Source of the DNA: Octopus vulgaris
Taxonomy: Eukaryota
Direction: 5' to 3'
NCBI GenBank assembly: GCA_951406725.2
Contig: OX597824.1
Span: 44,392,001-44,456,000 of the forward strand
Length of the DNA: 64,000 nt
Both the position numbers and the translations under genes were made by a program. A model generated the notes under the pieces. The model was not told the DNA's origin, did not search any database, and worked only from the letters and a program-made list of their open reading frames with translations. Every line of letters begins with the position of its first letter. Position 1 is the stretch's first letter. Positions 1 to 64,000 of this stretch are shown here, piece by piece.

Positions 1-150
1 AGTGGATAAGGAAAATACCAGCCTTAATTTAGAAACCAAAATTCCTAGTTAGATTCTAGTCAACAACCATGTGCCAATTCAGGAATAAGGCACCTAAAGA
101 CAACTAGAGACCAAACTGGAGATTAAGCCATACTGAAGATATAAATATTG

Positions 151-341
151 GTTTTAAGTTCTGGCACAAGGCCAAGGAGTTTGGGGAAGGGAGTAAGTCA
201 ATTACATCGACCCTGCTATTCAACTGGTGCTTATTTTATCAACTTCGAAAAAATGAAAGGCAAAGTCAACCTCGGTGGAACGGGAACTCAGAATGTGAAG
301 ATAGACAAAATGCAGCCAGGCAATTTGTCTGCTTGCTGCCT
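151..341 (-). mobile_element. tRNA-derived SINE (family A, Meta-domain-like core) with 20-bp target-site duplication
   Basis: Minus strand reads ttctgagttccc...gaggttgactttgcctttcat..., like the copies at 7657 and 40.7-42.1 kb. Flanked by exact direct repeats tactgaagatataaatattg at 131-150 and 342-361. Confidence 0.85.
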
Positions 342-574
342 TACTGAAGATATAAATATTGAAAATATATATTGTAAAGATGAAGTCAAAAGTCCAGAAA
401 ATTGTTATCTTGTCAATGGATCAAAAGATTAAAAATTTAAACTTTACTGATGTTGACTTTGCTTTACGTCATTCTTGTGTCATTAGAATAAGTATTAATA
501 TTTAAGAGGAGGCAAATTCAATTGATTATAGACCTCAAAAATTGAGAAATAAAGGCCATGCATTTTTGGATATA

Positions 575-750
575 TCTTTTATCTTTTACTTGTTTCAGTC
601 ATTAGACAGCAGCCATGCTAAGGCACCATGTTGAGGAATTTTTAGTCAAATGAATTAAGCCCCCAGTACTTACACTTGTCCAAAGTGCTGTGCAGTGGGA
701 CTGAACTCAGAACCATGTGTTTGGGAAGCAAGGTTCTAACTACACACATG
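575..750 (-). mobile_element. Internally deleted SINE (family B, CORE-like)
   Basis: Has the family-B tail (cttttacttgtttcagtcatt) and head (gtgggactgaactcagaaccatgtgtttgggaagcaag) but lacks the middle. Confidence 0.7.
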
Positions 751-891
751 CACAAGTCACAGTATCAACCAAACTATTATATATTATACACTGCTGTTCA
801 CAATGTACTTCCTTGCATTGATGTAGCATTCAAACAAGGTACCATACCACTAGTTAGATAGGCAGACCAAATGTGTGTTTGTGTGTGTGTA

Positions 892-1045
892 TCATCATCA
901 TCATCATTTGACATCCATTTTCCATGCTGGCATGGGTTGGACGGTTTGACCAGAGCTGCTAAGGCCAGGGTTGTACTTGACTCCATTGTCTGTTCTGGCA
1001 TGGTTTCTACAGCTGGATGCCTTTCCTAACACTAACCACTCCATT
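892..1045 (-). mobile_element. RTE 3'-UTR fragment / RTE-tailed short element
   Basis: (CAT)n tail plus tttccatgctggcatgggttggacgg...ggatgcctttcctaac; same end as the RTE copies at 45469 and 50438. Confidence 0.75.
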
Positions 1046-1416
1046 GTGTGTGTGTGTGTATGTGTATAGTGGCTATGAACTATGCAACATTTCAAGCAAT
1101 TTTCAATGCTTCATTTTAATGTTCTTTTGGGTCGGTTTAGAAAAGTAATTACAGCTTTGAAATAACAAATGAATGACAATAAATGATTACATTTGAATTG
1201 GTCAAAGCTTCCTTTGTACTTAAGGAATAGAGAAATACTGTATTTCCTGGTTCATAAAATACACACTTTATTGTGGAAAAAATTCCCAAATGTCATCCTG
1301 CATCTTATCAGGTTCTAGACTGGAGTTTGTTAGCTGGGTCCAGTTCTCACTAGAACTCAAGTTTTGTAATATAAGTGTACAGTTACAATTCACATGTAAT
1401 TAACTAGTATTATATA

Positions 1417-1795
1417 AGAGCAGGCATTGCTTCCCAATCACAGTGTTCTGGGTCCAGTCCCACTGCATGACACTTTGGGGAAGTGCCTTCTACTATATCC
1501 TTGAGCCAACCAAAGCCTTGTGAATGGATTTAGTAGATGGAAATTGAACAAAGCCCATCATATCTCTGTGTGTGTGCATGCACGTTTGTGTTTGTCCCCC
1601 ACCACTACTTGACAACCAGTGTTGGTATGTTTATGTCCCTGTAACTTAGTGGTTCAGCAAAAGTGACCAATAGAGTAAGTACCTGGTTTTAAAAAAAAAC
1701 ATAAGTACTGTGGTCAATTCATTTGACTAAAAATTCTTCAAAGCAGTGCCCCAGCATGGCCACAGTCTAATGACTGAAAAGTAAATGATAAAAGA
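1417..1795 (+). mobile_element. SINE family B (tRNA head, CORE-like domain, LINE-derived tail)
   Basis: Collinear with the young copy at 13101-13490 (cagtcccactgc...caaagccttgtga...gtgccccagcatggccacagtc...tgactgaaa). Confidence 0.85.
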
Positions 1796-1840
1796 TTATG
1801 ATTATGATGTTTATTAATTTTGTTATGTATTAATGAAAAC

Positions 1841-2008
1841 TACCTTATTTTAATGTGTATAAGGAACCCTTTTTTGTCAAAAATTAGGTTAAAAAAATAT
1901 GGGAGTTTCTTATACATGGATAGTATTATAATCCCTTACAAAACCTTTTTTCCAAAATTAGGGGGTTCCTTATACATGAAGATTCCTTAAACATGTTAAA
2001 ACACAGTA
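1841..2008. mobile_element. pogo/Tigger-type MITE
   Basis: Imperfect terminal inverted repeats taccttattttaatgtgtataagga / tccttaaacatgttaaaacacagta with TA at both ends; internal repeat of aaaattagg...ttcttatacatg. Confidence 0.7.
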
Positions 2009-2099
2009 GTTTGAAATAGAAAAGTGTTCTACTGGCACTGGTCTCAGAAAGATATTTGTTTTATTTGGTTAATGTGAATTGGCAATGATGTCTCACATG

Positions 2100-3100
2100 C
2101 CAGTTATAAACAGGCAGAAGTACAACCCAAGCAGACACTACCAATCAGCTGTCATTTAGTCATCTAGCTACAACATTAAATGGTGGACACTGGGTAGAGA
2201 AGACAGACACACATGATTAATTAAAAGCTACAAATTGTTGGAGTATAGAGTGTACAGTCTCAAAAAAGATGATAATATGTGAAGCAAAGAGACTGGCAGA
2301 AGTAGATGAATTTACTGGATCTTCATATTGATGTTATCAATTGATGAAGAGGTATATCCTAAGCATAAATGTGAAATAAACTAGAATTGCACAGAAGATG
2401 CCTGAAGTGTATGGTGGGGTGAAAATATTTCCAATTTCACAAATATAAGATCAATGCCAGAAAACAAACAAATTGTAATAAAGAAAAATAAACAATACAG
2501 ATTAAGTTCTGTTAATATGCTATGAGCTGGTGCACAAAACTTCAAATATAAGTGCAAAAACTGAATGTAAAAACAAGTGAGTTATGAAAAAATCCACAAT
2601 ATTCTTGTATTGAATGTTGTACAGGTAGCACAAAGCTTCTTTTTATTAAATGGAAAACAATTCCCAAGGAAAATGTGCATCATATGGAGTGAATGGACAA
2701 AGGCAGTGTGAAAACTCTGGATGGAGAAAGAATTATGATGGTGTCCTATTGGTTTGTTGAATAAATCACAAATTAATAACTAAACAAGCATATATCTCCA
2801 GTGGTTTAATGTCATGCCCAATTATAACCACAGGACATCTCAGTCAACAAGCCATTCAAATGTATTTTTCAAGATGAGTGGAACAAGTGGATAACAATTG
2901 GGGATTTCATAATGCCAACAGGATGACTAAAGTCACCTGCTTATTGTACAGGTATGTTGGTAGGCTAGTCATCATTGGCAGTAAAAATAATAGCTAAGGC
3001 AATAAATAATGTGGAATCAATAATGCAATAAATGGCACAGATGATGAACATCTCTGAAGATAGCTGTTACCCAGAAACAGCTCGCAGCAGTGATGGTGGT
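2100..3100 (+). pseudogene. Degenerate pogo/Tigger-family DDE transposase
   Basis: Frame-shifted translation gives VSKKMIICEAKRLAEVDEFTGSS, TRIAQKMPE, QDISVNKPFK...EWNKW and CGINNAINGTDDE, matching pogo transposase motifs. A TIR-like tactgtatttcctgg at ~1236 may be its 5' end. Confidence 0.75.
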
Positions 3101-6100
3101 GTAGATGAAAAGAGCAGTGACTGATGTGCTAACAGATAATTAACTGTGACATTCTTGGGAAACATATTTCATGTTAAAGATTAGTCTTAAAGTAGAAAGG
3201 TGGCAAAACTATTTTTTTATATTTACTGTTTTTCCTCACACAATTTCTCTCTGAATATAATGGAGTGGTGGGTATATCACTGATCATCTTTGACAGCAAT
3301 CAGCATCAAAACTCTTGGACATACCAAAGGCATAATGGATAGTAAGCTGAATAGAATATAGTGAACTTTTACTAATTGTTTAGATAATATAAATTGATTG
3401 AAGTTAAACCCTACTGTAATTGTATTTAATATGTAAACTGCTCCCTGAAATATTTCCTTTTAGCTATATTACCGAAATTCCTGATCCACATTACTACATG
3501 CCCTCTATCACTGTATACTATATATATATATATTGATCCCTTCTAGGTTTTTCCAACTGCTCTGAATATACTTTGTGGGATCTAGCTAGATTAAAACATG
3601 TCCGTTGTATTCAGCAACTGACTTTAAAGGTAGGATACACTCAAATGAGTCTTGTGCATATAGCAGAAAGATTTCAATCAACAGATCTTATTGTAATTGT
3701 TTCCTTTGTTTGCTGTTTTCAGATTTTGAAAAGCCCTGGAGGTGGGTTTTGTTTCCTAATTGCTTGGATAGTCTCAGAGTTTTTCAACTCATTATATTAA
3801 ATATTTAAGCCCCTACCATATTTAAATAGAATATATTCAGACTACCACAGTATCTTACACAATAAAACATTGCATGAGAAGCTATAGGATGTCATTTGAT
3901 TAATGGTGACTGACCTGGAGCTAAACAACCAGAAAAATAGAAGTGATTATTTTAAATTTGCCACAAGAACAAAAGAAATATCCTACAGTAGAATTCAGAG
4001 CAAAAACATTACCATACATACAAACATCGTAGGGTGTGGCAAAATCAACAGAAAAAATTTTTGCTAGGTAAATTAAAAACTCTGTGAATTGCTTGTACTT
4101 CAGTTAAAACAATCTTTAAAGTACTTTTGAAAAAGCAGGTGGCAATTAAGACTTAACAAGGAAGTTGTTGACATGATGATAGCAAGGGCCAGGCACACAT
4201 AAATACATTTGCATACACACACATATATTCTGCAAGAAGCAAACGAAGGTACATTACATATCAAAAATCAAGCACATACAAATGTATACACATACTCATA
4301 GACACAAATACATATATTACACAATCAGAAAGGCATTTTAATTGTTATATGTGTGTTAATGTATTTAAAAAGTTTTTTTACATTTGTAAGCATGTCTGGC
4401 GATATGCATGTGTATTATATATTTGTGTGTGTGTACACACACACACATAACCTTCTCTCAAACAAAAAAATAAACATAGAAAAGTGGAAAGGGGAACCCA
4501 CTGGTAAGAATTGTCAGTAATTATAGTAATGTAACTGGATACTAAACAATTATAAGATATGGTGTGCGTGAGGGGGAGAGAGAGAAAGAGAGAGTGAGAG
4601 GGAGAGAAAGAGAAGAGTGGAGAGAGAAGGGATGTTAATTAAAAATAAATGAAGAGAAAGATGTGGGCACAAGTTTGGCATCAACTAGCTCTAATGAAGC
4701 TCAAGGGACAACATTATAGTTGAACAGCATATGAAGAATAAGGATTTGAGATATTTTTAGGGCTAGAAGAATATATATTTGGGTTTAGAGTCTGGTCTGC
4801 ATAGTTGAAAGTTTTTAGAGTTACTTTTTGTAACTTTAGTGGCAGCATTCCTGTTAAAATAAAACTGGTTAAGGTCAGTGTGACTCTGTCAATTTAGGGT
4901 TAGTTTCAGAAGTGTTAGGCATGACATCAATATATAGCCATTAAGATAAGCATGCCAATGTATTGTTTCAAGCATTTAGCTTGAAGGGCAGAACTTATCG
5001 TTTTTCCAAACCGGTATGGTCAATATTTGTAGGGTAAAAACTTGAGAAGGCTTAGTGTTTCAAAAAAGTGGCAGTTATGAAGAGAAAGTATTAGGAGAAG
5101 CATTTAATGTGATATTTCATTGGGATAGGAGTGGCACCAAAAGAATTATTGAAATGATTTTGCATTTGCAAGAGGACTTGACCTCAGTGTTATAAATCAT
5201 CAAACCATACATCAGTTACATGTCAGTATAGTATTCCATCATAAATTTACAGATTTGTCAGCTCTTCTTCCATGCTCATAGTACAGAGATAGTTAAGTAA
5301 ATTGCCCAAGACACACTGCTTGCAATGAAATGTGAATTCAAAATACTCCACCTTAAATAAATGTTCTACAACTTTAGCATAATTTCCCAATACTTATGCA
5401 ATGAAAGCTACTATATAAAGGAAAGAGAAATGTGTGTAAAACGTTGAACTAACAAGATGTTCAATTTAGCATTCATATGTTTCCTTGCTTTGTGTTCAAA
5501 CATGCCAAATAGTATGTAATAGTGGCATAAGGTTCAGACTCAATGAGGCTTCAGAGATTTAGAAACTAATACTGGAACTAATAAGACTTTATTTACCATA
5601 ATATTTATCACATCTGATATGCTGTATATGCTTTGACTAACATAATCTAAAGAACTGTGTAATTGTGTGTTTGTGTGTGTGGGTAAGAGAGAGAGAGGGT
5701 GGAGGCACATATAAGGATTAAATGTAAGAGATGAAGAGACGTCAAGGACTGGCAGACATATCTGTATACTGAGCAATTCAATGTTTGAAAATATGAGGGA
5801 ATAAAAACTTTAACTTGGAGACAAGAGTTGTTAGTCTTAGATGATAATAAGTAATAGTATAGAGTATTAAGAAATAACATAGACCCTTTAAATTACAAAG
5901 AAGCCTTCATATAAGAGAGTAGAAACTGGAGTTGTGACATTCATTCTTTATCAAATGCATCTCATACCAGCATGAAAAACAGACATAAAATAGTGTGAAA
6001 TGGCTCAACATATATGTACCTTTGGCAGCTAGCATCTTTCTTGTTTAGTATATATGCTAGTTATTCAGTTTTATTTTGAGATTTCTTGCCAATAGAGATA

Positions 6101-6514
6101 GAGCTGGTTTCTAACCTAGACCCAAGGCTCCTTCATTGGAATGTAAACAACATCAACAAGAGATAGAATAAGTATCAGACTGAAAAAAATAAGTACTAGG
6201 ATTGTTTCATTCAACTAAAACCCCATATACTACATAGATGCAGTCTAATAACTGAAACAATACATGCATACACACACACACACACACATAAAGGTAAGAT
6301 CTAAGGATCAAGATATAGGATGTTAGTGAGTTTCAAGCAATCTGTAGAAAATATAAAAAAACAACTTTCAGAAACAATAGTGGTTTATTGGTGCAGATGG
6401 TTGTAAATTTTTCCTGTATTGAAGTATAAGCTGAAAAAAGTTAATTTTATAGCTCATGATTAGCAACAGGGGTTGTTGTATACATGAATAAACATCCAAT
6501 GGAGTAAATAAAAT

Positions 6515-6602
6515 CCAGGTTACATATGTTTCATAGCTAGAAGAACCTCAGCAGTAAATTATCCAAATGAGGGGTAGACCACATGCAACTCTTTAGGACA
6601 AG
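6515..6602 (-). ncRNA. Degenerate hammerhead-ribozyme-like motif
   Basis: Minus strand: CTAAAGA (CUGAAGA variant)-gttgc...tagc-tat-GAAAC ATAT GTA. The palindromic tetraloop is typical of minimal Penelope hammerheads; stem I is decayed. Confidence 0.45.
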
Positions 6603-7198
6603 GATCCCTTGATAATATGAAGTTTACATTGTCGTTAGGGGATCACTTGTTAAATCATTGGGGATTTGATCGAAATGCATAGAAAGTACAGTATGGAACT
6701 TTCCTGCATACACACATCGTCTCAAATGATGGGAATACCTAGTGTATGGGGGTGTTGACCCATTACCTGGGATATCCCAGAAATAGCTGTAAGACATTAA
6801 TTACTTCTACTTCTCTTTTTTTGATTCACTTTAATTAAATATTCTAAATGACCTGAGATGCTCATCCTGCCTTGATTTTGTTTTCCTTTTCCTTTAATAT
6901 ATATATATATATATATATCTTATATATAGAATAGACCTGTGTGTGTATTTGCTTTCCATGTGAAAACAGCTGTGCAAATTGGTTCCATACTTAAGATGCA
7001 TGAATAAATTGACTTCGGATACATAATAGGGTCTTCATTTTTTTTTTTTTTATTAAAAATAAATAATATTGCTTTATATATATGATTCACTTTAGAAAGG
7101 CTTTTCAGTGTCAACTTCCAGTATTGATGTACGAGCAAGCATCCTCGTAGCAACCGTTGCAGGTGAAATTTTTTGTTTTCATTTGTGAAGTCTCTCAC

Positions 7199-7246
7199 TT
7201 ATTTTAATGTTTTCATTTCCAGTTTTCTTTCGCTATTTGCAATCAG
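7199..7246 (-). CDS. Candidate terminal coding exon of an unidentified host gene (LIANSERKLEMKTLK* if phase 0)
   Basis: Acceptor ttcctttcagtaatttattgtag|CTG. Non-repetitive, CpG-retaining sequence lies downstream, with AATAAA (minus strand) near 7050. No homology recognised. Confidence 0.3.
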   Translation of the reverse strand: MIANSERKLEMKTLK

Positions 7247-7656
7247 CTACAATAAATTACTGAAAGGAATATTTACTAAGCAAGTGAGATCTTTTATAAG
7301 TTGATATTTTCAAGAAAATTTACTTTCTGAACTTCCTTTTATTATTGAATAGTTCAAGCTCACAAATTTAAATATTCAGTACAAAATAGTTTTTAATGAA
7401 CTTTTATTCATATGATTATTTTCTTTTCATGTTTATTTCATTCATTGTTTGCAATGTTCTCTCTCCCCCTCTCTGTCACACACACACCAGGTTTGATTTC
7501 ATTATTACACAAATATCACATTAGAATTTTGCAATTCAACAAGAGGCATCCAAAAAAATATGGGCCTTCTTTTGCTTGAATCTGCACACTTTAATTTCTG
7601 TTAAAATTTTTTATTTGTTTACTTTTTGTGCACCGTGTTCAGCTCTATGTATTTGT

Positions 7657-7844
7657 TATTTCTTTATTGCCCACAAGGGGCTAAACACAGAGGGGACAAA
7701 CAAGGACAGACAAATGGATTAAGTCGATTATATTGACCCCAGTGCGTAACTGGTACTTAATTTATCGACCCTGAAAGGATGAAAGGCAAAGTAGACCTTG
7801 GCAGAATTTGAACTCAGAACGTAACAGAAGATGAAATACCGATA
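7657..7844 (-). mobile_element. 5'-truncated SINE family A with 16-bp TSD
   Basis: Core ttatcgaccctgaaaggatgaaaggcaaagtagacc; exact flanking repeats agctctatgtatttgt at 7641-7656 and 7845-7860. Confidence 0.9.
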
Positions 7845-7927
7845 AGCTCTATGTATTTGTGGTCAGTAACACATGCACATGTGTGCTTTTTTATGTACAT
7901 TTGTATACATTTATGTATGTGTATGTT

Positions 7928-7984
<57 letters not shown>

Positions 7985-8538
7985 GAGAGAGTGAGTGAAG
8001 GGGTGTGTTGTCATGTATATGTATATACATAAATACATATGCAAACATCTTTTTTGTATGTATGTGTGCATGTGTGAAAGAGAGAAATAGAGAGAGAATG
8101 AGTGATGTCTAAGTGGAATTCATTCATTCTCTCTCTCTCTCACACATGTCCATTTGATATACATGTACATACATCTTTCACTATCTCCTCTCATTTTAAA
8201 ACAAAAGTAAATAGATAAAAATTTCTTACAGAAATTAACGAACAAAACCAGCTGTTTATTTTGGCATTTCTGTGGGTTCAATCAAAAGAATGCCAAAATA
8301 TGTGACTGAAAAAGAACATGTAGCAGCAAAGGCACAACAGCGGACAATATCATAAAAATTATTTGAATTGAGAATGAAATGTGAAAATATTATCATGTGG
8401 CTAACAGAAAACCACCTGGAGGGTTGTCTTTCTGCTAGTATACATATATATAATTAATAAAAAAACAAATAAAGAAAAAAAACACAACAATGCAAGGATG
8501 TGGTGTATATATATATATATATATAGATAGATAGATAG

Positions 8539-11500
8539 TTAATTTAAGTTAAGTTAATTTTTTGGCTGAAAAATCAAAAAGCAAGGCCATGTAGGGGGAC
8601 ATGGAGTTATGTACAGGGTGGTGTTCATGCAAAGAGTTCAGGCAATTTCTGGTCAAGTGAGACTTTGAACCGAGCAGTCGTCGGCATCTTCACTATCTCG
8701 TCCGGCAGCTTATTCCACGGATCCGCAACCCGGACGGAGAAAGCCCCTCTCCTTCGATTGAGATGAAATCGTTGCAGATAGAGCTTTTCGGAGTGACACC
8801 GCAGCCAATGCTCTGGAGCAGGAGTGAAGAACAGCTCTTTCGAGAGGTTACACTTTCCGCTTATGATGTAGTGAGCAAGAATGAGATCACCACGGCGTCG
8901 TCGTTTTTCTAGAGAATAAAGGTCGAGCGTCTTCAGCCTTTCTTCATAAGACAAATGCTTGAGACTAAGAACCATGCGGGTAGCCAGCTTCTGGACTCTT
9001 TCGAGATGATGTATGTCTTTGAGGAGATAAGGAGAAGAGGCTTGAATCCCATACTCCAATATGGGTCTCACCAACATGACATACAGCGGTAGGAATATGG
9101 CTGCTGTGAGCATTCCAAATGACCATTGAATCAAAAACAGAACTCCGCGTGCTTTGTTGGCAGCATGGACACACTGGGCCGAAGGCGAAAAGGAAGAATC
9201 CACCAAGATACCCAGGTCCTTTACCTGGTTGGTCCTCTCCAGCAGCAGACGACCCGGCTCGAAATCAAGTTGAGTTGCAGGAGAAGAGCCAACAGGCAGA
9301 TGACAGTACTTTGACACGTTCAGACACAGGTCCCATTTGTTAGACCATCTCCAAACTTGGTGGAGGCATCGACAAAGATCATCTATATCACCGCGAGGAG
9401 CGACCAGTTTGACATCATCGGCAAATAGAAGGGTGTGTTGCATGAGGTTGTCGGGCAAGTCATTTATGAAGACTAAGAACAATAAGGGCCCAAGCACTGA
9501 ACCTTGAGGCACGCCACTGCTTGCACTGGAGACGTCGGACAGCGAACCATTAACTTGAACTTGGAAGGAGCAATCTGAGAGGAAGGCACCAACCTATCGT
9601 ACAATATCGGGATGGAAACTATATGCTTGAAGCTTGACAAGTAATAGGCGGTAGTTTACCAAGTCAAAAGCTTTGGCAAAGTCCAATAAAATGATGTCAA
9701 CAACATCACCATCATCCAGAATACGCATCACAAATTCTTCCATTACCAGTAAGTTGGTCAAGCATGATCTCTTCGGGAATCAGAGATAGAGGCTGTATTT
9801 TGGAGGTGGAGCAACATACTTTTCTTAAGGATGGTTTCGAACATCTTGCTGATTATTGAAGTAAGGGAAACCAGTCGGTAGTTAAGCGGGTTTTCGCGGC
9901 TCCCTTTCTTGAAAATTGGGCAGATTATCGCTGTTCTCCAGTCCGCAGGTATAACACCCGTCACCAATGACATATTGAATGGAAGAGTTAAAGGTTCGCA
10001 GATGACCGGAGCCAACGCTTTGATAACCTGTAAGTGTATGCCATCAGGGCCGTGACCCTGGTTGACGTTCGAGGCCTTGAATAACGCGTTCGACTTCATC
10101 CCATGTGATGACCAATCTAGGCATTGGAGGTGCTGATCTATCAAATGGAGGGGATTCACGACCATCATCTTGTTTGAAAATAGTTGAAAAGCCTCGACAA
10201 ATAACTGACTCTGTTGATAAGGGTCCTCAATCAATAAGCCTGTTGAGTCTACCAACGTTGCAATTTGGTTGTTCAAGCAGGAATTCCGTTGAACATGGGC
10301 AAAGAAGGTTTTTGGATTGCGACTGGCGTTTGCCGCGATTCTGTATTCATATCTGAAGCGTTCTTCCTTTTCAATTTTCACAGCTCAGTCTCGTTGAGTT
10401 TTGTACACCTCAAAAGCTGCAGTCGAATCTAGATTGATTGCAGTGAAGACTTTATGTGGCAGCGAAGTAGTCGTGGGCATAGAAAAAGTTGTGTGCATGT
10501 CGAACTTCAGGGCCGCGTGATCACTCTTGGTAAGAGGGGCGCACACAGATAAGCCTGACACTGATCTTGGATAGCGGGAGAATACCAGATCCAGCACAGA
10601 TGGCTGCTGCCCAGACCGATGCCTTGTTGGATATTCAACATGTTGCGATAGAAAACAATCTTCAGCCACGTCAAGAAGGGCCTGGCCGAACCGGGAAGAT
10701 GATGTACAAATTGATGCGGGCCAGTCGATCGTGGGAGCGTTGAAGTCTCCTAATATCAAACAGTCATAAGAAGCTGAAACAAATCTTATCGCTTCGAGTA
10801 AATGAGCATCGTCCTGGGGGTCAGCAAGAGGCAGCCTGTAGACAGCTAACACGGGCAGGCAAAACCCGGATAGGCTCAGCTTGCAATAGACGGCATCGAA
10901 TTTTGTTGTAGATTGAGCATTAGTGGGTAGAATACCGCTGGACAGTTTGAGATCAGATTTAACATACACAGCAACATCTCCACCTCGCCCTTTTTCTCTG
11001 TCACATCTGAAGAGGGCGTAGCCCTGTAGGTGGATTTCCGAGTCCTTTACTGCTGGAGTCAGCCAAGTCTTGGTGATAGCTATCACATCTGGGGAATCAC
11101 GCATGGCCAGTGTAAATAATTCGCTGAACTTTGGAAATAAGGAGCACGAGTTGGTATAGACGATGCTGAGCTGTGAAGTTTGAGGGGCAGTAATTAGGGA
11201 ACAAGCAGAATGAGGGGTATCAGAGATAGCATCGTTGTCGGGGGTATCTACTTTACTTAAATTCGCCCTCGATTCACTTTCCCTGTCAGCACTACAGCAT
11301 GCGACCAGAGGTAGGACTTGATTATTTGTCCATCTTGGATGCATAAACCTTTCTCACCCATCTATTTTCTCATCTTCAGTTCGGATATTAGGTTTCTCCG
11401 GCGAATTCTCTCTCTCAGTGAGTATTCCTCGCGAAAACCCATATTGGGGTCCTCCCAGACATGCTTCTGAACTCTGTTCAGAAAGGTTGAAGCCTCCTGA

Positions 11501-11592
11501 TCGGAAGAAAAGATTACTCTTATTGGGCGTGGTCTAGTGTCTGAGGCTGAGTTCACTTGGAATCTTCCTAGCCGAGCAACCTTATGGATACT
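8539..11592 (-). mobile_element. CR1-group LINE, 5'-truncated: ORF1 C-terminus plus disrupted ORF2 (APE endonuclease and reverse transcriptase)
   Basis: ORFs 11362-11556 (RPRPIRV), 10385-11344 (APE: AITKTWL, ILGDFN, LDLVF, SDH), 9758-10381 (GPDGI, NYRLVSLTS) and 8625-9512 (PQGSVLGPLLF, FADDVKL, VRPILEY, WNKLP). (TTAAC)n tail; gatagatagata on both flanks. Confidence 0.95.
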
Positions 11593-12269
11593 GATAGATA
11601 GATAAACAGACAGACAAATATATATAAATATATATTACATAGTTGATAATATTTTCAACCAAGACATTACAATCCTATCTGAAAGTTCAATTGCTTCAAT
11701 TCTGTTCATGTACATATATTTACTCAATTGCTAACATTTATCAATGGTTTCTCCCATTGTTTTGAAGTGCTGTTTTCTATCATTAATAAAACTGTCAGCA
11801 TTTTTGAGAACACATATGAGAAACATAAAACTGAGATACAATGGAAATACTCTACTTAACAGATCTTGCTAATCCAAACGAACATAGAAAAACAACAACA
11901 AAAAACATTTAACTTATAATGTAGATGATTATAATGAAGATGATCCTGATTGCACTAATGCTGTTGCTGGTATGCTGTGGTTAAGGGGGCAGTGCCTACC
12001 TGCAATTATGGATTTAAGACTTTAACATTTTGTAGCTGTTTACTCACCACATCAGTGATGTGTTCAATGTAAACATGGTCCCCAGGTTGTAAACAGCCAT
12101 CAGAAAGTTTCTTCCATATTCCTTTTTTATGCCATGCTTCAATCAGTTGGGTGAAGCGTTTGGTTGGGAAAGCATCTTCTGTGCAAATGTACATTGTATC
12201 TGTAATGATATTGATAACCATGATCAGGTATGATTTTGCAGAATATTTTAAATGTATGACACTGTATGT

Positions 12270-12523
12270 CACACTCAATTACAACTATCATGTGATGTCA
12301 AGGAAAGGAAACACAAACATACATGCACACACTCACACACATATATGTATACACACACACGTGCACACACACACAATAGGTTTCTTTCAGTTTCCAACTA
12401 CTGAATCCACTCACAAGGCTTTGGTTGGGTTAGGACTCTAGTAGAAGACAATTGACCAAGGTGTCACACAGTGGGATTGAACCTGAAATCATGTGGCTGG
12501 AAAACAAACATCTTAACCACACA

Positions 12524-12525
<2 letters not shown>
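12270..12525 (-). mobile_element. SINE family B, 5' half
   Basis: ttctttcagtttcc...tccactcacaaggctttggt...gtgggattgaacctgaaatcatgtgg is the reverse complement of the family-B head. Confidence 0.75.
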
Positions 12526-12603
<78 letters not shown>

Positions 12604-13100
12604 TTTTGGAAGTGATGTACAGATATTGTATATTTAGAATAAAGTAGTCAGAATGTTTTATCTACATTTTCAGCGCTTTCTTCAGTTATTGGATTTATCA
12701 AAAATTGGTTTAAATTTAGATTTCTTGGCCTTTTTATATATAAAGAATTAAATTTTTTGAGGAGGGGAAGGTAATGAGGCATGGCTTTTGTGATATGGTC
12801 AGACTTGTTTGTTTAGTACTTAGTGGCCTTTTAAGGTGGGGAAGGAAAAAAGAGAAAGGAAAAAGAATATTTGTATTTGAATTGGTCAAGGTTTTAACTG
12901 AAAAGCCAGATGTTGTTTTTGACTTTCTTCAGTAAAAATTATAATTGGATTTCCAAGTCTTGTTCTTTTGTGTTCATTAAAGAATAGTTGTATGGATGTG
13001 GTCAACTTGTTTTGATTGAAATTCTAGATGTTTTTGAAAGAGTGATTTTTGAGTTCACTACACACCACACAGCAATTATATATATATATATATATATATA

Positions 13101-13490
13101 GGCGCAGGAGTGGCTGTGTGGTAAGTAGCTTGCTTACCAACCACATGGTTCCGGGTTCAGTCCCATTGCGTGGCATCTTGGGCAAGTGTCTTCTACTATA
13201 GCCTCGGACTGACCAAAGCCTTGTGAGTAGATTTAGTAGATGGAAACTGAAAGAAGCACATCGTATATATGTATATATATATGTGTGTGTATGTTTGTAC
13301 CCCTAGCATTGCTTGACAACCGATGCTGGTGTGTTTACGTCGCCGTCACTTAGCGGTTCGGCAAAAGCAACCGATAGAATAAGTACTGGGCTTACAAAGA
13401 ATAAGTCCTGGGGTCGATTTGCTCGACTAAAGGCGGTGCTCCAGCATGGCTGCAGTCAAATGACTGAAACAAGTAAAAGAGTAAAAGAGA
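13101..13490 (+). mobile_element. Full-length, young SINE family B (resembles octopus CORE-type SINEs)
   Basis: Pol III A-box tggctgtgtgg and B-box-like gggttcagtcc, CORE-like ttgggcaagtgtctt, internal (TA/TG)n, tail ggtgctccagcatggctgcagtc...gtaaaagag. CpGs intact; inserted in (TA)n. Confidence 0.92.
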
Positions 13491-13549
13491 TATATACACA
13501 CACACACATATATATATATATGTGTAGAGTCCACCTAGTGGTCATTCCT

Positions 13550-13597
<48 letters not shown>

Positions 13598-13642
13598 TAC
13601 ATATATATACATACACATACATACATACATGCACACACACAT

Positions 13643-14185
13643 CAGGTTATCCCATAAGTTCTGTCCAAATTTTGAATAAAGAAAATGAGTGATCAAATGT
13701 TATATTTATTTGAAATTAATCATCTTCTATTTATTTACAAGCTTTTTAATCCCATCAATGTAAAACTCTTTGGTTTCAAAGCGAAGAATTCTGAAATGTC
13801 AGTTACATCCTGGCTTGCAAACGTTATGTCTTCCAAATGATTCTGTAAACTATGAAATAAATGGTAGTCTGAAGGAGCAAAGTTGGGAGAATAAGGTGGA
13901 TGAGGAATTTTTTCCCAACCAAGCTCTTCAATCTTCTGTGATGTGATCTTTGCATTGTGAAGTTACGCATTGTCCTGATGAAACATCACTCCATTTCAAT
14001 TCACTAAAGCGGGTCTTCTTTTCTTCAAAGTTTTGTTCAAACACAGTAATTGCTGACAGGAGACTTGAGCATTGATTGTTGCATTAGGTGGTAACAATTC
14101 AAAGTGAATTACTTCTTTGCAATCCTACCAGATAGAGAGAAGAACCTTTTCCCATGAAGTTCACATCTTGGTTGTGGTTGTGGTT
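13643..14185 (-). mobile_element. mariner transposon, 3' fragment
   Basis: Minus strand translates to PHPPYSPNFAPSDYHLFHSLQNHL (mariner YSPDLAPxD motif). Confidence 0.85.
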
Positions 14186-15060
14186 GAAATATTGTATTTC
14201 ATAAATATATTCTATAAATATTTATAATATTTATGTAAATAATAATGGACTAATTTATTTATTTTTGGTTATATGTTTATATATTTATTGATAGAGAAAA
14301 TTTTAGATTGTTAATTACTATATTTATTGATTATAATTTAGATACTTATTTTTATGTATTCATTATTTTATAATTATTAGATGTGAACTTAAATCTAAAA
14401 ATATTAATAGTGATTATTTTGTTAAATAATTTGGTAATTAAATATTGGAGTATAACTGAGTTAAAGATATTCAAGAGTTTATTATGTTTTTTAAAGCCAA
14501 ATTATATCTTCAAAGATAAATACATATTTCTATCTATTTTTTTTACCTTAAAAATTAAATATTTAACATAATAAATGTGTTGTAGGAAATAATCCTAATG
14601 TTTTAAGTTTCTAATTTAGTTAATGGAGTTTTTTCTATAAGAAAAATTATTATTTTATTTATTTCTTAAATAAATATTATTTAACTCTATTTGCTTATTT
14701 ATTTAACTATTATCATTAACCTGAAGATTGACTATAATTTAAAATCAAATTTATTTCAATCGAATTTAAACTTAATTGTAATTCGAATTTAATTGTCACC
14801 ATGAAACGTACGTAGTGTTTTTACTTATTATATTATATATTTATTGTTCATTTTATACTTTTTGAGATCTATTTATAAGTTATATGTTTTATAAAAATAT
14901 ATATTATTTGTTATTTATGTATTGGTTTATGTCTATCACTGTTTGAGTTGCATAATAGTGGTTTTATCTCTAATTTATATTTTATATATTTATACTGTGA
15001 AATTTGATTTAATACTAAATTAAATTTTCCCCCGTAAGTTTGGAGTTATACTCCCCAATA
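14186..15060. mobile_element. Extremely AT-rich dispersed repeat (probable Penelope-type terminal region)
   Basis: 14910-15060 matches the reverse complement of 51490-51640 and also 34430-34505; contains a hammerhead-like motif at 14715-14820. Confidence 0.6.
14715..14820 (+). ncRNA. Hammerhead-ribozyme-like motif with long stem II
   Basis: CTGAAGA (14721-27), stem II tgac/gtca enclosing ~60 nt, ccat, then GAAAC GTAC GTA (14803-14) with a palindromic loop. Stem I is weak. Confidence 0.55.
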
Positions 15061-15061
15061 T

Positions 15062-15093
<32 letters not shown>

Positions 15094-15129
15094 TATATAC
15101 ATACATACATACATACATATATATATATC

Positions 15130-15362
15130 TGTGTGTGTCTGTGTGTGCATGTCTTTGTGTCATTATGCTTGTTCCTCACACTGCTTGACAACTGGTGTTG
15201 GTTTGTTAATGTCCCTGTAACTTAGCAGTACAGCAAAAGATCTCAATGAAAAAAGTACCAGGCTTTAAAAGACATATTTCCTGGGGTTGATTCATTCAAC
15301 TAAAATTCCTTCAAGGTGATGCCTCAGCTAGGCTGCATCTAATGAGTGAAGCAGGTAAAAGA
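15130..15362 (+). mobile_element. SINE family B, 3' half
   Basis: gcttgacaactggtgttgg...taacttagcag...aagtaccaggc...ctggggttgattcatt matches 13310-13480. Confidence 0.75.
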
Positions 15363-15363
15363 T

Positions 15364-15486
15364 ATGAGGATGGGCTGAATGGTTCATAGGCTGTCTATAA
15401 AGGAGTGATTCTATAGCTGTGAAATTTTGCATGCATTAATTTCAACACTTATTAATAACTGCTTTGTTTCTTTCCAGATAAACTGA
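15364..15486 (+). mobile_element. 5' end of the mariner family found at 25.7 kb
   Basis: gttcataggctg...tgcatgcattaatttcaac...taataactgc...tccagataaactga is shared with 25704-25806. Confidence 0.75.
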
Positions 15487-16577
15487 TTTGTAGATTTGGC
15501 ACATAGAAGTTTCTATGGACATCTTCCTTCCAGTATAAAAAGGGAGCTATAGCCATGATATCCTAGTAGTCCATATTTTGTATTTGAGGAGTTAAGATTA
15601 AATAATACTTAGCTAATCTAGTTGGATGGTTGAAAATTCAAAAGTTCATCTAAGAAGGGATTTGACTACAAATATTTTGTGTTTATGAGGACACTCACTA
15701 TTACTGTTCATATATAAGTCTTTCTTAATTTTTTTGTGTAATCTGAGATGTGCTATGAGCTGTTTTTTATTACTACATTTATATCTAAGGATTGGATGGT
15801 GTTATGGTCTGAATGTATGTTGGATCTTAAATGTAAAGTTAGAGTTTACATGATCTTCTTTAAGTTCTTCCACATCTGCTATAATGATTATGTTATCAAC
15901 ATATCTAGTTTAGTTCCTTTCTTTTGCTGCTTTGATTATTATGAATTAGAATTGGGTGCTTGTGTCATAGTGATTCTGTCATCAGCTGATCACACAACCA
16001 TGGATATCACCTCAACAGCTGTGTTGCAGTTTTTCTCTTGACAGAGCTTGACAATCCTGACTATTGATCTTCCAGGATTCCTCTGCTCAACATCAATAAA
16101 AGAAACACCCTTTGCTCAGTTGAGCTCTTCTGCTACCTCTTCACAATCCACCATGCAGTAGCCCCATGGCTTTGCTGTATCCTTGGCAGGATGGCTGAAT
16201 AGGTGCTATGCCTTGCCAAAGGGCAGCCTGTAACTATGCAAGGCATGGTTGTCATTCCATAAGTTATTTTCAAAATACCCACATAGTTTAGATAATATAG
16301 TAATAGTTTTATCAATATATCTAGTTTAAATAATCTGGTTATAATTCTATCATTATAAATATTTCCAAGATCCTTTGTGTTTTACTGCAATGTGTGCAAA
16401 CAATACACCATTACAACCATCACTTTATTTTGAAAATGGGACTGTGAAGATCTTGAAATGTTAATAGACTAATGGATTTGGGAATATTGTTCCAAATTAA
16501 ACATAAAGAAGAGAAAATGAACATCTGTAATATGAAAAAAAAATCAAACTAGAACATAGTCATGTCTTTAATATAAC

Positions 16578-16629
<52 letters not shown>

Positions 16630-16998
16630 ACACACATACACACAATATGTAAATAGCAATCAATACACTATGCTACAAAAACACATCCGTTGTCACTAAC
16701 AAGAAAATCCAGCATCACATCATCAGTATCCTCAAATCCATCCACATTTAGTACAAACAGTCACAAACACACATATACAAATATATACTATACATGCTGT
16801 ACATACATACACAGCCTCCTGCATGAGCTGAGTTTCTATTGCATCTGTGCATTTCAAAGAGTCATTAACATTCTGTTAATTTTTTTGTTGTTGATGTTGT
16901 TGTCACTGTCTTTTTATTTACATTTCATTATTCAGTGTGCAATGAGCTGAAATTATGCATTAGTAAGTTGCACAGTAACATACACTATATGAGAAAGA

Positions 16999-17051
<53 letters not shown>

Positions 17052-17340
17052 TGTGTGTGTGTGTGTGTGTGTCTATATGTATATAGCAATATACATACAT
17101 ATATTTATTCAATAATTTGTTACATTCATTAATGTTTACAATGAAACTTATTATGTATATGTATGCACTTGTATATTTTCACATAAACATGCATATGCAT
17201 GTACATAAATGCGTGTGCATGCATGTCATATGTGTGTGCATGTGTATGAATGTATGTATGTATAAATACACATTTGAACACACATAGATACATATATCTG
17301 TATCAGATAAGTATTTGATTTTTGAGTGTGTGCATATGAA

Positions 17341-17373
<33 letters not shown>

Positions 17374-17429
17374 CAGACAGACAGACAAAGAAAGAGAGAG
17401 ACAGAGAGAATGAAAGAGACCTTTCTCAC

Positions 17430-17458
17430 CTATCCCCACAAAGACATTCTTCGGATGA
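17430..17458 (-). CDS. Candidate 29-nt micro-exon
   Basis: tttaaaatgcag|tcatccgaagaatgtctttgtggggatag|gtgaga; strong donor, modest acceptor. Confidence 0.3.
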
Positions 17459-17803
17459 CTGCATTTTAAACCTTGATGAGGATATCAACATCAAAGTCAA
17501 CAACAACAACTGTCACAACCACATCAATAATTTCTTTAAATAGCAAATGGAACAAGTAGGAAATCAATATTTCACAATGATAAAACAAGATTAGAGATAA
17601 GATAGAAAATAGGGGTAAAACAGAACCACATAGGGTACACTCGGATAAGACAGAGCAGGTAGAAAGGAACAAGTTAGGATGGGAAACAATAGTGGGCAGA
17701 GCATTGATGTGGTTGGGTAGGGATTAGAGAAAGTGTAATGAAATAGTGTGCAATGGGTCTCGGCACAATGGGGGTAGGAGGGAGGGTAGGGGTAGAGCAT
17801 TAC

Positions 17804-17905
17804 TTGAGTTGCTTGTAAATTGTTGCAGCAGTCCTCACCTGCTGCACACCTTGACTTGACTCACTTTTACCAGATGTCTTAGAATGACAACAAACTCCAG
17901 TGGAG
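17804..17905 (-). CDS. Candidate exon with three alternative donors (41/67/102 nt); STGVCCHSKTSGKSESSQGVQQVRTAATIYKQL
   Basis: Acceptor is a (CT)n tract plus ctactttactag. Donors are gtgagt (after 17865), gtgagg (after 17839) and gtaatg (after 17804). Open in phase 2 throughout. Confidence 0.35.
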
Positions 17906-17927
17906 CTAGTAAAGTAGGAGAGAGAGA

Positions 17928-17981
<54 letters not shown>

Positions 17982-18452
17982 ACAGGAAAGATAAATGTCA
18001 ATAAACTCTAGGGTGGCTGGGGATAAAAGGAAAGTAGAGAAGTGAGGATAGAGGTGTGTGTGTGTGTGTGTATATGAGAGAGAGAAAGAGAGAGAGAGAG
18101 AGAGGGGGGGAGTTAAAAATGTGAATAAACTTCAATGGAAGAGGAGGATAGGGATAGAGAGAAAGAGAGAAAGAAACACACAGAAACACAAACATAAACA
18201 CACATAAAAGCAGAGAAAATAAAGGCTGGATGAATGCAATAAATAGTGTAGCCATCAACTAGCTGTGAAGTAGGTAGTTTAAATACTGTCAGGAGCACTA
18301 AGTCTTAAGTCAATGACATTTAACCATTAAATAGCCCAATCTATCTAGATTCTTTTGTTACTTACTCAGAGAAGGAAGAGCAGTATTTATGGCCGTTTCA
18401 AGGACCAGGCTTGAATGCTTGTCACAGGGTGGATTCCACTACAAGCACTCAC

Positions 18453-18497
18453 AGTCCAGGTGTTGGTGTTAAATTGGGTAACAAATTATGTAAACCG
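18453..18497 (-). CDS. Candidate symmetric 45-nt exon (GLHNLLPNLTPTPG)
   Basis: ctatttctatacttcag|...cctggact|gtgagt; length 3n; only phase 2 is stop-free. Confidence 0.5.
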
Positions 18498-18662
18498 CTG
18501 AAGTATAGAAATAGTCCCTCTAACAGACTTCTACCAAGTTTCTATTGACTCTAATTTCATTCAGAGATACATAGGCAATGCACAGGTGGAGCAAGTTAGT
18601 GTTCCTGCTGTTGTGCTAAATTGAATCTGCCATTAGGAAAGAAAGAAATAGAATAAGCAAAA

Positions 18663-19040
18663 AGGCACAGTAATGGCCGTGTGGTAAGAAGTTTGTTTCC
18701 TAACCACATGGTTCCAGGTTCAGTCCCACTGTGTGGCATCTTGAGTAAGTGTCTTCTACTACAGTTCTGGGCCAACCAAAGCCTTGTGAGTGGATGTGCC
18801 AGATGGAAACTGAAAGATGCCTGTCATGTATGTGTGTATGTGTGTTTTTGTCTGCATTTGTCCTCCATCACTGCTTGGCAACCAGTGTTGGTTTGTTTAT
18901 ATCCCCATAACTTAGCAGTTCAGCAAGAGATTGATACAATAAGTACAAGGTTTAAAAAAATAAGTGCTGGGGTTAATTCATTTGACTAAAAATTCTTCAA
19001 GGCAGTGCCCCAGCATGGTTACATCTAATGACTGAAAGAA
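18663..19040 (+). mobile_element. SINE family B, full length, diverged
   Basis: Collinear with 13101-13490 from head to tail. Confidence 0.85.
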
Positions 19041-19076
19041 CTGGTTATAGACAAGAGGGAGATTAACTCTCATATT

Positions 19077-19304
19077 TTAATCTTTTAACATTTAAATCAG
19101 CAATATATGGCCCAGATATTCTACTTATTTTTATGTTTAAATCAGCCAGATCTGGCCTCTAGCACCTACCCTACAATGTCATTCAAAAAATAAATAATCA
19201 CATCATCAAAATCTTGAAGCTATGAGACAATGCATGATTAATTCAAAACAATATGAATAAAAAGGATTACAATTGACAGTGTAATATGAATGCTTAAGGG
19301 TTAA
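19077..19304. mobile_element. piggyBac-type MITE
   Basis: TTAA at both ends (19077-80 and 19301-04) with imperfect TIRs tcttttaacatt / aatgcttaaggg. Confidence 0.65.
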
Positions 19305-20038
19305 ATTACAAAAACTAGAAATAGCACAACATTAAATCATGTGGATCAGTGTGATTTGGAAATGGATAAGCTTTTTATTTTCAAGTTATTTACTTAATCT
19401 CATCTAGTATCATCAAGTAAGGCAAGAGAGTAAACATCACTGTATTACTATATCTATGGTTAACTGTCTCAGCAATTGTTTTCTCGAAAGTGCCCTAAGA
19501 TCTTTGATGCTCTTAATAGCCTCATGGTGTCCAATATCATGGCAATAAAGGGACTTTGAATTTGTTCACCCTCAACAGATGTGCAAAATATTGGAAAGAG
19601 TTCTTTTTAATTCTGGATCAGCATTGATAATTTTTATAAACTTTTCATAGATTTAATATTCATGATGGAAAACAGACTGCATTGAATTTGAAAAATTGAA
19701 GATCTATCTTTACACAGTTGGTTTTAGATCTCTATGGTTCTTACATGGTTGTAGCAACTTTGTTTCTGAGATTCTTTGCTCAAGTCATCAATATATATAT
19801 ATGAAGATATGAAGATATGAAGTTTATCAGTTAAGTAACATATGAAGAAGATATGAAGTTTATCAGTTAAGTAACAAGTGTAGTGCACCTGAGCACTGTA
19901 CACAATGTTTATTATTATTATTATTGATACATGAACACTAAACACAGAGATCGTTAATGCTATTAGTATGGCATCCACTACTTCTATTTATCATATTCAT
20001 CACCATCACTGACAACCACTTCCCCACCACCACCACTG

Positions 20039-20290
20039 CATGGAGGTGGCTCTGTGTTGATTTGGACAGCCATATTACAGAATTCTTTTGCCCCCTTTAT
20101 TGTTCTACATGGTAGTTAACACCAAGGATTATCTGAGAATTTTGGCTGATCATGTCCATATGATTCACAAACATTGTTTCTTGATGGTAGTGCTATCGTG
20201 CAGGATGATAATACACCAATTCACATGGTTAATGTTATTTAAAATTGGTATGAAGTGCATAAAAATGAAGTAGACAGGTTACATGACAGC
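20039..20290 (+). pseudogene. Tc1-family transposase fragment
   Basis: HGGGSVLIW...DYLRILADHVH...QDDNTPIH across frameshifts. Confidence 0.8.
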
Positions 20291-20465
20291 TACAGCCATT
20301 GTTATCAACATCATTGTTGTTATTATTAATATTATGTAAAATATCTGTCTCTCCATATGGATATATATATAACGTTAGCATTCTGTATATCTTACAAAAT
20401 GTAGATTCATCATGGGAAAGCTTGTTGTATAGATTTAGAATGCTAAAAAGCAGAAAATTGTGTCA

Positions 20466-20540
20466 GCAGCATTAGTGGAATTGCTAAATCATGATTTCTG
20501 TGTCTGTGCATGTCATCAATAGCAATTCCACCACTGCTGC
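20466..20540 (-). ncRNA. Type I minimal hammerhead ribozyme with extended stem I (CpG-decayed)
   Basis: gcagcagtggtggaattgcta-TTGATGA-catg cacaga caca-GAAA-T CATG A-TT-tagcaattccactaatgctgc. Stem I arms are ~21 nt with 12 contiguous pairs; stem II restores to cgtg/cacg. Confidence 0.75.
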
Positions 20541-20599
20541 CGGATGCTTTTCTTCTGCTACATTTATTTATGTGCTTCTTTCAGTTTCCATCTGCTACA

Positions 20600-21350
20600 A
20601 ATGCCTATATGAGATTTCTCAAGACAAAATCCTGCAGTTTTGTGGCTTTCGGTACTATATCCACAGCATTTTCATTACCAATAATCTTTTCATTGCTAAT
20701 AATGAATATGCATTTGTTTTTTTTTAGTGGTTTAGTTTGGAGAAATGTTCTCTGTCTATGGATTCCAGGACTCTAATTCCAATGAAAAAGAAGTGGTTAA
20801 TGTTTTCCATGAGTGATAGTGGCAGAAAGCATACAGGTAGTAACAAAGTTCCAGAGAGGTGATATTGTGGGAAGAGAGATTAGGTATACTTAGCTAAATG
20901 CAAGGCTTGGAGTGTTGGACACAATGTCATGAGTGATAAGGGAAAGACAAATGAGTCTGGTGAGTATGAGTATGTCACAAGACCATCCAGTTGTGAGGAG
21001 CAGAGGTCATGTAGTCACATGTGAGACATGAACAAAAAGGGTGATAACATAAGCTATGAAATGAAGTGAGTATTCAGATTGTATGAGTATTGGAGAAGGT
21101 AGAAGTGGGTACAGGGTAAAACATTTTTGAAAAATGGCTATGGGAAGGAAGGTGAAGAAAATGAGGGGGTGAGAATTTTAAAATAGGTGAATACAGGGAA
21201 GTAAGGAATGTGAACATAGAGGTGGGATTATGAAATGCAGTAATTTAGAAAAGTATAGGTTTGGAAAGAGTTGAACATTGAATGATGTGAATATGAAAAG
21301 TAGCGAAGTCAGGAGATATGACTATCACATTGCCAACTGTATTGCTAGTC
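20600..21350 (-). mobile_element. Highly degenerate Penelope-like element, 3' part
   Basis: Fragments DIVSNTPSLAF, TCDYM, FIGIRVLE and RLLVMKMLWI resemble the Penelope linker/GIY-YIG C-terminus; a hammerhead lies just downstream. Confidence 0.4.
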
Positions 21351-21419
21351 ATAGCAGATAGCTATGGCAAATGGCTACAACTATTGCCTTCTCTCTCTCT
21401 CTCTATCCATCTGTCTGTC

Positions 21420-21775
21420 TCTTTTACTCTTTTATTTGTTTCAGTCTTATTTGACTGCAGCCATGCTGGAGTACTGCCTTTAGTCAAACAAATTGACCCC
21501 AGGACTTATTCTTTGTAAGCCTAGTACTTATTCTATTGGTCTCTTTTGCCGGACTGCTAAGTTGCAGGATGTCAGTGATGGTGGGGGCACAAACACAGAC
21601 ACACACACACACACATAACAAGCTTCTTTCAGTTTCTGTCTACCAAATCCACTCACAAGGCTTTGGTCGGCCCGAGGCTATAGTAGAAGACACTTGCCCA
21701 AGGTGCCATGCAGTGAAACTGAACCCGGAACCACGTGGTTTGTAAGCAAGCTATTTACCACACAGCCACACCTGC
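21420..21775 (-). mobile_element. SINE family B
   Basis: Reverse complement of the family-B head, CORE-like domain and tail. Confidence 0.85.
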
Positions 21776-23269
21776 AGCTGTCTATGTATCTTTCTCCAAC
21801 CATCTCACATGATGTTTCAGTTGAGACATTAAATGAGGAAGGTAAAAATCCATTCCAGTGTATTGGCAAAAGAATTGGTTCTGATTGCTTTTACTTTTTA
21901 GGAGTAATAGTTAACATCAAATCAAATGGATCAAGTGTAGAAAATAATGCTAGGAAGTTATGCTGAGAATACAACACATACATAGAAATTATATATTATA
22001 TATAAATACAATGTTATTTTGCCACTTTTTCTATCTGTAATGTCTAGACCTGACTGGTTTAAATGGTGGAATAATTATAATTGAAAGTGTTATTAACAGC
22101 ACTTCATATGTTGTGTAAAACACCATAAGTGTTACTACCATAAAGTTGTAAGTGCAGATTCAAATTAAGACAAAGAGTGAGAGTGTAGTGTATTTTTTTA
22201 ATTATTTGCATTAATAAAAGCAAGATACACAAATACATTCATAGAAATACGTTATACATTCATAGAAATATGTTCATCCGGTAGTGTATTTATAGAAAAT
22301 GTCCTATACAGGGTGTTTGTGAAATACAGTTCCTTTTATCAGTTCTGGTAGAACTGATTTTCCGATTTGAGTATTAAGTCAGTTATACATACTGAATGAA
22401 TATCCAAGCTATGAGTCTAGCTGAATCTAAGATTCCTTTCTGAAGTAAAGATTTTGTTAATGCAACAAAGATTGAAGGATATGCATTATTTAGTAAAATC
22501 AACAGAAAGAATAGTGAAATTACTGGGGGGAGTGGAAAATCCAATGTTGGCTGAATCAGTTGCATACAGTTTTTCAAATACAGAGGATGTAAAACTCTGC
22601 TGTCTTTCTTTTATTTCCCTCCTATCAACCCTAAACAAGGATTCTGCCTGAAACATTGGGTTTCCCACTCCCTATGGGAATTTCACTGTACTCTTCTTCT
22701 TGATTTTTATTTCTATCTGCCCCACCACACAGAGGATAAGCTTCCATGCAATTTGCATCAATCAAATTTTACTCACATGGCATTGATTGACATGGGGTTA
22801 TGGTGGCCACATGATTGCAAAATGAAGCATGTGATTGCTCAGTGAGCTTCTTAAATCACAAGGCTATGAACACGGAGAGTAATAAATAAGAAAGGCAGTA
22901 ATTATAGAGAAGTATGGTAACTGGCAAATTTAGAAATGTTCATGAAAAAGTTGATGAATAGTGGAGTAGTTTGGAAGAAAACCAAAAGAAAGTTCATAAG
23001 TCCCTGGGTTATCTGACCCCAGTTTATAGTAGTAATGGTCATTGACAGAAGCAGTGATTGTGGAAGAGAGGGTATTGGGAGTAGTGGTTATAATGATAGT
23101 GGTGTTATGGATAAGGTTAACTGCTGTTGAGCCCCAGGTCAGCTGTGATACAGCATGGACATATATGATTAAAGGCATTTCAGCCATATCCATCCTACGT
23201 TTTGTGGGGTGCTACTTTAGTATGTGATCTTCTGCAGTATCAGAGTCAATGCTGTGAAATAACCTGATC

Positions 23270-23410
23270 TGAGTTAGGGTTTAAGACAAGGGTTAGGGCT
23301 TAGAGTCTAATCTAGGTTTAGGGTTAGGGGTTAGGTTTAGGTTTAAGGTTTGTGTAGGGGTTAGGTTTAGGTTTAAGGCTTGTGTAGGGGTTAAGGATTA
23401 GGGTTATGGT
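23270..23410 (+). repeat. Interstitial degenerate telomere-like (TTAGGG/TTAGGT) repeat
   Basis: Multiple ttaggg/ttagggg/ttaggt units and a 30-bp higher-order duplication. Confidence 0.75.
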
Positions 23411-24460
23411 ACATGCTAAAGTTTAAAGAGCCAGGTAGACAGCATGCTAAAATGTAAATGGTCAAGTAGACTGCACACTAAAGTGTACTTTTTTGTTACA
23501 TTGTTCAATGAAAACTTCTTTACTTAAGAGGATAGTGTGTGATTTAAGGGAGATTTGGTTGCTTTTCTAGAAATCTGAACAAACTGCACAGAGGTTCCCT
23601 CATCAAGTGAGTAGGATGAGCAGTGATGGTGGTGGTAACATTATAACAATGTGCAATTAGGAAGAATTAAGGGCAGTTAGAAAATAAAACACCAGCCTCA
23701 CCACAGAGCAGTAAACTTTTATCAATCTAATTTCATTAAAGCATTTTAATTGCATTCTCTCATAACTATTATTTCCTCTCTATTTTCATTTTTTTCTCGT
23801 TTTCTTTTCTATTTATGAAAAAAAGTTGGCCCAATCTGTGTAATAGGATCAAAAAGGGTTACCTTGTTCACCCAACACCATCAACACCAATTTAATAGAA
23901 TCACCCCTGCTGTCAACATCACCAGTGCCACTGTGTAGTTAAGGTCAGATCTTTAAAAAAATATGGAAGGGCAGCAATTAGCACTCCACCATCACTCTAT
24001 ATATCCACCCACCACAGGAGATAAATGACTCAGTTTAACCTCAAAAGGGCACTGAAGACAACCACGGTGACATAAGAAAACAAAAATTAGAAGTCACAGC
24101 AGGCAGAAAAGAACTAAAATAATAGAAAGAAAGAAAGGAAGATAAGAACAGGAAAAAATACACATAAAATACCATAAAAGAAAAGGAAGAAGAAAAAGAA
24201 AGATAAAAAGAAAATGGAAAAAAGATGGAGAGAAGAAAAAGAAAAAAATATGAGCAGAAAAGTGAAAGGAGAAAAAGTGAAGATAAAAAGTGAAATAAAT
24301 GAATAAAAAAAATATTAAAAAACAAAGAAAACAGTGAAAATGAAATAAAGAAAAATATAATTGTTCTTTATTCATGTCATAAATTAACAACAGATGCCAG
24401 CCAAGACTAATTTTAAGTTGACTGCACTATTAACTTCATCCTTTTCCTTGTGGTGCGTGC

Positions 24461-24494
<34 letters not shown>

Positions 24495-25412
24495 ATGCAT
24501 GCGTGTGTTGTGTGTGTGTGTGCGCGCAAGGCTGTGAACAATAGATTTAATATTTGTAGCTGATGAAGTGAAAGAAGGCAGAAATACATGATGTCATTCA
24601 CAACTTAATGTGTTTTCATACATAGTTTAGGAGGGGAATTGTCTCTCAGAACTGCTTCCACAGCAAGCAGAAGCTCTTCCTATGTCCAAGTTTGCTCAAG
24701 CATATCTAATATGAATTTACACAAATCATCATTATCATTTAACGACCACTTTTCCATGTTTGCATGGGTCAGACAATTCATTGAAGTGGATTTTCTATGG
24801 CCAGATGCTCTTCCTGTCATTAACTGTTGCCTGTTTCCAAGTGAGGTAATATTTCCCCATGAATAGAATGTTTGCAGGGAATGTTGTAAATGAAGGACAC
24901 TGCTTGCATAATGGTGACATTCGTGTGAGCGTGTTGTGTATGTGTTTACACACACACAAAGACACACACACATGCAGACATGGCTATGCAGTTCAGAACT
25001 TCATACCAGAGATACTGTGTGGCATTTTGAGCAAATGTCTTTTACTATTTTATGGCTTTGGAAGGACCTTTGATCTCATTATATATTGTTATGCCACATG
25101 CAACCTTCTGATAGTATCAACAGGCCCTAATACAACAATCTGTTGTCTGATGGCTCAGAAGACCATGTGGGCAACACTCAGCAAATCAACGTGCTTAGAG
25201 CAGAAGAAGCAGTAGTCAAAGAAATCAGAAGAGATGTGAATAACAAAGCAAACCTATCGAGTATTATCAAAATAAATGGACTTTAATTAAGAGGTGAATA
25301 AAGCATTTACGCAACAAACGGACAGTTCTTTAGAGAATTCTTTTTTTTTTTCCAAAAGAGTTCTTTCATTTGCCTTTGAAATCTTTTGCATTCATTATGT
25401 TGTGTAGCTCAC

Positions 25413-25420
25413 ATTGATTG
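25413..25420 (-). CDS. Candidate 8-nt micro-exon (caatcaat)
   Basis: aatttagtttcag|caatcaat|gtgagc, embedded in ~400 bp of unique CpG-retaining sequence. Confidence 0.25.
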
Positions 25421-25694
25421 CTGAAACTAAATTCAATCTCATAGTCGGATATCATCTTCTAACAGACTCCAAACCATCTCTTGACACTCTCTCCATTCAG
25501 CTTGGCACGCTGCCTTCACTTAAAAAAGTCACATACATCAAAATCACATTGCCTATGCTTAAAAAATCACACTGCCTTCATTCACAAAACCAGAGAGCAG
25601 TGCTCTAATTTGCGTCATGTGAATGAGAAATTATCTATGTATAATTTTTCCCATTTGTAATATTACACACACACACAATGAACATTTCATATAT

Positions 25695-26960
25695 ATACTG
25701 AAATGTTCATAGGCTGACTATGAAGTGATGCTAGAGCTCTGAAATCTTGCATGCATTAATTTCAACTTCCCTTAATAACTGCATTGTGTATTTCCAGATA
25801 AACTGACACCTGACTGTTTAAAGAAGACCTCAAAAGTAACTAGTAATGACTCCTCTTGAAAATGGACAAAAGTTGGCATCATGGTGTTATCAAGTACTCA
25901 CAGAAAAAGGATTTAGCTCCCAAGGACATTCATTCATACTGACATGGTTGCTATATTGGGTGATGAGGATCCAGCTTTATCAAAAATGTAAAGGAGAGAA
26001 GCTGAATTTATGAGGGGAATGGAGAGTCTTGAAGGTGACTCAAGCTCTGAACATCCTACAACTGCCACTACAAAAGAAAACATTGATTGCATTTACCACA
26101 TGTGATGGATGACAGGCTATTGACTATATGTATCAAACAGCCAATGCTATTAACATATCCTGTGAGTGAGTTGAGAATATTCTGCACAATGAACTTGGTA
26201 TGTCAAAGGTTTCTACTCGGTGGGTGCCATGTCTTCTGGCATCTGATCAAAAGTGCACCAGAATGATCACACCATGGGAAAATCTGACATTCTCTCAGGC
26301 AGATCCAACTGATTTCCTTGAATGTTTCCTAACCCAGGATGAGTGTTGGGTTCATCACTTTGAGCCAGAGAAAAGAGACAATTCATGCAATGGAAACACC
26401 CTTCCTTACCTGCTTCAAAGAAAGCTGAGGTCATTTCATCTGCAGGGAAGGTGATGACCTCAGGTTTTTGAGATGCTAAAGGCATTGTGTTTATTGATTA
26501 TTTTCAAAAGAGCCACAAATCAATGGAGAGTACCATGCCAACTTGCTGAGGTAGTTACAAAAAGAAATGCCCAGGAAAACTGACAAATGGGGTCTTGTTT
26601 CATCAGGACAATGCTCCAGCACACAAATCTTTCATTTTGATGCTGTGTGTGACTGTGGCTTTGAACTGGTTGTTCATCCTATGTAATCTGATTTGGCCCC
26701 ATCTGACTATCATCTGTTCCTCAACATGAAAAAACACTTGGATGGGAACCAGCTTACAGTGATGATGGTATCATATCTGTTGTTGATGAGTTTTTTGATC
26801 AACAGGATGAAAGCTTCTACACCAATGGGATCCAGGCATTGCAACACTGATGGAAGAAGCGTGTGGACTGCAAAGGAAACTGTGTTGAAAAATAAACTTC
26901 ATTTGGAAACTTCCATGGAAGCATCTTGGTTATTCCATGAACTTTTTAGCTGACCTTTAT
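25695..26960 (+). mobile_element. Near-complete, inactivated mariner transposon
   Basis: ATG at 25862 (MDKSWHHGVIKY), WVPCLL, TQDECWVHHFEPE, HQDNAPAH, DLAPSDYHLF. End atgaactttttagctgacctttata is complementary to the family 5' TIR. Many frameshifts. Confidence 0.92.
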
Positions 26961-27319
26961 ATGTACGTGTGTGTGTGTGTGTAAATATATAGGTTGCTGA
27001 TATTGGATAGGTAAAAAAATTATTATAAATTATATATAATTATGTTATATATAAAGTAATTTTATACAAATAAAAATATCAGCCCAATATCATCAGCAGC
27101 AGCAGCAGCTGCAAAATTCAGTCATACATAATGCATTCCAACTAACTTTTGCAATCACATATGATAGTAGAGTGGATATCAAGTAACTAATATGAAATGC
27201 CCTCTTTTTTTCTCACATCTTTCCCTTTTGTATGAATGTGCATATGTGTGTGTGTTGTGTGTGCAAGTTTTGTATTTTTATACATATTTGCATATATATT
27301 CATATATATATATGTACAT

Positions 27320-27350
<31 letters not shown>

Positions 27351-27429
27351 CCACCTATTCATATAAATGCACATTCATATTTGCATTCTTTGCACATACA
27401 CATTCATATTTGCATGAGCTATGTGAATG

Positions 27430-27472
<43 letters not shown>

Positions 27473-27760
27473 ATGCAAATCAATGAAAGTAAAATTAAAA
27501 AGCAGATAAGAATCAAAACCTATTTAAAAATCTGACACCTCCTTAAGATAAATAGATGTAGCATAAAACTCAAACATTAAATAACTGGAAAGGCAAAAAG
27601 TGAAAAATATAGCAAAAAATTCTGACAGAAAGGTAAAAATCAATATTATTATAAATGAAATAATCTTTATATTTTAATTTCAGCCATCATTATCGATCCC
27701 ATGCTGGAGCACTACGTTTATTTGTGTGTGGGTGTGTGTACATGTGCACACATATGTATG

Positions 27761-27791
<31 letters not shown>

Positions 27792-27796
27792 ATATA

Positions 27797-28190
27797 AAAC
27801 AATACTGGGAGGATAAGAAACGGAACGAAGCGACGAATCGAAACGAACCCGACGCGAAGCGCTGTCAGACAATAGTGTAATAAATAAAATATATGTATAC
27901 ATACAAACATATATGTACGTACCTACATCTACATGTATATATACATGCATATATAAATATATATACGTGAGTACAGGACACCACAACTAGACGTAGAACT
28001 CAACGAGAAACGAAAACGGGAAAGCCATTTTTTTACAACAGAAAAACAGTGACGTGGAACTGGACGAGAAACGAAAACGGGAAAAACATTTTTTTACAAC
28101 AGAAAAACAGAGTACAGGACATGCTACACAAGGAAAAATCCCCAATCATCAGCTGTCACTAGTAGACTCAAGCGTGTTTCGAAGGCAATA
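27797..28190 (-). mobile_element. Non-coding dispersed repeat carrying a permuted hammerhead-like motif (copy 1)
   Basis: Closely matches 34579-34940; has a 61-bp internal tandem duplication (27990-28110). Confidence 0.8.
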
Positions 28191-28254
28191 TACATATGTG
28201 TATATATACACACATATACATAGAAATATATACATATGTGTGTGTGTGTAAGAG

Positions 28255-29060
28255 TACACATATCTTCTACAGAAGATATATAATCTACAGAAAGACCTAG
28301 ATGCCATAAACAAATGGATTGAAGAAAACAACATGCAATCTAATGCAAGAAAATTCCAAGCTCTCTGCTATCAGCCAGCTTGTGCTAACAGACCACAATA
28401 ATAATACTTTGTACCAAAAGGAACAGCAATCTCAGAGTCAAATACAGTGCAGGACCTGGGGATTAATATGAGTAATGATGCATTGTTTCATGTACATCTC
28501 ATCAAGATGGTGGCAATGTGCAGGAGAATGACTGGATGGATTCCGAGAACTTTCAGAACAAGAGCCCAGGAAACTATGCTGATCCTATGGAAGGGATTTG
28601 TCCTCAGCTATCTGGACTACTGCTTTCAACAAAGGTCACTCTAACAGCTTCAATATAACAGTGAAACTCAAAGTAGTTCAGAGTGCATTAATGAAACATA
28701 GAAACCCTTAAACAGGAAGCTATTGCACTGTTTCAAAGGTCCCAGTCATCCCACCTAGAGCAAGAACCAGGTACTGCAATAGCTTGAAATTCAAAGGCCC
28801 ACACCTATTTAATATCTTGCCAAAAATGTGAGAAATCTACAAGGTGTTGGGTAGATGTTTTCAAGAAGCAACTTGATGTTCTGCTGCTCAAGATTCCAGA
28901 TAAGCCTGCATCTAGGCAAGAAACTCAAACAAGGACAATAATATCAAACTCCTTCATTCACCAAAGGTGAAACACATATAAACAGCCATTGAAGAGGTGA
29001 TGATACTAGTGGTGCCCCAGCATGACCACAGCCTTCATGCTGAAACACATAAAAGAATAA
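28255..29060 (+). mobile_element. CR1/L2-group LINE, 3' fragment
   Basis: LQKDLDAINKWIEENNMQ, VQDLGINMS, GWIPRTFRTR, SYLDYC; 3' tail ggtgccccagcatgaccacag...aaagaataa. Confidence 0.85.
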
Positions 29061-29113
29061 CAGAATATATGTGTGTGTATATTTTAGAAGGTTGATTGTT
29101 ATTGCAGGTCAGA

Positions 29114-29173
29114 GAGTAACCACTAGTTTCACACCTATAAAGCATTTAGCTGTATAGACAGCCCATCAAACTC
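29114..29173 (-). ncRNA. Degenerate type I hammerhead downstream of a Penelope ORF
   Basis: gagt-TTGATGG-...ctata/tatag...-GAAAC tagtg GTT-actc; stem I gagt/actc is intact and the core has two substitutions. Confidence 0.55.
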
Positions 29174-29269
29174 AAATGGATGGTGGCACATAACCTCTCT
29201 ACAACTAGAGGGAGGAAAACATGGTCAGTTAGTTTTGTAAACAAAAAAATATATTCAGAATGACCCTGC

Positions 29270-30060
29270 AGGTAGGGTTCCAGGTGGGATGAGGTTATAC
29301 CTCTTACATTGGTTCCAAAGGTAACAGTTGAAGTTTCACTTTTGCATATGTGTCCAAATGTTCATTGAGTGGGATTTGTCTAGTCCTGGGATTTTGTATT
29401 TGTTGTCAATGAATCATTAATCTCATTCTTAAGGTGTGTTTGGTTTGTCCAATATAACCTTCACAGCATCCAATGAATTTGATGGCATATATTAACTGTT
29501 TTGAAGAACAAGTAAAGTAAAAGGTTGTCACAAGTTCTGCAATTAGAGCAGCTGCACTTTTTAACTGTTGGAGTTGAGTTTGTAGTTGGCAGTTTTGCAT
29601 CAGTAAGTAGTTTTTTTGGTAGGGTATTTTAGTTGTCTTCTGCATTTAATTATTTTGTGTGATTCAAGTGCTTTTTCTTTTTATACCATGGCTCAATGTT
29701 CTGATGGATAATATTGAATGTTTCTGCATTTCTTTGGTTGTGAGTTATAGTTAAAGTTAGAGTGTATCTGAACTGTTTTTGACTTTTTGTAATTCTTCAA
29801 TGTCTACTGCTTTGGTGCATCCTTTTCCATTCTTTAATAGAGTAGCTTGGTCTATTCTTTCAAGTAGTGTTTGTTTTAATTCCAGGAATTTCCAGAGTGG
29901 AGACAACTGTTCAGGTTTTTTTAGCTAGGTTGAATGGCATATTTGTTTTGGTATGCTTTGGGTGGCATGAAGTAATTACTAGGTACTGTTTAGACTATGC
30001 TGGTTTCTAGTGGATTTCAGTTTTTATGTTTGTGTTATTCTTTATAATCAAAATGTCTGG
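29270..30060 (-). mobile_element. Penelope-like element, GIY-YIG endonuclease region
   Basis: ORF 29406-29645 contains FTCSSKQLIYAIKFIGCCEGYIGQTKHTLRMRLMIH; an upstream RT-thumb remnant reads SCHPKHTKTNMPFNLAKK. Confidence 0.85.
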
Positions 30061-30309
30061 AATTAAAACAGGCACTACATGAAAGAAAGTACCTATCCAC
30101 TCCAATAGAGAATGGCATATTTGTATACAGTGAATGTATCTTTGAGTATATCTAAATGTCATAACATATTTGTACATTAACTATATGCTGTACATCACTT
30201 AGTCTTCCTTATCTTTGCCTGCCTGCTTGCCTGCCTACCTGCCTGCCTACCTACCTACCTACCTACCTACCTAACTACCTACCTACCTACCTACCTACCT
30301 ATCTATCGA

Positions 30310-33300
30310 CTGATGTGTTGTTGCATCGGCTCTGCAGGTAATCACTTTTTCAACCTTTTATTGCACACATTTTGTTTTAATTTTTGCACACAAGGTGTGT
30401 GAAGCACCCAACTTTCATTTGAGTGTGTTTTCAAGGGAGGAATTGGCCCCTAGAGGCAGTTTCAACCCTATTTAAATTTCTATTTTTCTTCTTGACTTTG
30501 AAAAATGTCAAAAAAATTTCATAGTGGAATGCTGGTTAAATTCGTTCATGGACCAGCATTTCTCTAGTCTTGAAACACTAGGAGAAAAAAAGAATAACTT
30601 CTGCACACACACACTTGAATACAACTACAGACATGAAAAATACAAATATATCAAAGGCAAATCTGAGACGTGAAAGTGAACGCTATCAACGTCATTGATA
30701 CTGCAACCACGATCGTTAACAGCCCTGTCACCACCACCACCACCACTACCAACAACAACAAAATCATCACAAAGCAGTCCACCATGACCTCCACGGAAGA
30801 CAGTACTGCCAACACCAACACCACTTCTGCAACTTCAACTGCTACAACTAACACCTCTGCTACCGACACTACCACCACCACCACCACCACAACCAAAGAC
30901 AAGACAAATTTCGCTGAAGTGATAAAACAAAAGAAAACTATCGTAACATTCACTGCCCAACAAATCAATGATTTCTTAGCGAAGAAGGACAAAACTTACA
31001 CTTACACATACCTAAAATCATCATAGAACAAACCCCAAAAAAGAACAATCATTTACAAAATATTAAGTACAAAAACAAAGAAACTTGAAAATGCACCAAA
31101 ACAAAAAATTGAAAAATGCCTTCACCCTGTATGGACACACAAGGAATATGTTAATTGGTGGCATAAATTTGGCACAGTTCAAGTGCGATTCCACAATGAA
31201 AATCTAGCCAAACAGTTCTCAACACTGACTCCCCACATGGATGAGTTAGTGATGATACCAACTTATCTTGGCCAGAGAGTGACAAGAGTCACAATTAAAA
31301 ATGTGCCTCCAGAAGTAGAGATACAATGGCTATTATCTGCCCTCTGCTTTGAAATGGAGGAACCTAACATTTTAGAAATTGCTGTCTTAGAACAGCAAAA
31401 GTGGGTCAAAAAGACACTTGAAATCCTCCTGCAAATTGATCAGCTATCCATAAATAAAATACCAATATCCATTGAATTGACAGGACACAAGTTGTACATT
31501 GTGGTGGAGGGCAGGTGGCCACACTGTTATCTGTGCAACAGCGAGACACATTTAAAAAACGATTGTCCAACTGCCACAAAAAAAACAACTACCACCAAAA
31601 TCTGAGGAAAAAGCCTTACTACCCACACCACCATCAACACAGAAGATGACAAAAGAAACATACCAACCAAACCCATCAACACCAACAATCGAAAATAAAC
31701 TAGCACCTGAAAAAACACCACCACCAACAACAGCAAGAACTAAAAGAAGATACTAAAGCTGATTCCCCCTCCCCTATATCACACAAACAATCAACAACCA
31801 ACGCTAACGAAAACAACAACACAACCACTTACAAACATACATAGACACTTACAATATGCCCTTACCCCCTTCCGATTCCTCAGAAATTTCATCGAAAGGC
31901 GAAAGCAGTGAGGATAAGCCACATGGGCAGGGTCATGGTTACTGGAAACTGAATGCCTCTCTCCTGTCGAGACAGGTTTTCAGAGACCAGATTAGCACGC
32001 TAGTGAAGAGGGCTTTGATGGGAGCCATAATCAACAACAAATAGTGGTTTGCCCTCAAGAGACCAATAAAAGCAGAAGTGATTAGGTATAGCAAATCACT
32101 AGCGATAGACAAAAACAGAGTAGAGGGTGACCTAGTTAAGAAGCTAGAAAAGGTGATTAGAAGTGACATAGCATCCGATGCGTATTGGTGGCGAGGTTGG
32201 CCCTCAACCAGCACTTCAACGCCAAACATGAAGGGTGTGTTGTCAGGGCTAGGATACATGCTCTAAGGAACAAAGGTGTTGGAGCCATGCGAGAGGCCTG
32301 GGTGGCAGAGGTGCAACTGGGCAACAAAGCTATCATTTGGTCTCTGGTAGATGAACAGGGGTGCAAATTACTTGAGCCCAGTAAAATGTGTGAGGCCTAT
32401 TAGCAGCATTTTGCTGAACTGTTTGGGGCAAGTGGCGAGTAAGAACGCAGTGTGGACCTCAGTGCTTAGCTGCACAACCTGCCACAGCTCTTGGTGAGAG
32501 AGGTAGAGTGTTGCAAAGGTGCCATCACGGTGCCATGACTTTGGGTCCATCACTCTGCTTAATGCAGATTTTAAAGATTTTGGCCAAGGTGTTAGCCAAG
32601 ATGTTGGTGCTTGTCATAAAGAAACTGATCAACAAGGCACAAACGTGCACTGTGCCAGGTTGGAGCATCCATGACAACCTCCATCTCCAGGGTAGTTAAG
32701 GAACCTGGCATGGGTGGGACCTTGATCAATTTGGATCAATCCAAAGCTTTCGATAGGGTAGACCATCGATACTTGGAGGCTGTCCTCATAGCGGCTGGTT
32801 TCAGTCCCGTCTTCCGTGATTGGATAGCTGCTTTGTATAGAGGCATCTGTTCAGTAATTCGCATGAATGGGCATCTATCGAGAGCTTTCAACATTGCACG
32901 TTCGATCCATCAGAATCCACTACTGTGGAAGCTGACAATGCTGAGGGGCATCCCATGAGAATTGGGATGTGGGACAAGTGTGTCTGCATACACAGACGAT
33001 GTCACCATCATAGTGTCTAGCCACAACCACAACGAGCTGGTCGGCGAGACACTAAAAGACCACAAAGCAGTAACAGGAGCAAAATTCAACCGGGAAAAGT
33101 CAGTGGGCTTGTGGATCAACACCTGGAGAAGCCAGCCCATGCTGTCAAACAGTGCTTCTGTTATAGGATGCTGGACTGATGGTTGGTCAAGCTGCTAGGG
33201 GTCTGGTTTGGTCTGGAGCTCCAAATGGAGAAGAACTGGGATGAGATAATGATTAGGGTGGCCACTCTTGCCCAGCAATGGGCCGAGAGGAAGCTGTCCC

Positions 33301-33777
33301 TAAAAGGCTGGGCGGAAGTGGCGAATGCATACATCGCGTCTGTCATCTACTACTGCCTAACCAGAAAACTTTAGGACCATCACTCTGTTCAATGCAGATT
33401 TTAAAATTTTGGCCAAGGTGTTAGCCAAAAGGTTGGCGCTTGTCATCAAGAAACTGGTCGACAAGGCGCAAACCAAAAAAATAAAGAAAAAAAGAGTCAC
33501 TTACTGTAATGTGCTTTTTTTGCACGATATTATTGCCCGAGGTTACTGTGGTCTTTTCTATAGGCTTTTCTTTCCATGGATAAACTTAATCCTTTTTCCC
33601 TTTTACATTTATGACATCTCTGTGATACATGATCCCTATTGATCAGCAATTTTTTTCACAATCTCTTTTGATTGAAATTTTGTTTCCCACCACTTTGTTT
33701 CCCACCCAAAAAAAGCTCTACATTGTATTTTGTCCCCTATGTGGCTAATAAAGAAACATATCTATCTATCTATCTAT
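30310..33777 (+). mobile_element. Tx1/L1-clade LINE, multiply deleted: ORF1 with CCHC knuckle, RT remnants and 3' UTR
   Basis: CYLCNSETHLKNDC zinc knuckle; GYWKLNASLL; ITLLNADFK; LDQSKAFDRVDH; AYTDDVT; AATAAA followed by a (CTAT)n tail. Confidence 0.9.
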
Positions 33778-33934
33778 ATTGTTTCAGCAAGAGGTTATGG
33801 CCATGCTGGGACACTACCATTTATGTATATTTCTATTATTTGGCTCATATTCCGCACATTAGCTTATCCTAAGGTTGGTGGTCCACATCATACTACACTG
33901 CCCTTTAATATATATATATATAATACATACATGC

Positions 33935-33979
<45 letters not shown>

Positions 33980-34578
33980 CATACATACATACACACATAT
34001 ATGTGTGTGTGTGTATATATATAATTTAAGACAATCAGTAAGTTGTCATTATAGTACTCGGAGTTTCGAATGTTGGAGCAAAGAGCTACAATGCACTCTT
34101 GTTTGCTATTAATGGCAATAGATGCTATGAAAAAAAAATCACTGAATAAAAGGGAAGTTACTTTAATAGGTAGAAAAAAAGAATAAAAAACCATGCAACC
34201 ATAGTCTCACAATACACAGACATAAAAGCTCCTGCGTTCATAATGTCTACATATGTACACACTCACACAAGCATATATATGTGCATGCACATACACACAC
34301 AAACATATATGTGCATGTACATGCTCATACAGTCACACATAATCACACACACACGCACACATGTATATGTATATATATTTATATATAAATATATATACAT
34401 ATACATGTGTGCGTGTGTGTGAGTGATTTATATTTATACTATAAAATTGGATTTAATCCTAAATCTGATTTTTCCCTGTAAGTTTGGATTTATTCCCTAA
34501 TATTTTATTATATATATATATATATATATAAAAATTGAATGGAGACAAGAATGTGTGTACATGTATATATATATATAT

Positions 34579-35270
34579 AAAACAATACTGGGAGGATAAG
34601 AAATGGAATGAACCGACAAATCGAAACGAACCTGACGCAGGGCGCTGTCAGACAATAATGTGATAATTAAAAATATATGCATACATACAAACATATATGT
34701 ACGAACCTACATCTACATGTATATATACATGCATATATAAATAAATATACGTAAGTACAGGACGCCACAACAAGACGTAGAAATGGGAAAAACAAAAATT
34801 TAACGACAAGAACAGGACAGGCTACACAAGGAAAAATCCAAAAATTTTTTACAACAAGAAAACAAGTACAGGACAAGCTACACAAGGAAAAATCCACTGT
34901 CATCAGCTGTCGCTAGTTAACTCAGGCGTGTTTCGAAGGCAAGACAGGACACTCGTTAACTAGGCCTTCCTGCGAGAGAATTAAAACAAAATTCCAAGCA
35001 GCGGGGTAAAACGGGTAAGGACACAAACAGGACGTAACAATAAAACTACACAATAAAATACAAGATAAAAATACATGTACAAAAAATACAAGACAAGAAA
35101 TAAAAAGGGAATACAATACGGGAAATCAAACAACCAAGAGGACAAATGAGAAAAACCAAACAGACGAAAAAGGCCTTTTTTTGGCTAGACGAAAGATGTT
35201 GTGTGGCAGCGTAGGGAAGCAAGACTTTTCAGTAGCAGAGGCAGCGTGCGAAAGAGAGAAAGTTATGCAC
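34579..35270 (-). mobile_element. Non-coding dispersed repeat (copy 2, longer)
   Basis: Matches 27797-28190 and extends ~330 bp further. Confidence 0.8.
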
Positions 35271-35398
35271 AATTAAGATTCAGTTGAATTAGGTACTTAA
35301 ACTGAGGCACCATGTTAGGTCTGTGTAACATGCATACTCAACAATATTAAGTAAATATCAGACTTGGTGCATAAGTGCCGGCCACATGATATTCTTAC

Positions 35399-35423
35399 AG
35401 TGTATGCAGATAATAAGACCCAG
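35399..35423 (-). CDS. Candidate 25-nt micro-exon
   Basis: atttctttgctcag|ctgggtcttattatctgcatacact|gtaaga; open in all three phases. Confidence 0.25.
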
Positions 35424-37649
35424 CTGAGCAAAGAAATCTGCTCTTAGCTATTCAGACATGTAATTTATATTAAAAATACTGTCTATAATATTTACAAAGT
35501 GTAGATTTCAGGATAGGTGAATAAAATAAAATAAATATATATATATCATCAGTAAACAAGTCCTTTTATTACATAATTTATTACATAAATTTATAATTGT
35601 TTTGTTTGAATTCAGTCTTATGAATATTGCTGTATTATGCAATAATATATTCAACTATTTATTCGTGGATACAGAAAAGTTGTGGAGGAAAAGGTGGTAG
35701 ACCGACAGGGAATGAGGACTTTAGAAATGATAGTTGCAGGACTTCGTATATGATAAGTGCATAGAAGTAGTTAGCAGTAAGAGCAACCATGAAATGAAGT
35801 TGATAAACTGCTCAGATAGATCATAAACATACTTGACAGTTTGTCACATCAATAATATGATTAGTACAGGAATTGATTATAAAGTAAGGAAGAGAAAAAC
35901 AGAATTTAGGAAGCTGTTGACAGTAAGGCATAAACATACCTGAGTGCATAAGAGGTATGGTAGTGAAACATAAGCATTGAATATAGCTGTTTTACCAAGG
36001 ATAACAGAAGCTGAAGAGAAGTATAATGATCATTTGTATGAAATGTAGAGCATAAATGAACTGAGGGAACGAAAAAAGTAATGTATTGAAGACAAAAAGG
36101 TAAGGTGTGCAGGAGAGAAGAAGGCCCTTGTACAAGCATATAAAATATATGGGAAATAAAGAAAATGCCAATGAAAAATAAATTGAGGAAATGTAGGAAA
36201 TGATCAGGTCAGATCTCAGAATGTTGGGTTTTACAGACTGGATGACAAAAGTTCAACAGAATTGATTATATACTATACAGCAGACTTGTCCAACCTCTAG
36301 CAAAATGTAAAAATGTAAAATGGACATTAAAATATTATTGAGGATCATAACATGCTTGTACATACATATGTGCATCATTATAATCTTAGTGATCCTACAT
36401 TATTTTGTCTTATGAGGTAAAACTCTCTCAGATCAAAAGATATCAGTTCTTTCAATGCTTTAAACAAAGAGTCTATCCCTTGGGAAGAATGAATTTCCAG
36501 TATAATAGTTGGTAAACATAGAGGAAAGAAATGATGGTACAAAGAAAAGACAAAATTAGAAAAAAAAAATTAGGAAATATCAGTAGTAAATATTTATATC
36601 CAATAAGAGATACAGATAAAGAACTCTCATAGCAGTGAGGACTGCTGGACTACTGGAAGCAAAGATTAAGTTAAGAATGATGGAGTAATGTAATAGCTAA
36701 GACTACAAGAGATAAACTACATGCTTTGATGTGATTTAAAAAAAAAAAGAACTAAAACAAGAAAAGAAGAAAACTATATAGAAAGGTTAGGCAGAGAGCT
36801 AGATATCAGATATATCTAGCAAAGGGAGCTGAAGAAAGAAGGTTAGTTAATTTCCTATACCAATTATAAGAAGATAGAGTACATCACAACCCCCCCACAC
36901 ACACACACACAAAACAGGTTAATTTGAAAAGGAATGATATAAAAGTTGTTCTTGATGAAGACTGGACAAATAAATAAATAAAACAAGAAAACCAATAGAT
37001 AGTGATGACCATAGAAATTATGCTGAACAATGAGTATTATTTAAGATCAGGAAAAGTTATCATTTTGTTTCAACTTATGATTAAAATCTTTACTGCTCCA
37101 CAAACCTATTATTTATCCTCAATAGATGATTTATGATTTCAATTTTGTTTCTATACACAGTTTTCACAGATAATCTATTTTCTTTGTTGAAATATTTTGT
37201 CAAAATATTTGCTAATTCATAATTTTTGGCATTTATTCTTCTATCTTTGTTCAAACATATAGTTGAAGTGTTTGCTGTTTACAACTTACTTTGAAAATTG
37301 AAGAAAACTAATCAGTATAAAGTAGTATTTTTAACAAGTAAGCTGGAGGCTAGAGGTTCTAGTAAATATTACTTTTACATTGGCTATGTTTAGCAGAGAT
37401 GCATTCCTGGCACTAAAAATCATAAAAAGCACTTTTATGACCCCCTGCCTTCCTGATACCATTCCACATCCCACTCTCTATTCAGCTGCACATCTGGTTA
37501 TCAATGATGGTAGCTTAGCAAATAGAAATGTGAACTAGATTTGACTACAATTACTGCATAATGACAAGACTAAGTTAATTCAACATAGCAACAAATAGCA
37601 GTTATGTGTGAGCAGTGAAATATGTGTATGTGTGTGTTGTGTGTGTGTG

Positions 37650-37714
<65 letters not shown>

Positions 37715-38999
37715 GTGTGTGTGTGTGTGTGTGCGTGCGTGCATATGCACACATGTGTGTATAAGAAAATAGAAGACAGGTTTGTGATAAAATTTAAAAT
37801 ATGATTTAGTTAAAAAATTCAGCAAGAAAATTTTAAAAATCATGAAATGTTAAATTAGAAAGAAGACAAAAAAATGAAATGGTAAATTTTTATTTACTCT
37901 AAACCCCCAAACCTCAAGGTTACTAAGGCAGTGAATTCTAAAACTCTCTTAAATCCCATGTCAATATAGTAATAATAATGACTGGCAGTACCTGTGGAAA
38001 TTCTAAGTTATTTTGAAAATTATAAGCTGGCTAGAAGTTTATAGAAATACATAATTTCTTTGGAGATTCTATATTTTTCTTAAGTATCTGATTCTTGAGA
38101 AGGAGTAAGGTCAATTAAGATAGTGCTGAAGGTGCAATTTTAGGTGAGAACATCTTTGAAAACTATATTTATCATAGGATAATTGTTTCTAACTTAGGCA
38201 CAGGCCAGTAATTTGGTAGGGAGGAAGTTAGTCAATGTGATTAATCCCAGTACTTGACTGTACTTTATTTTATCAACACCAAATGGATGGAGGGGAAAAT
38301 TAACTTCAGTGAGATTTGGACTCAGAACTGGAACAAATACTCTGAAGCATTTTTTCCATTGAACTAACAATTCTGACAACTATATATTTCCACATCCCTA
38401 TAATTTGCATTCCTTTTTTGAAAGATGCCAACACTCACAAACAACTTGACAGATTAAGAGACTTGGCAACAGCTTATGAGTGCAAGTGCAGTCAAAAATC
38501 TCTGCATACTGGAGCATCAGGAGATAATGTGCCTTGTTTGGGGGGTCTTTCTCTCGATGGCTTTACAGTGCACTGTACCCCATCTCACTGATGTGAGGTC
38601 TCACCCACTGTTTCAACTGACTAGTATTCACAACAAGTTCATTTTGGGATCATCATCTCTCCACTCTGTAGCCAAATTTTGTTATGATACATACAACAAT
38701 ATCAAGAGATCTTATCAACTAAACTTTTCAAGACAGTGGCCCAACATGGCCACAGTCCAACTGCAGAAGCCAATAAAAGAATAAAAGAGCAAAGGAACAC
38801 AAAAAGTTAAAACACTTTTCTCTATGCACAAGGAAACAATAAAGAACAAAGCAGAAACAAGAACAAAACAGAAATAGTTAACAAAAAACAGATGACAAAA
38901 TTAAAACACAATCCCAAAATACATTAAATAAAAAAAAAAATGGTGAGAAAAGCTACTCTTTGGTCACTGTTCTGCATGACACTTCAGGTAATAAGCAAG

Positions 39000-39420
39000 A
39001 GTAAAAGCCTATAATAGCTCAAAGTTCTGGGCTAACAACTGAAATGGAAGATCTGATTCTGTGTGTGGTGAATGCCTAATCACAAATAACACTTTGACAT
39101 GAAAACAGAAAAGAAGTAGTTTAAATACTAAATACATTACATGTTGATGAACTAGCCTCAGTCTGAGATAAGCCTGTCTAGACTGACAAGGAGGTCAAAA
39201 GAAACTTTCCATACATAATTATCAAGGACAGGAATAAAAATTTCTATAATCTGAGAGACATAGCAATCCCTTCTGATTAAAATATTGCCCGGAAGTAGGC
39301 TGAGAACCTTGTAAAGTTCAAGGATCTTGAAGCAAAGATAAACAGGATGTGAGTTATGGAACAGTACCAAAAATAGTCCTGCTAGGTACAACCCACATCG
39401 TCCTATGCCAGACACAGCCA
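39000..39420 (+). mobile_element. R4/Dong-type non-LTR element, restriction-like endonuclease remnant
   Basis: Degenerate translation DKPV*TDKEVKRNFPYIIIKD...DIAIPSD*NIARK*AENLVKFKDLEAKINRM matches the PD..D/K..KY RLE domain pattern. Confidence 0.7.
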
Positions 39421-40041
39421 ATTCAATAGCACAACTCAAACAGCTTAATCTCTGCATAAAAATACAAAACACAGTTCATACAACCTAATAAAATAATACA
39501 ACTTACATAGGACCTGCTCCATACAATCATCATCCAATGCCATTCTTCATACAAACACCACCACTCAATGAAAGAACACAAAACATACAATACATACTTC
39601 ATAAAAGCACCATCCAACAACACAACTTAGGTAAAACATATTCTACATGCTCACAACTCAATAAATTAGAGTCCTTATGCAGTCACTTTCTCAGCTAGAA
39701 TTAGCAGGTAAATCTTGCTTAAACCACACACTGGAAAAAAATGTGCTCTTATATACACACTATGTCTAAAAAAAAAGAAAGGAGGGTCATGGCTGGAAGA
39801 CCTTTGATCATAGGTCTTTATTTAAGGATGGCTTGAACTAAACAACAAATTGTATATGCAACACTAGCTCTTACATAGTTGACACCAAATACTATAACAA
39901 TACTATAACAATAACAACTGACACAACTGACATCCACAACAATCACCTAACATTGCAACATATAGAACAATTCACACAACACATAGCGAAAACAATTGTT
40001 GGCATTATCTGAGTAGTTAATCTGTAGTGAGTGGAACCTAC

Positions 40042-40081
40042 TTGTCCTAATGGGTGCAAAGGGTGCCAGTGCCTGCTGTGG
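40042..40081 (-). CDS. Candidate 40-nt exon (PQQALAPFAPIRT in phase 0, or HSRHWHPLHPLGQ in phase 2)
   Basis: gtttatttctgtaacag|...ggacaa|gtaggt; a GC-richer island in unique sequence. Confidence 0.4.
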
Positions 40082-40697
40082 CTGTTACAGAAATAAACAC
40101 CACCCTATGTGTATAACCATGCATACATGCATTTATGTATGAAGACCTATTCTTACAATAGAAGAGAGTCATAGTTTTAATGGATTGGATCGTAGGTTTG
40201 CTCACTCAGGATTGATATGAGGCAAAAACAACAACAACAACAACAACTACAACAAGAGATCTGCTCAGCAGCCTCATTTTGTTTTACATGCAGTAGGAGG
40301 TGTTTGACTTCGAGCCTCTGGGTTAGTGACAACCAAGCAAAATATTTGAGTGTGGAGAGGATAGATCCAAAGAGACCAGATGAATAATAGGAACCCCTAA
40401 ATAATTATCTAAAAGCTTACAAGGTGGGTGGGTAGGGAGAATGGAGACAGACAAAAGAAGTTGTCAATCTTGAACAATAGGGAGGAAAGAAATACAGAAA
40501 AAATTAGGGTCTAGACCATTTGATTACAGACACAAAGTGGAGAAAGATTTAGAAAGTTTCATTAGGTAGCTATTTCACTGATATCTTAGAATAAGGAAAG
40601 TCAGCAATTTTTTAAGCAGAATATGATTAAAGCAATTATATAATTACTACTGCTGTTGTTGTGATTGTTGTTGTTATCATCATCATCATTATTAATA

Positions 40698-42090
40698 TAA
40701 GGCAGTGAACTGGCAGAATTGTTACTGCATTAGGCAAAATGCTTAGCGGCATTCCATCTGTCTTTATGTTCTGAGTACAAATTCTGCTGAGGTCACCTTT
40801 GCCTTTCATCCTTTTAGGGTCAATGAAATAAGTACTAGTTGATAACTGGGGCCAATTTAATCAAACTGGAACTCTTACCAGGCCTTGTCCCTATAGTAGA
40901 AAGGATTATTATCATTATTAAGGGTGATGGAAAATTGTTGGAATGTTGGACAGAATGAATGCCCAGCAATATTTAGTTAGGACTCTTTATGTTCTGAGTT
41001 CAAATCATGCGTTTCAAATTTGTGTTTCATCTTTTTGAAGACGATAAAATAAAGTGCCAGTCAAGTATAGAGACTGATTTTATTGACAAATTTCATTACT
41101 TAAAAACTGCTGGCCTTGTGCTTTATTATTATTTTGAGCTGACAACGTGTCATCAATAATGACCACTAATTGTAGTATTTTATAAATAAATAAGGTACAT
41201 AATAATCACACATACAAACATTCACATACTTCCCTTGTACACACACACATACACACATAGAATTGAAATGCTGATTTTTTTCGCCCCTTTCTTCCTTATT
41301 CATCTATCACCCCTTCCTTTCTCTCATTGCTATTATTTTCTCTCACTCCCTCACAGCCAGGGCTATTACTCTCACTACTTCTCCTTCGCTGAATTACTAT
41401 TTTCTCTCCTCTGCGTCCGATGTGATTCTAGACAAATATATAAAAACTCTACGCTCATTATTATATTAGGAGATTATTAAGGCAGCGAGCTGGCAGAATT
41501 GTTACCGTGCTCAGTGGCATGTCTTTATGTTCTGAGTTCAAATTCCACTGAGGTTGACTTTGCCTTTCACCCTTTCAGGGTTGATAAAATAAGTACCAGT
41601 CAATGTCATTGGCTTACTCTCTCTGCTGAAATTTTAAACCATTATCATTATTAAGGTAGCAAGCTGGCAGAATCATTAGCACACTGGGCAAAATGCTTAG
41701 CAGCATTTTTTGCGTCTTTATGTTCTGAGTTCAAATTCTGCTGGGGTCGACTTTGCTTTTCATCCTTTTGGGGGGTCGATAAAATTAGTACCAGTTGAGT
41801 AGTGGGGTCAATGTAATCGACTAGCCCATTCCTCTGAAATTTCAGGCCTTGTGCCTATAGTAGAAAGGATTATTATTAATATTAAGGTGGTGAGCTGACA
41901 AAACCACTTATTTGAGTGTTGAACAAAATGCTTAGTGACATTTCTTCTGACTTATTATATTTTGTGTTCAAATTTCACTTTGACTTTCTTCCTTCTGGGG
42001 CCGATAAAATAAAGTACCAGTCATGTACTGGGATCAATGTAAAATTGATCATAAAATTGCTGGCCTCATGCCAAAATTTGAAACCATTTT
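40698..42090 (+). mobile_element. Cluster of five same-orientation family-A SINEs
   Basis: Units start taagg(c/t)(a/g)g... at ~40698, 40919, 41478, 41652 and 41884; each contains ttctgagttcaaat/gataaaataagtaccag-like blocks and ends in (TTA)n. Confidence 0.85.
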
Positions 42091-43192
42091 TAATATTATT
42101 ATTTCTGATCTAGGCACAAAAACGATGCTCTCATGATTCCACAAGCTTGCCACTTTCACCCCATTCACATTTACTACAACAGTGTTCCAACGAATCTGTG
42201 GCTTTGTAAAAACAGAAAAAATATTACTTTGGTACATTCGACAGATCATTGCATAAGATATACTTTGCTGTAATTCCGTTTTTGAAATTAGTCCTTGAAG
42301 TACAAATAAAGCTATAAATAATAACATGTAAATGTCCCACAGGGCCTTTTACTATCCAAAAAGTGATTTTCAACCCAAAATTTACATGCTATTATTTATA
42401 GATTTACATGTACTTCGAGAACCAATTCCATGCAAGAATTATTTCATGTTCTCTCAAAAGTTTATAAATTTTTATGTCAACAATATATCTTGAATTGAGT
42501 TACATGCCTTGATCTTACTGAGTTTAAATGCTGTGGAAGTTGATCTGACTTGTCACATTTCTGTCAATGAAATGAACACCAGTTAAGTACTGAGGCTAAT
42601 AAACTCAAATGTACCCCATTCTCTAAAACTTAAAAGCTCAGGCTAACACTAGAAATGATATTTATTATGCTATATGAGGTCTTCTAGCAGAAGTGATAGA
42701 GTGTTGGACTAAGTATATATAAAAGTTTTGTTCCTTAACATTCTTCTGTGTTCAACTTTGTTATTCATTGCTCTGGAGGAATGAAATAACCAGTCAAGTA
42801 CTGAAATCAATTCAAATAACTAAACCCTAATCCTTAAACTTTATGTTCTTTTTTGTTAGAAATCAACATCACAACTATTATTTTCAGAAACAGACTTTAA
42901 AGTAGTAGTAGTAGTAGTAGTAGTAATTGTTGTAGTAGTAGTAGTAGTAGTAGTAGTAGAAGTAGTAGTAATTGTAGTAGTAGTAGTAGTAGCAGCAGCA
43001 GCAGCAGCAGCAAGCTAGAAGCTTTCCATTTACACTGCTAATACTTTGGGGAAAGTTCTGATGTCAAACTTCCAATTTGCCTCTCTCTCCAACTCAACTG
43101 CTTCAACCAAATTAAGAAATCAGTTTTATGACAGCACAGAAAATAGATGTAAAATATTTATTGTTCACACACCTGTACAATTACACACTCAC

Positions 43193-43225
43193 ACGTACAT
43201 CGTTTTGAGAAGTTTACTTGTTTGT
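43193..43225 (-). CDS. Candidate symmetric 33-nt exon (QTSKLLKTMY) or ATG-bearing first exon
   Basis: gttaatttcag|acaaacaagtaaacttctcaaaacgATGtacgt|gtgagt; 3n length, CpGs retained. Confidence 0.35.
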
Positions 43226-43564
43226 CTGAAATTAACTTACAGCACTGTCACATCTAGCTTGGCACACTCACTTTACTTTGTATTTATATATATTTCTCTT
43301 GAGTAATTTCATTGAGTATAAATATGTCCAACATAATGTTTGTTCTAGGTTTACACCATAAATAATCTTAGAAGCCTATTTTTATCACAAACTAATGCTG
43401 AGCATTGATCAAAATCTACACTAGTGGAGCACATTAAAGTTGTGGCTGTGTGGTAAGAAGCTTGCTTCTCAGTTATGTGGTCTTGCAATACAGATACACT
43501 GCACAGCATCTAGGGCAAGTATCTGCAACTTTAGCTCCACATCAACCAAAGCTTTGAAAAGACT

Positions 43565-43878
43565 GAGTGAAGAGTGGTTGTGCTTTCAACTTTATCTTCA
43601 CTAAGCATGTAACTTCATTAGATAAAGTTTGGCAAAGATTTGAATTTGATTAAAGTATAGTTGATCCAAGAGAACAAGTTTGATTTGTGAACATGTATTC
43701 TGAAGCAAACTATTTATATATATTCTAGCAAAGACTCTCTCTCTCTCCATGTTCACAAAGGGAACTTATTCACTTGGATCAGTTATATCTTAATCAAAAT
43801 CAAATCTTTGCCCTACTTAATCTAATCAAGTTATATGCTTGGTGAAGATAAAGTTGAAAACATAACCAATCCTCATTC
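43565..43878. repeat. Fold-back element/MITE with ~130-bp inverted arms
   Basis: 43565-43695 is the imperfect reverse complement of 43748-43878 (e.g. tttcaactttatcttcac / gtgaagataaagttgaaa). Confidence 0.9.
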
Positions 43879-44269
43879 TGTGAATGCAGGAAGCTACTTT
43901 AAACATCTGGGTCCTTTAAACAGTATGTGTGTGTGTGTGTGTCAACTCATCTACAACTGCTGAAATTTTACCAAATGCCCACTGAGAGGATCCTGTCACT
44001 TAAAGGTTGTAGTTTATAAACACTGTCCAATAGTATCACAAGACACTACACAGACATGGACTCCTTAAATTTCTGGGATAGGGAAACCTCCATCTCCCTG
44101 TCCTACTGCATTGGGTGACACTATGACCAACAAAATAACTACTGCAACATCAAATGAAGGATTCTTGAAAAGGCCCCGCCCTTCTCATGTAAAGTTTACA
44201 AATGCCAGCTCTGTCTCTATGAGAAACTACACAGTATCCATCAGTAAAAAGAATGAACTAACTTGTTAC

Positions 44270-44825
44270 AACTATTGTATGATGTCAAAACAAGGTGACA
44301 CAAACATACATCCACTCACGCACTCATACCTATACACAATGGGCTTCTTTCAGTTTTCATCTACCAAATCCACTCACATGCTTTGATTGGCTAAGCACTA
44401 TAGGAGATACTTATTCAAGGTATCATGCAGTGGGACAAACATCTACAGCATGTGGTTGGGAAGTGCACACCTGTACCTGTGTGTGTATATTCTTTTATTG
44501 TTTTACTTGTTTCAGTCATTTGACTGCGGCCATGCAGGTGCACCATCTTGAAGTGTTTTAGTTGAACAAATTGACTCCAGGACTATTGGGCTCTTTTGCT
44601 GAACTGCTATGTCATGGGGACGTCAACACACCAGCACCGGTTGTCAAGTCGTGATGGAGGGATAAACACACATACACATACATATATATATATGATGGCC
44701 TTCTTTTGCTTTTCGTCTACCAAATATACTGATGAGGCTTTTGTTGACCCGAGGCTATAGTAGAAGACACTTGCCCAAGGTGCCATGTGGTTGAGAAGCA
44801 AGCTTCTTACCACACAGCCACGACT
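44270..44825 (-). mobile_element. Two adjacent family-B SINE copies
   Basis: Head fragment at 44270-44470 and an internally deleted full copy at 44490-44825. Confidence 0.75.
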
Positions 44826-44833
44826 ATGGCTAT

Positions 44834-44865
<32 letters not shown>

Positions 44866-44984
44866 TTATAAATACACACACACACACACAGCTGAATTAG
44901 GTACATAAGTGGAAGCACCAAGTCAGTCCAGTATTATCCGCAGAGGATAATACTGGACTTATTAAGGTTAATAAAATAAAAATA

Positions 44985-45330
44985 ATAATAATAATAATAA
45001 TAATAATGAAATTATTGTATACAGTGCTCAGGTGCACCACAACTTGTCAGAAAGTGCATATAAAGTACATGCAGTAATGTAGAAATGTCTGGAAAGCGAA
45101 CAATGTATGAGTCAGATACATGCTTGATGTGTGTATGGAGGGGAGAAAATCAAGTGTAGTGTTGGCGAATCTCAGGAAACATGGAAGTTTTGAAGGATGC
45201 AGTGCTCCGACAACTAACAACTGATGCCGGCAGTTTGTTCCATGCTTCAGCAACTCTCAGCGTGAAAAAATGTTTCCTGAAGTCATGGGAGCTGTGCTAT
45301 TTTCTTACTTTGTAAATATGTCCACGGGTG
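44985..45330 (-). mobile_element. CR1 LINE 3' end with (TTA)n tail
   Basis: TRGHIYKVRK*HSSHDFRKHFFTLRVAEAWNKLPASVV. The tail gtgcacctgagcactgta is also present alone at 19880-19925. Confidence 0.85.
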
Positions 45331-45357
45331 GATAAGTAACAAGATATCAAGTAATAA

Positions 45358-45444
45358 TGCAGTACAACTGTTTCATGTAGCTCCATTTAATTGAACAATG
45401 CAATCATTACATCAATTTAAATTACAGCACTATCTTCAGCTGCA
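45358..45444 (-). ncRNA. Type I hammerhead motif with intact core and long stem II
   Basis: tgcag-CTGAAGA-tag...cta-cat-GAAAC AGTT GTA-ctgca; the sister copy at 47708-47793 (+) has a mutated core. Confidence 0.65.
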
Positions 45445-45468
45445 CAAATATGGATTTTTAACAGACAC

Positions 45469-46345
45469 CATCATCATCATCATCATCGTTTAGCATCCGC
45501 TTTCCATGCTAGCATGGGTTGGACGGTTCAACTGGGGTCTGTGAAGCCAGAAGGCTTCATCAGGCCTAGTCAGATCTGGCAGTGTTTCTACGGCTGGATG
45601 CCCTTCCTAACGCCAACCACTCCGTGAGTGTAGTGGGTGCTTTTTATGTGCCACCCGCACAGGTGCCAGACAGCTGGCAAACTGCCACGAACGGATGGTG
45701 CTTTTTATGTGCCACCGGCACGGGGGCCAGGTGAGGCTGGCAACGGACACGAACGGATGGTGCTTTTTACGTGCCACCGGCACGAGGCCAGTCAGGGCGG
45801 CGCTGGCAATGGTCACGAACGGATGGTTCTCTTACATGCCACCGGCACTGGTAACACATCTGCAATTTCCATTGATCCTCACTTGCCTCAACAGGTCTTC
45901 ACAAGTAGAGTTTTGTGTCCCAAGAAGGGAAGGTATGCATACGTAGGCTGGCTCCATCCCAAGTAGAAGGCCATGGGTTATGGACTCACTTGTCCTGCCG
46001 GGTCTTCTCGCGCACAGCACACTTCCAGAGGTCTCAGTCTCTAGTCATTTCCTCAGTGAGACCTAAAGTTCGAAGGTTGTGCTTCACCACCTCATCCCAG
46101 GTTTTCCTGGGTCTGCCTCTTCCGCAGGTTCCCTCAACCGCTAGTGTGTGGCACTTTTTCACACAACTATCTTCATCCATTCTCGCCACATGCCCATACC
46201 AGCGCAAACATCTCTCTTGCACACCACAACTGATGCTTCTTAGGTCCAGCTTTTCTCTCAAGGTACTTACACTCTGCCGAGTATGAGTACTGACATTACA
46301 CATCCATCGGAGCATACTGGCTTCATTTCTTGCGAGCTTACGCAT
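45469..46345 (-). mobile_element. RTE LINE, 5'-truncated
   Basis: ORF 46034-46345 (RNEASMLRWMC, LRWYGHVARM, GRGRPRKTW); 3' UTR with ~60-bp tandem units; (GAT)n tail. Confidence 0.93.
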
Positions 46346-47931
46346 TAATATAATTTTTCTTAATTTAGCAAAGCAAGAGGAAGGAAGTATTTCATGTTGT
46401 TACTATTGTAGCAAGAATAGCTGAGAGAACAAAACTACAATTGTTTTTTTTTTATTTTCCTTCTCTGAATTTCTACCCTATCAGTCATATTAAATATATT
46501 TGTAATGATATTGAGATAGTAAGTCTCCCTTGACTAACCCTTATACCCACTAAGAACTATACAATCATACATACAATAGCACTGTAATATTATAACTTAC
46601 AAAACCACTTTGGTATGAATACCTTAAACTGTCCTCATTATTTCCATACCTATTATCCCTTTTTAAGTTACCTTTATATTTTCTTGCTTTTAATTTTAAT
46701 CCCCGGTCTGTTGCATCTTCTCTTCACATATATGTAGGTTAAGATGTGGCTGAAAATGGTTCCTAAATTGATATTTTCCAGTTACTTATATTTACACCAA
46801 ATAATTACACTATACTTTTTATGTAAGTGTATGTATATATACATACACACACATATATATATTTTTTCTCTAGTTTCAGCTCAGAGCTGCGGCCATGCTG
46901 ATGCACATATATATAAATCCCTTTTTGTATATGTATCTGTATGCCTTATTTTTATACTATTACACCTACTTATATCAGTACACATTTTTTCTTGTATACT
47001 TTTTCCAGATAAATTCCATATGTAAGTGGTTTGAGTGGTCTTTATAGTGACCACCTTATAATTTATTAAATAAACATGAATTATTAAGTTGATTCTACAT
47101 AATAGTAATCTTTTTAATGTTTAAATTGATCTATAAACCCCTTTTAGCTAACTTGGTTATGATATCTCTTTCTAAAATTTCTTTTTTAAATTTTATTTTT
47201 ATACAACATAATAATATTGTTTATAAACAGTCTCCCACTGAACCCCTAATATTTTCCTGGACTCATTGTAGCATCCTAAGTTTTCAGTGTTTGAACCTTT
47301 AACAGGTAACAACATCATGAATTAATGTCAAACTTACCCTACCTCTTTTATAGACATTTACTAATTGACTCTTTCTAAAGTTTGTTTTTTCTTGTGGGCT
47401 GCTGGGGGGGGGGGTCTGTGATAGTATGAAATTTATAACCAACAGCCAGTGATGAGCTGTCAACTCGCTTTGCTCTTTATTCTAAATAAGTCTTCTAGTC
47501 TTAGATTTTTGTTGATGATAAGGAGATAGATAAATTGGAAATGAATTACAACCATGTGTCCCATGTCACTCTAAAAATTGTAGTTTTGTTCTTCTCTTAG
47601 CTATTCTTGCTACAATAATGACATGAAATTCTTCTATCTTCTTGCTCTGATAAAATATTTAAGAAAAATCATATCAATATATCTTGTCTGTTGAAGATCC
47701 ATATTTGTTCAGTTGAAAATAGCACTGTATTTAAATTGATATAATGATTCCATTGTTCAATTAAATGGAGTTGCTTGAAACAGTCGTACTGCATTACTAC
47801 TTGACATCCTGTTATTTTGATTATATATATATATATAGACAGATAGATAGATAGATACACACACACGCACACACACACACATATATATATATAGAGAGAG
47901 AAAGATAGATAGATAGAGATATATACATATG

Positions 47932-47980
<49 letters not shown>

Positions 47981-48213
47981 TTAATAGCAATAATCCGTAG
48001 CTGGAATTTATAAACATTTAATGCGCATGTGTGTGTTTTCTTTTAAAGTTTATAAATTCCATCCAAGGATTATTGTTATTATTACTATATTTATCCTACA
48101 TTATATCAGTACACCTTGATGCAACCTCAAAAAGTGGTTTGCTGGCCAGCATCATTAGATTGTTGCCAGCATAATGGAAGAGGAGCTTTATTTGCATATT
48201 CAAAATTGAAAAG

Positions 48214-48288
<75 letters not shown>

Positions 48289-48734
48289 GTATGTATGTGT
48301 TTGTGTGTACTGGCATTCTTTTAAAGTCCACTTTTCATGCTTGCATGAGTCAGACAGAATTCCTCGAGGTAGATTATTTATAGGTGGATGACATTCTTAC
48401 CACCAACCCTCACTTGTTTCCTAGCATGGTGATATTTCCCCATTTCATGGAATATTAAAAATGAATGACATTGTTTGCATGACAATGACACTCCTTTATG
48501 ACTATCATGTGATGTTAAGAGAAGACAAAAACACATATAGATATACACAGACACACACATACACACACATACATTGGGCTTCTTCCAGTTTGTGTTTACT
48601 TAAATCCACTGATAGGGGCTTGGGCAACTTGGACTTATTGTCTGAGGTGCCATTCAGTTGAGCTCAACCTGAAATCATGTGATAAATAAGTGAACTTCTT
48701 AACCACAGAGATATGCCTCTATCATATACATCTA

Positions 48735-51470
<2,736 letters not shown>

Positions 51471-51558
51471 ATATATATAATAATAATAATATTAGAGAGT
51501 AAATCCAAACTTACAGGGAAAAATTAGATTTAGGATTAAATCCAATTTTACAGTATAA

Positions 51559-52080
51559 ATATATATATTAAATTAGAGAGATAAAACCACTATTAGGCAA
51601 ATCAAACAGTGAAAAACATAAACCAAAACATAGAAATAAAATTAATTAATATAACATACAAAATATATAAAATATAAAATTCAAAATTTAAATTATTTAA
51701 ATTTAAAGTTAGAATTTAAAAATGTTTTTTAAATTATTAATTTATACTTATAAATTTATATATATATATATATATATATATAGGTAAACAGTAAAAATAA
51801 TTACAGACATGGACAAGAACATGAAACGCCACAGAGACGACACAAGAACCACAGGACGGGACATTCGAAGCCCTCAGTCATCAGTCAAGAACCAGATCAT
51901 CTTAGCAATTTCGGCTGATTATATATATATATATATATTTTATTATTTTTATTTTTATTATTATTATTATTTTTTTTTTTTAAATATTATATTAATTAAT
52001 TTTATTTCTATGTTTTGGTTTATGTTTTTCACTGTTTGATTTGCCTAATAGTGGTTTTATCTCTAATTTAATATATATAT
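51559..52080. repeat. Near-perfect ~95-bp inverted repeat enclosing a permuted hammerhead-like motif
   Basis: 51559-51654 versus 51987-52080; same AT-rich family as 14910-15060. Confidence 0.9.
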
Positions 52081-52445
52081 ATATGTCTTTATAGAAAGAA
52101 GTTGTTCTTTTTTAGGGATATATTATTTGAGCATATGATAGTTTTGCACAAATATCAATTAATGATACTGGAAATTTTTCATGTGTATATGTACTAGTGT
52201 TTATCATTGGTTTTTCTTCAATATTAGTACTTTACACATCTGAAATTCCAGTTGTTGCTACGGAGATTTCCATGATTTTCGATATAGGAGAAAAGTTTAA
52301 AAATGCAAAGAAATCAGAGAATACATACATAGAGTAATCAATTTATTACCATAGTCCAGTCAAGTTAACAAGTCCATTATTATTGCCTATGGTGCATTTT
52401 GGCTGATTGCTATTATTCAATATTTGCACTTTTAATATGCATTAT

Positions 52446-52987
52446 CATCATCATCATCATCATCATCGTTTAACGTCCGCTTTCCGCGCTAGCACGGGTT
52501 GGACGGTTTGACCGGGTCTGGGAAGCCAGGGGCCGCACCAGGCTCCAGTCTGAATCTGGCAGAGTTTCTACGGCTGGATGCCCTTCCTAACGCCAACCAC
52601 TCCGTGAGTGGATTGGGTGCTTTTTACGTGCCACCTGCACAGGGGCCGGAGGGTCCGGCATCGTCACGATCGGTTCGAGCATTTTAACGTGTCAGCGGCA
52701 CGGGGGCAACGAGGTCCGGGGTACTTTGGGGATCGGGGTACTTTGGGGATCCAGGGTACTTTGGGGATCCGGGGTACTTAGAATGGGTAGGGGGTATGTG
52801 GAATTGCTGCAGAAAGCAGCCCGGGTCTTTGTAGTCACAGCATTTATCGTCACTGAGTAACGTAATTAGGTAGAGGAAAGAAATACAGATATTCTAGAGT
52901 TGAGTTGGGGAGGGGGGGGTCCAGTTGAGGCGGGTAATATAGGGGAGCAACCAGTGGGGAAGGTTGGGGTAAGGAGGAACGATGGCC
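52446..52987 (-). mobile_element. RTE-tailed element (3' UTR variant) with a 19-bp tandem repeat
   Basis: (CAT)n tail and RTE terminus; ggggtactttggggatcc units at 52715-52780. Confidence 0.8.
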
Positions 52988-55146
52988 AGGGCATAACTGA
53001 CTGATATTTTTCACATCCTAATGGATGGAGCGTTTATTCCAATTGAATTGCAGCATGTGCATCTGGGATTCTGTTCTAAAAATAGCTAAAAGTTGATTTT
53101 TTGACCTTACTGGACAAGGGATAGGCATAGTTCAGAAGAACTAGGTCATGTTACAATTCCACTCTTTTGGTAGTGCTGATTAACTTTTTACAAGTTTGCC
53201 ACTACTTTTCATCCTACTCAGTATGTCCATAACATATTCTTCTATGTCCTTATTCCACCCATTTGGCCAAATTGATCAACTATTTATGCTTACAAGCCTG
53301 CTCCTACTTTTCATACTATTCAAATTTTGTTTTGTATATGGTTTTAATTTTAATTTTTGTTTACAGCAAGCTTTACTTAGATGAGTCAGTAGCTCCCATT
53401 GTTATGTCGAAGCTATCATTAGTGTCTTTCTTTACTCAGTATTTATTATCAAATTGTATAATAAATTTCCTAGCTGCTAATATTACATTGATTTCATTCA
53501 TATTAAGATCTGTATTCTGTTTAGCAAACAAGAGGGCCTTATTTAGTAGTATAGGGTTAATAGATGAATGCAGCTATCAATATCTATGATGAGGAAATTT
53601 TTAAACAGAAATTGATTATTACAACACCACACTAAGTAAAGCTGGATTTAAACAAAAATAAAAATTCTACATACCAAGCATAAAATCTGAGAATAGGAAC
53701 AAAGCACAAAACAAGATTCGCAATAAAGCTATTGATACAGAAATTATTAAATATAAGGATAAAAAGAATATGGATAGGATAGAATATAAATCCGATAAGA
53801 AAAATGTAAGTAAACACATCAAGAAAAAGATAGAAAACAAAAAGAAATCAAGCATGTATAAAAAAGATACAAACATTAAGGAATGGGTAAAAATAAAAGA
53901 TAAGATGAAAATAGAGTCAAAAATAAAACACTATAATAATTATGACTATATGAATATAAACCAAAATAGAACAATTAACAATAAAAGAGAAATATATGAA
54001 AAGCTAAATGATAATATTTCTAACAATCCTGTAAAAAGTTACACCCTATGCATAAATGACATCAACCCCCATAACATAAAAATAGTTCTAAAGATGATAT
54101 AATATGGTTCATAATATCTTTTGCAAAGCAAATTAGAATTAATATAGTGAAATTATTCTACAAAATACCATAAAATAATAAACTCACACAAACTAAGGGC
54201 CAGATTTTGCATATCAAAAAACATAGCACAAATTATTGTTGCTCAAAATGTTAAAAGAGTAAATGATTTCTACAACAAAAGGAATAAAGAAAATAAAAAT
54301 GAATTATGAAATGATCAAAATGGCGAGAAAATTAAAGGCAATATGAGTTACACAATAAAAGGAAATAACTCTAAGGGACACTCCACTAGGATCTAAACAT
54401 ATAAACATACAATCTATATAAAAAAGAAGCAATAATCATTGATAAAATTGATAATATAAATATAAATATTGATAATATAAATATAAATACTAATACTGAT
54501 GATATAAATATAAATACTGATAATATAAATATTGATAATATAAATATAAATACTAATACTAACAATAGCAGCAATAAACACAAAAAAGAAAACAATAAAA
54601 GTACTAGGATAGGAAAAGAAAACAAAGACAAAGTAGATAATAATGCAGGCAGTAAACAAACTAACGTGAATAATCATAGAAAATAAATATAATGAGGATA
54701 ACTCTGAAAGCATAGAATACAAGCACAACATTATTAGAAAACAGAGAGCACTACTAAAAAAAATTGTGATTGCGCTAAAGAAAAATGATGTCCATTAAAT
54801 TCTCTTTGTAGGGAAAAAGGAGTTATATATGGACGTAAGGTTGTATGTGAGGGACAGGATTACTACTATATAGGTTCTATGGAAAATTATATAAAAAGGA
54901 TAGCTAATCATGAAAACACCTTCAGGGATAGAAAAAAAGAGGCTAGCACAAATCTAAGTAATTTAATTTGATCAATTAAGGATAAAAATAAGAACTATGC
55001 ACTTACATGGGAAATAATTAGCCAAGCAAAATCTTATAGCATTGGGAACAAAAGATGTGAACTATGTATTGAAGAAATTTACCAGATTCTTTCATCAAAA
55101 CACAAATTAATCAGCAAGAGGGAAAGAGGACTATGTTGTGTTCATA

Positions 55147-56029
55147 CGAAGTTTGATCAATAAGCATCCAGAATGTTGCCATAGTAATAAAGTTAAAGCA
55201 TGCAGAGTGAAGCCACTTGGCAAAGATTGACTATGAACGCTGCCTGCATGTGCACTAAGTTGTAACATTCTAGCTCACTTTTGCTGTTTACAGCAGTGCT
55301 CAGAAGGAAGGTGTATAATGCATGATCATTGCATTGACCATGACAGAGAAAGCCATCATGGCGATACCTGCTCAGAGACCTATGCAAAGTTCCAGAAAGT
55401 GTATGGAGAGACGTGTATGAGTGTATGAGTGGTTCAGACATTTCCAAGATGGCCAAAAATATGTTGATATTGACAAACATTCTGGGAGACCCACAACCAG
55501 CAGGACTGAGAAAAATATCGCAGATGTGTGTGCAGCTGTGAGGGGAAATAGCCGAATCACCATCCATAAGTTATCAGAGCATGTATAGATTAGTTATGGT
55601 TGAGTTCAGTCCATTATCACTGAAGATTTGGGTATGAGATGTGTGTCTGCCAAGTTTGTGCCAAAACTGCTTTCAGATGACCAAAAAGACACCTGGGTTT
55701 CAGTTACAGAAGATTTCCTTGATCATGTTGAGAACGATGAAAACTTTTTGAAAACTTTGCATAGCCCTCTGAGCAGATATTGCCAAGCTTTTGACAAAAT
55801 TTGATGCAAATTTTCTGCTCAACTTTCTCTGTCATGGTCAATGCAATGATCACATGCTACACACCTTCTTTCCAAGCACTGCTGTAAACAGCTGAAGTGA
55901 GCTAGGACATTAAAACTTAGTGCACATGCACAGCAGATTTCAAGGTCAATCTGTGCCAAGTCGCTTCACTCTGCATGCTTTAGCATTGTTACTATGGTAA
56001 CAGTTTGGATACTTATCGATCAGACCACA
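55147..56029 (+). mobile_element. Internally deleted mariner with ~200-bp TIRs and TA TSD
   Basis: 55147-55352 is inverted at 55823-56029; TA at 55145-46 and 56030-31. The interior encodes SGRPTTSRT...EDLGMRCVSAKFVPKLL. Removing it restores the Penelope frame. Confidence 0.92.
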
Positions 56030-56737
56030 TAAAGTGAAATATACATTCAATAAATTTAAAGTAGATATGGTTAAGATAAACACTGTAAATAATACCTATG
56101 AATAATTCACAAAGTTAAATATACATTTAATAAATTTAAATTGGTATGGTTAAAATAAACACTATGTAAATAACACCTGTGAATTGTGCATCTATACTAT
56201 AAACTAAATAGACAAAAATATATATGTATGAACCCAACCTAACAACTAATATATACGAATAAATAATGTTTACTAGTAACTAATATAAATTTTACAAAAA
56301 TAAGCAAATAATATTGCTGAAATAAAATAGATAAATAAAAGGAACAATTACAAACATACCTTGATTCACTTTATCAATAATTAGGGCGTAGATGAATATG
56401 TTATGCACATGCTGAATATGAAATGTAGGAGCAGGCTTGTAAGCATAAATAGTTAATTAATTTGGCCAAATGGGTGGAATAAGGACATAGAAGAATATGT
56501 TATGGACATACTGATTAGGATGAAAAGTAGTAGCAGACTTGTACAAAGTTAATCAGCACTACCAAAAGAGTGGAATTGTAACATGACCTAGTTCTTCTGA
56601 ACTATGCCTATCCCTTGTCCAGTAAGGTAAAAAAAATCAACTTTTAGCTATTTTTAGCACAGAATCCCAGATGCACATGCTACAATTCAATTGGAATAAA
56701 CTCTATATACATTAGGATGAGAAAAATATCAGTCAGT

Positions 56738-56838
56738 TATGCCCTGAGGAGGCTTTTTGCTTTTTCAACTTCATAATGCGTATTAAAAGTGCAAATATTG
56801 AATAATAGCAATTAGCTGAAATGCAGTGGAGTCAATAT
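56738..56838 (+). ncRNA. Type I hammerhead motif in a Penelope terminal repeat
   Basis: tgcc-CTGAGGA-ggct...agct-GAAA-tgcagtg. The left-arm copy gives agcc-AAAA-tgcacca-TA-ggca, so the two-copy consensus has complete stems I-III. Confidence 0.6.
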
Positions 56839-56906
56839 AAATGAACTTGTTCATTTGACTGGACTATGGTAATAGATTGATTACTCTATGTATGTATTCT
56901 ATTTCT

Positions 56907-56951
<45 letters not shown>

Positions 56952-56979
56952 TACATATATATATAACATAAAAAATAAA

Positions 56980-57216
56980 TGCGCCCTTTTAAAGTCTAGC
57001 CAGGCTCATGGGCTCGGTTTCAATGGCATATGTGTTCCCCAGCTGGACGGGACACCAGTCCGTCGCAGCGTTACTCATTTTTGCCAGCTGAGTGGACTGG
57101 AGCAACATGAAATGAAGTGTTTTGCCCAAGAACACAATGTGTCGTCCAGTCCAGGATTCGAAACCACAATCTTACGATCATGATGCTAACACCCTAACCA
57201 CTAAGCCACGTGCCTC
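56980..57216 (-). mobile_element. tRNA-derived SINE family C (CORE-like plus V-domain-like)
   Basis: A-box tggcttagtgg, B-box gtttcgaatcc, then ttgggcaaaacactt and ctgcgacggactggtgtcccgtccag. Confidence 0.8.
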
Positions 57217-57429
57217 ATCATCATCATCATCATCGTCGTTTAACGTCCGTTCTCCATGCTAGCATGGGTTGGACGGTTCGACCGGGGTTCTGGGAAGCCA
57301 GAAGGCTGCACCAGGCTCCAGTCTAATCTGGCAATGTTTCTACAGCTGGATGCCCTTCCTAACGCCAACCACTCCGTGAGTGTAGTGGGTGCTTTTTACG
57401 TGCCACCTGCACAGGTGCCAGGCGGGGCT

Positions 57430-57432
<3 letters not shown>
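57217..57432 (-). mobile_element. RTE 3'-UTR fragment
   Basis: Matches 45469-45670. Confidence 0.85.
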
Positions 57433-57486
<54 letters not shown>

Positions 57487-57524
57487 CTTTTTCCAAATTA
57501 GTGTGAATGTGTGTAGAATAATAA

Positions 57525-59069
57525 ATCAGTTGAATAAAGTTAAAACATGGTCTGATTTTCATGTTTCTTATTATGGTATTTTAACATTAAAAGATATTTT
57601 GTAATGTTCGTAAAGTTCAATTAGTGCTTTCATATGTTTGGTAGTGAATGTATTTAACCGATAGTTGAGTTCTTGACAACTGTAGTACCTCTTAGAATGC
57701 TCCAACAAGCTGAATTTATGATCAATCTGCATGCAGGTTAAACATCACTGTTTGCAAGGCATACCAATATTCTGTAATTTGCTTATATTCATATGTTAAA
57801 GATATTTTATAATCCACACTGGTTGTTATATTATTGTTGTTATTTTCCTTCAGAACAGGTTTGAATATTTTGAAAAACCGTTTTTCAGTTGTCTTTCTTC
57901 CAACCTCACTTGTGTCATTTAGTTTGTGGAAAGGTAAAATTAGAAACATTTTCTGACCACATGTTTCTATATGTTTGCTCAATGGAATTTGGCACACATT
58001 GGCATGCCAGATTTGTTATCTGTGGACTCGTGAATGTTCCAATAATGCATTCTTAATCTTGCCTATATATATTTCCTTGAAATTCGAGCATTTAATGCAG
58101 TAGACCAAATTTCTGCTTTTGCTGTTCATATCTGCATGTGTGAAAATCTGTCCATATTTTGTTCTAATGGATCTATCCGTATGTATATATTAACATGTTC
58201 CACATCTATTATCATTATACTTGGATACTGTGAATGTCTTATCCTGTTTGTTCATGTTGAATTTTACCTTTGTTAATAGATTATTTAGGTTATATGGTTG
58301 CCTTTTGCTTAAGATAAGTGTTTGATTAGTTATCTTCTTTAATTTTTCACTTTGTTTTATGATTGGCAAATTTGTTTTGATGATGTTAAAAATGTTTTGG
58401 TGATGCGGATTGTGTGTTGCTATTGCATTCTGCTGATGGGTTCATCTTTTTTGTGTTGCCCTAAGTTGTTCTATAGGTATCTCTTTTGCTCATTGTTTGT
58501 TATTTTCTATAAGTAGGAGAGGGTAATTTTGCTTGAGCAGAAATCCTTTGAGTTCTATAAGTTGTGTGTTTCTGGTATTTGGATCATCTACTATAGTACA
58601 CATTTTCCTGGCTAGACAGTACAGGATATTACGATTTGTGTGTATTGGATAGCATGATTTGAAATTTAGGTACTGGTGTGTATCTGTGCTTTTGTGATAA
58701 ATATCAATTGTGATTATGGTGTTGTTTTTAATTACCAAGAAATGGTAATTGTGTGTTGCTCATTTCTCTTGTGAATTTGAGACTAGAGTATTCTTGTGAA
58801 TTTGAGACTAGGGTACTGATTGTTGAGGAGGGTAATGAATTCTTCCAGATTTTCTAGGGATTTGGTCCAAATTAGGAAACAATCATTGAGGTATCTTTTC
58901 CATGTGTCCTCTATATGTCTTTTAAAGGTCATGCCATAGTTCTGATGATTATTACCAAACACAAGAAAGCAGTAATTGAACTTTATGAACATTACAAAAT
59001 ATTTTTTAATGTTAAAATACCATAATAAAAAACATGAAACCCAGACCATGTTTTAACTTTATTCAACTG

Positions 59070-59071
<2 letters not shown>
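57525..59071 (-). mobile_element. Penelope-like element (RT C-terminus plus GIY-YIG) with ~120-bp inverted terminal repeats
   Basis: WKRYLNDCFLIW (YxDD motif) and IDIYHKSTDTHQYLNFKSC. 57525-57645 is inverted at 58950-59071; hammerhead-like CTGATGA...catGAAAC at 58935-59050. Confidence 0.88.
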
Positions 59072-59099
<28 letters not shown>

Positions 59100-59101
<2 letters not shown>

Positions 59102-60127
59102 AAACTACAGTCATGGATCAAACACAGGCTGAGGCTAGGCGAATGGTACTGCGAGTGTTGCATTGCTCTCAAGCAACTCTGCCGTCTGGGACCAAACTTG
59201 TGTGACTTCATTACAACAAAGGCGTTCTATAGAGGATTAGTGGAGGGGAGGTGTGATGACGTTCTCAGGCAGAATCTGGGCGTCAATGAGGAACACCTGA
59301 CCTGCCTGTTCAGGACGACTTTCGGGCCAGGACCTATGGACAATCGCCAAAGATCTCTAGCCTGGCAGTACTATCGAGAAGCATTACCTGTTCAGGATAA
59401 GCTCTACAAGCACGGTTCGAGACACACTGGACCGACTTGCCTGAGATGCGGTCAGAGCAATGAAACCGTTCTGCATACACTCGTGCAGCATCCAACCATT
59501 TTGAATCTGTGGGCTTATGCCGAACAGCTACTGTCACGTGTGGGACGAGTCTGCCTGTTGGCCGAGTCTATCGTGACAATTGCTTCGCCACCTTCCCTCA
59601 ACCGGGAAGGCAACGCAGTCTTCATCGTACTGGTGGCTATGGTGAAAGAATGTGTGTGGTGGACTCGAGCAAAAGGATTAAAGACAAACACTTACCTCTT
59701 CGGTCAATCGCTTATCAACTTTTTCAAGTACCACTTGAAAAGGAAGGTGAGAATAGAGAGGTAGGTTTGTCTTGTGAAAGTTTCAAAAAGTGGGTGAATG
59801 TAGCAAAGATGGTGCGTGTGAGCGACGAAAAGAGAGAGAGCACTTTGCTTTCATGTGTTTATTCTCTCCCTGCCTGAGGTTACCATGGTCTTTTCCGTAG
59901 GCTTTTCTTTCCACGGATAAACCTAATCTTGCTTCTTACATTTTAAAAATTTCTTCTGTGATACACAATCCCTTTTGATCACCTATTTTTTCCTTTTCCC
60001 GACCCCGTTTGATTGGAATTTTACTTTTTTTCTCTTTTTTCCTTTTTCTTTTTCATTTTCGAAAAGAAAAGCTCTATATTTGTATTTGTTCCCTCTGTGT
60101 GGCCAATAAAGAAAGTTATCTATCTAT
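59100..60127 (+). mobile_element. Tx1/L1 LINE 3' fragment (C-terminal zinc-binding domain plus 3' UTR)
   Basis: LAWQYYREALPVQDKL...TCLRCGQSNETVLHTL; the 3' UTR resembles 33490-33777 and ends aataaagaaagttatctatctat. Confidence 0.88.
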
Positions 60128-60861
60128 AAAAGACTTTCATTTAAATATATTAAGAATACAAATGAGCTGTATCTATTTTTTTTATTTAGAATTTTTCTTT
60201 TTTGTTTTAAATCTTTACAGTTTGTTTTGAGTATCAGCTTTCCTAAGTTCATTGACATTTCTAGACCTCGATGATCTCATCTGTTGGATGGTATGGTTTT
60301 ATATGAAGCTATTGGTGATATTCATTACTATTATTTTATATGAACTGGGTAGTTATCATGAGATTGCTGCTTCTGTGTTAATGATGTCATTATTGCTGGG
60401 TTTGAACTTTCCACTATTAACTCCAGTTTTACTTTCAACAAACAAGGAGTGTTTTTTTGTTGCTTGTTTGTAACTAGGAAGTATTATTTGTGGGTAAATT
60501 TTTGATGTTGTGTTGTGATAAAAATATAGACACTCTGACTTATCTTCCAGTTATTTTTTTTATATTTTAATTATTTATAGGAGGAATGTGTTGTCACTTG
60601 CACTTACCGTCACACAAATCCTCATCATCATCTGGCAAGTCAGAAGACTGCACTAAACTCTGCTATTAGTTTTGGCATGGTTACTATGGCTTAATGCCCT
60701 TCCTGATATCAGAGAGTATTGGGTGCTTTTTATGTGGTACCAGCACCAGTGAGGTCACCAAGTAACTTGCAAGACAAGACTACTCAATTGGTAGGGAGTA
60801 GTACTGAAGGACAGAAAAGGTGTCAAAGTTGTCTTGCCTTAGAAGAGACATGGTTACCTCA

Positions 60862-60963
<102 letters not shown>

Positions 60964-61389
60964 GGTGCAGATGTGACAGGGAGCCCCTGTACACCCAAGT
61001 TAAAAGGCGGTACATATAGTGAAGTGGATCAGGGACTGAAAAAGGTGAGTGGGTGGGTGAGTTTGCAAGATTGTAAAAAGAGAATCGGAGCTGGAGGAGG
61101 CAGGATGTAATGAGTGTGTGCTTGTAGAGGAACGAGGCATTAGGAGGATGTGTTGTGGGGAAGGGATTTATGGGACTTATTGTGTGCAGAGAGGTACAGG
61201 AGGGAGAATGGAGGGGATGGTTGGCCATGGACAGGGATTTTACTTAGATGAGTGGGTTTTCTCAAAACTAGATAGAAAATCCTTAGTTGATAATGCAACC
61301 ATTTTTTCAATGGCATATAGATGTTCATATTCCTCCTCTAAATCATGCAAATAAATATGACAGAGAATCAAAATGTTCTGCTGGCCTAT

Positions 61390-63220
61390 TTTTATCTTTT
61401 ACTTGTTTCAGCTATTGGACTGTGTTCATGCTGGGGTAACAACATGAAGGGTTTAAGTTGAATGAATCAATCCCAGTACTTATTTTCTTTTAAAGCCTGG
61501 TACTTATTCTTTCAGTCTCTTAATCTGAACTGCTAAGCTATGAGAATGTTAACAAACTAACACCAGTTTTCAAGTGGTGATGGGAGATAAACACAATTGC
61601 AAAGACATACACAAATAGAGAGACAGACAGACAGACAGATAGATAAATAGATACATAGGTAGATACATACATATACATACAATGGTATTCTTTCAGTTTT
61701 TGTCTACCAAATCCATGCACAAGGCTTTAGTTGGTCTGGGATTATAGTTGAAAACACTTACCCACGGTGCCATGCAGGGAGACTGAACCTGGAAGCATGT
61801 GATTGGGAAATTCTTACCACACAGTCATATTTGCACCTAGTTCTCACATTTTTATTCTCTCTTATATATTTTCTTTACAATAGTGGTTTGTATAAATTGT
61901 AAACATATATTTACCATGCAATCAAAATCAACCAGCAATAATTTGTTTGAATTCTAAATCATAAAGAAAATTACAAATAGATTACTTAAAACTAGTTGCA
62001 CCAGGACATAATTAAGGAGAGATTTCACAACATAAACTAACAAAATTTAAATCAAAATATTCAAGTGGAATACGAACTGAGCAAATGCTAAGTTTCAAAA
62101 TTTCAATCTGTGATGTAAAACAATGCTAATGTGGGAGGTGGTGGATTCAGTTGAGATGTAATACAGTAATATCTCTTTTTACTTGTTTCAGTCATTGGAC
62201 TGTGACCATGCTGGTTTAGTTGAACAAATCCACTCCAGTACTTATTTTTTTAAAGCCTGGTACTTGTTCTATTGATCTCATTTGTTGAAATGCCAAGTGA
62301 AGGAGACACAGACAAATCAACCCTGGTTGTCAAGCCATAGTGGGGGAACAACACAAACATAAAAAGACACACACATAATGGGCTCCTTTCAGTTTCTGTC
62401 TACCAAATTCACTCACATGGCTTTGATTAGTTTGGGGCTATAGAAGACGCTTGCCTAAAGTTCCATGCAGTGGGACTAAATCCCAAACCATGTGGTTGGG
62501 AAGCAAATATTTTACTATACAGACATGTCTGCACCTGTGGCATCTTTAAATCTAAACATATTTCCCCTTTGTAAGTGTGTACTGTAAAAACAATTGCTTC
62601 AGTCACTCATGTAAATATATAAATCTGAAGTAGTATCATCCCAATATCCAGAATAGAGTGCAAAATTATGAATGCTTGAGCTATACAGTCTACAAATTTA
62701 CAGTTGAAGGGAATAGTCAACAGAACTGACACCAGTACATCACTGGTATTATTTCACTGATAAGATACAAGAATAAAATGCAATCAATTCAATCAAATAT
62801 ACTACATTGTGCAAATATGATTTTTTTTTTCCTTTTACTCATTTTAGTCATTGGACAGCAGCCATTGCACAACAGCCTTGAAAGATTTAGTCAAACAAAT
62901 CAATCCCAGTACTTATTTTTAAGTCTGGTACTTATTCTATCAGTTCTATTGCCAAACCACTAAATTATAGGGATATAAACAAACCAACACTGATTGTTAA
63001 ACAGTGGAAGGGGGATAAACACACAGAGAAAGACACACATAGTCACATGTATATAAATATATACAACAGGCTTCCATACAGTTTTTGTTTACCAAATTCA
63101 CTTACAGGGCATTGGTCAGCTCAGGGCTATAGGAGAAGACACTTGCCTGAGGTGCTGTGCAGTGGGGCACAACCCAAAACCACATGGTTGCAAAGCAATC
63201 TTCTTAACCCCAAAGCCATA
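61390..63220 (-). mobile_element. Three diverged full-length family-B SINEs (~61390-61840, 62175-62540, 62830-63220)
   Basis: Each shows the tail ttttacttgtttcagtcattggac, the core aagcctggtacttattc and the head gggactgaacc...catgtg. Confidence 0.85.
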
Positions 63221-63457
63221 CAGAATTTTCTTTTTCATTATTTTATGTTAACATACATAAGTTGATATGCATTCCTCTAAAATCAGAGCCACCATATTTG
63301 GTATATTCTTGTAAGTACAACGGTTTTACAGTTTTTGCTTCTCTTTCTCACATTTTACTGTTCATGCCACCAAATTAAACAATATTATTGATAAGGCGTT
63401 AAAATTGTGATGATTTTTGATCAATGACTGATGATGGATGAGTATGTTTATGTGGGG

Positions 63458-63585
63458 TTTATTTTTCATTTTCCCAGATGGTCCTTTGTCATCCTCTTGT
63501 GCCACATTTTACTATATATAAAAATACAATAAAATGTGGTACAAGAGTACAATGAAGGACCATCAGGAAAAACTGTAAAAATAAA
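63458..63585. repeat. Small fold-back (~54-bp arms, 18-nt loop), probable MITE
   Basis: gatggtcctt...ctcttgtgccacatttta / taaaatgtggtacaagag...aaggaccatc. Confidence 0.85.
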
Positions 63586-63876
63586 AAAAAAGAAAGAAAA
63601 ATAATGTGTGTATGTGCCTGTAAGTGTAAGTGTATTTCTTCCAGTTTTCTTGTAATTATTTACATCTGCAACAAAAGCATGCCCAACTATTGAGCAGCTT
63701 GTCATTCAAAAGATCAGGAGAAATAGCAGTTTACGTGGAAACAAGTGAGGAAGGGCATTGGCCATAGGGAAATTGCCTCAGTAAGTCTTGTATAACTCAT
63801 GTTAGAATGGAAAAAGCAGATGTTAAAATGATAGTGGTGGTTGTCGTGATGATGATGTTTGTGGTGGTGGTGGTGG

Positions 63877-63930
<54 letters not shown>

Positions 63931-64000
63931 CAAAGATGATAATAATGATGATGATGTTTACACCTAAATAATTTTTTGGCAGATTATTGCTTCCATAAGT

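Follow-up and report, generated by a model that had tools for sequence, protein, structure and literature searches.

Hammerhead ribozymes near the 3′ end of Penelope-like elements (PLEs) are the closest described systems to the motif treated here, which lies on the minus strand of the window (the whole 64-kb stretch of Octopus vulgaris DNA that was analysed). In the Hydra-clade entries of Craig 2021 (PMC8557442), such as Hydra-1_cRog, Hydra-1_aJap and Penelope-1_HM, the hammerheads are type I, located on the sense strand near the 3′ end, and the elements have a short self-complementary stem III, insertion at (TA)n and a CxC-x5-C linker, all of which are also found here. However, loop 2 is 3-10 nt in these entries and the spacer between A9 and G12 at most about 26 nt, whereas the spacers here are 57-75 nt, and the hammerhead of the octopus family Hydra-1_oBim, as given in the same source, is unlike those described below. 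The minimal PLE hammerheads in the parts consulted of Cervera and de la Pena 2014 (PMC4209133) likewise lie in terminal repeats, with a palindromic stem III, a dimer model, opposite-strand pairs 100-700 bp apart and many families per genome, but unlike those here they have a short-looped helix II of 7-8 bp, an additional base after A9 and a conserved G10.1-C11.1 pair; no long arm is seen in the rows of their Fig. S3.

Helix II begins with a U-U mismatch here, for which there are two precedents. The axolotl HHR_Amex2 carries this mismatch and cleaves to 22% as a monomer and more as a dimer (Cervera and de la Pena 2020, PMC7229834), and Perreault et al. 2011 (PMC3088659) report U10.1-U11.1 as the first pair of stem II in natural hammerheads. 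The passages on these two describe no long arm, and HHR_Amex2 belongs to tandem retrozymes, unlike the motifs behind an ORF here. A likewise long distance from A9 to G12 (~50 nt) is listed in File S2 of Craig 2021, marked as deviating, for PLE-X1_sMoe and PLE-X1_sTam of spike mosses; these are single plant families, endonuclease-less and rDNA-targeting, and not a genome-wide majority as in the octopus. The window motif is very probably a decayed type I hammerhead at the 3′ end of a two-armed PLE insertion, likely of the Hydra clade, in which the RNA of the source element is predicted to be cut after GUA, probably as a dimer, and in which a long unbranched stem II is closed by a U-U mismatch with no bulge.

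The window hammerhead and its element

A strict type I descriptor gives a single match in the whole window, at 45358-45444, and the genome search with this family (family A) gives 1585 first-look candidates, so that the motif is not a product of chance. The perfect stem I, CUGAAGA and GAAAC..GUA that a preliminary description had reported on the minus strand are all present (Table 1), and the unusually long AT-rich stem II noticed there is real and recurs across the genome. For the copy alignments, 40 of the first-look candidates of each family (A 1585, B 1431, C 1090, D 864) were scored, matches covering less than 75% of the query were left out, as was locus L008 of family A (a duplicate of L002), and the best-scoring copies (A 35, B 31, C 30, D 26), biased toward the subfamily of the window, were aligned. 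CUGANGA, GAAA and NUH stand in type I order, and the strict core is kept in 19 of the 35 family A copies. The Watson-Crick pair expected at 10.1-11.1 is replaced by U-U in 32/35; this is a published, active exception and does not exclude the motif from the type I hammerheads. At E≤5 the window gave 148 Rfam matches, none of them to a hammerhead model, and at the gathering score no such match was obtained in six loci, a short-stem copy included, so that this test is insensitive here.

Table 1. Coordinates of the hammerheads and their elements in the window
Feature	Position	Strand	Basis or remark
Type I hammerhead motif, family A, decayed	45358..45444	minus	strict descriptor and family alignment
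Predicted cut of this hammerhead	between 45363 and 45362	minus	after GTA
Stem I, tgcag / ctgca	45444-45440 / 45362-45358	minus	read from sequence
Core CTGAAGA	45439-45433	minus	read from sequence
A9-G12 spacer, 58 nt, ending in cat	45432-45375	minus	read from sequence
Stem II domain, 58 nt	45375..45432	minus	U-U closing mismatch, base helix, AU-rich middle helix, apical 5-bp hairpin
cat, positions 11.3, 11.2, 11.1	45375..45377	minus	A private to window copy; family has CTT
GAAAC	45374-45370	minus	then loop AGTT, then GTA 45365-45363
Self-complementary stem III/loop 3, 8 nt	45364..45371	minus	cofold
Minus arm of family A insertion, three pieces split by other repeats	44893..46445	minus	similarity
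Pieces of minus arm	46445-46347, 45467-45332, 3′ tail 44985-44893	minus	similarity
Plus arm, head to head with minus arm	46450..47826	plus	AT-rich 3′ region, ends in (TA)n
Second family A hammerhead, on plus arm	47708..47793	plus	core mutated to TTGAAAA; CTT before GAAAC
Family B hammerhead	14718..14817	plus	element 14191-15103; 75-nt stem II domain, U-U closing, weak stem I
Family D hammerhead	6520..6599	minus	element 6626-6290; ~60-nt stem II domain, G-U closing, core mutated
Family C short hammerhead	58939..58977	plus	alignment; 15-nt spacer, U-U closing, decayed
Family C inverted arm	58943-57453		carries RT and GIY-YIG remnants
Likeness of family B and young Hydra family tails	14872-15103, 34429-34531, 51470-52093		similarity

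Covariation was read from 19 hand-picked sequences (6 of family A and 13 relatives), which are related to one another, the figures not being probabilities. In the full structure 83.6% of the cells are paired with 42 double changes, far above every slid control; four of the five pairs of stem I and four of the five at the base of stem II have changed on both sides, and the apical hairpin of stem II is 96.8% paired, again with changes on both sides, while stem III is invariant. The spacers of families A and B fold as one long interrupted hairpin (z of -3.4 and -3.9), and that of family D (z -1.2) is no better than its shuffles. Stem III is self-complementary in all four families, with no fold as a monomer and a 6-8 bp duplex as a dimer; for family A the 8-bp duplex amounts to -3.4 kcal/mol in the window copy and -5.8 in the majority sequence, against 0 for the monomer. 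With pair 10.2-11.2 lost and its neighbours split off by later insertions, the window copy (fold z -1.85) may be inactive. No RNA contig that was compared covers this copy, a result that speaks neither for nor against its expression.

The copies share 3′ ends ~40 and ~135 nt behind the cut, their 5′ extent varies and inverted arms are common, that is, the combination of common 3′ ends, variable 5′ truncation and inverted 5′ arm that marks PLEs. Long copies contain ~1.6 kb of AT-rich sequence between the hammerhead and a broken GIY-YIG remnant upstream, which in L154 shows the CxC-x5-C linker (split by a frameshift and read by eye) and CxxC/CxH ends. An endonuclease was found by HMM in one of six extended loci (L154, iE 4e-6) and by eye in two further ones. 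Copy L153 has an inverted RT piece with the DKT motif; the identity of this piece to a Hydra-type frame of the same genome (intact, 841 aa) is 39-41%, and adjacency in this one copy ties it to family A. The RT and GIY-YIG of family A are thus seen in different copies, and no full-length family A copy was found. As for the clade, the linker and the CxxC/CxH ends around conserved E and N are those of Hydra (in family B they are intact, in L115), and many copies end in TA runs, in agreement with the (TA)n insertion of this clade. Judged from these sequence traits, family A is likely a two-armed PLE of the Hydra clade. One close relative of its hammerhead (L294) sits behind Neptune-like RT and EN remnants, and given this copy the lineage of the hammerhead and the clade of the PLE may be mismatched.

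Other identities were considered for family A. A non-LTR retrozyme, made of short non-coding tandem monomers, does not fit copies that are mostly dispersed and extend over more than 2 kb to an endonuclease remnant; one short tandem was seen, in L029. A Naiad origin, suggested by the label 'HHR half core' that an octopus Naiad bears in Craig 2021 (PMC8557442), was rejected, the endonuclease being C-terminal and Hydra-type; four core-side motifs are absent from the supplement text of that paper that was searched. Nematis, initially considered for the endonuclease, was replaced by Hydra according to the published Hydra definition.

By analogy with published PLE and axolotl hammerheads, the RNA of the source element would most likely be cleaved behind GUA by a hammerhead dimer that forms through stem III pairing. 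This cutting would trim the element RNA out of read-through or tandem transcripts and may define one of its ends, and reverse transcription from the 3′ end at TA repeats would then give 5′-truncated, two-armed copies like that of the window. Among loci picked by similarity, with arm starts counted within 60 nt of the cut, starts at -1 to +1 of the cut occur in 3/12 (family A), 1/10 (C), 1/8 (E), 0/2 (D), 0/4 (B) and 0/15 (the young family described below). An independent genome-wide end pattern gave 17 matches, namely 11 indel copies, one chance match and five true ends at about -3, -9, -10, -17 and -23. Neither the similarity-picked loci nor the genome-wide pattern shows a clear enrichment of copy ends at the cut.

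Some further features in and around the insertion were seen. The plus-arm core TTGAAAA (47713-47719) combines U3 and A8, a covarying core pair known from Schistosoma PLEs; in this single copy the two letters may be two chance mutations. The repeat by which the family A arm is interrupted contains a 62-nt tandem unit at 45636-45848, and a 1.7-kb (AT)n tract occupies 48724-50437.

Long stem II across the genome

The genome (2.8 Gb, 227 contigs) was searched with a core pattern having a 4-nt loop 3, by which hammerheads with a shorter loop 3, such as family C, are missed, and the shares hold for this class only. Spacers of 8-24 nt gave 9,261 matches (control 463), those of 25-44 nt 7,821 (control 674) and those of 45-75 nt 33,681 (control 690), with U...U closing in 6,317 of the last group (control 38). 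The 11 lengths from 52 to 62 nt hold 22,422 matches (control 273), which is two thirds of the 45-75 nt set; over all spacer lengths from 8 to 75 nt the pattern has 50,763 matches. When 96 of the first 100 long matches listed on contig 1 were inspected, a stem I of at least 3 bp was present in 70, a self-complementary loop in 85 and both in 64; about two thirds of the long matches, or some 20,000, therefore have the appearance of real hammerheads. Clustering at 75% identity divides the 64 motifs with both traits into 22 clusters, 33 of the motifs falling in two of these. Their closing pairs are G-C in 25, G-U in 13, U-U in 9, A-A in 8 and others in 9; 62 fold as a single hairpin and 37 have a z of -2 or lower.

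In the literature searched, no genome-wide class of long-armed hammerheads was found. As far as this literature shows, the genome-wide long arm is new as a variant; the hammerhead, the element class and the closing mismatch are already known. Single copies carry long-armed motifs behind Neptune-like coding remnants (L294:3999-4096, L262) and behind Hydra-like ones (L242, L293), which may be due to adjacency or to 3′ ends having passed from one PLE clade to another.

The long arm is most likely an AU-rich, tolerated extension that is kept paired so that the base helix forms. The peak at 52-62 nt hints at more, yet it is not independent of shared ancestry. One possible, though rather doubtful, explanation is that selection maintains the long stem II as a functional module, for example an RT-EN binding site or an arm docking with the flanks of stem I, and that it marks a distinct subclass of hammerheads. 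The concentration of 22,422 of 50,763 matches within 11 lengths, the single hairpin in 62/64 motifs across 22 clusters and the paired, doubly changing apical hairpin all speak for it. Against it, the counts are counts of copies and the clusters, two of which hold 33/64, may share an ancestor; the relatives of family B range from ~39 to 75 nt, no arm sequence common to the clusters was seen, and File S2 of Craig 2021 already contains, among its deviating entries, two spike-moss PLE families whose hammerheads have a long stem II. Moreover, in intact young Hydra-type elements (820-860 aa frames) the hammerheads of the terminal repeats have a spacer of 16 nt, which means that the arm is unnecessary for spreading in general. 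In its widest form, which is equally speculative, the dominant hammerhead class here would have an unbranched stem II of 52-62 nt as a selected module, which Penelope elements of the Hydra and Neptune types would have in common or would have exchanged, and which would serve as a handle for a protein or docking contact that controls cutting; standard descriptors and Rfam would miss this class, leaving tens of thousands of motifs per genome uncounted.

It is improbable that the long-armed motifs are catalytically (nearly) dead relics within a 3′ repeat, whose pairing is kept for another purpose such as template recognition. This would agree with the low in vitro activity given for PLE hammerheads in the consulted parts of PMC4209133, with the spreading of Naiads without a canonical hammerhead and with the lack of an intact long-armed element among 20 loci picked by endonuclease similarity. 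However, the core does not vary, and the differences between subfamilies in stems I and II are compensatory, a pattern that requires selection on the ribozyme fold in the source elements.

The long arm is of moderate importance. How many hammerheads are counted in such genomes varies with the longest loop that a descriptor allows, and a single ribozyme is available here in dozens of natural variants, with closing G-C, G-U, U-U or A-A and with short or long arms, on which the function of PLE hammerheads could be tested.

Pairing of the letters before G12

The preliminary description had taken the (c/t)at before GAAAC, at four sites in dissimilar repeats, for an unpaired insertion and thus for a recurrent bulged variant. 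The letters are present at all four sites and the repeats are indeed four families (A-D), but the letters are not extra: the consensus stem II register pairs them, an outcome that the same description had set beforehand as a refutation. In the alignment of genomic copies that it had proposed as a check, the consensus of family A has no bulge; the triplet before G12 is CTT in 32/35 copies and CAT in one, the window copy. After the U-U at 10.1/11.1, the next four positions are paired in 31, 34, 26 and 23 of the 35 copies, the base helix being AGCG/CGCU in the majority, and the losses of pairing fall at CpG sites. Since the second arm of the same insertion also has CTT before GAAAC, as do 32/35 copies, the window copy most likely acquired the A of cat by mutation once it had been inserted.

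At the other three flagged sites, two families pair normally and one site is outside any core. In family B (14799), CAT occurs in 30/31 copies, and its C and A, following a U-U mismatch, pair with the G and T after A9 (30/31 and 31/31). In family D (6533), TAT pairs with the GTA after a core located further upstream (25, 24 and 24 of 26 copies paired), the closing pair is G-U in 25/26, and the core of the window copy is mutated (6596-6590). Family C has its own GAAA 15 nt after CTGATGA (58942), with U-U closing in 24/30; the flagged site 59033 is outside and downstream of this ribozyme, and the majority sequence there is not CAT. The recurrence of CAT is therefore explained by a U10.1-U11.1 mismatch that closes stem II and by the UG/CA helix start next to it; these letters are what the 3′ strand of stem II normally reads in Hydra-type hammerheads, given that by our own count 14 of the 26 Hydra-clade rows in File S2 of Craig 2021 (PMC8557442) have U-U at 10.1/11.1 and 12 of the 26 have CAT directly before GAAA.

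In the 19-sequence alignment, RNAalifold picked the register without a bulge unprompted. The base helix of this register has 20 cells changed on both sides, reached in 0/500 shuffles, and a covariation score of 0.53; the bulge register has six such cells, reached in 163/500 shuffles, and a score of 0.31. Over the first five positions of the 64 sampled motifs, pairing reaches 83% in the symmetric register and 50% with a 3-nt 3′ bulge. It is hardly credible that three unpaired bases between stem II and G12 form a recurrent new core architecture: for it are the letters at four sites, the tag/cta that can pair in the window copy and a register pairing 69.5% of cells (alignment A1) with a covariation score above 493/500 shuffles, and against it are the single CAT among 35 family A copies with CTT in the sister arm, the minimum-energy fold of the window copy, which still pairs the C of cat, the pairing of these bases in families B and D, the family C site outside the core, and, among the 64 motifs, one with 0/3 unpaired ends and one with 1/4. 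As 69.5% of cells pair in it, a slipped fold may exist as a minor state. The flagged bulge is a single-copy mutation plus the known U-U closing pair and is without importance.

Other Penelope-like elements in the window and genome

Family B has a readable Hydra-type endonuclease frame, to which Pfam gave no domain name, and in families A and B ~1.6-2.3 kb separate the endonuclease from the hammerhead. Family C carries RT and GIY-YIG with a differing zinc-finger linker, which we take to be Neptune-like, and the search of family D yielded no ORF. Family B and a young Hydra family have differing hammerheads although their 3′ tails are 76-90% alike, and a signal common to the two tails is possible on this likeness. 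Further PLE coding remnants are present at 53376-53570 (-), 54867-55145 (+) and 29340-29504 (-), comprising Hydra-type RT and endonuclease and a Neptune-like endonuclease piece.

The young, apparently intact Hydra-type PLE family (L186-L195, e.g. L187:907-3429 +) has frames of 820-860 aa, short hammerheads ~270 nt before and ~3.5 kb behind the ORF and an unusually long 3′ region; its endonuclease query gave 15,916 first-look candidates. In the octopus Naiad (Naiad_Ovul), the 3′ end given as 'HHR half core' in File S5 of Craig 2021 has the block order site, GAAA, CUGAUGA, which in the part consulted of Eckert 2023 is that of the non-circularly permuted type SGC; by eye, in two near-identical consensi of that file, a 5-bp stem III and a 6-bp stem I are possible, with only ~2 bp of stem II. 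If this half-core hammerhead is real, Naiads are not ribozyme-free. A mutated, truncated Naiad piece abuts a family A tail in L019:1310-1400 (minus). Finally, retrozyme-like tandem arrays with units of ~550 nt, each containing a hammerhead with a 25-nt spacer, and with inverted arms, were seen at C1:25050050-25052891 and C1:30576368-30577758.
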